Notes under the pieces: model-generated
The model's input: only the letters and a program-made list of their open reading frames with translations
Told to the model about the DNA's origin: nothing
Database searches by the model: none
DNA from: Malacoraja senta
Taxonomy: Eukaryota
NCBI GenBank assembly: GCA_038087875.1
Contig: CM075990.1
Span: 13,704,001-13,764,000 of the forward strand
DNA: 60,000 nucleotides
Direction: 5' to 3'
Part shown: piece after piece, positions 1-60,000 of the stretch
Position numbering within the stretch: position 1 is the stretch's first letter
How the letters are laid out: every line of letters begins with the position of its first letter
Position numbers and translations under genes: made by a program

Positions 1-1039
1 TTATTAATCACCTGATATTGAAAGGGTATATTGAACATAGGTTTTCTGGGAGACAATTACTGGGAAATTATATAAAATCGGCATTGTCTCCCAGAAATAC
101 TATATTTTCCCCTGATTAAGCAGGGAAAGCTGAATACATTATATGATGAAAATGTTGTTTGTATATGTTATCGCATATGTTATCACTGTGATGAAAATTA
201 ATTTGTAGATAGTCACTATGCATGGCCAGATATAATGACAGGACCCCATTATGTTTACCTTGCATGGTGGAAAATAATGGGTAATGTCTGGTTCATGCAG
301 ACCCCCCAACCCCTCCTCACTCCAATGAGCCCTTTCTTGAATCCCTCATCACCTCTCCCAATACGTTCCTCTTCAATCTCCCTATTCTAAACTCTTTGAT
401 AGCTGCCCCTCTCCCTTTTCCAACGGCTTAATTCACACTCTGACTAATAATCCAGGCAGATGTCCCAACCATAGATAATAATGATAAAGGCTAACATGGC
501 TACACTCATTGTCTTCAAATCTCGCACCCTCTCCATTTCAGACACACCCCAAGCAAGTACAAGATTCTATTATCAACATCCTTTTTTAATTTAAGAAAGG
601 CATTTTTCCCACAAAATGTCCCCTTTTCCCTCTGTGGTCAACATTGATGAAGGCAGTCTCCAATAATGATAGTTTGGAGAACAATAGTGAGTGAGTTGGT
701 CTGCATTGAGTCAGATTTAAAAACATTTTCATTGCCTATTCAGTCAGCTAATGAGTGCTATTGTTGCATAATTAATTGTGGAGATGCCCGACTCGAGCCC
801 CACCCATTATCGCTCTTTAATATTGGGAGAGGGATAATGTTTTGAAGCCATCTTATGTTGAGGAACAGGCAGAATGTTATTAGATCTGATCATTGTGCAT
901 ACCAGCCATAATCTAATCTAATTGTGGAACAGCCCAGAGGGGATGCATGGCCTCTTGTGTCTCAGTGTGGTTAAAGTAATATTGCTATGAGGAGTTCAAC
1001 CTGTGCACCTCGGACAACGTAACCGTGGCAGTTACTTGT

Positions 1040-1170
1040 GTAGCAATGAACTGGGGATGCTGGTTTAAACCAAAGACAGGCACAAAAGGCTGGAGTAGCT
1101 TCAGTGGATCAGGCAGCATCTCTGGAGAAAAGGAATAGGTGACGTTTTGGGTCGAGACCTTTCTTCAGAC
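1040..1170 (-). repeat. Penelope-derived hammerhead repeat (further copies near 18907-19050, 27936-28027, 28325-28404, 32435-32510, 33657-33755, 33945-34037, 43215-43297, 44200-44400, 51375-51600, 56008-56115, 59283-59415)
   Basis: Recurrent GCTGGAGTAACTCAG..GGCAGCATCTCTGGAG..GGTGACGTTT.GGGTCGAGACCCTTCTTCAGAC unit in both orientations. Confidence 0.75.
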
Positions 1171-4100
1171 ATCCTGGCACCCACTTGTTATGTCCTGGGC
1201 ACTGCCCTGACCATTGGGTATGCCAGGCACTGTCAGTTTCAGCTTCCTCTCAATTTCAAAGGTCCAGTAATGGTTCAGATATTAGAAATGGTTATACAAT
1301 TATCCAAGTTCCTGCAGGGGAAGTGAGGCAGAGAGAAGTGGGCATCATTTCTGCTTCTTTGTCAGTCTTAATATAAACAAAGCCGAGCAAATAGAGGTAA
1401 TTGCTCTGTTTAAATGAATTACACTCTAATAATTTAATCTCAGTCGTCAGTTGAATCATGAGTATAGAAGTTGACTCGTATGTGACTGGCATTGAAACCT
1501 GATTTAGAGTCTGTGCTCCTACTGCACCTACTCAATGAGGACAGATGTATTCTCTGGCACTCCCCACCACCTTTACCATCAGGTGTAGCAAGAATGCATG
1601 GGTGCATGGTCATCATTTGTTTATGCGATGTGATAATCACTGGCAAAGCATGCATTTATTGCAGATTATCAGCTGCATTTGGAAAGGCTGTGTGAACTGG
1701 TTTCCTGAACTGCTGCAGCCTGCATGGTCATCAGGAGCAGAATTAGGCCATTCGGCCCATTGAGTCTACACCATTCAATCTTGGCTGATCAATCGCTCCC
1801 TCCTAACCCCATTCTCCTGCCTTCTCCCCATTAACCCCTGACACCCGTACTAATCAATATACTCAATCAATATGGTGAATATACTCCCAATCGCTGTTGA
1901 ATGATGAGGTTAAGGAACAAGATTCAACACCGTGAAGTAATAACAAAACATTGTTTTGTTCGGCAAGTGTCAAACTTTGAGCGGAACCAGCAAGTGATGG
2001 GCTCCCCACAATCTCTCTGCGTTATTTGTTCTTTGCACCAAAAGACCGGTCTAGAGCAGGATTTTGTAATAGAGAAGAGATTGCAGATGTTGGAATCTTG
2101 AGTAAAAACCAAACTGCTGGTGGAACTCCATGGGTCAGGCAGCACCTTCCTTATTAGATGCCACCATCTGTATCCTTTTGTCTTCTCCACGTATCACCTC
2201 CTGCCTTGGTTACTATCTCCACCCTTCTCTCCGACACTCGAGTCTTCTACCAACCAACTCTTCCTCAGCTGACCACCTATCACTTGTAAACACTAGTACC
2301 ACCCCTTCCCATGCACTCTCTCTGCCAGCTATCTCCCCTCCACTCCATCTGTCCGATGAAGAATCCCGATGTCATCTGTCCATTTCCCTCCACAGATCCT
2401 GTGTTCAACACATTGTTGTTTTTAAACTTATAGTGATGGCATAATTTTACATGGTGTTGTGAAAGGTTATGTTTATTGGCTTTGCTGATCGTTGGAATAT
2501 GGTGGAGAATGAACATATGAGTGTCAGTCGAGGTAGGAGAGAATGACAGGAGCGTTGTGATGAAGGGGCAGTGCTGGCCTGTAAACCCGATACCTCTCTA
2601 CTCCTTTCTCAAGCAGCTGTTCAAACAACCTGGATGTATGAGTGCTTATGACTCGAGACCTCAGTTGGGTTATTGCTAAAGTGTGATCAGAACTGTTCAA
2701 GTGGACAGAAAATTGGCAAGGGAGTGTTCCTCGAGAGAAATGTGAGCTAATGCATTGGGGAGGACAAACAAGGTGAGAGAATACGTGATGAATAGAAGAG
2801 CAGAGGAAGATGCAGAACTTTGCGGTGTCCAAAACCAGCAGGTACACGTTCCGTGTGGGAGTTTAGAGGAAATCTCTGGAGGAATCTTTTTACTCGGGAG
2901 TCTGTCAGTGGGATGATTGAAGGTAGGTATTCCTTCAACATTCAAGAAATACTTGGACTAGCAATTGAACTGCCAAGGCATAGCAGCCTCTAGACTAACA
3001 GTTGGTGAATGGAATTAGTATAGATAAGTTATGAAGATCAACGTGGGCCAAAGGACATATTTTGGTGCTGCATGACTCCATGCATGTACACAGGGTATTA
3101 AAGACATTGAACAGTCAGATAAGGTGCTTATGTAACCATATGGAACTGCAAGATGAAGAATATAGGAACATGGTTAGGCTGTTTAACGGACTGGTGACCC
3201 AAGTTTAACCCTGATTTTTGGTGTAACAGCGCAAATACTTTCTGTTTTAATTGTAATCATGGAAAAGAGCTGGATCTTATAATTCATCGGCAACAGTCCG
3301 AGATGAGTTGTTTCAGCTAATTCATGAACAGTTTATCAAATGGATTCTGCTGCTCCCCAATCTTATGGAATGTATAATTAGTGCAGGTGTCTGTCAGATT
3401 TATAGGATTTAAAAAAAATATTTATTGATTTTCATTTTTTAGAAGCGCTTAGGGTATTTAATGATCTAATTGCAATTCATTGAAATTGAAAATTTTGTTG
3501 AATTTATCTGCATTTTATCCCACCTGAGACAGAAATAATAGAATTATCTAAGGCATATTCTGGCCTTGGTTGACAAATCTGATATCGCTGAGGAATTTTC
3601 AGAAAGTTATATCCAGACCAGCGGGATGACACAATAATTTTTCTCCACGTGACAGGGTGTTGAATGGCAAGGATATGCGAGCGGCATAACATGGTGTACA
3701 TATCATTATGTCATATTTCTCAGATCATCTCTCAATATATAAAGAATTACTTCAAAGTACAGTAGCTATTGTGCAAATCAAGAACATTTTCTCACACAAA
3801 TAAGAATGAAATTGGTGAAAAGATGTGATTGGAAAAGGAAGAGCTTTGAGTTGGATGTCAAAGCAACCCTCCTGTTTGGTTCCAGGAGAAGCACAAAAAA
3901 ATGATGTGCAAAATACATTAATTCATTTGAAAAATGAATGCCAGAATGGGGGAACCTATGCTGCAGATTTCTGATTATGTTCTTCATGGACTGCAAATGG
4001 TCGATGAGATGCATGTTCACAGTTACTCTAAAAGTAGGATTTAAGGTAGGAAAGAAATTAAGTGTTTATGTCATACAACATACCATCAGATCATCAGTAT

Positions 4101-4189
4101 ATCCCATTAAAAGTAAAATCCAATTAATATTTAGTCACAAAATACACGTTTAGCAAACGTTTTAAGAGTCTTGGTGAGTTTGTTATTTT

Positions 4190-4480
4190 TTAGTTTAGTT
4201 AAGAGATACAGCGTGGAAACAGGCCTTTCAGCCCACTGAGTCCGCACCGACCAGCGATCCCCACACACTAACACTATCCTACACACACTAGGGACAATTT
4301 GCATTTATATCAAGCCAATTAACCTACAAAGCTGTACATCTTTGGAGTTTGGGAGGAAATCAAAGATCTCGGAGAAAACCCATGCAGGTCATGGGGAGAA
4401 CGTCCAAACTCCGTACCGACAAGCACCCGTAGTCAGGATTGAACCCAAGTCTTAGGCACTGTAAGGCAATAGCTCTACTG
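4190..4480 (-). mobile_element. HE1-like V-SINE
   Basis: Reverse complement of the 36895-37203 unit. Confidence 0.85.
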
Positions 4481-5224
4481 TATTGAAAACACAGCACTGT
4501 ATTGGAAACACTTTTATTTCTGTTTATTATCACTGCTGTCAAGGGGATCATTTGGTTTAAGGAATTGGAAGCATACACCTCACTGAGATAGATGACTGAA
4601 AGGTCCAATCCCATTCCAAGTTGTGTGCCTGAAGTTTGGTCAATATGGCACTACACTACTGATGCCATGCTCCATCTCTCCAGGTGCTGTTCTTGAAACA
4701 CTGGTCCTTTCTCTTATTTTACTTTGTCAGGAAACAGTTTGTGCCATTACTCAGAGAACAGAATACTCCCTACAATCAATGCCACCACTAACAAATAGAC
4801 TGGTGGTTTATTTCCTTGACGTTTCCAAGAGCTTGCTTTAAAAAAAAATGTTACAAAGCTTTCGAGTGGTCACTGGAGTTCAAAAGAACTGATTGAGTGG
4901 ATAGAGACAATGACAAGATGTAATTTTTTAAGTGAAAATCTATGTTGTCCATTTTATAAAATGTGCCCAGTAATATCAATTGTGGTTTATTGAAAATCTC
5001 CGATTTTGATTTAAGCAACACGCTTTTACAATCTATTAATCAAACCAGCAACTCGAGTGGAAGCAGGAGAAGGCCATTTTGCCCCTCAGGCCTGCTGCAC
5101 CGTTCAGCGAGATCCTGGGCAATCTTCTACACTGTGTGTGTCCCAGCATTGTTTCCTTCTAAACCTGGATCCCCAAATATATATCCACCTGTCTTCTTCC
5201 TCCTATTCTTTCAAATGTAAAATA

Positions 5225-5545
5225 CAAATAATGGGACATGTTAAAGCTATTAGAGCTAGATATAAGCTATAAATCTCTTGCCCAGAGTAGGGGAATTGAG
5301 GACCAAAATTTAATAGGAATCTGAGGGGTGACTTTTTCGCACAAAGGATGGTGGGTGTATGGAACAAGCTGCCAGAGGAGGTAGTTGAGGCTGGGACTAT
5401 CCCAACATTTAAGAAACAGTTAGAAAGTTCCATGGATAGGAAAAGTTTGGAGTGATATGGCACAAGGCAGGTGGGACTAATGTAGCCGGGACATGTTGGT
5501 TGGTGTGGGCAAGTTGGGCCAAAGGGCCTTTTTCCACACTCTGAC
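5225..5545 (+). mobile_element. CR1 LINE 3' fragment (older CR1 pieces also at about 1727-1856 -, 2698-3082 +, 8168-8412 -, 10850-11300 +, 22288-22568 +, 39215-39458 -, 53793-54050 -, 58770-58932 +)
   Basis: TGGAACAAGCTGCCAGAGGAGGTAGTTGAGGC...GGGCCAAAGGGCC CR1 3' signature. Confidence 0.8.
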
Positions 5546-5948
5546 CTTCTGACACTGTTTAGGTTTAGTAAACTATTAATAACACTTGGGTGAGTTTAAT
5601 GGATCCCTTCAATCTTTCCCGGATATGTAAATTCAGGGCTGGAGCTTACAATGTCTACAAAATACTTATTGACTGAGATTTTGGTGTTGAGAATACCAAA
5701 CATTCAACCATCTAAGTGAGGTGGATTTTTTTCCCACCCCAGTCTAAATAGGCCAGTTGCTAATCACAGTGTCGAGGTTTCTCAATCCAGGTTCACCAGC
5801 CATTTAGCCATGATATCAGCCTGGTGGAAAAAATAACCACAGAACCCCCCCCACTGTCAGCTTAACCAGCTCATGGAGCAAACCAGTCATGATGACAATT
5901 AAAATGTATTAATCAATGACTATCACTATCACATCATGTTTGCAAAAG

Positions 5949-6165
5949 AAGATAGACACAAAGAGCTGGAGTAACACAGTGGGTGAGGCAGCATCTCTGG
6001 AGAAAAGGAATAGGTGATGTTTCGGGTCGAGACCCTTCTTCAGACTGAAGTCCTGAAATGCCACCTATTCCTTTCCTCCAGAGATGTTGTCTGACCCGCT
6101 GAGTTACTCCAACTTTTTGTGTCTATCTTTGGTTTAACCCAGCATCTGCAGTTCTTTCCTACACA
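5949..6165. mobile_element. Head-to-head inverted pair of Penelope-derived hammerhead repeats
   Basis: 5949-6046 is a minus copy (core CUGAAGA A GGGUC UC GACCC GAAAC AUC); 6050-6165 is a plus copy; flanked by TTTG(C/T)AAAAGA on both sides. Confidence 0.75.
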
Positions 6166-6525
6166 TTTGTAAAAGATATGGGATACCACTAATGTAACTA
6201 TGCAACTGGTCCTATAGGTCGATTGGCATGAGTGCATTAACAAAGCATGATGGCCTGGCTTCTTATACTTAGTGCATGTGAAATTCCACACACATTTGTA
6301 AAATGAAATAACATCATATTACTATTCTTGAATACTAATTATAATGGGATAATCTTTGAGTTGATCTCTATTATGTTGGGAATGTGCATACAATATTTCA
6401 CAGTACTTTAAATGCCAACGTGTTACTATCATTGTATATTGCAAAAAATGAATTTCCTCCTTTGATTGATGGATGGCTATGACAAGTTCAAGCAATTTTA
6501 CAATGGTAGAGAACATGGAGTCCCA

Positions 6526-6648
6526 GAAGGGTCTCGACCCAAAACGTCACCCATTCCTTCTCTCCAGAGATGCTGCCTGTCCTGCTGAGTTACTCCAGCA
6601 TTTTGTGACTATCTTTGATTTACAGCAGCATATGCGGTTCTTTCCTAC
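6526..6648 (+). mobile_element. Penelope-derived mini-insertion
   Basis: Same GGGTCTCGACCC-AAAACGTC-ACCCATTCC...GAGTTACTCCAGC unit; 13-bp TSD ACATGGAGTCCCA at 6513-25 and 6649-61. Confidence 0.78.
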
Positions 6649-7511
6649 ACATGGAGTCCCACTAATGTTGACACACTTTTAAAGGAAAGTAATGTAGAAA
6701 ATTATGAGCGTACCCACTTTTGGTTTAAAAAGTAGAAAGCAGAGTATTTTTAAATGGAAGAAATTGGTTTTCGGAAGGACCAGGATATCTTTGTAAATTA
6801 ACTATTGAATTATTGAGTATTTGTGCAGGTGCAGCAAGCAAACGGGAATGCAATTGGTTTCAGGTTAATATCACTCTCCTCCACCCATCATGCACACCTT
6901 TCCTCTTGTTCCGTCACCCAGTTCCTTTCCCCTTCTCTATCTCCCCCATCTGGTCATCGCATACATTTCCCGACTATGAGTTCCTCATTTTCCTCCACCA
7001 CATTCTCCCCCCACCCCCCCCCCCCCCATTTCCTCCCCCCACCATCCCTCCCATAACTTCAATATTTCACTCACCATCTTCATTCTTTATAATTCCAAAA
7101 TTTGACCTCTTTTGTCTTCTCTACTTATTATTTCCAGCCTAGGTTATGATCTCCACCCATCCCTCCCTCACCTGAACCATTTAGCAATCAACCCCTCCTC
7201 GCCTCAACCTCATCTATTGCCAGCTTTTGAACCACCTTTTACCCTCGCCTCTCTCTACCAGCTATCTCTCATCTACTCCATCAATCTAAAGCAAAGTCCT
7301 GACCAGAAATGTCTTCTGGCCATTTCCCTCCTCACATGCTACCTGACCCGATGAGTATTTCTGGCAGTTTTTTTTTTACTTAAAGCAAAAGGTTTGTTAT
7401 TATTGCAAGGGGATTCAATGCAAGAGTAAATATGTCTTACTGCAAATACATAGAATCTTTGCAAGATTGCATTAGAAACATTTTTTACATGTTTGTAAAA
7501 CATGTAAAAAA

Positions 7512-7863
7512 TGGCGACAGATGGCGCAATGGGCTAAGTGTTCGGCTGGCAACCGGAAGGTAGCTGGTTCGAATCCCGCTTGGAGTGCATACTGTCGTTG
7601 TGTCCTTGGGCAAGACACTTCACCCACCTTTGTCTGCGTGTGAATGTGTGTGAATGTGTGTGAATGTGTGTGAGTGATTGGTGGTGGTCGGAGGGGCCGT
7701 AGGCGCAGATTAGCAGCCACGCTTCCATCAGTCTGCCCCAGGGCTGCTGTGGCTACAGAAGTAGCTCACCACCACTGAGTGTGACTGAGGAGTGAATGAA
7801 TAATGCGATGTAAAGCACCTTGAGTATTAGAAAGGCGCTATATAAATCCCATCAATTATTATT
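7512..7863 (+). mobile_element. tRNA-derived SINE with AFC/CORE-like body and L2-type tail
   Basis: A box TGGCGCAATGG, B box GGTTCGAATCCC, TGTGTCCTTGGGCAAGACACTT core, (TGTGTGAA)n, tail TGTAAAGCACCTTGAG..AAAGGCGCTATATAAAT..(ATT)n; TSD ATGTTTG 7489-95 / 7864-70. Confidence 0.8.
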
Positions 7864-8448
7864 ATGTTTGGTTTCCCATAACAAAGGATATACTTATGAC
7901 AGGAGGAATGTAACAAGGATTCACTATAGGATGGAGGGTTGTCTTATGAAGGATGATTACACTGACTGGGTGCATATTATTGATAGTTGAGAAGAATGAG
8001 ACACCATCTCAATGAAACAGACAAATTCCCAGAGGGGTTGGTAGAGTAGATGCAAGGATAATGCTTCTTCTGGATGGAGTATCTGGAACCAGGGTTACAA
8101 AAAATAAAATGTTGGTCTTAATGTCTCCATCAAACATCTGTGCTCACGATGACTATGGAGGCTCAATGGACAATAGGTGCAGGAGTAGGCCATTCGGCCC
8201 TTCGAGCCAGCACCGCCATTCAATGTGATCATGGCTGATCATCCCCAATCAGTACCCCGTTCCTGCCTTCTCCCCATATCCCCTGACTCCGCTATCTTTA
8301 AGAGCCCTATCTAGCTCTCTCTTGAAAGCATCCAGAGAACCTGCCTCCACCGCCCTCTGAGGCAGAGAATTCCACAGACTCACAACTCTCTGTGAGAAAA
8401 AGTGTTTCCTCGCTCACTGCTGATTACATCCCACACAGAGCTCACTAG

Positions 8449-8580
8449 TTTGAAGAAGGGTCTCGACTGGAAACGTCACCCATTCCTTCTCTCCAGAGAT
8501 GCTACCTGTCCCGCTGAGTTACTCCAGCTTTTAGTGCCTATCTTCGATTTAAACCAGCATCTGCAGTTCCTTTTTACACA
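8449..8580 (+). mobile_element. Penelope-derived mini-insertion
   Basis: Same unit; TSD TCACTAG at 8442-48 and 8581-87. Confidence 0.72.
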
Positions 8581-8760
8581 TCACTAGATTCTTGTCTGTC
8601 ATTGAATCATGTGATTGGCACAGGAAATCGGTGACACAAGCCATGATCTTATTGAGTGGAAGAGCACAAGGTACTCATGCCTCTAGATGGGGGAGATAGA
8701 GTCAGATGGACTACTCATGCCTCTATTTCTTACTTTAATTGCTTCAGTGGGTAAATGTAA

Positions 8761-8949
8761 AGGGCCTGTCCCACTTGGGCGTCATTTGCGCCTCACGCAG
8801 ACGGCGCTCGAAGATTTTGTACATCTCAAAATCCTGGGGCACCGCTCGTCACTGCCTACGTCACCACGCACCATGCGCGCGGCACGTCGTGACGCGTAAA
8901 TGATGTAGTGTAAATTACGCGCAAATGACGCCCAAGTGGGACAGGCCCT
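8761..8949. mobile_element. MITE (PIF/Harbinger-like)
   Basis: 31-bp TIR AGGGCCTGTCCCACTTGGGCGTCATTTGCGC; TAA on both sides. Confidence 0.85.
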
Positions 8950-11390
8950 TAAGAAAGTATGTTCATGGAGCACTGAGGTCTTAAAATCACATATGTGTTG
9001 AACCTGAGGGGTGCAGAATATTTAGGACTAGAATTAAGAATAACAGGAATCGATTTGAAGCCTGTAATCTGATTGAAGGGATTTAGTTAAACTGCATCAG
9101 TGAAATTAGCAATGCCTAAAAACATCATTAGCATCCCCATATGAGATTATTGCCTTTCAAAGTGGGTGATACTAATTTAGTTTGTGTTGCCTCACATTGA
9201 CTGCAGAGAAGAGTTAATAACTAATTCATGGTGATAATTACATTGAGTGACAATTGATTATAAAACCATGGAAAATGTATAAGGAAAGCAGAGTTTAAAT
9301 ACTGGGAATTTCTATCTGGGGAAGTACTGCCCTCATTTTGTCAGTGAAGCTTTATGAAGTAAGAATATTGTTTTACTGTTAACCCAAATCTAACAGTTGT
9401 CCGCCACATCTCATTCTTCTGAATTCTGAAGAATTAAGAGCCAGTCATCTTAATCTTGATTGATCTCAGCCTGACTGTGGATGGCATTGCTAAAGAACGA
9501 TACAGCTCAAAATGGCCAAACAAAATTGTCTTTATGCTTCAGCGTTATAGGTTTCAGTTTAGTTTATTGTCACGTGTACCGAGGTACAGTGAAAAGTTTT
9601 TGTTGCGTGCTATCAATATATCAACTATGTTGTTCGTCATCCACTTGGTGTGAAGCACTCCCTATGGGAAGTCCATTGAACTATGGGGAACAGTTGTCTT
9701 CCCAGGGCCTGAACAATGGTCAATTGTTCATCGTTATCCAAGCCTTCATGATCCATATCTCCACCCTTCAACATTGTTGCCTCATTCATGATGACGTTTG
9801 AAAAACTGATTCATAAATAGTTCCAAATAATATCATGTGACAGAGACCTGCATATAATGCAAGTCTGATCTACATATTGTGTGGGTCTAAGGTTGTGACC
9901 TTTGTCATAGATCTAGCTTTACAATTAAGAATGGCTTGCTATAGAAATGTGCAATTTGTACACTGTTCAGATGCATGTAATCAACTTGTATTTGTATTTT
10001 GTCAGCTACATCTTTATAAAACATCCCAAAACAACTTTCCATGAGCTCATGATTGATTATTCTTGTAATTCGGGAGGATTATTAGTAAAATTGGTTGAAA
10101 CATAAACATTGACATAGTTGCCCAGCGTTTAGATAATGCCAAAAGGGATATTGCCTCCATCTATGAGGATGGATAGGATTTAGGTAAATAGTGACACCTA
10201 CAGCAATGTAGCACTCCGTCAGTACTGCCTTGCTGACATACTTCATGTCTCAGGAATGGGGTTTCAATCCACAACCTTGAATCGTTGGAGAAGACCAAAG
10301 CTGCTCCATATGAGACAATGATTGTAGGTAGATCTCCATCCTTCAGACTTGATATGAATTTTGTAATGGCTCGTGTTAGCATCGTGTTCTTCAGAGGTCT
10401 CCACTGGCCAGTTTCACTGGAGCAAAAAACCACTCACGGCAACACATAATCAAATTATATTTTGACCTTGTCATTTGATCTTTCAACCTATTGGTTATTT
10501 CCAACGCCTGGACATTTTGAAGTTATTTATAAGCAGTGGTTGAGAGTTTTATTTAAAGATGAAAGTTTCCTTTTAGATTGTGTAGCTTGAGATATTCTGA
10601 GTATGCAGAATTATGAGCTTCAATTTATTTTTAAACCATGTTATGCCAGTTTATTTTTGATTCTTTGATTTTAGACTCTATTTTAAACTCTCTTTTACCT
10701 CAACTCTTCTCAAGGGTCAATAGCTTTATCAGCATGGGGAGATCATATATTTAAGACTTCTTCAACTATTGCATCTCAGTTGTTACACGTTTCCCTGGTC
10801 ACGTAATTCAGTTCCTACACCCTGTGATCAGGCACATTCCACAAGGGTGAAGTCCACCACTTGAGTATTTGGTGTAGTTCTGGTCAACACATTGCAGATA
10901 AAATGCGTAACTCTGGAGGGAATGCAGGGGAGATTTATGAGGATGTTGTCAGGGGTGGAATCTTGAAGCTATAAGGAACGATCACCTTGAATGAGATTGT
11001 TTCCTTTGGAGTTGAGGAGTTTGAGGGGAGAGTAATTGAGAAGTATGTGACATTATATGGGGCCTAGCTCAAAAGGACCCACGTACTGCAGCACAGGGGT
11101 CAAAAACATGGAGCCAAAAATATTAAGCAATTTGTTTGTTCCGTGTAGAGATGTGGATTTCTTTTTCACTGAGAGGGTGGTAAGGATCCAAAATTCACTG
11201 CCTGAAAGGGTGTTGGAGGGAGACACGGACATCACATTTAGAATCTACCTGATTGTGTACTAGAAGAGCTGGGACAATGGGACCTGGTGCTATAGAGTAG
11301 ATGTAGGCTGGGGCAGTCTGAACAAGGGTCTCGACCCAAAACGTCAGCCATTCCTTCTATCCAAAGGTGCTGCCTGTCCAGCTGAGTTAC

Positions 11391-13117
11391 ATAGATACAT
11401 AGAAAATAGGTACAGGAGTAGGCCATTCGGCCCTTCGAGCCTGCACCGCCATTCAATATGATCATGGCTGATCATCCAACTCGGTATACTGTACCTACCT
11501 TCTCTCCATACCCCCTGATCCCTTTAGCCACAAGGGCCACATCTAACTCCCTCTTAAATATAGCCAATGAACTGGCCTCAACTACCCTCTGTGGCAGAGA
11601 GTTCCAGAGATTCACCACTCTCTGTGTGAAAAAGTTTTTTCTCATCTCGGTCTTAAAGGATTTTCCCCTTATCCTTAAGCTGTGACCCCTTGTCCTGGAC
11701 TTCCCCAACATCGGGAACAATCTTCCTGCATCTAGCCTGTCCAACCCCATAAGAATTTTGTACGTTTCTATAAGATCCCCTCTCAATCTCCTAAATTCTA
11801 GCGAGTATAAGCCAAGTCTATCCAGTCTTTCTTCATATGAAAGTCCTGACATCCCAGGAATCAGTCTGGTGAACCTTCTCTGCACTCCCTCTATGGCTAT
11901 AATGTCCTTCCTCAGATTTGGAGACCAAAACTGTACGCAATACTCCAGGTGTGGTCTCACCAAGACCCTGTACAACTGCAGTAGAACCTCCCTGCTCCTA
12001 TACTCAAATCCTTTTGCTATGAAAGCTAACATACCATTCGCTTTCTTCACTGCCTGCTGCACCTGCATGCCTACTTTCAATGACTGGTGTACCATGACAC
12101 CCAGGTCTCGCTGCATCTCCCCTTTTCCTAATCGGCCACCATTTAGATAATAGTCTGCTTTCCTGTTTTTGCCACCAAAGTGGATAACCTCACATTTATC
12201 CACATTATACTGCATCTGCCAAACATTTGCCCACTCACCCAGCCTATCCAAGTCACCTTGCAGTCTCCTAGTATCCTCCTCACAGCTAACACTGCCCCCC
12301 AGCTTAGTGTCATCCGCAAACTTGGAGATGTTGCCTTCAATTCCCTCATCCAGATCATTAATATAAATTGTAAATAGCTGGGGTCCCAGCACTGAGCCTT
12401 GCGGTACCCCACTAGTCACTGCCTGCCATTGTGAAAAGGACCCGTTTACTCCTACTCTTTGCTTCCTGTTTGCCAGCCAGTTCTTTATCCACATCAATAC
12501 TGAACCCCCAATACCGTGTGCTTTAAGTTTGTATACTAATCTCTTATGTGGGACCTTGTCGAAAGCCTTCTGAAAGTCCAGATACAACACATCCACTGGT
12601 TCTCCCCTATCCACTCTACTAGTTACATCCTCGAAAAATTCTATAAGATTCGTCAGACATGATTTACCTTTCGTAAATCCATGCTGACTTTGTCCAATGA
12701 TTTCACCACTTTCCAAATGTGCTGCTATCCCATCTTTAATAACTGACTCTAGCAGTTTCCCCACTACCGATGTTAGACTAACTGGTCTGTAATTCCCCGT
12801 TTTCTCTTTCCCTCCCTTCTTAAAAAGTAGGGTTACGTTTGCTACCCTCCAATCCTCAGGAACTACTCCAGAATCTAAAGAGTTTTGAAAAATTATCACT
12901 AGTGCATCCACTATTTCTGGAGCTACTTCCTTAAGTACTCTGGGATGCAGCCTATCAGGCCCTGGTGATTTATCGGCCTTTAATCCATTCAATTTACCCA
13001 ACACCACTTCCCGACTAACCTGGATTTCACTCAGTTCCTCCATCTCCTTTCACCCGCGGTCCCCTGCTATTTCCGGCAGATTATTTATGTCTTCCTTAGT
13101 GAAGACGGAACCAAAGT
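11391..13117 (-). mobile_element. CR1 (HER1-type) LINE, 5'-truncated, young
   Basis: 523-aa open RT ORF (KSPGPD, NYRPVSLTS, LDFQKAFDKV, GVPQGSVLGP, KFADDTKL, RPHLEYCVQFW); (TATG/TATCTATG) tail; splits a Penelope-derived repeat with AGTTAC duplicated at 11385-90 and 13118-23. Confidence 0.95.
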
Positions 13118-13937
13118 AGTTACGCCAGCATTTTGTGTCTATCTTCAGCTCTTTTGTAACCTGCAAAGACCCAATGGGCTGAAAGGTCTTCTTTGATGCT
13201 GACAGTGTTTTATAATTTTATTTTCAATGGTACCTCCTATTAGATTTCTGTGCACTTTATCAGGCGCTGAAAGGACAAATATCATATTGATATCGACTGT
13301 TGGCCAACAAAATGTACGACTGCGTTAACGCACATTATTGACCCCCAGCACCATTAGTGCTTGATGTCATTGGGAATCCATACAACATTAGTTAGAAATA
13401 ACTTACATTTTTGCAGGCGGTTTCACATTCCCAGCATGTGTGAGAGCAGATTTTGACCAATGAGTTACCTTGCAACTATTGACAAAGAGAAAAAAATACA
13501 CATATCATTCAGGTTTTTTAATAAAATACCTGCCAGGTGCAGTCACTAGAGTAATATAGGTACAGAAAGATTCAAAAGAATTTCACTGTATCTTGGTACA
13601 TATTAGAATAAAGTACCGTTGATTAATTTAACAGATCAAATCAGGAAAATGATTAGTCTGTTTCAATTATGTCGTCAGAGGGATGGACTAAACTTCATGG
13701 GCCGAATGGCCTAATTCTGCTCCTAGAACTTATGGACATTCACCGGGACCCCAATGGTCTCTGTTCTCCTTCAGAATAGTGTGTTGTTCACTTGAGTTTT
13801 ATATAGTTTTATGTTCATCTGAGAAGGAAGAAGGGACCTTGGTTAACCTTGGTTTAACATTTCTTCTGATAGGTGCTTCTGCTGTCCAACTTGGAGCCAG
13901 TCTAGGTTTGGTGCCCATGTCCTAGAGGTCATGTTAT

Positions 13938-14568
13938 TTCAAAGGTCTTTTATTGTCACATGTGCCAATTAAGGTACAGTGCTATGCAAATTACAATACA
14001 GTAATACGGAAAACAAAGCAACAAGACACACAACTACATAAAAGTTAACATAAACATCCACCACAGCGGATTCCTCACTGTGATGGAAAGCAAAGAAGTC
14101 CAATCTCCTTCCCCTTTATTCTCCCGCGGTCGGGGTAGTCGAACCATCCATCAGAACGATCAAAGCTCCCGCAGCCAGCGGTCGAAGCTCGCGTGTCGGG
14201 GCGATCGAAGCTCCCGCGGTTTGGAGTTCCCGAAGTCGGTCTCTGTCCAGAAACCGCGAGCTCCGTGATGTTAAAGTCTGCAAGTACCATGGTTGGAGCT
14301 CCGAGGTCGATCCCTGGCAAAGGAGCTCTGTGATGTTAAAGTCCGCAGGCACCCACGGTGGAGCTCTCAAAAGGCGGTCTCCAGCAAAGGCGGACAGAGA
14401 TACGATACGGAAAAAAATCGCATCTCCTTGGAGGTAAGAGATTAGAAAAAGTTTCTCCCAATTCCCCACCTCACCCCCCCTCCCAAATAAAGCAAGCTAA
14501 AGAACAGTAAAAACACAAAGAAGGAACAGACAGACTGTTGGCGAGGCAGCCATTTCTGGTGCCACCGG
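13938..14568 (-). mobile_element. GC-rich non-coding retroelement with internal GACTTTAACATC repeats and GACAATAAA tail
   Basis: Homologous to 24743-25455 (+), partly to 20185-20745 (+) and 37296-37497 (-). Confidence 0.7.
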
Positions 14569-16619
14569 TTGATGCCATATATCTGAGATGGCATGTTCTG
14601 ACCCAGGAATGATGGCAATATAAAGAAAAAGTTATTCTGTTGATAACATATACAAATACGATATGATATATGTTATATGTTGTATGATAACATATAACAT
14701 ATACAAATGTACATGACATGGAACATTCAGATCAACATTTCAACATCATTTTATTCCAATTGTTTAATGTTAGTGTGATGCCAGCTATCATTTATATAGA
14801 TTCAAAGGTTCATGGGTTCTGACACAGATTCCACCATTTACAATGCAATACTGCACTCAGCTTCTGTACCCATCTGCAAGCAACCCTGCAATGCACAGCA
14901 TGCTAGTTTGCACCACAGGGTCAGCAGCAAGACCTGGTACTTGCTAACCAGAAGTGGATTTAAATGCGGAGAGGAGAGTGTAAGACAGACATTAACTTTG
15001 CAGAGTTAGTCAAACAGACTCCTCCCATTGATGTATTATTTCGTCAATGGATGGAAGAAGCAGTGTTGACTTTTTTTCAAGAAGGCACATCAAGACTTAG
15101 CTATTTATTGTAATGCAGTAAAATTTAGGCAACTTCATTTGACATTGAGTGTGTCTTCAAGATAGACACAGGCAATGGATGTCAGTGCTTGTCCAGAAGA
15201 GATCAGGTAAAGTCCTGCAGCACCAATTCATGTCACTGGTCTCTTTACAGTGAGGTAGAGTTTGAGTCAATGATAAGGGAGGAAGAGCAATGTATTGCAA
15301 GGAGGGAAAAAGATAGAGGAGAAAGCAATGAGCTGGGAAAGAGTAGGACTAGAGTAATATTAGTAACATGGCACAAAAAGATTCAAAAGAATTTCACTGT
15401 CTTGGTACATATTATGTACTTTGGAGGAAGATGACTTTGAGGACTTTGGAGGAAGATGAAGAGTACACGAACCAATTGCTTATCAGACCTTTACCCAACA
15501 CATCCCTCAGTCAGTCAATAAGTCAGCCAGCTCAAATGTTTTAAAAAAAACTGCAGATGCTGGCAAGCTGAAATCAAACAGAAAATCCTGGAAGCTGCCA
15601 GAAGGTCAGGTAGCATCTGTGGAAAGAAAAATAGAATTAATGCTTCAGGTCAATCAGCCATCATTACATTTGACAAATGGACCTGCACTTGAAAAGTTAA
15701 CTGTTTCTCTTTTAATAAAAAGGGGCATGGTAATTGATTCTGACGGCAAAAACTCAACCTTTGACTTAATTTACCAATGCTTGTCAAGAGACTTCTGCTC
15801 CCCAAAGAAATTAATTTCATGTCTTTCAAAAAAAGATTTTTTTTAATTTTGGAAGTGATTAATGTTTTTCTAACTTACTGAGGTCTCCAGATGTGATTAT
15901 GAATCCCGGATGAAAAGGGGAGTAATATTTCCCCTTCAGCGAGCACTTCCAGTTTGAACAATTCCTTGTGTTTTCTCAAGATCCTCATCAATAATCTTCA
16001 CCTGCCTCCTGTACAGTGCTCTTACAGTGACCAGCTGGAATGGAACATGCTTTCACTTTAAGCTTCCGCTGCTAAAGCACAGCTGAGATCTCATCTTAGC
16101 CATGTACCAGGGTGTCTCTTGCTCAGGTAGGGGTGTTTGTCCATGTTATGTGTGGCTGTAAATATTCATTTTATGTTAGGACAAAACAAATGGCAGTATG
16201 TAGTCCCATGAGGTTAGTCAGCCATTCAGTTAGATCATGGCTGATCCATTACCTTGTCCATTTCCCCCACACATTTTCAATACTTCCATTCATAATTGGA
16301 TCGGGGAGGTTTAGAGAGATGGGAGCCAAACGCAGGCAAAATTCAACTTGGTTGACTTGGGCAAGTTCATCCGAAGGTCCTGTTTCCTGCTGTATAACTC
16401 AATGACTCTAAAAATGTATTAATTTCAGTCCTGGCAATCTGCTGCTTTCTGAGGTAGAGGATGGCTACCATTATGAGATCGGAGACTTAATCATAGATTT
16501 TGGATTATAGTCACAAATTGAACTTATAAAGGCACACTTATGGACATTATTGCCACAGCCACATTATAGATATTGCTGTATAGCCACAACAATGAGGCTG
16601 TATAGCAACAACAATTTTA

Positions 16620-19330
16620 TGCTTAGATTCAAACGTAGGAGAAACTATTGCATTTTATTTTACTAATAACATTGATGATGAAAATAAATAGAGATTAGTC
16701 TAGGTGAGAACAGCAACCAATGAAAATCCTACTCTGCTTGGAGAAAAAGTTAACTAAGATAGGAAATAATTGGTGGATTTGTTGAAGAAAAACTAACCCA
16801 AAGCATTTCAAGGTTTATGTTTCATTCAAGGTTATGGAGACACAGTGAAACAGTGGCTAAACACCAAAGCTGAACTGAAGGAGTTATCACAAGCTGTAAT
16901 CATGGAGCATACTGTCTCTGACGCTGAGGGACAGATTAATGAGCAGAATCAATGAAGATCGGATTCAGAGGCAGTTTATAACAGAGGTTAATCTGACCTT
17001 TGACAACACACAGATAATTGCCCAAGCAATGGAAATGGCAAGTAAAAACACAGAGGATTGGAAACTAAGACTGGCTGTTCCATGTAATGGTGCACTTGGC
17101 ACCAACTGGTAGAGCACTGTTTTCTGATACAAAATGAACATCATTTTAACAAGGTAAACATAAGCTGTTGCAGTTGTGGAACAAAGGTTATGCCAATATA
17201 GTGACAGAAAATGTTACACATGTGTTTGAAAACAACACATCACTTGAGCTAGTAGGAATGAACATAAAGTTCAGTAAACAAATTGAAAGTAAGAGGTTAA
17301 AGGAAGATGCCTAGTGTTTCTGAAGCTTCCTCCAATCCTCACTATGATAAAGAAGCTTGTGAAGACTGTAATACAGAGAAGTGTTCAGAATGTTTAATGA
17401 GGAAGAAGCTGCCTTAACAAAAGCAAAACCCACTAATTGTTAACATGACAGTAAATGACAGTCATGTGATCTTTGAACTAGACACGAGGTATAGAACTAA
17501 ACTGATGGACCAGGCCACACAACACCCAGGAAGTTGGGGGACCAGAAAAACTACAATCGAACAGCCACGTCTGAACACTCATACAGGCGAAAGCACTGGA
17601 ACAGGTGGTGTTGAAAAAATGGTGAAGTACCAGCCTTCCCACTGGGAGTTGTTGCAGGCTGTGGATCAGACCTGTTCGGAAGAGGCTGCCTGAAAGAAAT
17701 TCCCCTGGAGTGGAGGGATATTCATTGTGTTAACATGAGTGAAGCAAGAGTATTACAGAAGTTGCTGGGAAGACATGAAGACATGAAGATGTTTACATTC
17801 TTGAGGTGGGTTCGTTGATGGGTTATCAAGCCAAAATTCATGTTGATCACAATACTCCTTCCAGATCTTTCAAGTTAATTTCAGTTTAGTTTAGTTTATT
17901 GTCACGTGTACTGAGGTACAGCGAAAAAGCTTTTGTTGCATGCTAAACAGTCAGCGGAAAGACAATACATGATTATAATCGAGCCATTTACAGTGTGTAG
18001 CTGCATGATAAGGGAATAACGTTTAGTGCCAGTAAAGTCCAATCAAAGATAGTCCGAGGGTCACCAATGAGATAGATAGTAGTTCAGGACTGCTCTCGAG
18101 TAGTGGTCGGATGATTCAGTTGCCTGATAACAATTGGGAAGAAACAGTCCCTGAATCAGGAGGTGTGCATTTTCACACTTCTATACCTCTTGCCTGATGG
18201 AAGAGGGAGTGGCCAGGGTGCGACTCGTCCTTGATTATGCTGCTGGCCGAGGCAGCGTGAGGTATAAATGGAGTCAATGGAAGGGAGGTTGGTTTGTGTG
18301 ATGCTCTGTGCTGCGTCCACAATTCGCTGCAATTTCTTACGGTAATTTCAAGGCAAGGTCAGTGCCCTGTGTAATGAAACCAAAATTAATTAACTGGTTG
18401 CTCAGAGAGAAAATTATTGACTCTTTAGAATACTCTGAGTGGACAGCGCCCATTGTGTCAGTGTTAAAGCATGATGGATCCATTTACATTTGTGCGGATT
18501 GCAAGCTGTGTTAATGGAGTCTCATCCTTGGGATTATCGCATTGTTAGACTGGAAGGACTATTACAGTTTTGGCTGAGGGAAGCAGTTCGCAATGCTGGA
18601 AACGAGCCATGCATTCCAGCAGCTACAGTTTCTTGTGTCTCTATTTTACGTATCTGGGATTGTTGATTTGTTTTAATAAATTCTCACCAATCCAGCAGCA
18701 TTCCCGACTCCACTGCATCAAAGGAATGTGAAGTGAAAGTGAATGATGCGCAGGAAAAGGCTTTGGTGCATTCTAGAGAATTGCCTGAGACTGCTGATGT
18801 GCTGGTTGACAGTGTTCACTTTATCATGTGAGGTCCCATGGAGTAGAAGTCTCTATAGGATTTATGTCCGGTACATTGACAGCAGCGGAGGAAAAAAAAA
18901 AAAATCAGGAACTGCAGATGCTGGTTTATGCATTTTGGTTCGGGACCCTTCAGACTGAAAAAGGGTCCCAACCTGAAATGTTATCTGTGTGTGTGTTCTC
19001 CAGAGATTCTGCTTGACCTATTGAGTTGCTCCAGCGCTTGGTGTCCTTTGGAGAAAAAATAGTCTCAGTCTAATAAAGAAAGTTGAACTTTCATGTATGG
19101 TACATTTGTGGGCATCACTTCACCATTTCCACAGAATACAACCCCCCTGGTTTCCCTTTTCCATTCATTGGAACCAGTAGTTCAAATGCTTTCCCCATAA
19201 GTTCAAAGATGGACGTTGACTTGGAGACTATGTGAATCCACAATTGTTTTCAAAGCGGGGAAATACCATGGAGACACAGATGTGGCCATTCATCCTCCAA
19301 TGCCAAACACAACAGTCAATGAAAAAGAAG
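16620..19330 (+). mobile_element. Degraded Gypsy LTR-retrotransposon internal region (gag-pro-RT-RNaseH relics)
   Basis: LRDRL..INEDRIQRQ..LTF..AQAMEMA gag-like (about 16920-17040); FELDT protease-like (17472); FKARSVP and SEWTAPIVSVLKHDGSIYICAD RT-like (18346-18505); HHFTISTEYNP RNaseH-like (about 19115). Many stops and frameshifts; boundaries approximate. Confidence 0.7.
17875..18345 (-). mobile_element. Rex1/Babar-type LINE 3' end inserted in the Gypsy relic
   Basis: Minus strand encodes the HPGH..LPSGKRYRS-type C-terminus and ends GACAATAAACTAAACTAAAC; TSD TTTCAAG at 17868-74 and 18346-52. Confidence 0.75.
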
Positions 19331-19521
19331 GTGCTGGTGCTGGATCTCCTGGATGTAGACAGCAGATAGCAGAGGATCCTATACTCCTGCATATGGAGGT
19401 TAGAAGAGAAAGAGCAGATTGTAGCATACTCAAAATATTTTATTCTTGGATTGGGCTTGGGGTTGGGAAATTACTAAAACCTAGAATTAATGTAGTAATT
19501 AGATGCACATGGTTGATAATT

Positions 19522-20105
19522 ATAGAGTGATACAGTGTGGAAATAGGCCTTTCGGCCCAACTTGCCCACACCGGCCAACATGTCCCAGCCACACTAGTCC
19601 CACCTGCCTGCACTTGGTCCATATCCCTTCAAACTTGTCCTATCCATGTACCTGCCTAACTGTTTCTTAAATGTTGGGATATTCCCAGCATCAACTACCT
19701 CCTCTGGCAGCTTGTTCCATACACCACCACCCTTTGTATGAAAATGTTACCCCTCAGATTCCTATAAAAAAAATTCCCCTTCACCTTGAACCTCTGGTCC
19801 TCAATTCCCCTACACTGGGCAAGAGACTCTGTGCATCTACCTGATCCATTCCTCTCATGATTTTATACACCTCTATAAGATCACCCCTCATCCTCCTGCA
19901 CTCCATGGAATAGAGACCCAGCTTACTCAACCTCTCCCTATAGCTCAAACCCTCTAGTCCTGGCAACATCCTCGCAAATCTTCTCTGAACCCTTTCAAGC
20001 TTGATAATATCTTTCCTATAACATGGTGTCCAGAACTGAACACAATACTCTATATGCAGTCTCACCAACATCTTATACAACAGCAACATGACCTCCCAAC
20101 TTGTC
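19522..20105 (-). mobile_element. CR1 LINE 3' fragment (different subfamily)
   Basis: LLLYKMLVRLHIEYCVQFW...LERVQRRFARMLPGL...RGDLIEVYKIM in ORF 19781-20302; tail GGGCCGAAAGGCCT. Confidence 0.88.
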
Positions 20106-20142
20106 CACCAAGGCAGCAGGAGTGCTTCTGGGGTCTCGTCTT

Positions 20143-20745
20143 TACAATACAATAATACTTTATCAGCCAAGTATGTTTTGCAACTCTGATCGTTCTGCGG
20201 CTTAACATCGATGGAGCTGGAGGCCCCCTCAGACTGACTTTGAGCCCCACCATGGGGCATGGACTTGCATCGGAGCCGATCCCTTGCCTGGGATCGCTCC
20301 AACCGCAGCCTGTGGACATTACATCAAGAGCTTGCAGTCTCGGGAGAGGCCGGGCCGGGAGCTCCAATGATGCAGAGGTTCGACCAGCCCCGATGCGGGG
20401 TCCGATTGCCGGCACGGGGGAGCTGACATCCCTCCTGATGCAGGAGCTGATCGCCCCGACGCGGAGGGCACAAAATGCCGCCGGCTACGGGAGTCAAGAT
20501 CGTCCTGTTAACAGAAGGCTCCAGGCCCCCGACCGCGGAAGAACAAAGAAGGGAAGAGATTGAACTTTATTTTGCCTTCTATCACAGTGAGGAATGTGGA
20601 GGAGTCACTGTGGTGGATGTTCATATTAAAATGTATTTTGTGTGTTCCGTTGCTTTTTATTTGTATGACTGACTTGGGAAATGAAATTCCTCGTATGTTG
20701 CAAAACATAAATGGCTAATAAAATAGTAGTATGTATTGTATTGAA
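20143..20745 (+). mobile_element. Related GC-rich non-coding element with an inverted copy of its own tail at the 5' end
   Basis: Shares the GCCTTC..CACAGTG..CACTGTGGTGGATG module; 20143-20184 is the reverse complement of 20697-20740. Confidence 0.65.
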
Positions 20746-21344
20746 TTGTCTTGTGTCAATGTTTTGATCATTAGCAGAAACCATTTTGGCTCATCCCACT
20801 GAGTATTGTGTTTGCAACCAGGTAAACTCAACAGACTTGAGCAAAATAAATTAATTTCTTAGTATGTAACTTGGGCAATAAAGTACATCAGAGATACACT
20901 GAAAGTTTCTTTCAGTCAAGATGCATGCTGGAGTCGTGAACCAGAGGGGCAGAGCTTACCCCTGGAGCCTGGGTTACCTGACCTCAGCTCAACAGCACCA
21001 GATCACGTGTTTTAGTATTGTTGGATCTCAAAGAAATGGGTTCTTAACTTGGAATCACTTCATTGATTTGCCTCTTTGGAGCAGAGAAGATTATGGGGAG
21101 ATTTAATGGAGGCATTGACAATTATATGGGATTTAGAAAGAGCAGGCAGGAGGGTAAGTAACCAGACATTGCAGACTTAAGACAAAAAAAGACAAACCAG
21201 AAATGAGGAGAAATATATTTACCCAATGAGTTGTTCTGGTTTAGAAAGCAGTGTCTGAAAGAATGATGAGAATCAATTCGGGAACAATTTTCAGAAGTGC
21301 CCGGGTGAGTGGGAAGCAGAGACCCAGAGAATAGAAAATGGATG

Positions 21345-21437
21345 GTACACAAAAATGCTGGAGAAACTCAGCGGGTGCAGCAGCATCTATGGAGCGAAGG
21401 AAATAGGCAACGTTTCAGGCCGAAACCCTTCTTCAGA
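21345..21437 (-). mobile_element. Penelope-derived mini-insertion consisting of hammerhead core + tail
   Basis: Near-identical to 31950-32040; 12-bp TSD AGAAAATGGATG at 21333-44 and 21435-46. Confidence 0.8.
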
Positions 21438-21772
21438 AAATGGATGCCTGGGAAATGGGGTGCTGGCATGTGGAAACTGGGGTTCTGGCGAGTGGGGAGA
21501 AATGCAGGAGCCACGGTCCAGTGATGGGAAGGGACATGGAAGCCAGGGCTCTGGAGACTGGAAATGGAGTGTGGCAATTGAGGTTGTTTTGAGTGGAAAG
21601 GGAACATTACAAACATTGACAGATGGTTGATGGTGAGGCAGATGATGAACAATCAGGAGTTTGCAAACTTTTTGAACTATTGAAGTACTTCTGTAAATGG
21701 AATTAATCCTTGACCTGACTGAATGATGGAACGGGGGAATAAGTGGCCTATTCCAGGAAATAAGGTAAACAT

Positions 21773-22275
21773 TTAATAATAATAATAATAATGAATTTTA
21801 TTTATGGGTGCCTTATACCGAGGTCTCAAGGACACCTTACAGAGATTTATGGTTAACATATAATCAGAATAATCAGAATTAAAAAAATAAGTTATAAAGA
21901 CCAATACACAAATCAGGGACAGAATTCCTTCCAAAAACACAAAAAAGAAAATCAGAAACACAATTTGAGGAGAGAGCAGCGGCAGCGAAACCGTGCCAGC
22001 GTCCACTCTCCCCTCCGACTGCCATCTTGAACACAGACTAACAAATACAATTACAAACAAAAATCATCCCCCCACAATGATTTCCACTGTGGGGGAAGGC
22101 ACAATGTCCAGTCCCCAGCCCCAGTTCAACCAAAAAGTCAGGCCAAATGAGGCCCCCGCTATTGCCTCTACGGAGGCCCGATGATCCTGGCCGTTCTCGC
22201 CGGGTGATGTAGCCCTGGCGTCGGGAGAGTCCTCCAGCAGCTGGGCCACCTGGAACGGCCGCATTCCTCACCGGT
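21773..22275 (-). mobile_element. Non-coding element with L2-type tail
   Basis: Minus end TGTAAGGTGTCCTTGAG..AAGGCACCCATAAATAAAATTC(ATT)n; carries the shared hairpin module at about 22064-22102. Confidence 0.6.
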
Positions 22276-22798
22276 TAGAGGGCATAGATTAGATTAGGAG
22301 GGCATAGCTTTAAGATGAGAGGAGCAAGGTTTAAAGGAGATGTGTGGGGTAAGTGTTTTACGCAGAGGGTGATGAGTGCCTGGAGTATACTGGTGGTGGA
22401 GGCAGATACGATAGTGGAATTTAAGAGACTTTTGCATAGGCACATGGATATGCAGAGAATGAAGGGATGTGGATCACATGCAGGCAAATAAGGGATGGTC
22501 TTGGCATTATGTTCGGCACAGACATTGTGGACCGAAGGGCCTGTTCCTGCAATATACTGTGCTATGTTCTCATATCAATCTCCCAATGCTTCAGAGCAGT
22601 GCTTCAAGATAAAAATGGCTTTAGGAAGATGAGAACCCAGGGGTTACATAAATCTAATGTGCATTAACGGCTTCCTGCTGGAGCAGTGCCCAGGGTTCTG
22701 ACCCTCCATCATGCTCAGCTGTTTGTTTCGGTGGAGCTCATTTCAGTCTTTGAGTCGGGCTGGTGATGGGAAACTTCATGCAGAGCAAGGACTGTGCG

Positions 22799-22820
22799 CA
22801 CACACACACACACACACACA
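22799..22820. repeat. (CA)n microsatellite
   Basis: Directly visible. Confidence 0.9.
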
Positions 22821-24596
22821 AGACTCTCCCTTTGTGGTAGCTGCTGATTGATACAGTGGCCAGGTGCGGTGGCAGGTGTACCAGCACTGTGCAAACATAC
22901 TGTTTACACAAGAGACAGGGCTTACTGAAAAAAGAGATTAGTCTCGGCTCACCTGTGCCGTCCATTTAATTGCAGCCAGGTGAATTGCCCCCCTATCACT
23001 CGCTCTCGCTCTCTCTCTCACATTTTAAATTATTTCTACACATACACTGGTCGCCCTTTATTGAACAGCTTGTGCTTCAGGCTCTGGTATTCTCTGACTC
23101 CCTACCTTTCTCTCATTCTCCAAAGGACTTCTATGTCTTTGCTCCAATGCTGCTCAATGATAATATTTTGTCCGTCGAGGAGGTTTACTTTGGTCCTCTA
23201 CCTCCAAGAATGCTTTGTGTTTTTGACATCTAGATTTCAACAGAGAGGGTCAGTATCTCCCCCCATTTACATCCGATCAACATCATTCCCCTGTAGTTGT
23301 GGGCAAAACAATCAGTAAATCCAGCACCAGCATTTAAATCCCATTTGGCCAGAAAATGCCATCTCCTCCCATTGCTTCTTGCAGGAGTACTTTGTGTGTG
23401 TATTACATTGTTCATTTAAAATGTAAAGGGACCCTCAATTAACAGCAATTAAGAGACCACAGAAAGCAATGATCAATTTGTGTCTTTATGATGTGTCTTC
23501 ATGATGTGAAGACAGTTCTATCAACTTGAAATGTTAACTCTGCTATTCTCTCCATAAATATTGCCTGATCTGCTGAATATTTTCTGTTTTTATTCTGGAA
23601 AGACATACTTGTATTTGGGTAGCATGTCATTCAGTTTCAGAAGTATCTCAGGAACTCCATAGCCAGAAACTATGAACATGTTGCCACTGATGCACCACAG
23701 GAGTCTCATCTCGCCTGCCTCAGCTGCCCTGTCTCTCAATTCTGTTCTCCTTCGTTTGGTCATTTAACTTCTCCTGATAATCATCTCTCTTGATCACTTC
23801 AACTTTCCTTGTAGTCATGCATTCTGCATCTGTGGGTGTAGGATTCTTTAGAAATTTGCTGCTGGATTTACTAATGATCGAGCTGTATATATGGCCTCTA
23901 CTTTTGGACTACCCACATAGAAAAATGTTCTCAATGTTTGCTCCATCGCACTCTTCAATAGAGATCTCTCTCATTCTTTCTTCTCCAAGAAAATATATCC
24001 CCAACCTGTTGATCCTTACTGAATAAGTAAATCCTTTCAGTTCTCGTCTCATGCTTGTAATGTTTCACATAGTGAGCTTTTGTGCAGCTGAGCACACCAG
24101 TTATAAGATATCTAATCAATTATAATCATATGTAGATCTGACAGCAAGGGAACAGACCATTTAACTCCCTGGTCAATACTGCTGCAAATCCTCAGTGCAA
24201 GCTAATAACCCTATTCACATTTGCCACTCTAATCTTGTATTTTGTCATTTTCTTTTCCTTCTTGTATCAGGCACTCCTCTCGCCCCCAATCCCGATCTAC
24301 ACTTGTGTTGATATCATTATTGCCCCAACCACAAACCCTGGAAATAATTTCCACAATCTGACACTTCTCAGGGTAAAGCCTTCGTTTTATTTCTCTCCAT
24401 TTAGGATGAGTCCATAGTCCCTCCTTTGGGATTCTATGACTCTGGTAAGCAGTTCCTCTGCCTGGTCTGACTCATCTTCCAGAATCATCCTTTAATCATC
24501 TTATCATCAAGTCTGTGCAGTAATGAAGAAGCCTAATTGAATTTAATTTAGTTTCCTTTCATTCCAACTCTTCTTTCTTTATATGTTCCTGATATC

Positions 24597-25590
24597 GGGC
24601 ACAGTAGTGCAATGGTAGAATTTCTGCCTCATTGTGCCAGAGACCAGATTCGATGTTGAATACACATGCTGTCTGTATGGAGTTTGTACATTATCCCTGT
24701 TCTCCCGGTTTTCTCCGGATGCCGGGTTTCTTCGGGAACACCAGGTGGCGCCACCAGCAGTGGCTGCCTCGCCAACAGTCTCTGTCCTTTTTTGTTATTT
24801 TTAGTATGTGTTAAAAGTATGTTTTATTATTCCTTGGTTTGTTTTATGTGGTGGGGGTGGGGGGGGGGTGTTGAGGCGGTTGGGGGCAACTTTTTCTCAA
24901 TCTCTTACCTCGACGGAGATGCAATTTTTTTTCCGTAACGTATCTCCGTCCCCACTGCGGCCTAGCATCGTGGAGTTGGCGGCCTTCCCTGGAGACTGAC
25001 CCGGCGATCCAAGCCTTTAACATCGCGGAGTTTGCGATCCCTTTGCCAGGGATCGAAGTTCCAACCGCAGGGCCTGCGGACTTTAACATCATGAAGCCCG
25101 CGGTCCCTGGTAAGAAGAGACTGACCCGGGAGCTCCATGCCGCGGAGAGAGTTTCAACTGCTCCAACTCGGGAGTTTCAATCACCCCGATGGGGGCTTCG
25201 ATCATCGTCTGCAGGGGCTTTGATCGCCCCGACTGCCATGACTGCGGGAGAACAAAGAGGAAGAAGATTGAACTTTATTGCCTTCCATCCCAGTGAGGAA
25301 TGTGGAATCCACTGTGATGGATGTTTATGTTAACTTTTATGTGGTTGTGTGTCTTGTTGCTTTTCACTTAGTATGGCTGTGTGATAACTCAAAATTTCAC
25401 TCTACCTTAATTGGAACATGTGGCAATAAATTAACCTTCACATTGAAGCCTTGAAAAGAAGGAGTGATTTGTGGGTTGATTGGTTTCTGTAAATCATCCC
25501 TGGTGTGTAGGATAGTGCTAGTGTACGGGCTGATCGCTGCTTGACATGGACTTAGTGGTCTGAAGGGCTTATTTCTACGCTAAATTCTAA
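24597..25590 (+). mobile_element. HE1-like V-SINE split by a GC-rich non-autonomous element (about 24743-25455)
   Basis: SINE head 24597-24735 and tail 25470-25590 flank an element homologous to 13938-14568. Confidence 0.75.
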
Positions 25591-28539
25591 AGACAACTTC
25601 CTTGTAAAACTACATGACACCATCCAGGACTACCTTTCCTCTTTGCAAGAGTATCATAATATATTTAAGGAGATTTGTTGGTACTGTACACATTATCCAC
25701 CAAACTGATGGTGATTGTGTTATTGCAGGGATGAAGTGATAACTAATTCTGTTACATTTGGGAATCCTTGCCTGTGGAGATGAGTGGTCTTGTAGACACT
25801 TGCACGCAGATTCAGTTGAACTGAGCTAACAACTCTTACAGACTCCTGATACACACTGTGACCTTAGCTCAACAATATAATCGCATCTCTTGGTTCAGCA
25901 ATGAAGACAGTCTCATGATTTATAACACAATTTAAGGCTCTTGATAAGATTATAGGGTTGTAATCTCTTGCAAAGATCCATTATTTTCTAAAGGTTGAGA
26001 AACATCATTAAACTATGGCCTGCAGCGGATATGGTTCTTCCATTCAACATATCCATCTCTAACCAGAATTGGCCTTTCCTACCTCATTCGGACAGCATCT
26101 CATTTCTGCTGCTGTGCTTTTTGAAGGGTAATAGTAAAGAGGGCAAGGGGCAGTTACAATACCGAGATTCCACATTAGTCTCAACCAGCTCGTGCTACAT
26201 TAAACGCTCCATCATTCTGTGGATAAGCAGGGAGAAGGAATAAATGAGTGACCCTGGTATTAGTGGCGTTCTCCATTGTTGCGAACGCTCCCACTCCATG
26301 TATAGGAGAATGTGGGGAATGGTTAGATCTGGGGAAGAGTTAGGAGATATGTTGACACGTTGGTAGTGCGGTCATTACAATTCATGCAGTAAATGCGATG
26401 TACACAAGAAACCAGAACTAATCTCTCTTTAAAAAAGGACTTTAATATAGCAAAAATGTCCCACAATACTTCCTTCACAGGAGTGTTTGCCAGCAAAAGA
26501 TTATTGACACTGAGTAACGAAGGGAGATGTGAGAGTAGTTGGCCAATAGAGATAGTGTTTGGAAGTATCTTTAACGAAGAGAGGTGTAAGGGTTGGGGAA
26601 GGAGTCCCAAAGGTTAAGTCCCAGCTGAAAGCAAGATTACCAGTAGCGGAGAAACCACAAGTGTGTGGATGGATTGGCCTTGAATGGAGGAACACAGATT
26701 CTTCAGAGAATTGGGGAAGGTAAGCAGAGATTACAAATGGAAAGGACAAGGAGTGATTCGAGAACAAGGTTTAAAAATTACAAAATGAATTTTTAACTTT
26801 ATAAATTCTAACTCTATGATGAATAGGCGTACAGAGCTGGGACGACAAAGCCCATGAATTTAAATTTAGAGATACCGCATGGAAATGGGGCCCTTTGGTC
26901 CACTGTACGCCAACCATTAATCACCCGTTCACACAAATTCACCCAACTGATTAATGTACAAACCTGCCCATCTTTGGGATGTGATGGAGCACCTGACAAA
27001 ACTCTCAAAGTTACAGGGAGAATTTGCAAACTCCACATAGACAGAAGCCGAGGTCAGGATCAAACCCAGGTCTCTGGTGTTGTGAGTCAGCAGCTCTCCC
27101 AGCTGCACCATGGTGCTGTCTCAGTTATTGTGTTGCTGTTTGCACAATGTTCGACATGGCTGCTGTAGTGATATCTGGCCATCGCCTGCCTCTTGACTGG
27201 CTTGATGATAAAATGCCCTTCACAAGGCGAGCCCATAAATCTTTGGCTTGGCATCTTTCCTAATTGTTTTATCGACGTGTTCTATGAAAATATTACGATT
27301 TAAAAAGATGGCAAATCAGAATGTTTGGTTTAAGAAGCATTAGAGATTACACAGCAAAACCTGTTAGGATCGATCCATTTAAATGTAATGATCTAATGTG
27401 ACCGTGAGCAGCTCTTGTGTCTCATAGTTTCCTCTGGTGTTTTATATAAACCTACCTGTTTAGAAATCCAGAGTACAGGTTTGCAAACTGGTATTCATAG
27501 CTGGTGTGGGGGTGCATGTGGTGAGGAGGCAGGATTGGGTAGGGGTGGTGTGGTTTCTCGGTGTAGTTCATCTATAGATGGCCTGTGAGTCAGTCGTGTA
27601 GTGCCGGTAAATTCTAACTATAGCAATATGCGGGAAATACCAGGAACTTCAGAACAAGGCTACGTACATCAGTAAGTGACGAGCAAAATTACGTCATTGT
27701 TGTATCTCCCATGAAGTGCGTCTGTACTTAAACACACACATATACCATAATGGATGTTGAGATGATCAGATTTACGTACGTCTGAGATCGGGTATCCTGT
27801 TGCTATGATCACAGCTTCACAAGTAATTTTTCTGTTGTTAAAGTTATGGTCCGAGAGCATAAAGCACACATATTGGCTCAAGTCCATGCCAGACATTACG
27901 CATCACTTACACTGAACTCAATTTAATTGTAGTCCGACACAAAATGCTGGAGTAACTCAGCAGGACAGGCAGCATCTCTGGAGAGAAGGAATGGGTGACT
28001 TTTCAGGATGAGACCCTTCTTCAGACTGGACTTATTGCCCCTAATTATGACATTTTAATTGTCCCTACTTTCCCATCCTCTCTTCTCAGGTTCTATTAAC
28101 TACACACTAAGCAATCTACCGATTAACCTATTAGCTGGCACATTTTTGGGAAATAAAGGAACCCCAGGATCAGTATTGAACCCGGCTCACTGGAGCTGTC
28201 TGGTTCTGGTTGTGCTGTGCCACTGTTTCACCAACTTATAAACAATTGACTTAGGTCGCTGTTTATTAATAAAGATTAGCATCACATAATCCAGAGGAGG
28301 TGGTAGAAGTGGGTATCCCTAACCAGTCTGAAGAAGGGTCTCGACCCAAAACGTCACCCATTCCTTCCCTCCAGCTTTACTCCAGCTTTTTGTGCCAATC
28401 TTCGGTACAGTTATAATGTTTGAATGATATTTGGACAGGTTCATGGATAGAAACGGTTTAGAGGGATATGAGCCAAATGCAGGCAAATAGGATGACAAGA
28501 ATCTTGGTCAACATAGTTGCAATGGACCAATAGTTGCAA

Positions 28540-30366
28540 CAGATATGTGAAGAGAAAGAGATTAGTTAAAACAAATGTAGGTCCCTTGCAGTCAGAAACA
28601 GGTGAATTGATCATGGGGAACAAGGATATGGCGGACCAATTGAATAACTACTTTGGTTCCGTCTTCACTAAGGAAGACATAAATAATCTGCCGGAAATAG
28701 CAGGGGGTCAAAGGAGATGGAGGAACTGAGTGAAATCCAGGTTAGTCGGGAAGTGGTGTTGGGTAAATTGAATGGATTAAAGGCCGATAAATCACCAGGG
28801 CCAGATAGGCTGCATCCCAGAGTACTTAAGGAAGTAGCTCCAGAAATAGTGGATGCATTAGTGATAATTTTTCAAAACTCTTTAGATTCTGGAGTAGTTC
28901 CTGAGGATTGGAGGGTAGCAAACGTAACCCCACTTTTTAAGAAGGGAGGGAGAGAGAAAACGGGGAATTACAGACCAGTTAGTCTTAACATCGGTAGTGG
29001 GGAAACTGCTAGAGTCAGTTATTAAAGATGGGATAGCAGCACATTTGGAAAGTGGTGAAATCATTGGACAAAGTCAGCATGGATTTACGAAAGGTAAATC
29101 GTGTCTGACGAATCTTATAGAATTTTTCGAGGATGTAACTAGTAGAGTGGATAGGGGAGAACCAGTGGATGTGTTGTATCTGGACTTTCAGAAGGCTTTC
29201 GACAAGGTACCACATAAGAGATTAGGATACAAACTTAAATCACACGGTATTGGGGGTTCAGTATTGATGTGGATAGAGAACTGGCTGGCAAACAGGAAGC
29301 AAAGAGTAGGAGTAAACGGGTCCTTTTCACAATGGCAGGCAGTGACTAGTGGGGTACCGCAAGGCTCAGTGCTGGGACCCCAGCTATTTACAATTTATAT
29401 TAATGATCTGGACGAGGGAATTGAAAGCAACATCCCCAAGTTTGCGGATGACACTAAGCTGGGGGGCAGTGTTAGCTGTGAGGAGGATGCTAGGAGACTG
29501 CAAGGTGACTTGGATAGGCTGGGTGAGTGGGCAAATGTTTGGCAGATGCAGTATAATGTGGATAAATGTGAGGTTATCCACTTTGGTGGCAAAAACGGGA
29601 AGGCAGACTATTATCTAAATGGTGGCCGATTAGGAAATGGGGAGATGCAGCGAGACCTGGGTGTCATGGTACACCAGTCATTGAAAGTAGGCATGCAGGT
29701 GCAGCAGGCAGTGAAGAAAGCGAATGGTATGTTGGCCTTCATAGCAAGAGGATTTGAGTATAGGAGCAGGGAGGTTCTACTGCAGTTGTACAGGGTCTTG
29801 GTGAGACCACACCTGGAGTATTGCGTACAGTTTTGGTCTCCAAATCTGAGGAAGGACATTATAGCCATAGAGGGAGTGCAAAGAAGGTTCACCAGACTGC
29901 TTCCTGGGATGTCAGGACTTTCATATGAAGAAAGACTGGATAGACTTGGCTTATACTCGCTAGAATTTAGGAGATTGAGAGGGGATCTTATAGAAACGTA
30001 CAAAATTCTTATGGGGTTGGACAGGCTAGATGCAGGAAGATTGTTCCGGATGTTGGGGAAGTCCAGGACAAGGGGTCACAGCTTAAGGATAAGGGGGAAA
30101 TCCTTTAAGACCGAGATGAGGAAAAACTTTTTCACACAGAGAGTGGTGAGTCTCTGGAACTCTCTGCCACAGAGGGTAGTTGAGGCCAGTTCATTGGCTA
30201 TATTTAAGAGGGAGTTAGATGTGGCCCTTGTGGCTAAGGGGATCAGAGAAGGCAGGTACGGGATACTGAGTTGGATGATCAGCCATGATCATATTGAATG
30301 GCGGTGCAGGCTCGAAGGGCCGAATGGCCTACTCCTGCACCTATTTTCTAAGTATCTATGTATCTA
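28540..30366 (+). mobile_element. CR1 (HER1-type) LINE, 5'-truncated, near-identical to the 11391-13117 copy
   Basis: Same RT; +1 frameshift near 28985 and a short deletion near 30246; TATCTATGTATCTA tail. Confidence 0.95.
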
Positions 30367-30379
30367 AAGGGCCGGAATC

Positions 30380-30516
30380 TTCTTCTTGCGTATGACGTAC
30401 ACAGCCTAAAGTTGTAGGACAACTTGTTCTATTTGATCTTATTTGATTGTGCACGCCGGGTTGATTGCATTCGTCGAAACAGGGCGGACCACGTGAAGGT
30501 TGCAATCTCCCATCCC
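30380..30516 (-). mobile_element. Short non-autonomous retroelement with minimal HDV-like ribozyme head and (AAG)n tail
   Basis: Imperfect 11-bp TSD GGGCCGGAATC (30369-79) / GGTCCTGAATC (30517-27); minus-strand end ...CATACGCAAGAAGAAG. Confidence 0.75.
30463..30516 (-). ncRNA. Predicted minimal (54 nt) CPEB3/HDV-like ribozyme
   Basis: Minus strand: GGGAUGG GA GAUUGCA ACC UUCACGU GGU CCGCCCU G UUUCGA CGAA UGCAAUC = P1, J1/2, P2, P3, L3, P3', P1', P1.1, mini-P4, J4/2, P2'. Confidence 0.82.
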
Positions 30517-30971
30517 GGTCCTGAATCAATGCTGCATAACTCTGCAGCTATGAGACAGTGTACAACGTGTATATCATGGAGAGGAAATTTTAAATCACCA
30601 AAGTCTCCAATCTTAACTTGGTGACCACTCTTACTGAAGACAGATTTACAAAGAGGACATTAAACACATTTGAGAGCAAGAAATAACAATGTGCCTTTAA
30701 TTGTAGGTAGATGGAGCCTAGAGGGAGTATGTATACACATTGTGGATTGGGTTTACCCTTTCAAAGTGACCTCTGGGTCCAGTAGCTTTGGCTTCTCAAA
30801 TTTCAAAGTGAGGTCTGCCCAATCTTCAGTTTCAATCAGCTTTCAATTTCCAATCGATAGGAATTGGTCCCAGTGGACACGGCTCCAGATGTCAATGCCT
30901 ACCTTGACTGGGACACCCTCTAGTGTTCATCCTAAACATTATTCCATCCTTCTGCATGTGGCTCTGTGTTA

Positions 30972-31275
30972 GTTGTTTAGTTTAGAGATACAACGTGGAA
31001 ATGGGCCCTCCAGCCCACCGAGTCCGCACTAACCAGTGACCCCCATATATTAACACTATCCTACACACACTCGGGACAATTTACATTTCTACAAAGCCAA
31101 TCAACCTACAAACCTGTACGTCATAGTGTGGGAGTAAACTGAAGATCTCGGAGAAAACCCACGTGGTCACGTGGAGAATGTACAAGCTCCATTCAGCCAA
31201 CACTTGTAGTCGGGATTGAACCCGGGTCTCTGGCGCTGAAAGCGCTGCAAGGCAGCAACTCTACCACCTGTTCTG
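30972..31275 (-). mobile_element. HE1-like V-SINE
   Basis: Reverse complement of the same unit. Confidence 0.85.
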
Positions 31276-31829
31276 CGGTAATTTCCCTCTGGGTTGGTTC
31301 TTCTGTCCCATGTCCGTGCACATTCCCAGACATACTCACTGGCAAGAGATAGTGACTCCCCGGATGCCAACTACCCCTCTATTGTAATGGTAACGAGCAC
31401 TGCCAGTCTCCACAAGCTTCTCGGCTGAGTATGTGCCAGGTTAAACCTGTTGAAAGCCATTGATGTCAGTCGGAAGAAAACACTGTCAAGGGAAAGTGAG
31501 TGGAACTGGAGACAGTTGACCTCTATTTAATGATGACAGTCCTTGCCTTTCCCCTGCCCTGCCCCCCATTTCTCCCTCCATCTCACACCACCCCTGTCAC
31601 CCTGCTCCTTTCCCTTCCTTTGTACACACATCATCCATCCCTGAGATCCATATTCTCCTTTTCCCTACTTTATTCCTCTCCGCCTGTCCTGTTCCACCCA
31701 TCCCCCCTCCAGTACCACCCCCTCTCCCGGTTTTACATTTCACTTTCCTCTTTCTTCTTTCCTTATCTGTTTTCCGTTCATATTTTCACCTCTGACCTTT
31801 TTCACTTACTCCACCCATGTGCCAATCAA

Positions 31830-31839
31830 CCCCCCCCCC

Positions 31840-31916
<77 letters not shown>

Positions 31917-31924
31917 ACACACAC
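31830..31924. repeat. poly-C followed by long (CA)n microsatellite
   Basis: Directly visible. Confidence 0.95.
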
Positions 31925-31949
31925 CTGTATCCACCTATCACTTGCCAGG

Positions 31950-32374
31950 TACACAAAAATGCTGGAGAAACTCAGCGGGTGCAGCAGCATCTATGGAGCG
32001 AAGGAAATAGGCAACGTTTCGGGCCGAAACCCTTCTTCAGACTGATAGGGGGTGGGGAGAAGAAAGGAAAAAAGGAAAAAGGCGGAGGAGGAGCCCGAGG
32101 GCTGGGGGAGGGGAGGAGACAACCAGAGAGCTGATGAAGGGGAGGGGACAGCAAGGGCTAGCAGAATTGGGAGAATTCAATGTTCAATCCCCCAGGATGT
32201 AGACTGCCCAAGCAGAATATGAGGTGCATTTCCTCCAATTTACGGTGTTGCTCGCTGTGGCCATGGAGGAGACCCAGGACAGAGAGGTCAGATACGGAAT
32301 GGGAGGGGGAGTTGAAGTGCTGAGCCATCGGGAGGTCAAGTTGGTTATTGCGGACCAACCGGAGGTGTTCGGTG
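31950..32374 (-). mobile_element. Penelope-like element 3' fragment (GIY-YIG endonuclease C-terminus + 3' terminal repeat)
   Basis: ORF 32158-32358 PMAQHFNSPSHS...RKLEEMHLIFCLGSLHPGGLNIEF resembles the PLE endonuclease end; 14-bp TSD TATCACTTGCCAGG at 31936-49 and 32375-88. Confidence 0.85.
32010..32043 (-). ncRNA. Minimal type-I hammerhead motif in Penelope terminal repeat
   Basis: Minus strand AGU CUGAAGA A GGGU-UUCG-GCCC GAAA CG UU GCC: intact core, UUCG-capped helix II, palindromic ACGU in place of helix III. Confidence 0.75.
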
Positions 32375-33338
32375 TATCACTTGCCAGGCTCTGCCCTGCC
32401 TCCCACTTTTCCAATTTTCTCCCCCATACTCCAATCAGTCTGAAGAAGACCCCGAACCTGAAACGTTGTCAATTCATTCCCTCCACAGATGCTGCCTGAC
32501 CCGCTGAGCTCAGGCACACAGGAGAAATATTCTATGCGCTTTGTTCAAGATTCCAGTATTTGCAGATCCTTGTGTCTTGATACCTCTGTTTTATGGGCAA
32601 GTGCGTCTGTTGCTTTGTTATTCTAAGTGTTCAAAATTATTAATACCATTAAGAATTTTTATATTTTTCCACAATATTTGTAACTTTGCAAACTTTCCAG
32701 TAAATGAAAATCAAAGAAGCTACTAGAATTCTGAAATGAGGCAGTAAATGTTGGGAACACATATCGCATTTTGTAGCACCTGTGGGAAGAGGAATAGTTA
32801 AAGTTTCAGGTCTGGGACCCTTCTTCAGGGTTGGGTTTGGCAGCTATGAGGTGCATGGCTATTGAAGTCCTGAAGCAGGCTTGACTCCTCTTGTATTGAG
32901 TGTTTCTGCCCTTCAGAGGCAGATGATATTACAACTTCTGACTGGGTTGCCCTCGTAGGCTGAAACAACGATATTCCGATAGAATAGAAGGAAGCATTTT
33001 ACCGGAAATGAAGCTGTTTTATTAATGTAATCATATCCACACACTGCACAAAAATCCTTGCACATTGGTTAACCGGCTTGGCTAATGACATTAAAAGGGC
33101 AATATTGATTTATTCTATTAATAATCTTCTATCGATGATCCTGGATAGATTTCACCAATTAAAGGAGTATTGTCTTCCCTTAAATATCATTGGCCAGGAT
33201 GAGCTTTCAACTCAGCATTGACGAGGCGCTAATGATAGTAACGATGTCTACGAGAGACACCATTGTTCAGAAATTTAGCATGCTGATTTGATTCTTATGT
33301 GAGTAGCCTTCCCCTGCTTATTTCATAAGAAGATTGTA

Positions 33339-33572
33339 AGGGCCTGTCCCACTTGGCGATTTTTTTGGCGACTGCCGGCATCATTGACTGACGTATCAGG
33401 TCACCGAAAAATTTGCGGCATGACGCGGTGTGATGACGTATGATGCGCGGTGTTTTTTCAAGTGTCACAACTTTTTTTGTCGCCGCTGGATTTTGAAATG
33501 TTCAAAATCTTTTGGCGACACTGATATGACGCTGGCAGTCGCCGAAAAAAATCGGCAAGTGGGACAGGCCCT
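33339..33572. mobile_element. MITE with the same terminal 16 bp, different interior
   Basis: AGGGCCTGTCCCACTTG..CGATTTTTT / AAAAAATCGGCAAGTGGGACAGGCCCT-TAA. Confidence 0.85.
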
Positions 33573-34439
33573 TAAGGCCTTGTCTTGCAGAACTTGGGGC
33601 TGGAATTAACAGATGGGCAAGTCTCCATTGAGAAGGAAGACATCCATTTACGTTACGAAGATTGACACAAGATGCTGGAGTAACTCGGCGGGTCAGGCAA
33701 CATCTCTGAAGAAAAGGAAGAGGTAAAGGTTCGGGTCGAGACCCTTCATCAGAGTGAGCCAGACTTTATCCATTTACATTACACTTGTTAACTATCTAAG
33801 GACATCCCAAGGAGGTTTAGAACTACTAAAGTACTTCTTGGGGATGGTCACAGCTAAGCAACACCCAAACTGTACAGCAAGCTCCCACACACAGATAATG
33901 TCCAGACAATCTCTTTTAATTGGTTGGATAAGTGATTTGGAATTAGACACAAAATGCTGGAGTAACTCAACGGGTCAGGCAGCATCTCTGCAGAGAAGGA
34001 ATGGGTGACATTTCGTGTTGAGACCCTTCTTCAGACTTGGAGTATTGCCTTTTGGGTATCTGGACAAGTAAATATCCATGTTCATTTATTCTGAATTTGA
34101 AAGAGACATTTTCTTGAAATTGGAGCTCCATGGTTAGAATCAGAAATGATAAGGAATGGTAATGGTTGACATTTTTACTCCAAAGATGTTCGATGGAGTC
34201 GCAGTTATGGCCGATAGAGATTTGCGATTGAGTTAGACAGACACTCTTCTCTAGCCTGTAGTCAATTGTAAATAATCTGTTAATCTGTTCTGGTTTGCGA
34301 TGGCTTTGATACTGTTTATAATCGGTCCTACTATCAATGTGTAAATATTGTCCATCTGTTTAGCAACCTAACTGGATAATCACTCTATCGTTGGCAGTCT
34401 TGCTTTCAGCTACCAAAGCATTAAAGTCTGGAATTCACT

Positions 34440-34745
34440 CTTTAGACTTTAGTGATACAGTGCAGAAACAGGCCCATTGGCCCACTGAGTCCGGGCCAAG
34501 CATAGATCACCCAGTACACCAGCACTATCCTACACACTAGGGACAATTTACAATTATACCGAAGCCAATTAACCTAAATACCTTTGTCTTTAGAGTGTGG
34601 GAGGAAACCATAACACCTGGAGAAAACTGGCGCAGTCAAGTGGAGAAGGTACAAACTCCGTACAGACAGTACCCATAGTCAGGATCGAGCCCAAGTCTCT
34701 GGCACCGTAAGACAGCAACTACTGCTGTGCCACTGTGCCGCCCTT
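34440..34745 (-). mobile_element. HE1-like V-SINE (degraded copies also near 26855-27120 -, 35240-35525 -, 41790-41995 +, 45855-45930 +, 57935-58240 -)
   Basis: Reverse complement of the same unit. Confidence 0.82.
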
Positions 34746-36140
34746 CAGTTGCACTCTCTCCGGTATGAGATGTTACTGCAGCAGTCCAGTTAAATGTAAA
34801 CCCACTGCGAGCAGGGTTGGACTGAGATATTGGTCTGACAATGCTCTTCTTCAAACCTTGTTATCTCATCTCTCCATAGTTTTGTCCCTAATTTCCTCAT
34901 CCAGTTTCTATTCCTTTGTTAATAGTTTCTTTCTCCCTCGCTTTCCACGAGTAACTCCCGCAAAAACACATCAACTCTTGTCAGCTTGATGGGTTCCTAT
35001 GGAACAAATTCTACCTTCTCACCAGGGCTGGCGAGACTTTCCGAGATTCCATCTTTTTCCACTGTTGCACAAAGTCAAGAAGACCGGGGGATGGCTGAGA
35101 TGAAACAGTCAACTCTTTCCACCTTGAACATCGCCAAAAGAAAAAACATGAAAAAGACAACAAGGAATGTTTTTATGACCATTCATTCTATTGCCAAAGA
35201 ATTGTTGCTTAATAATGTTTATTCTAGCACCGAAAGAGACAATTCAGCCCATCGGGTGCATACTAGTTCCCAGCAGAGCAATTGGTCTTATTCCCCTGGC
35301 CATTGTAGTCTTATCACATGCTTCTGACGCTAGTTAAACACACACAAAGGGGCAAATTACAATGGCCCACCCTCCCTTGAGGTGTGGAAGAAATTGGATG
35401 TCTTGGGGAAAGCCATTGTAATCACAGGGAGAGGATGCAAACTCCACATAGACAGCACCTGAGGCCTGAATGAGACCTGGTTCTTGGAGCTATGAAGCAG
35501 CAACACTGATTGCTGCACCACCGTGGCTTGTGGGGACTGTACATACCGTCAAAGTAGATATCTGGGATCTTTTATCCCCAATAAGGAGGGCAGGCAAAGC
35601 CTCAGTTTGCAGCTCTGGAATATGTCTCTCTGACTCTCTCATGTTAATAGTGTCTTATGCTGGACATTTGTGTTCAAGTTCCTGCCATTTAAATCTCCAC
35701 CATTCTGATTACAAAGATCAGCATGTATGAATTGGGCCAATGGTCCTATTATAGTATTGTACATAGATACATAGAAAACAGGTGCAGGAGTAGGCCATTC
35801 GGCCCTTCGAGCCTGCACTGCTATGACACTGTACAACTCTATGACACTTATGACTTCTGTTTGCACTGATGATATTCTAATATTGAATGTAAGATTAGAC
35901 AGAAAGTCGCTTATTATTAAAACAGTAGGACAGGGAAAGTTGGGTTCAAACAAATTTAGCAGAATTTGAAACTTTTGAGATTTTGAGTTGGACATTTTCT
36001 TTGGTAATTTTTCACTGTCAAAGTAGAAATTTGCATCTGTCTTTGTCTCATCATTCTCCTCTCCTCTCTTTCTATTTTATTTGTTCTTTTCTCCGTTACT
36101 CTTTCCTGTCCTCTTCTCACACATTTGTTCTTCCATCCAG

Positions 36141-36380
36141 CCGCCCTTGGATTATACTTCCCCAGGAAGAGCTACCAAGCGACGGTGTACATTGGCCAGC
36201 CTGCAGACACGCCACTTCTCCAGGTCTATGCTTTGCCCGATGGGGAGGAGCGCAGGGCTTACTTTGGCTTCTGCAACAATCCCTTGAGCGGATTCCGACA
36301 TCACTGGTTCCGAATCGATGAGCGATCTGGGATCTTTTACCTTAACAAGACACTGGAGGAGAGTGACCTCAATCTGCTGG
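36141..36380 (+). CDS. RET: RET exon 2 (end of signal peptide, cadherin-like domain 1)
   Basis: Polypyrimidine tract + ccatccAG acceptor; reads (A)ALGLYFPRKSYQATVYIGQPADTPLLQVYAL...WFRIDERSGIFYLNKTL, like the RET N-terminus (ALGLYF...YVDQ..GTPLLYVHAL); donor G|GTAAGT; 240 nt, phase 1-1. Confidence 0.95.
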
Positions 36381-36894
36381 GTAAGTGAATCCTTGTATCA
36401 CATGGAACATGATGATAGACGTAATTATGCAATGATGCCATATATGTCACACAAATATTAATATTAATACAAATGTTCCTACTCCATATATGGCGTCATC
36501 ACCTAATAAATGAATCTGGTTCTTGTGTGGTACAAGAAGGCTTTTTGGAAAAATGTTTATATTATTTCAGGTTACAGTAAAACACCGGTAACCTGACATC
36601 CAATTGTTTGAAATCCTCATGGCCGGGCATCTGGCTCACTCATTAATTTGGAATATGTGCCATTGATCCAGAGTGCAGGTGGGCTGTGTGGCCAGAGCTA
36701 GGATCCTGTCCAGTGTCTCGAGTGTGCAGCTGCAACCAGAGCTCGCATCCAGAACGCTGTGGGTCAGGAACATGGCTAGGTCTGCTGTTAGAGCTGGGGT
36801 CCAAACTGCTGATCTATCCCTCGCTCGTTTTAAACACACTGCGGTTTATTATATCACTGAGTGACATCTAAAAGGAAGTGAAATAGAAGTGATT

Positions 36895-37203
36895 GTGCGG
36901 CACGGTGGCGCAACAGTAGAGTTGCTGCCTTACAGCGCCAGAGACCCGGGTTCGATCCCGACTACGGGTGCTACGGGTACGGAGTTTGTACGTTCTCCCC
37001 GTGACCACGTGGGTTTTCTCCGAGATCTTCTGTTTCCTCCCACACTCCAAAGACGTACAGGTATGTAGGCAAATTGGTTTGGTGAATGTAAAAATTGCCC
37101 CTGGTGTGTGTAGGATAGTATTAATATGTGGGAATCGCTGATCTGTGCGGACCTGGTGGGCTGAATGGCCTGTTTCTGCGCTGTATCTCTAAACTAAACT
37201 AAA
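36895..37203 (+). mobile_element. tRNA-derived V-SINE (HE1-like), full length
   Basis: A box TGGCGCAACAGTAG, B box GGTTCGATCC, V-core GGAGTTTGTACGTTCTCCCCGTG..GTGGGTTT, CR1-like tail, (TAAAC)n end. Confidence 0.88.
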
Positions 37204-38459
37204 AGTGTAGACACAAGGAACTGTAGATGTTGGAATCTTGAGCAAAGCACAAAGTGCTGGAGTAACTCAGCTGTCAGACAGCATCTCTGGAGAGAACAAG
37301 ATACGAGACATTTATTGTCACACACACCAATTGGTCCAGTGAAATTTGTGGTCACCATACAGCCATACAAATAAAATAAAGAACACAGAACATGATAGTC
37401 TTTAACATAAACATCCCCACACAGCGGTATCAAAGTTTCCCACTGTGAGGGAAGGCACCAAAGTTCAGTCCTCCTCCTCTGTTGTCCCCTGTTGTGGCAA
37501 TGGAGAGGCAATGTTTCAGGACCCTTCTGTAGACTTGTATTGAGCAAATCACAAAATGTTGTGGTAACTCAACGGCCCAATAGAAGTGTATTTGAAATTT
37601 ATAGGAGTAATGTTCAATAGTCTGAAAATCCTTCTTGTCTGACTGTATTACATTGCTTTGCTGGGAAAACGTTATGCATTATATGATTGAACTGGTGCAA
37701 AACTCTTGAGCAGGTAGTGTAGGTGCAGCTTGAGCAGGTACAGGTACCTGTAAATAAATCACACACCCATATAAGCTAAATGGGGATGTGATTCAGCAGG
37801 CAACAATGGCACAGCCGTTGGAGGCAAGAACAACTTGGTCAGACAAACCAATAAAGCATTTATATTCTTCATAACCCTGATTGGCAAACAGTGCATTAAC
37901 TGTGGACGAAGTGACAACGAAGGAATATATACGGAGAAATGATCAAGAGGTCAGGGTGGGGGGAGGGACCTATTCCTTTACTCCAGAGATGTTGCCTGAC
38001 ACGCTGACTAACTCCAGCATTTTGTGTCTATCCACTTGGTGTTATAATGGGAATGTGTTTGTTGACCTCCCACCTATGATACTGGGATGGAATGGGATGG
38101 AAATGGAATGAAATACTTTATTGTCACAAGTGACAAGGCACAGTGAAATACTTTGCTTGCGTTCCTAATTTATACAAATAGTGGCCACCTACGGCTACTG
38201 AGCTGGTGTAGAGTGTAATTTGTTATTTTATCTGAAGGGGGTTACCAAGCAAACCTTGTCAAGGGTGAACGACGTCAGCAGAGATATAATGATTAACCTG
38301 AGCCAGCCTTGGTTGTTGTAAACTTATCAAACATCAACACTTTAAATCCCAGTGACGTCAAAGCCATTCACGGGCGGACAATAACTCTCAAAATAGAACC
38401 GAATTTGATTTGGGGCAAAGCATTTAATCTTCTATAAAATGAGTATTAGTTCTGTCAGA

Positions 38460-39000
38460 TTCCTTCTGCACAGTCAGAATCTCACTCCTAACACAGATTC
38501 CCCTCGGAACTGCTGTGATAAGAATGAGATGGTGACCCACAACTTTGCCAACTGTGTATTCACAACGATGGTCTGGAGAATGATAGATCATCCCAAGCAG
38601 CTTATTACAGAGGGCTCTGGTGTCTATGGGCTGATACCAGCAGTGTACACTAGGACACATGAAGTGATCCTGGAAGATCTTCAATTCATTAAAAGATGCT
38701 CTTTGGTCTGCCAAAAAAACTTGGTGGTCTTCCAGTAAGGAATACTGTAAGGAAATGCTGCCGATTGACATAGTCCAGGTTGGAAGAGTATGTGTTGAGG
38801 GATGCACTGTAGCCTGGGGCAGCCAATGCAAAGGAAGTAGACTACAATCTAAGATCCTTCTGCCACCAGAGATTGAAGTTGTTAAGTCTGGTACTGAAGC
38901 ACTTGTAGCATCCCAGGAGACCATGAGTGGCAATGGTGCTCTGCACACAAAATGTGCAGACCCCACCATAGTCTAGAACCAATAACACTATGAATTTGTG
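38460..39000 (+). mobile_element. Degraded Tx1/L1-clade LINE 3' end
   Basis: PRNCC..EMVTHNFANCVFTTMVW (zf-RVT-like), ITEGSGVYGLIP, KDALWS..NLVVFQ across frames. Confidence 0.6.
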
Positions 39001-40157
39001 GACTGAATGACATTACAAATGTACAGAACCATGTACTTTGGCCCAAATTGTCTATGTTGATTAAATTGAAATTCTGGGCTAGTCCCATTTGTCTGCATTA
39101 GCCTATAGGCCTGTATTGCCCTCCTATCCATTTGTCTGTTAAAATGTCTTTTGAAAGTTGTAATTTAATCTGCTTCTATAGCTTCCTCTGGCAGTTCATT
39201 CCAGCTATAGACAAGAGGCCATTCGGCCCATCGAGCCAGCGCCGCCATTCACTGTGATCATGGCGGATCATCCACAATCAGTACCCCATTCCTGCCTTCT
39301 TCCCATATCCTTTGACTCCAGCTATCTTTAAGAGCTCTATCTAATTCTCTCTTGAAAGCATCCAGAGAATCGGGCTCCACTGCCTTCTGAGGCAGAGAAT
39401 TCCACAGATTCGCAACTCTCTGGGTGAAAACGTTTTTCCTCATCTCTGTTCAAAATGGTGTATGGACTAAACTCTGACTGAAAAAAAATCATCCCCGAGT
39501 TCCCTCTTAAATCTCTCGCCTCTCGCCTTAAACCTGTGCCCTCTAGTATTAGAATCCTCTAGTTTTAATGAAAGACTGAGCACTCCTTTGTCGATGCCCC
39601 TCATGATGCTAGACACTTCAATTAGATCACCTCACAGCATCCTACATTCCAACTCAAGCCCGCAAGTCCAGTAATGTTCCTCTGAACCTCTTCTGCACTT
39701 GAATATATTTTTTATAACTTAAGTTTATTTTTGAAAGAAAATAATTCAGCCCCATGTCAAATGCAAAGGTACAACCTACTGGCTCTGAGGTGAAATATTC
39801 ATTAAGTTAAGCAGACAGACACGGGCAAAGGTGAATGGAATGTTAGCTGAGGCTGCGTTCAATTCATAAAGCAAATATATTCCCACCAGAGAAAGTGCAC
39901 ATTTCATGAACTACCTGCCTTTATGTAGGGACTTCCACTGGTAAGTTATCTCAAGGCTCTACAGAGATGGGTGGTAAAACAAAATTTTACATTCACGTAT
40001 GGAAATAACAAACCAGAACTTGGTCAAGGAAGTTGATTGTAAAGGCTCTTTTAAAGGAGGAGATATAGATATAGATTCGGCCCATCGAGCCAGCGCCACC
40101 ATTCACTGTGATCATGGCGGATCATCCACAATCAGTACCCCATTCCTGGGGTACTGA

Positions 40158-40551
40158 GATTGAGGAGATTGAGAGGGGATCTTATAGAAATGTACAAAAT
40201 TCTTATGGGGTTGGACAGGCTAGATGCAGGAAGATTGTTCCCGATGTTGGGGAAGTCCAGGACAAGGGGTCACAGCTTAAGGATAAGGGGGAAATCCTTT
40301 AAGACCGAGATGAGGAAAAACGTTTTCACACAGAGAGTGGTGAATCTCTGGAACTCTCTGCCAGTTCATTGGCTATATTTAAGAGGGAGTTAGATGTGGC
40401 CCTTGTGGCTAAAGGGATCAGAGGGTATGGAGAGAAGGCAGGTACGGGATACTGAGTTGGATGATCAGCCATGATCATATTGAATGGCGGTGCAGGCTCG
40501 AAGGGCCGAATGGCCTACTCCTGCACCTATTTTCTATGTATCTATGTATCT
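40158..40551 (+). mobile_element. CR1 LINE 3' fragment, same subfamily
   Basis: RRLRGDLIE..GLDRLDAGRLFPMLGKSRTRGHSL; same 3' UTR and tail. Confidence 0.9.
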
Positions 40552-40591
40552 ATAAAGCGGCCAAGATCCAGGTGGGATGCCCCCTAATATT

Positions 40592-40756
40592 CTTCCTCGT
40601 GTCCGGCCATCTTCTATATCACGTCATTCCGGTCGGTCAGTGACGGTTGATGGTCGGTGGTTGCAGAATTGGCTACTTCAGTCAGTCACTGTGGTACAGT
40701 TTCTGTCGTCAGCATTGCCCGGGATGCGCCACGTGGAGGCTTCTGCTTGCATCCTT
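40592..40756 (-). mobile_element. Short non-autonomous retroelement with HDV-like ribozyme head and purine (GAA-like) tail
   Basis: Perfect 10-bp TSD CCCTAATATT (40582-40591, 40757-40766); minus-strand 3' end ...GGCCGGACACGAGGAAG; no coding capacity. Confidence 0.8.
40663..40755 (-). ncRNA. Predicted HDV-like ribozyme (genomic-HDV-type junctions)
   Basis: Minus strand: P1 AGGAUGC, AA, P2 GCAGAA, P3 GCC, L3 UCCACGU, GGC, P1' GCAUCCC, GG, GCAA, P4 UGCU...AGUA, G-C-C-A-A, P2' UUCUGC. Confidence 0.82.
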
Positions 40757-40847
40757 CCCTAATATTAAATAGGTTTTATTCGTGATGTTTCTGATTTATG
40801 AATATATCGTGTTATGACATCCTCTTTTCTTGTTTGGTCTGTTGTAG

Positions 40848-41129
40848 GCAACATGGGAGGACCGGAATTATATAAGATCATGCTGCATGTCTTTGCTGTC
40901 CACGAACCACATCAGGAGAAGGAGTGCAAGGCACAGATCATAATTATTGTAGTGAATAAGATCTTACCAGCCTGTGCCAACACCACAGTGGAAGACCTTT
41001 GCTTTGGAGAAGTAGATTCCAAGGTTCAAATTATTGAGAACCATGATCCTGGAACTTTCTTTCAAATGAATTCTCTGCCAAACCAGTACCACTGCCAATT
41101 TGCCAACATCTCCTATCACCTCGGAGCAG
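40848..41129 (+). CDS. RET: RET exon 3 (CLD1/CLD2)
   Basis: gttgtAG acceptor; GNMGGPELYKIMLHVF...PACANTTVEDLCF...IIENHDPGTFFQM...YHCQFANISYHLGA; donor AG|GTAAC; 282 nt, phase 1-1. Confidence 0.92.
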
Positions 41130-42614
41130 GTAACACTGGTGTTTTCAAGGATGGATTCAGGTGGAGCACAGGGAGGTGGAGCTGTATGGTGTATCTTTGT
41201 GCTGCTTCTGGGTGAATCAAAGTGCCCGTCTATATAATGCCCTGTGCTAAAAATAATGAAAGGAATTGATAGAGGACGCAGATAGAAACATCTGCTGCTG
41301 GCAGTGGGGAATTCTGGGAACATAGCACAAACTATTAAAGTCAGATTCACAGCAGGTGCCAACTATATCAGTCTGAGATCAATTGGTTCTTGATAAGAAG
41401 ACACTTAGTCAAAGCTGATGAACGAGTTAATGACAACCAAACCTGATATAATTGAATGGTAGGAGTCAAATTAAGTCGGGTTGATTTTATTGTCATAAGT
41501 TCGGTGAGGTACAGATGCAATGAAAATCTTGCTTACAGCAGCATCATGACCTATTACAGAGTAGGATAACACACTGACAATATAAATTTTGCACAACGTA
41601 CATTCTGCAAGACTGAGAAAAAAGTGCGCCCCCAAAAAAGACATTAGTGGAAAAACAAATGGAAAATAAGTCCATGGACCTGTTCGTCACGTGGCTCTGT
41701 TGCTGCCAATTACAGAGGGGCCAGCCGAGAGTGATGTGACTTCCAGAGTGTGTGGAAGGCAATTCTGCCTTGTGTCACATTGCTACATGGGTGGCATATT
41801 GATTTAGCTGGTAGAACTGCTGCCTCACAGCTCCAGAGATCAATCCTGACACCTGAAGCACTCAGTGTGGAGTTTGCATGCTCTCCTTGTGACTGTGTAG
41901 GTTTCCTCTGGGTGTTCCGGTTTCCATCCCTAAGATATGCATTAATTGGCCCCTCTAAGTTGTTTGTAGTATGTGGGTGAGTGGTAGAATCTGGGGAACG
42001 CTGAGACTGAGCTCCTGAATGGTCTGCACAAGGCTTTAATGTTTTGCCCCCCCAAGTCCTGTAATTTCCTCTCTGCCAGCGAAAATTATGTCCGTACATG
42101 TTCTTTGCCAGTTCCTTTCAATATTTTCAGCAATGTGGGAAATTGGGGTAAACATAGACGGATTTCTATTTCAATAATAGAAACATAATAATAAAAATAT
42201 TAGAATCAACATAAATGGGTGCATGAGTCAGCAGACAGTGGGCTGAATGGCCTGTTCATGTGCTAACTCATTGGCTAAAACATCAATGTAAGAGACCAAA
42301 CTCTGTAAGGTTACTGGTTAATTCTCAATTGGCAAGGTTGTCACTGATGACTCTTCCAAGGTACTGGTCACACTGAGTTTTAGGATGAAGTAGATTTTCA
42401 AGAATAACAGCAAAGTAAGCAAAGTCTTTTTCTGAACAAACTCTTCTCAGAAACAGTATGAAGGTGTAAAAGGGCTGTTATTGCATCTGCTGGACGACCA
42501 GGGAACACAATCAGCTGGCAGATTTATCCACTCTCCAGGTGACCAGGTCCAGAAACAAACTCCGCCTTTAGAGTGTCAGTCCTTTGTCTCCACGCTGATA
42601 TATTTCTTCAACAA

Positions 42615-42633
42615 TAGCACCACCTGGTGGTGA
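42615..42633 (-). promoter_or_regulatory. Candidate CTCF site in RET intron 3
   Basis: Minus strand TCACCACCAGGTGGTGCTA versus consensus TGGCCACCAGGGGGCGCTA; lies in unique sequence. Confidence 0.45.
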
Positions 42634-43907
42634 GTAGATTCTGAGATAAATCTAACGCAACCTCTCACATTGTGGAAATATCTTGAAACGCTTTAGAAGT
42701 TATATTTCTGAAGTATGGACTTTGAATGTTCTGTAGGCAAGCACAATCATTGACCTTTGTTCAAAAAGGTCCTATAGACACATCTTTTCTGTGCAACAGA
42801 AATGTACACATTGCCAACTGGTGACACCATTGTAAATTGCTAATATCATTATATCCTGGTGATATCACTGGCAACTTTAATGCCACTAGATACCGGAATT
42901 ATTGCTATCATTTGACAAAGTTGCTGTATGTTGGCGACGCTGACACAATTTGTAATGTTACTGTCACCTCTCTGTTGACTCAGTGGTTCTGAGTCAGAAG
43001 GTTGTAGATTCAAGACTCATTCCTTTCACCAACATTACTAAATTCACATGATCTGATTATTATACCATTTTTATTCATGGAAATTTGGTGTATGCGAATT
43101 GGTCTGTGTGCTTTTCATATTCTAGCATTTACTACACTTCAAAAGTACACAATTGTCTGTAAAGTGCTTTGAAATATCCAGAATAAGATACAAAATAATA
43201 CCAAATCAAAAAAAAGTGCTGGAGTAATCAGCCCGGGTCAGGCAGTATCTCTAGAGAACATGGCAAGGCAATGCTTCATGGTGAGAGCTTTCTTCACACC
43301 CATCTGTATAATCTGTTTGACCTTTGTTTTTCTTTCTGTATCCTGAACCATGAATCCTGGTCAAGGTCTCTAGACATTTAGCGCACGTTACATTACTGAT
43401 ATATAAGGAGATAGCAACTGGGCAGATTCATGAGATTGAATAACACCTTCACTTCAGAGAGCTGGGGAAAGCCTGCCACTGGCAATATGTTGCCTCCCTG
43501 TGAAAGGATCGAACCCATGGCTGTCAATGCAGTGGGATAATTATTGAAGCAGACAAATGAGACTTTGCTTTGGTGCCTTAAACAAGGTTGACAAGGCTAA
43601 TCCTTCAGATATATTAAGCACTGGACTTGATCGATTTGCTAAGTGGGGCTGATTTTACTGAGGTCACATTGGAAGCATCACAGGAACAGAAGGAGAACAT
43701 TCAGCCCCAAGAGCCCGCTTCATCATGTCATTAGATCTTGGCTGATTTGTATTGTAACTATGCATATGTGAGTTTCATAACCCCTAACATCACTGCTTGA
43801 CAAAAATCAAATTTGCTTATGTGTAATCCCCCTCTCACCACTGGCTGCAAGTACAAAGAATTTGTAGTGAACGGCACAAATGTTAGTTCAATGCTTTCAT
43901 TTTTCAG

Positions 43908-44149
43908 GTGCCTCAGTTCCATTCAGGATCAATGAGGAGACCTCTGAGGTCAGTGTGGTGAAGCCTCTTGACAGGGAGCAGAGGGAGACGTACGACATCA
44001 TTGTCAAATGTACGTTGCGGACACTCGCCCAGATCATCCAAGTTGTGAGATCGTTGCATGTAACCGTCCTTGACAAGGGAGATAACGCCCCGTACATCCT
44101 CGATGGCAATGACACAGCCGAGGCTTTCATTGAGTTCAACAGGAAGGAG
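43908..44149 (+). CDS. RET: RET exon 4 (CLD2/CLD3 junction)
   Basis: ttttcAG acceptor; PFRINEETSEVSVVKPLDREQRETYDIIVKC...VLDKGDNAP...EFNRKE with cadherin LDRE motif; donor GAG|GTAGGA; 242 nt, phase 1-0. Confidence 0.96.
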
Positions 44150-45934
44150 GTAGGACTTCCAACAAGATTTGGCTGAGTAATTCTGTTTAACCTGTTGCAA
44201 AAAAGCGGAGTGCTGGAGGAACTCAGCAGGTCAGGCAGCATCTATGGAGGGAATGGATAGGCGATGTTTCTGGGTGGGATCCTTGGTCAACATTCAGAAT
44301 GTCGTCTGTCCATTCCCTCCGCAGATGTTGCTTGAGGCGCTGAGTTCCTCCAGCACATTTGTTTTTTTTTCAAGATTCCAGCATCTGCAATTTCTTGTCT
44401 CCAGATTAATGTCAGCTTCTGCTTCTGTTTTTTTTTATGTGGCAGTAGTGGAAGTAACCAATTTTAAATTTCCGGGTTGTCCCACAAAGGTGAATTCTCA
44501 ATACCCGCTCCACAAAATATCTGCTTGACTTCTTTAAATCATTCTGCATCGCTATTTCTTCAATATTAATATCACGCATTCATCCACTCTCTCTGCAGTT
44601 ACATTTAAACTGTGTGTGCAAATTTCCTGCTGAAAGTTTCAGTCCATCTAGAAACACAGCAACATGTATTAAGAGATTACAACCCCTTAACCATCCTCAG
44701 GACTTAATACTTTTTGAGCGGTTCAGTAACAGAGTCTTATTGGACTTTTTACTCCCTGCAAAATCACTGGATTTCCCTGTTTGAATTGCATCTGCTCCTT
44801 GCCTGCCAAGTTCTGAGGATGTTCAAATGGGCAGTCTAGGTCAGCTTTAGAATCCATGGAACTCCAATGACGTTGTGCTTACCAGCAGGCTAATGATTGT
44901 GCAGCAGATGCCTGGATCGAGATCATTTATAGGAAAACTAAGAAAATCCCAAAGGAGATCCAAATGCCCTTCCAACTGGTGATCCACATGCGTTTCAGTT
45001 TTGTGAGTTTTGTTAGACAACGGAAGTGGTATCATTCTCCCAGGTCAATGCCAACCACTGATGACCAATTAAATGTCCACTGTGAAACATTTTGCGCTGT
45101 CTCTACTTTCAGTGCCAGCATAGAGAGAGATGCAGCCTGCCCAGAATAACAGGAATGTGGCTAGGGTATTGAACCAGCAGCCAGATTTCAATCCAATTGC
45201 TCTGAAGATTTGAGTTGGAATCTCATGGTATCTAGAGAATTTAAATTCAAGAAATTAAGAACATTTTTTTTAAAAAGCTGTTCTCAGTGTTCATAACTGA
45301 AGTCTACCCATTGTTACAAACATTCATTTGACTCACTCGTGTGCTTCCTGACTGTTTACAAGTAATAGGAGTTGAAGAAGGCTAATCGGCCCATCAAGTC
45401 TACTCCGCCATTCAATCATAGCTGATCTCTGCCTCCTCATCCCATTTTCCTGCCTTCTCCCCATAACCCTTGACACCCGTTCTAATCAAGAATCCGTCTA
45501 TCTCTGCCTTAACTATCTCTGACTTGTCTCGGTGTGACTCCTGACCCATGAATGTGGTTGACTCTAAACTGTCTCCTCCATGTAGGGGCAGGTAGGGGAT
45601 GACAATAAAAGCCAGCATTGCCAGCCACATCCACATATCAGGAATGAATCATAAACAGATGATAGCTAAAGGAACTATATTCACTGCATTAACATTTTGA
45701 ATTCTTTATCCATTCACCATAGAAAACATTTAGGTTTATGATAATTTTATTGTCGTGTACCAAGGTACAGTGAAAAACCTATTTGCATACGACGCAATAA
45801 AATCAGATAATACTATACATAAAGACAAGCAGGCTGAACTCAAGTACAACAGATAGGGTGGCACAGTGGCGCAACGGGAGAGCTACTGCCTTACAGTGCC
45901 AGGGACCCAGGTTCGATCCTGATCCTGTGTGCTC

Positions 45935-46146
45935 TCTCACGATTCTGTATCTTCTGCCGGATGGGAGCAGGGAAAGGAAGGAATAACCAGGGTGGGACAA
46001 GTCTTTGATTGTGTTGGCTGCTTTTCCAAGACAGTGCAAATGGTAGATAGAGCACTGGCCTACATCCATAACTCTGAGGAATATCTTGCAGTCTTGGGCT
46101 GAGCTGTTCCCACACCAAGCTGCGATGCAATCTGACAGTAAGTTCT
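45935..46146 (-). mobile_element. Rex1/Babar-type LINE fragment split by the HERO-like insertion (continues 49691-49830)
   Basis: CIAAWCGNSSAQD...KDLSHPGYSFLSLLPSGRRYR in ORF 45803-46228. Confidence 0.75.
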
Positions 46147-49100
46147 TGAAGATCCACCAAGGGAAGAAAAAGTGCTTGAGAGAGCAGAAACATGGGCCTC
46201 GCATTGACCAGTACTTCTTACGAAGCAACCAGTCAAATCAGTCGAGTGAAGCACAGCGACGGGACACAAACCAAAGTTCGCAGAGCATCAGCACCCATGT
46301 CACTGAAGAGGGTGATACAAGCACAGAAATGCCGGTGGAGGAGCCCACGCAACAACTACAAAGACCTCCATTGGAGGGAAAGATCAAAGGGCACAAACCT
46401 GGAGTGAAATGGCCCAAGGCTGTTGAAAAGAAAGAGTGGGAGACGGTCAACAGTGACCTTATACATATCTTGGAGCAACAAACGGGCACAGCAGTGGAAA
46501 AGCTTGAAAGGATGGGCAACACAATCTACAGCTATGGAGAAGAACGGTTTGGGGTGAGTAAAGGGAGAGGTGGAAAGAAATTACCAACACCAATCAAGTC
46601 CAGGAGGCAGCAGGAGATCGAGAGGCTAATCAGAGAGAGGAGACAGTTGAAAAAGCAATGGAAAAAAGCAACTGACGCAGAGAGAGAAGGTCTCATGCTA
46701 CTCCAAGAGGACATCAAGAACCGATTGGCAACCTTGCGAAAAGCAGAGAACTTGAGGAAACTTCGCAAGAAGAAAGAACACACAAGAACACGGTTCTATA
46801 AAGACCCTTTCAAGTTCATCAAAGACCTCTTCGCAACTTTGAAAACATCAAAACAGGAATTGGAGGAACACCTGGAAAAGGCCCACAAAGACACGAAAAG
46901 GCATGAGCAGTTGGTCATCCCACATGACATCCCGCCTATTCAACCACCTGAATTCAACATGGACACCAGCCCTCCGAGATGGAAAGAGGTGGAGAACACG
47001 GTCCGGCGAGCAAGAGCAGCTTCAGCTCCGGGGCCAAACGGAGTACCATACAAGCTCTATAAGAACGCACCAGATGTGTTACGCTTTCTATGGAAGCTCA
47101 TGAGGGTGGTGTGGAAGAAGCAAACAATACCTAAGGCTTGGCGAAGGGCCGGCGGCGTGCTAATACCTAAAGAAAAGGATTCGTCAGACATCAGCCAATT
47201 CCGGCCAATATGTCTCCTCAACGTCGAGGGAAAAATCTTTTTTAGCATTGTATCACAAAGGCTGTCCACCTATCTGGTAACAAACAAGTACATTGATACA
47301 TCTGTACAGAAAGCAGGAATTCCAGGATTTTCGGGTTGCTTGGAGCATACAAGCATGATCTGGCACCAGATCCAAGCAGCTAAGAAGGACAAGAGAGACC
47401 TACATGTGATCTTCCTCGATCTGGCCAATGCATTTGGTTCAGTTCCCCATGAACTCCTTTGGGAATCTTTTGCCTTTTTCCATGTACCAGAGCTCATCAC
47501 CACACTGGTCAAGAAATATTACCAAGACCTGCAGCTGTGCTTCACAACAGCTGACTTCAGTACAACATGGCAGCGCTTGGAAGTAGGCATCATGGCAGGC
47601 TGCACAGTCTCACCCTTGGCCTTTACAATGGCCATGGAAGTCATCATCAGGGCCTCAAAATGGGTGGTGGGCGGTGAACGAACCAGGGCTGGGCTCCGTC
47701 TGCCACCCATCAGGGCATACATGGACGACATGACAACACTAACCACTACTGCAGCATGCACCAAGCGGCTACTTGGAAAGCTGCAGGAGAACATCAAGTG
47801 GGCCCGAATGAAAATCAAACCAAGTAAATCTCGAAGCATCTCCATAGTCAAGGGGGTGCTTAGAGACACAAGGTTCTGTATTGGTGACGACCCAATACCA
47901 ACAGTGTCTGAGCAGCCAGTTAAAAGCCTGGGAAGATGGTATAACGCAAGTCTCAAGGACAAAGAGCAGGTGCAACAACTAAGGCAAGAAATTGTCAATG
48001 GACTGGAGAACATCAATCAGACCCTACTGCCTGGGAAACTGAAGCTCTGGTGCCTACAGTTTGGACTCCTTCCTCAGACAATGTGGCCACTGACCGTTTA
48101 TGAAGCCCCAATAACAACTGTGGAGAAGATGGAGCGAACCATAACTTCATACGTGAAGAAATGGCTCGGTGTCCCACGATGTCTAACTAACATCGGCCTC
48201 TATGGCAAAGGGGTCCTGGAACTACCTCTCACTAGTCTAACAGAGGAATATAAGTGTTCTAAAGTAAGACTCCAGATGACACTGAGGGACTCTAGAGACA
48301 AGATCATCAGTGCTGTTGCGCCGCCCCTAGCAACTGGCCGGAAGTGGACACCATCTGATGCAGTACAGCAAGCTTCATCAGCCCTGAGGCACAAAGACAT
48401 AGTGGGGCAAGTCCAGCAGGGAAGAGGAGGCTTTGGCCTTACGACAAGTAAACCAACTTGGCGAAAGGCCACAACATCAGAGCGGAGGACGTTGGTGGTT
48501 GAGGAGGTGCGGCGACAGGAGGAGGCCGCAAGAAGTGCAAAGGCGGTCTCTCTTGCCAAGCAGGGGCAATGGATGCATTGGGAAGGTGTGGAGCGGAGGA
48601 AGGTCAGCTGGAAAGAACTATGGGAAATGGAAGCAAGCAAGATCAGCTTCATCATCAGAGCGACATATGACGTGCTTCCATCACCAAAGAACCTCCATCA
48701 GTGGTACGGCGAGGATCCAACCTGTGCCATCTGCCCAACTCCAGCGACCCTCAAACACATCATGGTAGGCTGCAAGACCAGCCTCACGCAAGGGAGATAC
48801 ACGTGGCGGCATAATTAGGTACTAAAAAGCCTGGCATCAGCCCTTGAGAACAGGCGGTGTGCGACCAACTCCTTGCCTCCGAGAGCAAGCAACCCTCCCC
48901 TAAGGGTAATAACCTTTGTCCGAGAAGGACAGAAAACTTCTAAACTTCCTTCCACCAGATCAGAAGAAGGAAGCCAATGCAGGGCCCGTGACTGGAGGAT
49001 GCTGGCGGACATCGGCCGACAACTAATTTTTCCACCTGAAATTGCTTCCACCACCCTCAGGCCAGACTTGGTGTTCTGGTCCCCTTCACAGAAGACTGCT

Positions 49101-49409
49101 TACATCATAGAGCTCACAGTTCCATGGGAGAACTCTGTTGAGGAGGCCTATGAGCGTAAGAAGCTGCGCTACGCAGAGCTTGCAGCAGAGGCAACGCAGC
49201 GTGGCTGGAACACCAAAGTCTATCCAGTTGAAGTGGGATGCAGAGGATTTGTTGCGTCATCTACCATCAGACTGCTGAAGGAGCTTGGAATCCACGGTCA
49301 GGCTCTGCGGAAGACCATAAGATCACTCTCAGAGGCGGCTGAAAGAAGCAGCCGGTGGATTTGGCTCAAGCGGAAAGACCCATGCTGGGCCCCAAGTATG
49401 TCGGGGTGA
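46147..49409 (+). pseudogene. RT + CCHC + restriction-like endonuclease polyprotein interrupted by one nonsense codon
   Basis: RT motifs APGPNG, FRPICLLN, FLDLANAFGSV, GIMAGC..SP, YMDD; CAICP..LKHIMVGC; WRHN*VL (TAG at 48816-48818); RPDLVFW..IIELTVPWE..AYERKKLRY. The two listed ORFs (46086 and 48873) are in the same frame. Confidence 0.92.
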
Positions 49410-49469
49410 ATCTTTGGGACGGTTTGACACGGGACATGCGCTGAGGGTTGATCATCCTGCAGCGGGCCG

Positions 49470-49544
49470 CCCTTGTGGAGGGTGTATAGTGTTAAAAGGC
49501 CGAAACACCCAGTGATGCAAGGGTACACTACTGATGATGTGTCC
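49470..49544 (+). ncRNA. Predicted non-circularly permuted hammerhead ribozyme with kink-turn in the LINE 3' UTR
   Basis: Core CUGAUGA 49531-37, GAAA 49502-05, GUA triplet 49484-86; helix III GGGUGU/ACACCC; helix I UAGUGU/ACACUA; short helix II G(U)GUC/GGCC. Confidence 0.72.
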
Positions 49545-51634
49545 TGTGCCCAACTGTCCTGAAGGTTACCCCCCCCACCCCCCCCCCCGATGTTGAGCGT
49601 CTACCACTCTCAACAATCAACGAATGTCGTGAAATGCTCCCCACCTATTGGCACAAGGGACTTCTTAACATCTTGTCCTGTGTATTTGATTCTGACAGTA
49701 AGTTCTCTGTGGTGCATCCGTAGTAGTTTGTAAGAGTCATTGGAGAAGTGATGAAGTTCCAAAGTCTCCTGAGGAACTCGAGGCATTGTGTGCCTTCTTG
49801 GCTGACTTTCAATGTAGGTTGGTCCCACGACTGATTGCAAGTAGCAAATGTGGAATAATTTGAGTTAAATTGGCAAGACCTCCTTCACATGACCCTTTGC
49901 TCAATCTTTATGAATCTACTTCCGTCCAGTTGTTCTGGCTCTATTCATTAGAAGAGATTTTCATTATTTCTCTAACAATGGATGTCAGCTCATTTATCAG
50001 TAGCTTCCCGGGTCATTTATATAAGTGTAATGTCTGCCATTCTTCAGTTTCCCTGGCATTTTTCCAGTAATAGAACATCTTCAATGCCATCTAGTAATTC
50101 CAGTTAAAGTGATTCAGTGCCTAGCCTTTCCTTTTGTACGTTCTTCCTCAGTCTTGCTCACTGCCTCCTTTTCTCCTGATATTGTCTCTACTGAACAATT
50201 TATATCCTTCTGGACATTTATCCCATTAACTGAAATTATTTCACCATGTCTCTGAGACACTAACGATGCCCAATCTATAAACCCTGCAACCCCCCCCACC
50301 CAGAACATGCATCTGTTTTTTTAAATATTTTACATTGATCCATCATACCACTGCCTTTGACTTCTCTTGTGGGATTTAATAACATCTTGATGCTGTTTAT
50401 CCCGCACTATTAGAATTAAAATTGAAAACTTTGAATTGTATTAACACTTGGGCTCTCTCGGACTTTGCTCCAAGGTGTTCACTTGCAGCTGCTGTGAACT
50501 CTCCACGAAAGGTTTAGCTGCGGCTCCATCATTCTACCTGTTGTACCTGCCAATCCCTCTGCTCCCTACTTTGTCTGGCTGGTACCCATTTAGTCCACAA
50601 AATGCTCTTTGTACAAATCTTAATTTGTAGAAAGAAAATTATAGTCTACATTGCAAGGATGAAAGGAAAGTAGGAGCATGAAAAGATGGGCTATTCAACC
50701 TGATGATGTTCTCCAATGAAGACTAGGTAGCAAATTCAATCCCATTCTTCTATGTAAAGGCAATGAAGATGCTCCTGATTGTGTGCAATGCTGTGTTCTA
50801 ACAGAGGTCAATGGAGAGAACAATCAGCATGAATATATCCAGGTGCCTTTTCATATAATTTCTATTTTTATTGATCTTTACTTCAATAAGAAGGGCCTGG
50901 AATCTTATGCAACACTAATGTTGCATTACCACTTAATGCCCTACTCTAAACTGCAAAATGACAGAAATTGCGGATTCTGCAGTATCAGGCTTTTATTGCA
51001 ATGGGCCAGATCATTGGAGCTGCGCTTGTTCTCCACTGTGCACGCTCCCCGGGCTTGCTGTCAGCCCACCTAGTTTCAGACTCACTATTCCTGCAGCAGC
51101 TCCCAAGAACCAATGACAGCCATGGATTGGAGCAAGTCCCTGCAAAGGAGCAAGGGATATATACAGAAGAAAGATAATAAGAAACTCTACAATCATGATG
51201 TCGTGTCATGATGTATGCAGCTTCAGCTATTTTTCATCCCAGGTGAAAACGATGGCAAATTACCATAATTAATTAAACAAAATATCTTCCACAATTATGT
51301 TTTTCTTTTCCATAAATCATTTAAAAGTTTATTAGGGAGGGATTTAATGATTGCATAAATTCAAGATCCACTTTGGGGACACGAAAGACTGCAGATGCTG
51401 GCATCCTGAACAAAACACAAAATGCTACAGGAAATCTGCAGGTCAGTCAGCATCTGTGGAAGGAAATGGACAGATGACATTTTGGGTTGGGCCCCTTTTT
51501 TTGAGAAGGATCCAGATCTGGCCGTTTCCCTCTACAGATGCTGCCTGGCCTGCTGAGTTCCTCCAGTAATTTGTTTTCCAAGATCCATGTTGCCTTTGGC
51601 ATCCCTTGTTTCTAAGTTTATTTTTATTTTGCAG

Positions 51635-51806
51635 CACACGGTGGTGACCGCTCTCTTTGTGTATGACACTGACAGCACCACTAAGTACACAACGACTGTG
51701 ATCGGGAACGATACGTGGATCACGGAGAACTTCCGTGTGAAGCCCACTGCTTTGGAGATACCAGCCAGCGCAGAAAGACCCGCTCGAGGGACGGTAAACA
51801 AATACG
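51635..51806 (+). CDS. RET: RET exon 5 (CLD3)
   Basis: ttttgcAG acceptor; HTVVTALFVYDTDSTTKYTTTVIGNDTWITENFRV...RGTVNKY; donor G|GTAAAC; 172 nt, phase 0-1. Confidence 0.92.
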
Positions 51807-53243
51807 GTAAACCCAAAGCACAAGCCTTACATTTGGCAAAGAGAGGCTGGGGAAAATAGATGTCAGAATCTAAAATAAAAGGTAGAGTTAAGAAGTGTCA
51901 CAGTGCCATTAGGGGTCAGGTTGGGTCCTTGGACAGGTTTGTAGCCGGGGGAGAATACAGCTCACTATATTTGCCTTCAGTGCATGGACTTTGAAATGCA
52001 AAAGGAAGGAAATCTTATGTTAGCAATGGGATCGTACTCATTTTTAATCATTGACCATTTGATTTTTATGTGATTTTGCTTATTGTACACCAGGGGCTTT
52101 TAGCCAATGTACAAAACAGTAAATGCTTTAGTTTCCTCAATAGAACTTAATGGTCAATGTCCAGATTTGTGGCTGATATAATATTATATTCATTCCTTTA
52201 ATGAATGGTAAGGTGAGGATGCTGATTTATCATTGGAAGAGGAGCATGTGTAGGTCTGCCTACACCAGCTTCAATGCCATGGCATGTCCAGGTTGCCTGA
52301 TACACAAATTCCATTACTTTCTGCTGTACACTAGACCCACTTCCTCACACGTTTCTCCAGCATTTCAGCCTGCAAGGTTCACCCAAAATAGACCTTCAGG
52401 TCATTGTCTACATGTGTGAATTCAATGTGGAGAGGATTCTCATGTACATACCGTCTGACTTCTGATGAGAAGATCTGAGGAATTTCACTGACATTTATTC
52501 TGTGATATTCAAGGAATACCTGTTTGAAAACTTGAGATAGATTGTGATACAGGTCAGGTCTTGTGATACAGGTCAACAGATCAATACAGCAATGACAGAA
52601 TGAAAGGCTAACAGTTAAATCAGTGCTTGTCCAAACCATTTGACAATAGTTTGGTCAAAATTCAATGAGGTTGATTGAAATCAGTTGAATACCAAAGAGA
52701 TAGAACAAAAGAGATGGATCATACCATCATAAAGATTTATGGCACATAAGTTACTCATCAACTTTTTCTGTCCGTGCCTGCTGACATAATATGTACAGCG
52801 AAATCCCATTATCCAGTTGTCAGTGTGTAACCTTGTAGATAACTGCACTTCAAGTGGTCATCCAAGTACTGAATGTGCTGAATTTCTGCACCTCCCGCCC
52901 TATTGTAGACTCTCAACACTCACAAAGAAACTGTTCACATTGGCATATCAAATTCAGCTTTATCCATCAAGTTTACATACAAGGGTCAATCTCACATTCT
53001 CACAATTGGGACTGTCGTGTGAATTAATTCTATTGAAACTTTCAACTACCCTTCAGTAGAAGAATTGACCTGACAAGTATTAAAGGAAAGTAGATGAGTA
53101 AATGCACAGATGGGTTGATTTAAAAGAGGTTGCGGAGGCAGCTTGTATGGAGTATAAATACCCGTCTTGGCTGTGTGGGTCGAGTGGCCTCTTTCTGCGC
53201 CGTGGACCCAATGTAATTTGCTGTATCTTCCTGTTTTATCCAG

Positions 53244-53443
53244 AGCTGATACTGAAGAGAAGCTTGTCAGTCTCGGAGAACCGATCCTTCAGTCTGGATG
53301 TACTGGTCCAGGATACTGAGTATAATGGTCCAACCAGTTCGGTGTTGCTTCACTTCAATGTGATCGTCCGGCCGATTGTCATCGAGTTCACCGAGAAAAC
53401 ATTCTACTTCTCAGTGAATAGGAACGCAGGACGTTCTGCTAAG
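53244..53443 (+). CDS. RET: RET exon 6 (CLD3/CLD4)
   Basis: ttatccAG acceptor; LILKRSLSVSENRSFSLDVLVQDTEYNGP...LLHFNV...FSVNRNAGRSAK; donor AAG|GTGATG; 200 nt, phase 1-0. Confidence 0.96.
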
Positions 53444-54326
53444 GTGATGGGTGATTTTACTTTAAATGACCAGAGTTTCAACAGGATGAAAGGCAAAACC
53501 AGCAACACTGGAGGAAATCTAATAGCAATTAGTATCTACATGTAATTTAATATTGGCTGTTAGTACATTAGTCTTGGACTTAAGCTCTGACTCTGCTTCT
53601 GAACGAGCAATTTGTGGAATGAGGGATATATTCATCGATGAATTTACAATGGATTCCCATAAACTAACATTTCCTTCAACTATCTATCGAACCGGTTCTA
53701 AAATATTAGTGTAATCGAATATTAGTGTCATTAACTCTAGCAGAATGTTCCATAGCCTCATAATCGTTTTTTGCAAATCTCTTAATCTTGTCAGTCATAC
53801 AGCACAAAAACAGGTCCTTCGGCCCAACTAGTCTATGCTCACCAAAGTGCCCCATCTAAGCTGGTTCCATTTGCCTGCATTTGGCCCATATTCCATCAAA
53901 CCTTTTGTATCCATGTACCTGTCTAAATTTATTTTCAGTTGTTATTGTACCTGCCTTAACTACCTCCTCTGGCAGCTCATTCCACACACCCACAACCCTC
54001 CGAGTGAAAATGTTGCCTCTCGGGTTCCTATTAAATCTTTCTCCTCTCACTTTGTGTTTACCTTCCACTTGTTCTCATTAATTACTAGAATGAATCTTCT
54101 TTTAACCTATCCAACTTATCTTTAAAAAAAACACAACTTGCACTTTATAATTTTTCACTGAATTTCAGGACATCCAGATAATAGTACTGCAAGTGTGGTC
54201 ACTGTTGTAGAATAGGAAACGTGGTGTCTAATTTGAAACTTGGTGTCCAATGCCAAGCAATGCCAAGTTGCACTCGTTAGTTGAGGTATTAGATGTGGTG
54301 TATTTAACTTTCCATTGTGGTTACAG

Positions 54327-54618
54327 ATCGGAAGAATTTGCATCGCAAATTGTCAGAACTTTCAAACTTTGAGTATGACCTACACACTGGTGCCAGTGAT
54401 GCACAGTGAAGAGAATACCACACAACAAGACAAAGGTTGTTCATCCATTGTGGGCGTTCTGAAGCAAGCTGAAGACATATTCGGCATCCTCTACATTAAT
54501 GATGTGAAGATGCTGAGAAACAGCACGTGCTACCAACTTCACTACATTGTGATAGCTAATGAATCACTGAGCAAGGAGGAGGCAAAGGCCGACATCATTG
54601 TCACACTCGAGGGTGCAT
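54327..54618 (+). CDS. RET: RET exon 7 (CLD4)
   Basis: ttacAG acceptor; IGRICIANCQNF...GILYINDVKMLRNSTCYQLHYIVIA...VTLEGA; donor T|GTGCGT; 292 nt, phase 0-1. Confidence 0.93.
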
Positions 54619-55367
54619 GTGCGTATCAGTGCTTTTTATGTTGAACTGCTTGGCTTTTCCCCCTTTTTAAGTCTCTTTCTTGAGTTGGTTAGTTTATTAT
54701 TAGTGTCCCGTGCACCGAGGCACAGTAAAAATCTTTTGTTTGCGTGCTAACCAGTCAAAGACAAGACTACACATGAATACAATCAAGCTGTCCACAGTGT
54801 ACAGATAAAGGATAATGGTACAATATTTAGTGCGGGATATTATTGGTGCAGCTGAAGGAGAAAGGATATGCTGAAAGAGCAGGAATATAAAGTTGAAACG
54901 TGATCTTTTTGGATGGCAGAGCAGGTATTAGGACTGTTCTGACCAAGGCTTCATTTGTGTAATCTCCCCACATCATTGTCTCTTAAGAATAAAGCTGCAG
55001 CAGCCATTGAAATTGACAAGTACTTCCTTCTACTGATACTCGATTAAACAGTGTATATACAGCATTCAGTATTTTCAACTTGCAATAACAAACATAAACA
55101 TATAGCTATTAAAAAATATCTTTATATTTGCAAATCCTACAGGAAAAATAATGTTGTTATTGTGAGTTTGAACCTCTTGAGCCCCCAGCCCCCTTTTTTT
55201 TTTACCATTCACACAATTGTCTTTATAATGCTATCATCTATAACACAAACATTTTAGGAACCCAACTATTGTCTAATAGCAGAACGACCCATATATGTTC
55301 AGCGCACAAACGGAGATTTGAATCCAGGCTGAAACGATCAGAATTAACACGTGTTTCTTCTCCTTAG

Positions 55368-55493
55368 ACAAGGACAGAAATAATAATTGCCCCAAAATCT
55401 GTGCTACAAACAAGCAGCGCTCAGAGTGCGAGGAATGTGGTGGACTTGGAACATTAAATGGGAGATGTCAGTGGCGACAGGGCTATGAAAAAG
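55368..55493 (+). CDS. RET: RET exon 8 (cysteine-rich domain)
   Basis: Absent from the ORF track; read manually: tccttAG | (Y)[41 protein letters not shown] | GTAAAA; 126 nt, phase 1-1; ECEECGGLG..GRCxWRQG is diagnostic of RET. Confidence 0.96.
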
Positions 55494-56230
55494 GTAAAAA
55501 TAAAATCAGTAATAATTCCATGCATTATGCTTTTTTATGTCATGCTTGTATATAATACTGGCTTCCGAATGAGTGAACTGGATACACGTCAGTATTAAGA
55601 TTGAAATTTATTTAATGTTTTCACAGTTTAGCAATGATTGGGCAGATAGTATAGGAAAGAACTGCAGATGCTGGTTTATTTCGAAGATAGACATGTTTAC
55701 AAATACACAGGACTAGATGTTAAAAGTCCAAAGTGCCAAATATCAATTTACTCCCGATGGTGATGGGAGCCTTCTGCACTCAACTATGCTCTTCCGATGT
55801 TGAGAAAGGCTAGGCAGACACGTCATTGGGGTTATAAAGTGGGCACCTACTTTCATCGACGTTTCGCTGATTGAACCCACGACGTCTCCAGTAGGCTCAG
55901 CGGTGCATTCTGGCGTCCCAGAACCACCCCCCTCTGCATCTGTCTAGTCGGTTATTTGGGAGACCAAATGGGGTCTTTCCTCTTCAGCCAGAGCCACTGG
56001 CTCAATGGTGAGACCCTTCTTCAGAGTCTGAAGGGTTTCAACCTGAAACGTCACCCATTCCTTCTCTCCAGAGGTGCTGCCTGTCCCGCTGTGTTACTCC
56101 AGCATTTTGTGTCTAGGCTCCAAAAAGACATGTCACTCAAACTTCTAAATTTTCCTAACTTCAGAAGTGGAAAAAGCTTTGATCCAATCTTTATGTGGCA
56201 ATAATAAACCTAAACCTTTTGTTTCAACAG

Positions 56231-56338
56231 GAATATCCAAGAACTACTCTACCTGCTCATCAGATCTCTCCAGCTGCCCTGATGGATACTGCGATGTGGT
56301 GGAGCAGAAGAAGGGCACGTGTCCGCAGGACTGTGTCG
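56231..56338 (+). CDS. RET: RET exon 9 (cysteine-rich domain)
   Basis: tttcaacAG | (G)[35 protein letters not shown] | GTGTGT; 108 nt, phase 1-1; a different frame from the listed ORF. Confidence 0.95.
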
Positions 56339-56486
56339 GTGTGTAACCAGAACCAGATACTCTGCATCCCAGCAGATCACCAGCAAGAGCAGATAGTATC
56401 GAGATATTGTGCTGTGTGTGTAAATAAAGCTGTCTGTTTCTCAGTTATGTCCAGACTTTGGATCCCTTTGATTGACCCCGGGTCTC

Positions 56487-56871
56487 TGGTGCTGTCCCAC
56501 TTAGGAGACCTAAACAGCAACCTCTGGTGACCTTGCCCGCCACCCAAGGTTTCCATGAGGTCACAGGAGGTTTTGGTCACTCTCTCTAATGGTCGAAAGT
56601 GGTTTCCGCGTGGTCGAGTCTTCATCTAGGTTGCTGCTATTTTTTCATCATGATTAAAACCGGCCTCAACTAAAAATAGGTTGCCGTTTTAAAAATCGAT
56701 AATTTTTTAGTCGCAGGTATCGTCGAAGCCGGTTTTCTTCATAGTCGAGGAAGGTTTTCAACATATGGAGGTGGTAGGAGGTTGCAGGTCACCTCGACAT
56801 TGATTTGTTTTTGGGTGGCGGGCAAGGTCACCAGAGGTTGTTGTTTAGATCTCCTAAGTGGGACAGGCCCT
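56487..56871. mobile_element. MITE with about 60-bp TIRs, same terminus, in RET intron 9
   Basis: CTGTCCCACTTAGGAGACCTAAACAGCAACCTCTGGTGACCTTGCCCGCCACCCAA and its inverse ending GGGACAGGCCCT-TAA. Confidence 0.85.
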
Positions 56872-57386
56872 TAAACTGTGCTGACCAAAGTGTTTGCTCT
56901 AAACCCATACTCAGTGCAATGCACCATTGCTCTCACTTTTTGTTTTGGCATCCTGATCTTCTTGCTTCATAGTTTGCAGTTCCTGATGCTCCCTTGGGAA
57001 TTTTATGAAGATGATACCTTCAAAACTTTAAATTCTTTAATTCTAAGCACCCTGAATTTTAGTTATTTCACTATTTGGGGACAATCACTTTTACCTGCTG
57101 TCCTCTTTGACTCCACACCAAGTATGTATGGAGACAGAGAGAGAGGGAGGGATCATACACAAGCTGCACAACACTCTCCTGTTCCTTCCCTGAGCCATGT
57201 TTTCCTCTCTGGGTTCCAGACCAGAACGGAAACTTGGCAAGATGGAGAGATAAAGACTGAGGTCAACTTACTTTCGCATGTGAAACCAGATAGATTAGTG
57301 ACCGAGGAGAATGAGTTATTTCTCGTGACAATAATATATTTCCTCCATTAACTTGCCTTGTGTGTTCTCTTTAATGATTCGTTTAG

Positions 57387-57506
57387 AATGGGACAAAGTC
57401 GTCGGTGGATTTGAACCCGGAGAGCTGGGAGGAATTAAAGGTGGCTTTGGAACTTGTGTCTGCTACTCAGACAGCAAATGCATCTGCCAAAAAGATGAGT
57501 TTGTTG
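57387..57506 (+). CDS. RET: RET exon 10 (CRD; cysteines equivalent to human C609/C611/C618/C620)
   Basis: gtttAG | (E)WDKVVGGFEPGELGGIKGGFGTCVCYSDSKCICQKDEFV | GTATGT; 120 nt, phase 1-1. Confidence 0.96.
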
Positions 57507-58422
57507 GTATGTTTATTGCTGATTTAAAAAAAAAATATTGGCCAATAAAGGGTAAATGTTTCCAAATTACTGGGCATACTATGCCTTTATCTTCTAGTAC
57601 GTAGTGAGATTCATGCAATTGAATCAATGGGTGCTAGGGCTTTAATTCATGAATACTGTATATCAAATGAAAGATGACAAAAGACAGCGTCTCATTCTAA
57701 CCCACTGCATGGTGCAGCTTGGTATACCAAACTTTACAATCGACAATACTGATCACTCATAGAGGAGTCAATGAAATGCTGAGGTGAAATGCCTCCAGTT
57801 TAACCTCTGGTCTAAAGAGTGTTACCTCCACAAGCCAATGCTCCCTCAGTACTACACTGTGGTATTAGCATCAGCTCACCTTAAGAAATCCAAAAGCATA
57901 TCTAAGTATTTTCTGTACCTATTTCCTTATGACATAGAAGGAGGCCATTCAGCCCACCAAATCTATGCCAGTATTCAGAGCAAATCTATTACTGATTATT
58001 CCCCAAAGCATATTCTTCCCCCATTCCCATCAACTACCCTCGGATTCTAATACTCGCCAACACACTAGGAGCAATCTACAAAAGCCAATTAATATATAAA
58101 TCACCATGTTTTCGGGACATGGAAGGAAACTAAAGCATCCATGGAAAACCCACACAACCATAGGGAGAACATATGAACTCCACACAGACAGCACCAGAGG
58201 TGGGGACTGTACCTCGGTCACTGGAGGTGTGAGGCAGCTGCAGTTTGATGGAAGCCCAAGGAGAAAGATGGGCATTGTAATACTCTCCTAAGCTAAATTC
58301 GCGATAAGACTGTAAAAAAGAAACATCTCAAAGTTGCTTGGTATTGATCTGTACAACGTTGCATTTATGTTAATCATCCTGGTGAAACCATCATGGTGTG
58401 TTCTGTTCCATTTCATTCACAG

Positions 58423-58679
58423 AGATGGTTTGCGATGATCTGTGTAAAACCATTATTGCAGCTGCGGTCTTGTTGTCCTTCATCCTGTCTGTGCTGCTCT
58501 CCTCGTATTTCATTCATCGATACCATAAAACCACTCCCAAGCCCCCCATCGCTTCGGCAGAAATGACCTTCAGGCGGCCAGCTCAGGCTTATCCCATCAG
58601 CTACTCCTCCAATAATATCCGAAGACCTTCTATAGATTCCATGGAAAATCAAATGTCTGTGGATTCCTTCAAGATACCA
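58423..58679 (+). CDS. RET: RET exon 11 (C630/C634 equivalents, transmembrane helix, juxtamembrane)
   Basis: ttcacAG | (E)[33 protein letters not shown]...[17 protein letters not shown]...[20 protein letters not shown] | GTGAGT; 257 nt, phase 1-0. Confidence 0.98.
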
Positions 58680-60000
58680 GTGAGTGCCATTTTATTGCAT
58701 TTTTCTACTGAGCCCTTTAAAGATTAGTCTTATCAAAGAACAGCTATAAAAAATGTTGATCATCAACAGTTTTGGTCACACTGGAAAAATTGTAGAGAAA
58801 ATTTATGAGAATGTTGTCGGGACCTGAAGGCCTGAACCATGGGGAGAGATTGGGAAAGCTGGGACTTTAATCCATGGAGTGCAGGAGGCTGAGGGGTGAT
58901 CTTAAAGAGGTGTATAAAATTATGAGGGGAATAGCACTCCCACTCTGACCTCTCTCTCTGCCTTACATACTTACAATAAAGCCCAACATCTCAACTTCTA
59001 ACCTTGCACTGCAAAACTCAATAATCAATTTGGTAATTTCAGGTGACCAGTCCTCAATGCCTGTGTCAGAACCAGACAGTTCTGATGAAAGGGGACTTGC
59101 CTGAGACACTAATTGTGTTTTCTTTCCCCTCCATAGATGTTGACTGACACCAAGAATATTTTCAGCTTTCACTGTTATTTTTCAGATTTCCAGCCACTGC
59201 AATGTTCTGTATTTCAGAGTACCAGCCTTTTCTCTCCGTCTCTCCTCCATCCAATTTTTCTTGCTTCTATTGACATTTACTTGAGTCTGAAGAAGGGTCT
59301 CAACCCAAAACATCACCCATTCCTTCTATCCAGAGATGCTGCCTGTCCCGCTGAGTTACTCCAGCATTTTGTATCCATTTTCGGTGTAAACCAGGATCTC
59401 CAGTTCTTTCCTACATACTTAAAACCAGTTGTGATTAACTCAGTAACATCACAATCATATGTGTCTTTCCATTCTCTCTCAATCTCCAACCTATAATAAA
59501 CATTCCTTTTGTTTCCTCTACCCTTCCACCTTCACTGCAACCTAATACACACTTTTGTCCTAATTTATCCTAATTATTAACCTAGGAATGTTTCTCTTAC
59601 TTATTACAGACTGACAGCAATTGCAGTGTCCCATATCTCAGTTTCAGAATTGCTTATCTTTCAGTTCAGACCTCAGTCACCTCCTTCACTTACACCCATC
59701 AAAACAAATCTGCTGATTTGCTCAAGATTTCACAACCCTCTCAGCCAAAGCCATCAACATTTGTTATTCAGTCTCTTTTGGTCCCCATCCGATCACATAC
59801 ATTCCCTTTGTTCTCTCCGCCTCTGCAACTTAAAACAACTTTTAATAGTTCTGATGAAAGGCCCTCAATCTGAATGTTAACTCCAATTCTCTCTCTGCAG
59901 CAGTAGACTGACCTGTTGAGAATTTCCAACCCTTTCTGCTTTTTTTCCTCAAGACTACCAGAATCTGCCTTTCTTTGCTCTTCAATATGGGATGGGAGTG

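Follow-up and report, generated by a model that had tools for sequence, protein, structure and literature searches.

The window around RET and its two elements with predicted ribozyme heads

The window analysed here, a 60,000-nt stretch of Malacoraja senta contig CM075990.1, carries RET exons on the plus strand over positions 36141-56343, coding for cadherin-like domains 1, 3 and 4 and for the cysteine-rich domain. The first exon found (36141..36385, placed by Pfam, with its splice acceptor read) holds the start of cadherin-like domain 1, and Pfam located further exons near 43.9, 51.6, 53.2, 54.3, 55.4 and 56.2 kb. Two short elements lie antisense to the gene: element A, a member of family A (30380..30516, minus strand), which precedes the first exon found by 5.6 kb, and element B, of family B (40592..40755, minus strand), in a RET intron between the exons. 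The location of element A in intron 1 is unproven, since RET exon 1 was not found in the window. Being antisense, neither element would cut the RET pre-mRNA, and for the same reason the window copy of family A is not a sense intronic ribozyme.

Other repeats share the window. Inside a RET intron, 46047-49406 (plus strand) contains a 923-aa open frame with a reverse transcriptase (RT) domain and a 196-aa frame, with motifs that we take to be those of a restriction-like-endonuclease LINE. Another LINE, presumably CR1-like, has copies at 28645-30365, 11385-13122 and 40159-40551, the first two being 97% identical over 1.7 kb, and both ribozyme elements lie at most 40 bp from the tail of such a copy. 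Targeting to these tails was rejected, because the 81 tail matches in 106 loci were evenly spread over distance: the closest 100-nt bin held 8, including some duplicates, and the others 2-9.

Element A measures 137 bases, its limits being those of the family copies described below. As the preliminary description proposed, the minus strand starts exactly at G1 (30516) of an HDV-like fold with a G.U pair at the cleavage site (G1.U36). This predicted 54-nt ribozyme (30463..30516, cleavage predicted 5' of 30516) has a P1 formed by nt 1-7 and 30-36 (30516-30510/30487-30481) with a single A x C mismatch at nt 4/33, a 7-bp P2 formed by nt 10-16 and 48-54 (30507-30501/30469-30463), a P3 of ACC/GGU (30500-30498/30490-30488) and an L3 of UUCACGU (30497-30491). 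P1.1, to which a single G contributes at G37-U38 (30480-30479), is one C-G pair, as in CPEB3. J4/2 is CGAA and begins with C44 (30473), the predicted catalytic cytosine, at the position of C75 in HDV and C57 in CPEB3. P2, P3, L3, P1.1 and J4/2 were all read as first reported; P4, described there as reduced to about 6 nt, is absent, its place between U38 and C44 being taken by a 5-nt remnant, UUCGA.

The ribozyme is followed on the minus strand by the remainder of the 5' end of a parent LINE (nt 55-77, 30440..30462), with the 5' arm of a predicted closing stem at 30457-30448, and by a deletion junction (30423..30439) that in part repeats the preceding 8 nt and is otherwise without clear LINE source. 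The 3' end of the parent (30380..30422) comprises its last codons, the stop codon (30408-30406), a 3' UTR of about 20 nt with the 3' arm of the closing stem (30403-30394) and the (AAG)n tail. The ending CATACGC(AAG)n and an imperfect flanking duplication, both already described, were confirmed in the sequence: the 5' copy (30517..30527) and the 3' copy (30369..30379, its first base shared with the tail), read as 30527-30517 and 30379-30369, agree at 9/11 positions.

The nested double pseudoknot with P1, P2, P3 and P1.1 is present in the family A head according to descriptor searches and an alignment of 12 heads, as are the purine-pyrimidine pair at the cleavage site (G1.U36) and the J4/2 cytosine (C44). 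A descriptor that included the L3 letters, composed after the sequences had been seen and partly circular, matched the window at 30516 and 40755 only, with 0 matches in 40 dinucleotide shuffles. A minimal structure-only descriptor without these letters retrieved the window element alone and had 0 matches in 15 resampled windows; a loose structure-only version gave 15 matches in 15 such windows. The fold at 30516-30463 is not a chance occurrence. Rfam gave no match to the window element at E<=1 and none at E<=5 to the family copy L001, and ViennaRNA, which is blind to pseudoknots, returned P2 only for the ribozyme (z -0.8). Folding may be weak, since 5 nt fill the P4 position and P1.1 consists of a single G-C pair. 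The window copy, inserted antisense to RET, has decayed slightly and gives no hint of serving the host.

Family A and its parent LINE

A whole-genome search returned 1,115 first-look candidates, 40 of which were scored and were 96-100% identical to the element. Exact matches to a 26-letter anchor, which leaves nt 1-46 unconstrained, place the family at no fewer than 4,461 copies (reversed control, 0). Thirty copies were examined for target-site duplications; duplications of 8-16 bp were found in 17 of the 25 with a located tail, compared with 1/75 mismatched flanks, and ended at G1 or G1+1 in 14/17. The 19 full-length copies from this sample show 91% pairwise identity (91 to 96% for subfamilies); all 17 pairs are intact in seven of them and C44 is kept in all 19, C being found at position 44 in 71/74 family A copies. 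Frequent subfamily changes sit at J1/2, at the free J4/2 position and at a U.G pair changed to U-A. Variable sites number 5/53 in the ribozyme versus 17/81 in the remainder (p = 0.10), a depletion in the head that is not significant. Copies with the same ends occur in four sequencing runs from three other organisms, and two patterns searched in viral contigs had 0 matches.

The P1 mismatch, attributed at the outset to decay after insertion, is indeed decay, since A4 is rare and scattered in the family: it was counted by eye in 1/100 of the first copies listed, its carriers (9/74 copies) are spread over different subfamily backgrounds, and G stands at nt 4 in 93-98% of reads or contig depth. 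With G4 prevailing, the family P1 pairs along its full length. A4 was also considered as a subfamily marker and rejected, its frequency of 7/30 having arisen from the selection of best matches to the window copy.

The parent was reached through an exclusion pattern with 1,570 matches, largely from indel subfamilies; these pointed to L067, in which the family A head continues into an endonuclease frame. A piece of this locus matched 22 places, and 5 of the 15 stretches fetched carry both element ends about 3 kb apart. These five near-full-length LINE copies are 87-94% identical to element nt 1-77 (L105 over nt 43-77 only) and 87-95% identical to nt 95/100-137. The parent LINE is about 3.05 kb long with a single ORF, and the element retains its nt 1-77 and last ~40 nt. 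Since both ends match one autonomous LINE about 3 kb apart, family A is, judged by sequence, a bipartite internal-deletion derivative of that LINE. A second deletion junction was seen in L063/L064.

In the parent frame, Pfam recognised an AP endonuclease (PF14529) and a reverse transcriptase (PF00078) and no RNase H, and the stop lies 20 nt ahead of the tail. An intact relative of 1,019 aa (P0001) is 72% identical over the RT piece; PF00075 occurs in 0/120 relatives among the matches listed, most of which are about 1000 aa long, and a PDB search yielded L1, R2 and group II intron RTs only. Both parent copies that were translated are broken, and an intact element able to drive family A was not encountered. 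At L104:567-884, the reading frame of the ORF extends open through the parent head, where an ATG inside J4/2-P2 could be a start codon.

The parent is likely of Vingi type, a label drawn from architecture rather than from a tree with named references. It fits the Vingi layout of about 3 kb, with one ORF that encodes an AP endonuclease and an RT but lacks RNase H; RTE has the same layout, so this architecture is not diagnostic alone. In a quick RT tree, P0179, an Anolis protein that we take to be similar to Vingi-1_Acar, belonged to another subgroup than the family A parent. Vingi elements have been described with a single ORF lacking RNase H (PMC13708176), and bipartite derivatives have been reported for RTE, Ingi, Vingi and R2 (PMC5786205).

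The preliminary description had instead seen a ribozyme-SINE, that is, a classical SINE with an independently gained ribozyme head and no relation to the family at 40592. The unalignable stems of families A and B, and the failure of two exclusion patterns to reveal a family B parent, would fit such an origin. It is contradicted by the identity of the head, as well as the region beside the tail, to the ends of the LINE, by a tRNA search without result and the lack of an A box or B box in family A, which has no small-RNA head of the tRNA/5S/7SL type, and by a family B tail resembling those of other Vingi-type LINEs. For family A this explanation is largely refuted, and as a whole we regard it as hardly credible. 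Very probably, this high-copy element arose from a 3-kb LINE, likely of Vingi type, by an internal deletion that left both ends; its head is predicted to self-cleave and to yield an RNA starting exactly at the first base of the element.

Heads and predicted end pairing in Vingi-type families

A protein search revealed further Vingi-type families in the genome and in metagenomes. Among 85 loci tested for heads, many of them redundant, decayed or 5'-truncated, a strict descriptor matched 12, located 184-224 nt upstream of the endonuclease and standing at the element boundary wherever this is visible. When 12 heads were aligned with MAFFT, 90% of cells were paired and two-sided changes occurred at 13/17 pairs, P1.1 being outside the covariation count; 0/500 shuffles attained the covariation score and slid controls paired 38-50%. 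As these rows were picked for fitting the fold, the independent support lies in where they are located and in the low rate of null matches. The predicted catalytic C is invariant in the 12 aligned heads; across families, the three helices persist and the first pair stays either G.U or G-C. The P4 region spans 5 nt in family A, the shortest remnant, versus 15-46 nt in nine other heads. The CPEB3-like letters noted at first in element A (L3, G37-U38, CNAA) are present, but are common to Vingi-type heads. The predicted ribozyme is a trait of the Vingi-type clade.

Other heads were also noted. Family D (L334, L336, L340-L343; six copies of about 170 nt) is a second P4-less family that has a 5-nt P4 remnant, ends in (AAG)n, carries duplications and can pair end to end over 12 bp; the first G of its P1 is apparently missing. 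At L168, about 240 nt before the endonuclease, a head missed by the descriptor has an apparent long hairpin in the L3/P3 region.

Element B, with a long P4 and the tail GACACGAG(GAA)n, scores 21.8 bits on Rfam model RF00622 (mammalian CPEB3, cut-off 35 bits), and its copy L032 scores 30.0 bits. No stems can be aligned between the two families, and two exclusion patterns for a family B parent (11 and 5 matches) returned only short copies or a 3' fragment. Its tail type and ribozyme core are those of another Vingi-type subgroup, from which family B likely derives. Thus, the first claim that the two elements are unrelated was too strong: the families are separate yet likely homologous, because other Vingi-type families start with the same fold and show compensatory changes. 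At L304:1566, a family B 3' fragment adjoins a stretch presumably similar to the start of a retroviral gag.

A head inherited from the LINE could instead act solely as an internal promoter or as a protein-binding, RNA-protecting fold, its sharp 5' end then reflecting transcription start rather than self-cleavage. In L1Tc, one head serves as promoter as well as ribozyme, and some SIDER heads that fold well were inactive (PMC4035085). RNA reads from two related organisms showed no end pile-up at 30516, although their poly(A)/oligo-dT libraries are poorly suited to reveal one; reads run in both orientations and continue past 30516 into the flanks, with 252 and 1,080 loose ends. The conservation across families of the catalytic C, of the G.U or G-C first pair and of the three helices, together with target-site duplications adjoining the predicted cleavage site, speaks against this explanation, which we consider unlikely. 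Self-cleavage, the preferred reading, has a precedent in the NARTc and SIDER heads, which cleave themselves at +1 (PMC4035085).

A further prediction concerns the two ends of the RNA. In family A, nt 60-69 are predicted to pair with nt 114-123 (z -2.7 for the 3' part). Across families, windows of 40 x 55 nt gave a mixed signal, the own 3' end ranking first in 4/11 and stems beginning 3-6 nt past P2 in 9/11. With 20-nt windows, set post hoc after that view, the cognate mean in 7 autonomous families was -11.1 versus -5.1 kcal/mol for non-cognate ends, a pairing equalled by 48/200,000 permutations. The cognate end ranked first in 5/7 families, second in a sixth and fourth of seven in V2; post-ribozyme bases are predicted to pair with pre-tail bases in 6/7, V2 failing. 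L231 and L238 were left out because the end of P2 is uncertain. Four shifted windows had no signal and one a weak one (p 0.04). No description of such a stem was found in the portions of the literature searched.

These predictions can be assembled into a cycle. A host transcript would read through a copy in the sense direction, and the P4-less ribozyme would cut 5' of G1, freeing the element from the upstream host RNA. Nucleotides 60-69 and 114-123 would then pair, so that a closed stem joins the two RNA ends. We infer that the LINE protein, acting in trans, would bind the 3' end of this RNA and insert a copy at a nicked site through target-primed reverse transcription.

Known relatives and the CPEB3 ribozyme

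Ribozyme-headed deletion derivatives of LINEs are already known, and the kind is not new. NARTc, RIME and SIDERs of the trypanosomatid L1Tc/ingi elements are likewise short derivatives with the two ends of a LINE and a 5' HDV-like ribozyme, but have a 77-nt head with P4 and a parent with RNase H (PMC4035085), whereas family A has a vertebrate host, a 54-nt head, no RNase H in its parent and an (AAG)n tail. The non-autonomous derivatives of Vingi-1_EE are also close, Vingi being one of four clades with reported bipartite elements (PMC5786205). R2 SIDEs are also internal-deletion derivatives with an HDV-like head (PMC3414825; PMC4035085); they are site-specific in rDNA and depend on a restriction-like endonuclease, in contrast to the dispersed family A. 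Minimal HDV-like/theta ribozymes equally lack the P4 domain; about 99% are found in phages, their origin and function are described as open, and the consulted parts of that report mention no eukaryotic theta ribozyme (PMC10879173). Family A differs from them in its thousands of vertebrate retroposon copies and in not being tRNA-linked. What family A adds is a vertebrate bipartite retroposon of Vingi type whose predicted HDV-like head lacks P4.

The mammalian CPEB3 ribozyme and family A share the register to nt 38, the U20-U26 loop, the one-pair P1.1 at G37-U38 and the absence of J1.1/4 (10.1101/2022.09.22.508989). They differ in that family A has other stems and no P4, and the window copy is antisense to its own host gene. 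The Rfam HDV/CPEB3 models, proposed initially as a check, gave no score for family A, which had no match on RF00622 and is below 35 bits; sister families pass this cut-off. On the genome, RF00622 gave 51 matches among 59 scored, 39 of them above the cut-off; 14 control genomes yielded no match. The best 30 comprise 10 that head a Vingi-type frame, two fragments from the 5' part of that family and 18 members of four short families. The two best scores, 64.2 and 63.8 bits, belong to copies with duplications, from a family with long open frames. Family V4 (L155, L156, L148, L159, L314-L333) is a young LINE of Vingi type whose open frames span 991-1,002 aa and whose head scores 40.7-64.2 bits, and L182:3117-6290 is a complete metagenomic Vingi-type element with a duplication, a (CAT)n tail and a head at 55.6 bits. 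In L148 and L159, the 5' half of the head is tandemly repeated. CPEB3-like heads also start three old short families of about 100-120 bp: C1 (L325, L327, L329, L335, L338), C2 (L328, L331, L337, L339) and C3 (L318, L322, L326), none of them with a proven tail, duplication or parent.

Two readings of this likeness have to be weighed. HDV-like cores are constrained, and convergence in a small sequence space, which would leave the origin of CPEB3 uninformed, is a serious possibility, if one that we would not favour. Consistent with it, C1, which has the CPEB3-like P4, is known from 5 copies with no proven tail, duplication or parent (two patterns, with 4 and 3 matches, found no further ones), and the likeness carries no transfer direction, the mammalian flanks lying outside the comparison. 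Nevertheless, 55-64 bits do not come from the fold alone, since heads A, V2, V3 and V5 share that fold yet stay below 20 bits or have no score at all. Compared by eye with the Rfam consensus, L182 agrees at 35/37 of the first nucleotides, L325 at 54/67 letters and L338 at 14/14 letters of both P4 arms. Moreover, the RT tree joins the two CPEB3-like families with ORFs as sisters (SH-aLRT 91) and puts the family A parent in a different group (99), although this tree is a quick version with its outgroup on a long branch.

Similarity of sequence makes the sister Vingi-type heads candidates for the donor of the mammalian CPEB3 ribozyme, whatever the direction of transfer may have been. Domestication from mobile elements has been proposed in general terms (PMC7761336), and Vingi traces occur in human DNA (PMC5753468). 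The literature search found no paper joining CPEB3 with Vingi, no donor named in titles and abstract starts, and no Vingi ribozyme in the sources covered; supplements, Repbase or patents may hold such heads under other names. The earlier suggestion that such elements model the seeding of intronic ribozymes is better backed by the sister families than by a window copy antisense to RET. We give roughly even chances to the full proposal that Vingi-type LINEs carry CPEB3-class heads and shed tiny derivatives, that the CPEB3 ribozyme is a domesticated head, and that a family-specific end-closing stem labels the RNA to be copied and accounts for the choice of the two pieces kept.

If the head of family A cleaves as predicted, P4-less HDV-like ribozymes, reported almost entirely from phages (PMC10879173), would gain a eukaryotic home and a plain job. 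The main interest lies in the sister families and the end-pairing stem. In Vingi-based gene insertion, donor RNAs carry both UTRs (PMC13708176), and the end-to-end stem, if true, would be a design rule for such systems. Through the sister Vingi-type families, the origin of the CPEB3 ribozyme becomes testable.

What the first reader, a model, noticed from the sequence alone, without database searches (positions are those of the whole stretch)
49470..49544. Strand-swapped (non-circularly permuted) hammerhead ribozyme in the 3' UTR of an RLE-type LINE
Seen: all hammerhead core nucleotides are present (C3UGAUGA9 at 49531-37, G12AAA at 49502-05, U16.1-A17 at 49485-86). There are two perfect 6-bp helices: III GGGUGU 49480-85 / ACACCC 49505-10, and I UAGUGU 49487-92 / ACACUA 49525-30. 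Helix II is short and bulged (G49539, GUC 49541-43 with GGCC 49498-501). The strand order is [UH+helix I] - [GAAA] - [CUGAUGA]. That is none of the three circular permutations (types I-III) and requires a pseudoknotted topology, so standard hammerhead searches would miss it. Known: R2-group elements usually carry HDV-like ribozymes at the 5' end, and non-circularly permuted hammerheads have been reported, so novelty for this family needs a literature check. Inference: predicted cleavage after A49486, about 200 nt upstream of the element 3' end (49690), with both products held together by base pairing. This could separate the mRNA role from the template role or regulate retrotransposition.
Basis: partly seen in the sequence, partly recalled or inferred. 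Interest (0 to 1): 0.9.

Follow-up and report, generated by a model that had tools for sequence, protein, structure and literature searches.

The report
Split-core hammerhead ribozyme in tandem LINEs
A family of animal jumping genes carries a conserved self-cutting RNA of the hammerhead type, wired in a strand order we found no description of, and their head-to-tail copies suggest that they are copied from a circular RNA.

Summary
Core, helix I and helix III are at the stated places. They are conserved in 11 related LINE lineages, with compensatory changes, including the core C3-G8 pair becoming U-A twice. Helix II does not use the bulged downstream strand. It pairs with a strand upstream of the cleavage site (49465-68): 32 of 33 cells pair, with four pair types at one position. 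The strand after CUGAnGA pairs far upstream instead, so two extra helices sit between A9 and G10.1. This is a further permutation of published type SGC, breaking a block its authors assumed indivisible. The host is a young HERO-like element with no fixed 5' end. Of 90 copies holding the 5' UTR start, 87 run on into the previous unit's 3' end, and 65 pass that unit's scissile site. Best model: cleavage and ligation give a circular template that is reverse-transcribed by rolling. The fold is well supported; cleavage and circles are inferred, not shown. No prior report found.

The parts
46147..49693 (+). 5'-truncated copy of a young HERO-like RLE non-LTR retrotransposon (full unit 3954 bp; open frame of 1181 codons in intact copies)
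   Evidence: 99.3% identical to the unit from L031, matching from unit position 382; 511 exact hits of a 3'-end 29-mer and 140 of a 5'-UTR 28-mer in G000
46132..46146 (+). left copy of a 15-bp target-site duplication (right copy 49692-49706)
46147..49409 (+). remnant ORF: RT (Pfam RVT_1), CCHC knuckle, restriction-like endonuclease motif; premature stop at 48816-18 in this copy
   Evidence: knuckle and RLE motif read by eye, Pfam names only RVT_1
49428..49438 (+). helix Pa, 5' strand (pairs with 49538-49548)
   Evidence: MFE and centroid, pair probability about 1.0; covaries across lineages
49440..49463 (+). hairpin Pb; loop holds a palindromic hexamer in 5 of 11 lineages, a short 3-4 nt loop in the other 6
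49465..49468 (+). true helix II 5' strand; G49465 is G10.1 (pairs with 49498-49501)
   Evidence: contiguous 4-5 bp helix with the strand before GAAA in 10 of 11 lineages; 32 of 33 cells paired at positions 2-4; 96.7% of cells paired in 6 lineages, 3 of 5 pairs with double changes
49469..49477 (+). helix I-II interaction helix, 5' strand (pairs with 49516-49524); counterpart of the 'I' helix of type SGC
   Evidence: 33 of 33 cells paired at three variable positions, 0 of 100000 label shuffles
49480..49486 (+). helix III strand and H17; predicted cleavage between 49486 and 49487
   Evidence: H17 is C in 6, U in 3, A in 2, never G
49487..49492 (+). helix I strand after the cut (pairs with 49525-49530)
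   Evidence: 54 of 55 cells paired, 4 of 5 pairs with double changes
49498..49510 (+). block G: helix II 3' strand (C11.1 = 49501), G12-A13-A14, helix III strand
49516..49524 (+). interaction helix, 3' strand
49525..49537 (+). helix I strand and core C3-U4-G5-A6-N7-G8-A9
   Evidence: N7 is U in 7, G in 3, A in 1; C3-G8 is C-G in 9 and U-A in 2 lineages
49523..49534 (+). hot spot of 5' truncation in other copies, read as a reverse-transcription stall at the folded core
   Evidence: 8 ends with different flanks in 12 nt, 0.63 expected; window chosen after seeing the data
49688..49693 (+). element 3' end, where cDNA starts; in tandem copies it joins the 5' UTR of the next unit

Best explanation
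The RNA at 49428-49548 folds into a hammerhead ribozyme whose core is assembled from four separate strands: helix II 5' strand, then the cleavage block, then GAAA, then CUGAnGA. Two extra helices (Pa, Pb) are inserted between A9 and G10.1 as a four-way junction. SHOWN by comparison: the helices and core (about 0.9). INFERRED from hammerhead chemistry: it cuts after 49486, leaving a 2',3'-cyclic phosphate and a 5'-OH (about 0.85). INFERRED mechanism (about 0.5): transcripts that run through tandem copies are cut at two successive ribozymes. About 30 base pairs link the two halves of the motif, so the head and tail of a unit-length RNA can be held together and ligated, by the reverse reaction or a host ligase, into a circle of about 3.95 kb. 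The element's protein nicks target DNA, primes at the fixed site 206 nt downstream of the ribozyme, and rolls round the circle until it falls off. This gives copies with one fixed 3' end, random 5' ends and seamless head-to-tail junctions, and it regenerates the tandem arrangement needed for the next round.
For: Fold: helices I, III and C3-G8 99.2% paired, 24 double-change cells, 0 of 500 shuffles. Upstream helix II 32 of 33 cells against 0.41 for mismatched lineages, 0 of 100000 label shuffles. U3-A8 replaces C3-G8 in 2 of 11 lineages; C3-G8 is a core pair (PMC11300833, passage). Lineages are 34-80% identical in the protein stretches compared. Architecture: 87 of 90 copies with the 5'-UTR start continue 15 nt or more into the previous unit; the junction 20-mer is exact in 68 and within one mismatch in 81; 56 run on past about 480 nt. 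L031 holds two full units plus at least 811 nt. No self-insertion duplication in 19 of 19 arrays with both ends read. Flanks of one array join into a repeat found contiguous in other loci, and of another into one RT reading frame. Tandem junctions also occur in four other lineages (L078; L099 and L105; L143; L134). 8 independent 5' ends cluster at the core. Penelope-like elements and retrozymes pair hammerheads with tandem copies and proposed or shown circles (PMC6765202, section 11 part 2).
Against: No cleavage or circle was observed. No pile-up of 5' ends at the scissile site: 1 ambiguous end of 90, 0.43 expected. That fits circles but equally fits uncut templates. Target duplications are mostly 5 nt or shorter, so single-event insertion of arrays is supported in only 2 cases. 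The extensive pairing that would hold ends together also makes strand exchange between neighbouring ribozymes hard. No natural hammerhead with helices between A9 and G10.1 is known to me, so activity is an extrapolation from one-nucleotide insertions. Tandem junctions are rare in the older lineages (2 of 30, 1 of 30, 1 of 43, 0 of 8 loci). Lineages are related, so shuffles overstate significance. The G10.1 register was picked as the best run within 3-9 nt of an anchor.
Confidence: 0.5

Rival explanations
1. Same fold and cleavage, but no circle. As proposed for Penelope-like elements, the ribozyme of the upstream partial copy cuts read-through RNA to give an uncapped mRNA 5' end and may help translation. 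Uncut multimeric transcripts serve as templates.
For: In tandem the cut lies about 430 nt before the next open frame. Hammerhead cleavage promotes cap-independent translation in viral UTRs (PMC13725137, passages). Published SGC ribozymes are slow, 0.007-0.13 per min (PMC10085705, section 16), so uncut multimers would exist. 5' ends are about 2.8-fold denser in the first 212 nt beyond the junction than in the next 270 (25 of 90, then 9 of 65).
Against: Multimer templates can only shorten with each round, yet seamless junctions persist in five lineages down to about 40% protein identity. No fixed upstream boundary is seen; 6 of 30 run on past 1490 nt. Part of the early excess is the stall cluster.
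Confidence: 0.25
2. Nicked circle with precise template jumping: the unit RNA is cut but not ligated. Its two ends stay paired inside the ribozyme fold, and the RT crosses the nick as R2 RT crosses between templates.
For: Both ends are held by helices II, III, Pa and the interaction helix. R2 RT synthesises across non-continuous templates (title in the reference list of PMC6765202; details recalled).
Against: R2 jumps usually add or lose nucleotides (recalled). The 30 best-matching copies show no insertion or loss around the scissile site (these were chosen for high identity), and truncations cluster 36-47 nt downstream of the site, not at it.
Confidence: 0.12
3. The fold is kept mainly as a protein-binding or dimerisation element and seldom or never cuts.
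For: 23 of 24 terminal units read through the site. The Pb loop is palindromic in 5 lineages. Two lineages carry U3-A8, which lowers activity in some hammerheads (recalled).
Against: Conservation follows the catalytic rules exactly: H17 never G, N7 free, C3-G8 covarying, G10.1-C11.1 kept in 10 of 11.
Confidence: 0.08
4. One reading: plain type SGC with a short bulged helix II from the strand after CUGAUGA, possibly as an alternative switch state.
For: That 4-bp bulged helix can be drawn in 3 lineages (window, L075, F4). In this register 23 of 44 cells pair and 299 of 100000 label shuffles reach the observed count. The window shows the CUGAUGA-U-G of the published descriptor (supplement part 8).
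Against: Six lineages have C after A9 and cannot form G10.1-C11.1 downstream. The published descriptor fails in 11 of 11. Duplex energy is -0.7 kcal/mol, against -5.9 for the upstream helix and -15.4 for Pa.
Confidence: 0.05

Closest known systems
Type-SGC / CSG non-circularly permuted hammerheads (Eckert et al. 2023, PMC10085705; sections 13-16 and 18 part 1, supplement parts 1 and 8 read)
   Same: Same cyclic strand order, short linker from helix I to helix II, a helix joining the far sides of helices I and II, and usually one unpaired nucleotide before G10.1.
   Different: Here the helix II 5' strand is moved to the 5' end and two helices sit between A9 and G10.1; the paper assumes this block cannot be interrupted. 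Its rearranged ribozymes come from assembled metatranscriptomes (supplement note 1) plus one bacterial GCS candidate; its main text mentions no fish or vertebrate.
Penelope-like elements with pLTR hammerheads (PMC6765202, section 11 part 2)
   Same: Autonomous retroelement of 3-4 kb, hammerhead near the unit boundary, partial-tandem copies, circular intermediate proposed.
   Different: PLEs have a GIY-YIG endonuclease and minimal type I hammerheads acting as dimers. This element has a non-LTR RT with CCHC and RLE motifs and a large monomeric, double-pseudoknotted hammerhead.
Retrozymes (PMC4918200, PMC7229834; search listings and abstracts' starts only)
   Same: Hammerhead-delimited units, tandem copies, circular RNA.
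   Different: Retrozymes are small and non-coding, with circularly permuted hammerheads.
R2 and related non-LTR elements with HDV-like 5' ribozymes (PMC13580325 passages; PMC6765202)
   Same: Single ORF with RT and restriction-like endonuclease; a ribozyme processes read-through RNA.
   Different: HDV fold at a defined 5' end and a site-specific target. Here a hammerhead lies downstream of the ORF, there is no defined 5' end, and 58 distinct 3' flanks were seen.
HERO clade (PMC4640811, passages)
   Same: RLE-encoding, largely non-site-specific, widespread in fish and marine invertebrates by the names on homologous proteins.
   Different: No ribozyme or tandem architecture found described for the clade. 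The clade label for this element is recalled, not tested against named HERO sequences.

Membership tests
hammerhead ribozyme | core C3UGANGA9 and G12AA14 | tested here: met
   present in the window; core pattern in 11 of 11 lineages, GAA in 10 of 11 (one single copy has A at 12)
hammerhead ribozyme | A15.1-U16.1 pair and H17 not G | tested here: met
   U-A in 11 of 11; H17 is C 6, U 3, A 2
hammerhead ribozyme | helices I and III with covariation | tested here: met
   99.2% of cells paired, 7 of 11 pairs with double changes
hammerhead ribozyme | helix II closed by G10.1-C11.1 | tested here: met
   with the upstream strand: G-C in 10, G-U in 1
hammerhead ribozyme | C3-G8 tertiary Watson-Crick pair | tested here: met
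   C-G in 9, U-A in 2 lineages
hammerhead ribozyme | site-specific self-cleavage after H17 | not testable with these tools
   no raw-read RNA run was offered
type-SGC hammerhead | 5'-3' order cleavage block, GAAA block, CUGAnGA | tested here: met
type-SGC hammerhead | block C unbroken: helix II 5' strand within 1-2 nt after A9 | tested here: not met
   descriptor fails in 11 of 11; a downstream contiguous run of 4 bp in only 1 of 11, 0-2 bp in the rest
type-SGC hammerhead | helix joining the far sides of helices I and II | tested here: met
   6-9 bp in 11 of 11; 33 of 33 cells at variable positions
HERO clade (RLE non-LTR) | single ORF with RT, CCHC knuckle and restriction-like endonuclease | tested here: met
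   RVT_1 E 3e-23; best PDB hits are R2 proteins; knuckle and RLE motif read by eye in P0001
HERO clade (RLE non-LTR) | RT phylogeny groups with named HERO elements | not testable with these tools
   no named HERO sequence among the hits; the tree (quick search) has no reference rows
HERO clade (RLE non-LTR) | mostly no target specificity | tested here: met
   58 distinct 3' flanks
Penelope-like element | GIY-YIG endonuclease | tested here: not met
   Pfam at E 0.1 finds only RVT_1 in P0001
retrozyme | non-coding unit | tested here: not met
   1181-codon open frame in a 3954-bp unit
rolling-circle retroelement (works like) | covalently closed RNA intermediate | not testable with these tools
   only the genomic footprint could be read

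The most novel reading that the evidence does not exclude
HERO-like elements are autonomous, protein-coding LINEs that retrotranspose from a circular RNA. The circle is made by a new, seventh kind of hammerhead permutation whose split core, four-way junction and inter-locked halves act as a cut-and-join device. The device is shared across fish and probably the wider clade.
Probability: 0.45. Interest if true: 0.93.

Novelty: new variant of a known kind. Interest (0 to 1): 0.86.

Why it matters
RNA structure: it would be a natural hammerhead in which the catalytic block held to be indivisible is split, outside the six permutations listed so far. It would also be the first non-circular permutation in animal genomes that our searches show. 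Descriptor and Rfam searches miss it by construction. Retrotransposon biology: non-LTR elements are taught to copy a linear RNA from its free 3' end. A family with no 5' end and seamless repeats makes the long-proposed circular-template model (Penelope, retrozymes) testable in an intact, recently active, single-ORF element. It also bears on RLE retrotransposons as gene-insertion tools. Host side: hundreds of copies exist, and this one lies sense in a ret intron, where cleavage could affect the pre-mRNA.

Tried and rejected
Rfam: no gathering hit; weak sR52 and sR1 hits rejected as chance. Folding only 49460-49560 gave z -0.51; 49425-49552 gave z -1.92, 6 of 200 shuffles as good, so energy alone is weak evidence. 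Sequencing runs: no RNA holder listed on record. Four runs laid were contigs and cannot show ends; they carry this and sister motifs, nothing on cleavage. Viral collection: nothing in 2 scans. Pile-up of 5' ends at the scissile site: looked for, not found. TSDs around whole arrays: 5 nt or less in 19 of 19 read, 1 of 20 ends not reached; inconclusive. Internal priming tested by 3' microhomology running past the unit end: 11 of 41 match the next base, near chance; 7 of 58 rows with an earlier mismatch were set aside. Self-targeted insertion rejected: no unit-start duplication in 19 left flanks and no scarred junctions as a rule. One search used a mistyped helix I and is replaced. MAFFT misregistered the upstream helix II strand between the two motif subgroups, so the tool count for helix II covers 6 lineages and the 11-lineage count rests on an anchored script. 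The automatic Pa pick was wrong for L075 and L224, so its Pa total (43 of 44) is not relied on; by eye these give 7 of 8 bp and 3 bp. Two own-genome protein searches mostly returned lineages already held. Earlier scan findings: none.

Full report
1. Observation. A scan for that strand order finds only this site in the window and nothing in 200 Markov resamples of it. Rfam does not know it. The order cleavage block, GAAA, CUGAnGA is type SGC of Eckert et al. (PMC10085705; I read sections 13-16, section 18 part 1, passages, and supplement parts 1 and 8 of 42). Their rearranged ribozymes come from metatranscriptomes. They assume that CUGAnGA and its two neighbouring helix strands form one block that cannot be interrupted.

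2. The element. The motif lies 19 nt after the stop of an RT-CCHC-RLE reading frame. The window copy is 5'-truncated, has a premature stop at 48816-18 and a 15-bp target duplication. It sits sense between two ret-like exons. The family is young and large: the 40 best matches are 99-100% identical, there are 511 exact hits of a 3'-end pattern, and intact copies have an 1181-codon frame in a 3954-bp unit. Relatives are named from many fish, lamprey, amphioxus and bivalves. I call it HERO-like from recall; no named HERO sequence was available.

3. Relatives. I gathered 11 lineages: seven from the own genome (F1, F2, F3, F3b, F4, F5, F6) and four from public contigs (L075, L077, L078, L224). Two further contigs (L222, L223) end before the 3' UTR, and L076 duplicates L075. 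Identity to the window family over the C-terminal stretches compared is 34-80% (only 17-54 residues for three lineages). All 11 carry the motif in the same position. Multi-copy lineages were represented by a consensus of the copies with an intact core context (30 of 30, 24 of 30, 19 of 28, 5 of 5, 28 of 30, 8 of 8) or by one real copy. On a MAFFT alignment of real copies, helices I and III and the C3-G8 pair are 99.2% paired with 24 double-change cells; 0 of 500 shuffles reach this, and slid controls give 31-53%. H17 is never G and N7 is free. C3-G8 becomes U3-A8 in F5 and L078. That pair is part of the active site (PMC11300833, passage), so its covariation is the strongest sign of selection on catalysis. 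Six teleost proteins read through into the motif and end at the codons of helix III, which traces it to further species.

4. The correction. Six lineages have C's after A9, so G10.1 cannot follow the core. In 10 of 11 lineages the strand before GAAA instead forms a contiguous 4-5 bp helix with a strand 5' of the cleavage site; the eleventh has one mismatch. Examples are GGCC/GGCC in the window, GGGUC/GACCC in F3, GUUGA/UCAAC in F2 and GCUCC/GGAGC in L224. At positions 2-4, 32 of 33 cells pair, against 0.41 for mismatched lineages, and 0 of 100000 label shuffles match it. The tool count on six well-aligned lineages agrees. Directly 3' of this strand begins a 6-9 bp helix whose partner precedes helix I, the same arrangement as the I-II interaction helix of SGC. 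The strand after A9 pairs far upstream (Pa), enclosing a hairpin (Pb) that ends about one nucleotide before G10.1. The nested MFE and centroid of 49425-49552 give exactly Pa, Pb, the interaction helix and helix III, leaving the strands 49465-68 and 49525-30 unpaired for the two pseudoknots. So this is the SGC/CSG/GCS cycle opened inside block C, with two helices inserted at the A9/G10.1 step. One extra nucleotide is tolerated there in SGC and in a viroid hammerhead (title seen; details recalled). Caveats: lineages are related, and the register was chosen near an anchor.

5. Architecture. Copies form head-to-tail arrays at 3.9-4.0 kb spacing. Of 140 places with the 5'-UTR start (100 listed, 90 examined), 87 run on 15 nt or more into the 3' end of another unit and 56 past about 480 nt. 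The junction 20-mer is exact in 68 and within one mismatch in 81. There is no fixed 5' end. Sixty-five pass the upstream scissile site; one end is compatible with the site itself, with 0.43 expected. Eight ends with different flanks fall in 49523-49534, where an RT moving 3' to 5' meets the core; 0.63 are expected, p about 1.5e-5 after allowing for 40 windows, and two duplicated loci were counted once. Among 24 terminal units sampled by the 3' end, 23 extend through the site. No array shows the duplication expected from self-insertion (0 of 19). In two arrays the flanks rejoin into one pre-existing repeat. Tandem junctions also occur in F2 (2 of 30 loci), F4 (1 of 30), F3 (1 of 43) and L078, and none in F5 (0 of 8). 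A small hairpin just after the junction recurs in all five.

6. Mechanism. The footprint requires templates that are continuous across the unit junction and across the scissile bond, often twice per cDNA, and a way of regenerating tandems over long times. A circle made by ribozyme cleavage and ligation, primed at a fixed internal site and copied by rolling, explains all of this with one device (0.5). It also gives the interlocked halves of this permutation a purpose: holding the ends together. The main rival is cleavage for mRNA 5'-end formation and translation, with uncut multimers as templates (0.25). Nothing here shows cleavage or circles directly; the four runs laid were contigs.

7. Novelty. 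Ten full-text searches found no report of a hammerhead in HERO or other RLE elements and no other paper on type SGC: non-circular permutation, HERO with ribozyme (23), HERO with tandem (31), type-SGC (55, one paper), hammerhead with non-LTR, rolling circle and fish (56), Hero with hammerhead (63, none), Penelope and retrozymes (77), hammerhead variants with added stems (85), HERO clade (97), hammerhead with restriction-like endonuclease (108, one R2 paper, listing only). The library lacks most subscription papers and Repbase Reports. Fell et al. 2025 and Weinberg et al. 2015 were not held; the latter describes variants with added helices and could hold a precedent for the inserted junction. 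The SGC alignments in the Eckert supplement were searched for two terms, not read. I rate it a new variant of a known kind: known chemistry, new topology, new host, and a possibly new replication route for a LINE.

8. Verdict. Interest 0.86.

Noticed in passing
window 43871-44176 and 51557-51859 (+): Exons of a ret-like gene (cadherin and RET_CLD3 matches); the element lies sense in the intron between them, so cleavage could touch the host pre-mRNA.
   Followed up: partly
window 49448-49454; L075, L113, L138, L148: The Pb loop holds a palindromic hexamer in 5 lineages, a possible kissing-loop dimer signal; the other 6 have a short loop instead.
   Followed up: no
P0016, P0110, P0112, P0118, P0120, P0121 C-termini: In these teleost proteins the ORF runs through the 5' half of the ribozyme and ends at the codons of helix III. 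By the F3 sequence the stop codon would begin right after the cut, so a cleaved linear RNA would lack its stop.
   Followed up: partly
L031 unit positions 7-60; L078, L099, L105, L134, L143: A small conserved hairpin and a downstream motif just after the unit junction, shared by five lineages; a candidate protein-binding or priming signal.
   Followed up: partly
L036 about 1575-1581: Tandem junction followed after 7 nt by a jump to unit position 347, which looks like a microhomology template switch.
   Followed up: no
L043 element flanks: Target duplication of about 50 bp, whereas most copies have 5 nt or less; window copy 15 bp.
   Followed up: no
L224 (contig of a bacterial MAG), L222, L223 (short contigs of bacterial isolates): Animal-type LINE sequence in prokaryote assemblies, most likely host or sample contamination.
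   Followed up: no
G000 C685, C5931, C1502, C316, C3258: F3-type copies with identical scores, some about 5.8 kb apart, suggest the element is embedded in a larger duplicated or satellite unit.
   Followed up: no
L031 reoriented 8589-9999: The array is inserted in another LINE with a long open frame of a different (L1/Tx1-like by eye) type.
   Followed up: no
run X3, record 9: A 60-nt contig joins 49447 to 49530, skipping most of the ribozyme; single contig, origin unclear.
   Followed up: no

Follow-up and report, generated by a model that had tools for sequence, protein, structure and literature searches.

What does a kink turn (k-turn) do inside helix III of a hammerhead ribozyme? The question is raised by positions 49470..49523 of a 60,000-nucleotide window from Malacoraja senta, the window being the whole stretch of DNA that was analysed. 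The earlier note had read this piece as a consensus k-turn and had suggested that its bend may let permuted strands reach the catalytic core and that an L7Ae-family protein could switch cleavage on or off. From sequence comparison, we conclude that the conserved k-turn closes helix III of a predicted hammerhead and probably works there as a structural elbow, with no protein needed.

Every pair that had been named for 49470..49523 was present in the sequence, and the standard pattern of a 3-nt bulge (AGU in the window), tandem G•A/A•G pairs and a C helix was found both in the window and among relatives. The parts of the k-turn are as follows.

49480-49485 / 49505-49510, + strand: C helix, which is hammerhead helix III (G49480-U49485 / A49505-C49510; -1b/-1n is C49510-G49480)
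49511..49513, + strand: k-turn bulge L1-L3, AGU (A49511, G49512, U49513)
49514..49515, + strand: k-turn G1b and A2b (1b•1n is G49514•A49479; 2b•2n is A49515•G49478)
49478..49479, + strand: k-turn G2n and A1n, opposite G49514/A49515
49470..49477, + strand: NC helix, non-bulged strand (10n-3n), with covariation at pairs 4-8
49516..49523, + strand: NC helix, bulged strand (3b-10b), facing 49470..49477

The NC helix starts with U49516•G49477 at 3b•3n and G49517•U49476 at 4b•4n, beyond which lie six Watson-Crick pairs (C49518-G49523 / C49470-G49475). The stem folding of the 54-nt stretch gave a z of -2.88, with 1 of 200 shuffles as good, and pair probabilities lay at 0.95-1.0 in helix III and at 0.71-0.97 in the distal helix. 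By its sequence, the stretch is a k-turn and a member of the standard class. The likeness to box C is partial: GUGAUGC fits RUGAUGA at 6/7 positions, and the opposite strand reads UGGA and not the box D sequence CUGA.

The motif lies ~60 nt past the stop codon of a retrotransposon ORF, in the element's 3' UTR. The element spans 46147-49690 (+), is 5'-truncated and is bounded by a 16-bp duplication.

46131..46146, + strand: target-site duplication, left copy, 16 bp, identical to 49691-49706
46147..49409, + strand: ORF of a non-LTR retrotransposon of the RLE type, 5'-truncated, with reverse transcriptase (RT), zinc knuckle and restriction-like endonuclease
49549..49690, + strand: element 3' tail, with a terminal motif (49667-49680) common to sister families
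49691..49706, + strand: target-site duplication, right copy, identical to 46131-46146

The ORF contains an in-frame stop at 48816-48818 and an RVT_1 domain match (E 2e-23), and its homologues that carry names come from fish, lancelets and scallops. Its endonuclease motif was recognised by eye. A single ORF with RT and a C-terminal restriction-like endonuclease, together with a target-site duplication, is a feature of the HERO/Hero clade that this element shares, and we take the element to be HERO-like. The insertion site (46111-46146, 49691-49760) is itself a repeat that contigs of other runs cross with related sequence, which supports the target-site duplication. Upstream of the element, an exon-like frame at 43871-44176 (+) with cadherin and RET_CLD3 matches is probably an exon of a host gene, suggesting that the element sits in an intron of a fish gene.

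Relatives were fetched by protein alone: an alignment of 39 endonuclease domains led to metagenome loci, and the best 80 of 350 confirmed were used. The core parse considered only GAAA, helix III, NUH, stem I and CUGANGA and was blind to the k-turn; it tolerated up to two mismatches, and conservation of the core is partly by construction. A hammerhead core was parsed in 56 of the 80 loci, which with the window made 57 copies, reduced to 42 by dereplication at 90% identity and to 34 at 80%. Among the 24 loci dropped by the parse, flanks were short, cores were damaged or the motif was missing beside the ORF; model R1 later matched 12 of these loci. The k-turn register was taken as the better of two helix lengths, which slightly inflates the single-position counts. 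Since the copies share ancestry, they do not count as independent events; a quick protein tree of 47 rows has the standard k-turn spread across it, with six changes of k-turn state and at least 11 changes of pair 6.

Full GA/GA in register, that is with a 3-nt bulge following helix III of 5 or 6 bp, was present in 34 of the 42 copies at 90% dereplication, against 0.45 expected from base use. It was likewise found in 27/34 copies at 80% dereplication, in 42/57 overall and in 48/65 distinct rows of the model alignment, damaged copies included. No copy among the 42 non-redundant homologues had GA/GA at a 4-nt bulge, and where a 5-nt bulge with a shorter helix gave a match, it drew on the same 3' GA together with a GA within helix III. 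Free variation of the GA/GA positions, the outcome that the earlier note had set against its own reading, was not seen: 1b is G in 42/42, 1n is A in 40/42, 2b is A in 39/42 and 2n is G in 34/42, while the adjacent 3n, 4n, 3b and 4b take all four bases in the same 42 copies. The -1b/-1n pair is C-G in 25 of the 34 standard k-turns, and in these the bulge has a purine at L1 (28/34) and L2 (27/34) and U at L3 (23/34). In contigs of other families (at least 80% alike), all three bulge positions vary, and none of the listed variants falls at the four GA positions.

The remaining copies depart from the standard k-turn in several ways. Position 2n is U in L038, L068 and L059, as Kt-23 often has, and C in L031 and L043. 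The L041/L056/L070 group has a 5-bp helix, a plain 3-nt bulge and nine Watson-Crick pairs; GA/GA is lost, the core is intact, and the helices flanking the bulge have the same lengths as in the k-turn copies. In L028/L052/L058/L063, the place of the k-turn is taken by an A/U-rich bulge of 5-6 nt on the opposite strand, again with an intact core, and the clade (98% SH-aLRT) also includes the 2n = C variants L031 and L043. Both groups keep the bend site without GA/GA, which recalls the exchange of k-turn and pk-turn described for RNase P (PMC5061560). In the deepest-branching group, L033:2147-2266 has the motif ~570 nt past the ORF match, and its GA/GA has an apparent 4-nt bulge.

The distal helix was examined at pair positions set by their offset from GA and not picked for pairing. 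Pairs 4-8 were formed in 31, 34, 33, 30 and 32 of 34 copies, compared with shuffle means of 16.5, 19.9, 15.8, 13.9 and 28.9 of 34, and showed 10, 10, 20, 17 and 4 both-side changes; pairing was also above that of slid registers. Pairing with both-side changes above shuffles and slid registers indicates that the distal helix is real. Only 11/34 copies have a standard pair at position 3, where low standard pairing is usual for k-turns. For the whole five-helix pseudoknotted structure, 30 of the 42 copies were aligned by sequence only, most of the non-standard ones being among the 12 omitted; 86.7% of cells were paired versus 62.8% when shuffled and 36-45% when slid, and covariation was 0.62 versus 0.20. 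Helices 2, 4 and 5 of the 30-row alignment, which make up hammerhead stems I, II and III, had 96.7, 99.4 and 91.0% of cells paired, in that order of helices.

The strands of the predicted hammerhead are arranged around the k-turn in the following order.

49428..49438, + strand: X', 5' strand of the closing helix, pairing with 49538..49548 (11/11 pairs with both-side changes in A2)
49439..49464, + strand: hairpin P, between X' and stem II, from structure comparison
49465..49468, + strand: stem II 5' strand (G49465 is G10.1), pairing with 49498-49501, from covariation
49480..49486, + strand: helix III 5' strand and GUA triplet, with predicted cleavage after A49486
49487..49492, + strand: stem I 5' strand, pairing with 49525-49530
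49498..49501, + strand: stem II 3' strand (C49501 is C11.1)
49502..49510, + strand: G12 A13 A14 and helix III 3' strand (A15.1 is 49505; -1b is C49510)
49525..49537, + strand: stem I 3' strand and CUGAUGA core, from the core parse
49538..49548, + strand: X strand, directly past A9; its partner is X', not stem II

The core elements CUGAnGA, GAAA, NUH, A15.1-U16.1 and G10.1-C11.1 are all present, partly through selection by the parse. Position 17 is U, C or A and never G in 42/42 copies, with an A>C variant in sister families; G10.1 is G in 37/42, and the facing C11.1 is C in 36/42. A canonical stem II, made of the strand after CUGAUGA and the strand before GAAA, was tried and rejected, with 4/4 pairs in at most 1 of 38 copies at any of four offsets. 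An upstream stem II strand, starting 14 nt before A1n, forms 4/4 pairs in 30/39 copies, and C11.1 pairs with the strand after A9 in 1/34 copies and with the upstream strand in 30/34. In hammerheads A9 runs straight (0-2 nt) into the stem II 5' strand, which is not the case here. The upstream position of the stem II partner means that the chain is opened between A9 and G10.1. Judged from the sequence, the fold is a predicted permuted hammerhead with the stem II 5' strand upstream and the core opened between A9 and G10.1. At the far end of the NC helix, which is 7-8 bp long, linkers of about one base lead from one strand to stem II and from the other to stem I; the distance from 1b to C3 is 15-17 nt in 34/34 copies, and arm lengths stay within two bases.

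At the predicted cut site, no insertion or deletion at 49486/49487 was listed in contigs from eight runs at a 5% threshold. L053 has a short deletion across this site, a single case. One contig of run X17 skips 49448-49529, which contains the k-turn arm and the cut site, with 30 letters matching on each side, and may be a deleted copy. The subfamily of L004, L007, L010 and L012 has U at C3 (UUGAAGA, UUGACAA) and keeps the k-turn, and two of these loci also have A at G8 (UUGACAA); the ribozymes of these four loci may be slow or inactive.

The window holds another copy of the fold on the opposite strand.

55819..55944, - strand: second copy of the fold, belonging to a sister family (R1 53.8 bits, E 3.7e-10, outside the training set)

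Its k-turn is intact (G55888/A55887, bulge GAU at 55857-55855, G55854/A55853, A•G at 3b•3n), and its CUGANGA core is decayed (55838-55832). The surrounding 55700-56010 (-) is a short 3'-end fragment of the sister family, whose terminal motif at 55721 matches that of the main copy at 49667.

Of the 51 loci whose 3' flank exceeds 150 nt, an element ORF starts further along the same strand in 17 (L004, L007, L012, L016, L021, L029, L031, L034, L035, L037, L038, L042, L046, L050, L051, L055 and L057). In these head-to-tail loci, the next ORF is of the same kind of element and starts within about 100-500 nt; the junctions may be genuine tandems, or terminal repeats that assembly has collapsed. Sister copies end 42-177 nt past C3. 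The downstream ORFs and the ends of the sister copies together place the motif at unit junctions, whole in inserted copies. As the ribozyme is complete in inserted copies, the RNAs that templated them had either escaped cutting or been rejoined after it. In most tandem loci, the downstream unit opens with a short repeat, a UGAC spacer plus a small hairpin with a purine-rich GAAAGA-type loop, in about four or five copies (L038:1748-1847, L031:1420-1519, L034:1772-1871, L029:1747-1846). The repeats, whose folds are inconsistent among loci, might serve as an internal promoter or as an element of the RNA.

We also looked for the fold in viral and prokaryote collections. In viral contigs, the protein scans yielded 0 and 1 weak locus, and of eight DNA-pattern matches none passed model R1. 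The prokaryote genome collection gave 69 pattern matches, three of which passed R1 (L096, L112, L140); these are short contigs close to the window's family, in which tblastn with two full-length proteins found no ORF, and they are likely host DNA. There was thus no sign of the fold outside these elements in the two collections at that sensitivity.

Whether a k-turn folds in metal ions depends on its 3b•3n pair: Watson-Crick and G•U pairs make poor ion folders, and G at 3n or C at 3b makes good ones (PMC4382518, PMC8191799). U•G is the majority 3b•3n pair of bacterial Kt-7, of the N1 class and ion-folding (PMC4914095), and the window's own k-turn, U•G with a -1 C-G pair, is of this common Kt-7 type. 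By these rules of McPhee (G at 3n or C at 3b), 24 of the 34 k-turns are Mg2+ folders, five are poor folders and five are unclassified. A•G is the commonest 3b•3n pair (10/34), G-U occurs in 1/34, and G-C is absent from the 34. The U4 k-turns, which await 15.5K, are 97% non-folders in ions (PMC4382518); a bias of this kind to non-folding 3b•3n pairs (G-C, G-U) was not found in the 34 copies. The share of folders is well below the 95% with G at 3n quoted for SAM-I; here G is at 3n in 17/34.

These data bear on how the predicted ribozyme would be built. Stem III would leave the core stacked under stem II, and a kink of roughly 50 degrees would turn the helix III arm back alongside stem II. The end of the arm would then clamp stems I and II, taking over from the tertiary contact that these two stems make in ordinary hammerheads, and Mg2+ together with contacts within the ribozyme itself is predicted to suffice for folding the k-turn. 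The ribozyme would cleave after A49486 (GUA) and so cut head-to-tail element transcripts to unit lengths. The distance from the arm end to the top of stem II was put at 64-73 Å for a straight arm versus 23-38 Å with a kink of 40-60 degrees, a back-of-envelope estimate in which rise, core size and stacking are assumed and not taken from a 3D model. A straight arm would be too far for the one-base links, and arm lengths are held within two bases, so the k-turn is best read as an elbow. The suggestion that the bend lets the permuted strands reach the core thus gains indirect support from the one-base linkers to stems II and I and the near-constant lengths. We hold it reasonably likely, though with less confidence than for the elbow itself, that this is an active, k-turn-dependent hammerhead outside the six block orders considered possible, in which a k-turn clamp would replace the loop-loop contact. 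The elbow reading is opposed by several observations. Five of 34 k-turns are poor ion folders, another five fall outside the rules, and G is at 3n in only half of them; features contacted by L7Ae are kept in most copies, and most k-turns bind L7Ae proteins, needed or not; and inserted copies, with their ribozyme intact, leave scope for control. In the literature, no tested precedent was found for opening a hammerhead core at A9/G10.1.

The alternative that survives best takes the k-turn for a dock at which 15.5K/SNU13, L30e or another L7Ae-family protein would switch predicted cleavage on or off and so decide whether element RNA gets cut or stays whole as template. G1b in 42/42 and G2n in 34/42 copies, the purine-rich L1 and L2 and the U at L3 in 23/34 fit the contacts of L7Ae (PMC5061560), inserted copies with a whole ribozyme (templates uncut or rejoined) would give such control room, and 5/34 copies have poorly ion-folding 3b•3n pairs. 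Against this, the box C sequence RUGAUGA is found in 0/34 copies, the box D sequence CUGA in 2/34 and both together in 0/34, U•U and G-C occupy 3b•3n in 3/34 and 0/34, respectively, and L3 is not U in 11/34. The predominance of ion folders is also the reverse of the U4 pattern, and the G•A pairs were lost or altered in lineages with intact cores (the L041 group; the L028/L052 group; L038, L068, L059; L031, L043). Nothing in the window matches Rfam at the gathering score; the sole match, to the C/D snoRNA sR52 (17.7 bits against a gathering score of 50, E 0.17), was rejected as chance. An obligatory L7Ae/15.5K switch is not supported, given the 24/34 ion folders and two core-keeping lineages without the G•A pairs that L7Ae reads. 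We regard a dock that switches cleavage as rather improbable, and modulation of the predicted ribozyme by 15.5K as unlikely.

A further alternative is that the fold and its k-turn serve mainly as a 3' recognition element for the element's own RT, with the kink shaping a protein-binding surface and the predicted cleavage slow or incidental. The fold follows the stop codon and precedes the element's 3' end, in the region where R2-like proteins bind their RNA, and insertions keep it whole. The core has drifted in L004, L007, L010 and L012, and the second copy in the window keeps its k-turn with a decayed core. The core, G10.1-C11.1, U16.1-A15.1 and the absence of G at position 17, however, hold across proteins 42-85% identical to the query, a pattern that is hard to explain without selection for cleavage, even if this conservation is partly built in by the parse. 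Recognition by the RT as the main function appears quite doubtful.

A chance GA/GA beside a bulge in one copy is conceivable in that the k-turn consensus fixes just four bases and single-copy matches are common, but it is refuted, to the point of being negligible, by 34/42 copies versus 0.45 expected, by the register specificity with 0 at a 4-nt bulge and by the covariation of the flanking helix.

The elbow reading was then set against known systems. With Kt-7 and the SAM-I k-turns, the k-turn described here shares the 3-nt bulge, G1b•A1n, A2b•G2n, the -1 C-G pair and G at 3n, and in both the kink lets the far end of a long helix reach a distant partner (PMC4382518, PMC5061560, PMC4914095, PMC8191799). 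Unlike in those, the C helix here is the catalytic stem III of a predicted ribozyme, and the far end of the NC helix has, in place of a docking loop, two backbone links to stems I and II. A close hammerhead is type-SGC HRIMA-1 (Eckert 2023, PMC10085705), which has the same block order of site, GAAA and CUGAnGA, a short stem I-II linker and an extra helix that ties stems I and II on their other sides, both stems being pseudoknots. That 5'-to-3' order and a helix joining stems I and II are both found here, but the extra helix runs into stem III via the k-turn on both strands, the break is at A9/G10.1, two helices are added and the host is an animal retrotransposon. Block C (stem I 3' strand, CUGAnGA, stem II 5' strand), which is one run in type-SGC, is interrupted, and despite its SGC-like working the fold is therefore not classed as type-SGC. 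Eckert 2023 assumed that the A9-G10.1 link cannot be interrupted and noted that stem III and the I-II helix are far apart in the crystal structure, their compatibility not being obvious (PMC10085705). The NC helix matches the SGC helix that ties stems I and II, and the k-turn would thus be the connection of that helix to stem III. The words "kink" and "k-turn" occur 0 times in the text and supplement of Eckert 2023, a keyword check that leaves room for an unnamed k-turn in its alignments.

The box C/D and U4 snRNA k-turns bound by 15.5K/SNU13 are alike in the GA/GA core, in an L3 that is mostly U and in the RUGA on the bulged strand of the window, and unlike in that the 34 copies have no RUGAUGA/CUGA pair and a 3b•3n bias opposite to that of U4. 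Penelope-like hammerheads and retrozymes, as far as described in the sources consulted, also place a hammerhead at the junction of head-to-tail retroelement units. Penelope-like hammerheads are type I circular permutations in GIY-YIG elements, whereas here an RLE element has a permuted, k-turn-braced fold; the terms kink, k-turn and HERO are absent from the text of a 2026 retrozyme preprint. The engineered HHV-Kt hammerhead likewise has a k-turn in a hammerhead stem, but there it is an artificial affinity tag for L7Ae, placed on a stem that is not essential, whereas the k-turn here would be a natural structural element (PMC9521606). In the literature surveyed, with incomplete coverage, neither a natural hammerhead with a k-turn nor a hammerhead in HERO/Hero/NeSL elements was found, this engineered tag being the nearest case, and Rfam has no family for this fold. 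The k-turn-braced fold is a new hammerhead variant built around a known motif.

If the elbow reading is true, this would be a natural small ribozyme with a k-turn-dependent active fold, apparently undescribed. It would offer, for one family, a testable answer to the question from Eckert 2023 of how stem III and the I-II helix connect, and the hammerhead core apparently tolerates a break at A9/G10.1. The natural variants (Kt-23-like, GA-less and with an opposite-strand bulge) are ready tests of the k-turn rules, and k-turn hammerhead variants may serve as a scaffold for protein-responsive ribozyme switches. There is an outside chance that part of the working is tuned by protein, with host 15.5K or an element protein binding the elbow and setting whether the RNA is cut, rejoined or left whole; that form, if true, would be a natural protein-tuned small ribozyme. 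For the elements themselves, the finding would place a predicted self-cleaving motif where successive units meet in a widespread group of animal retrotransposons.
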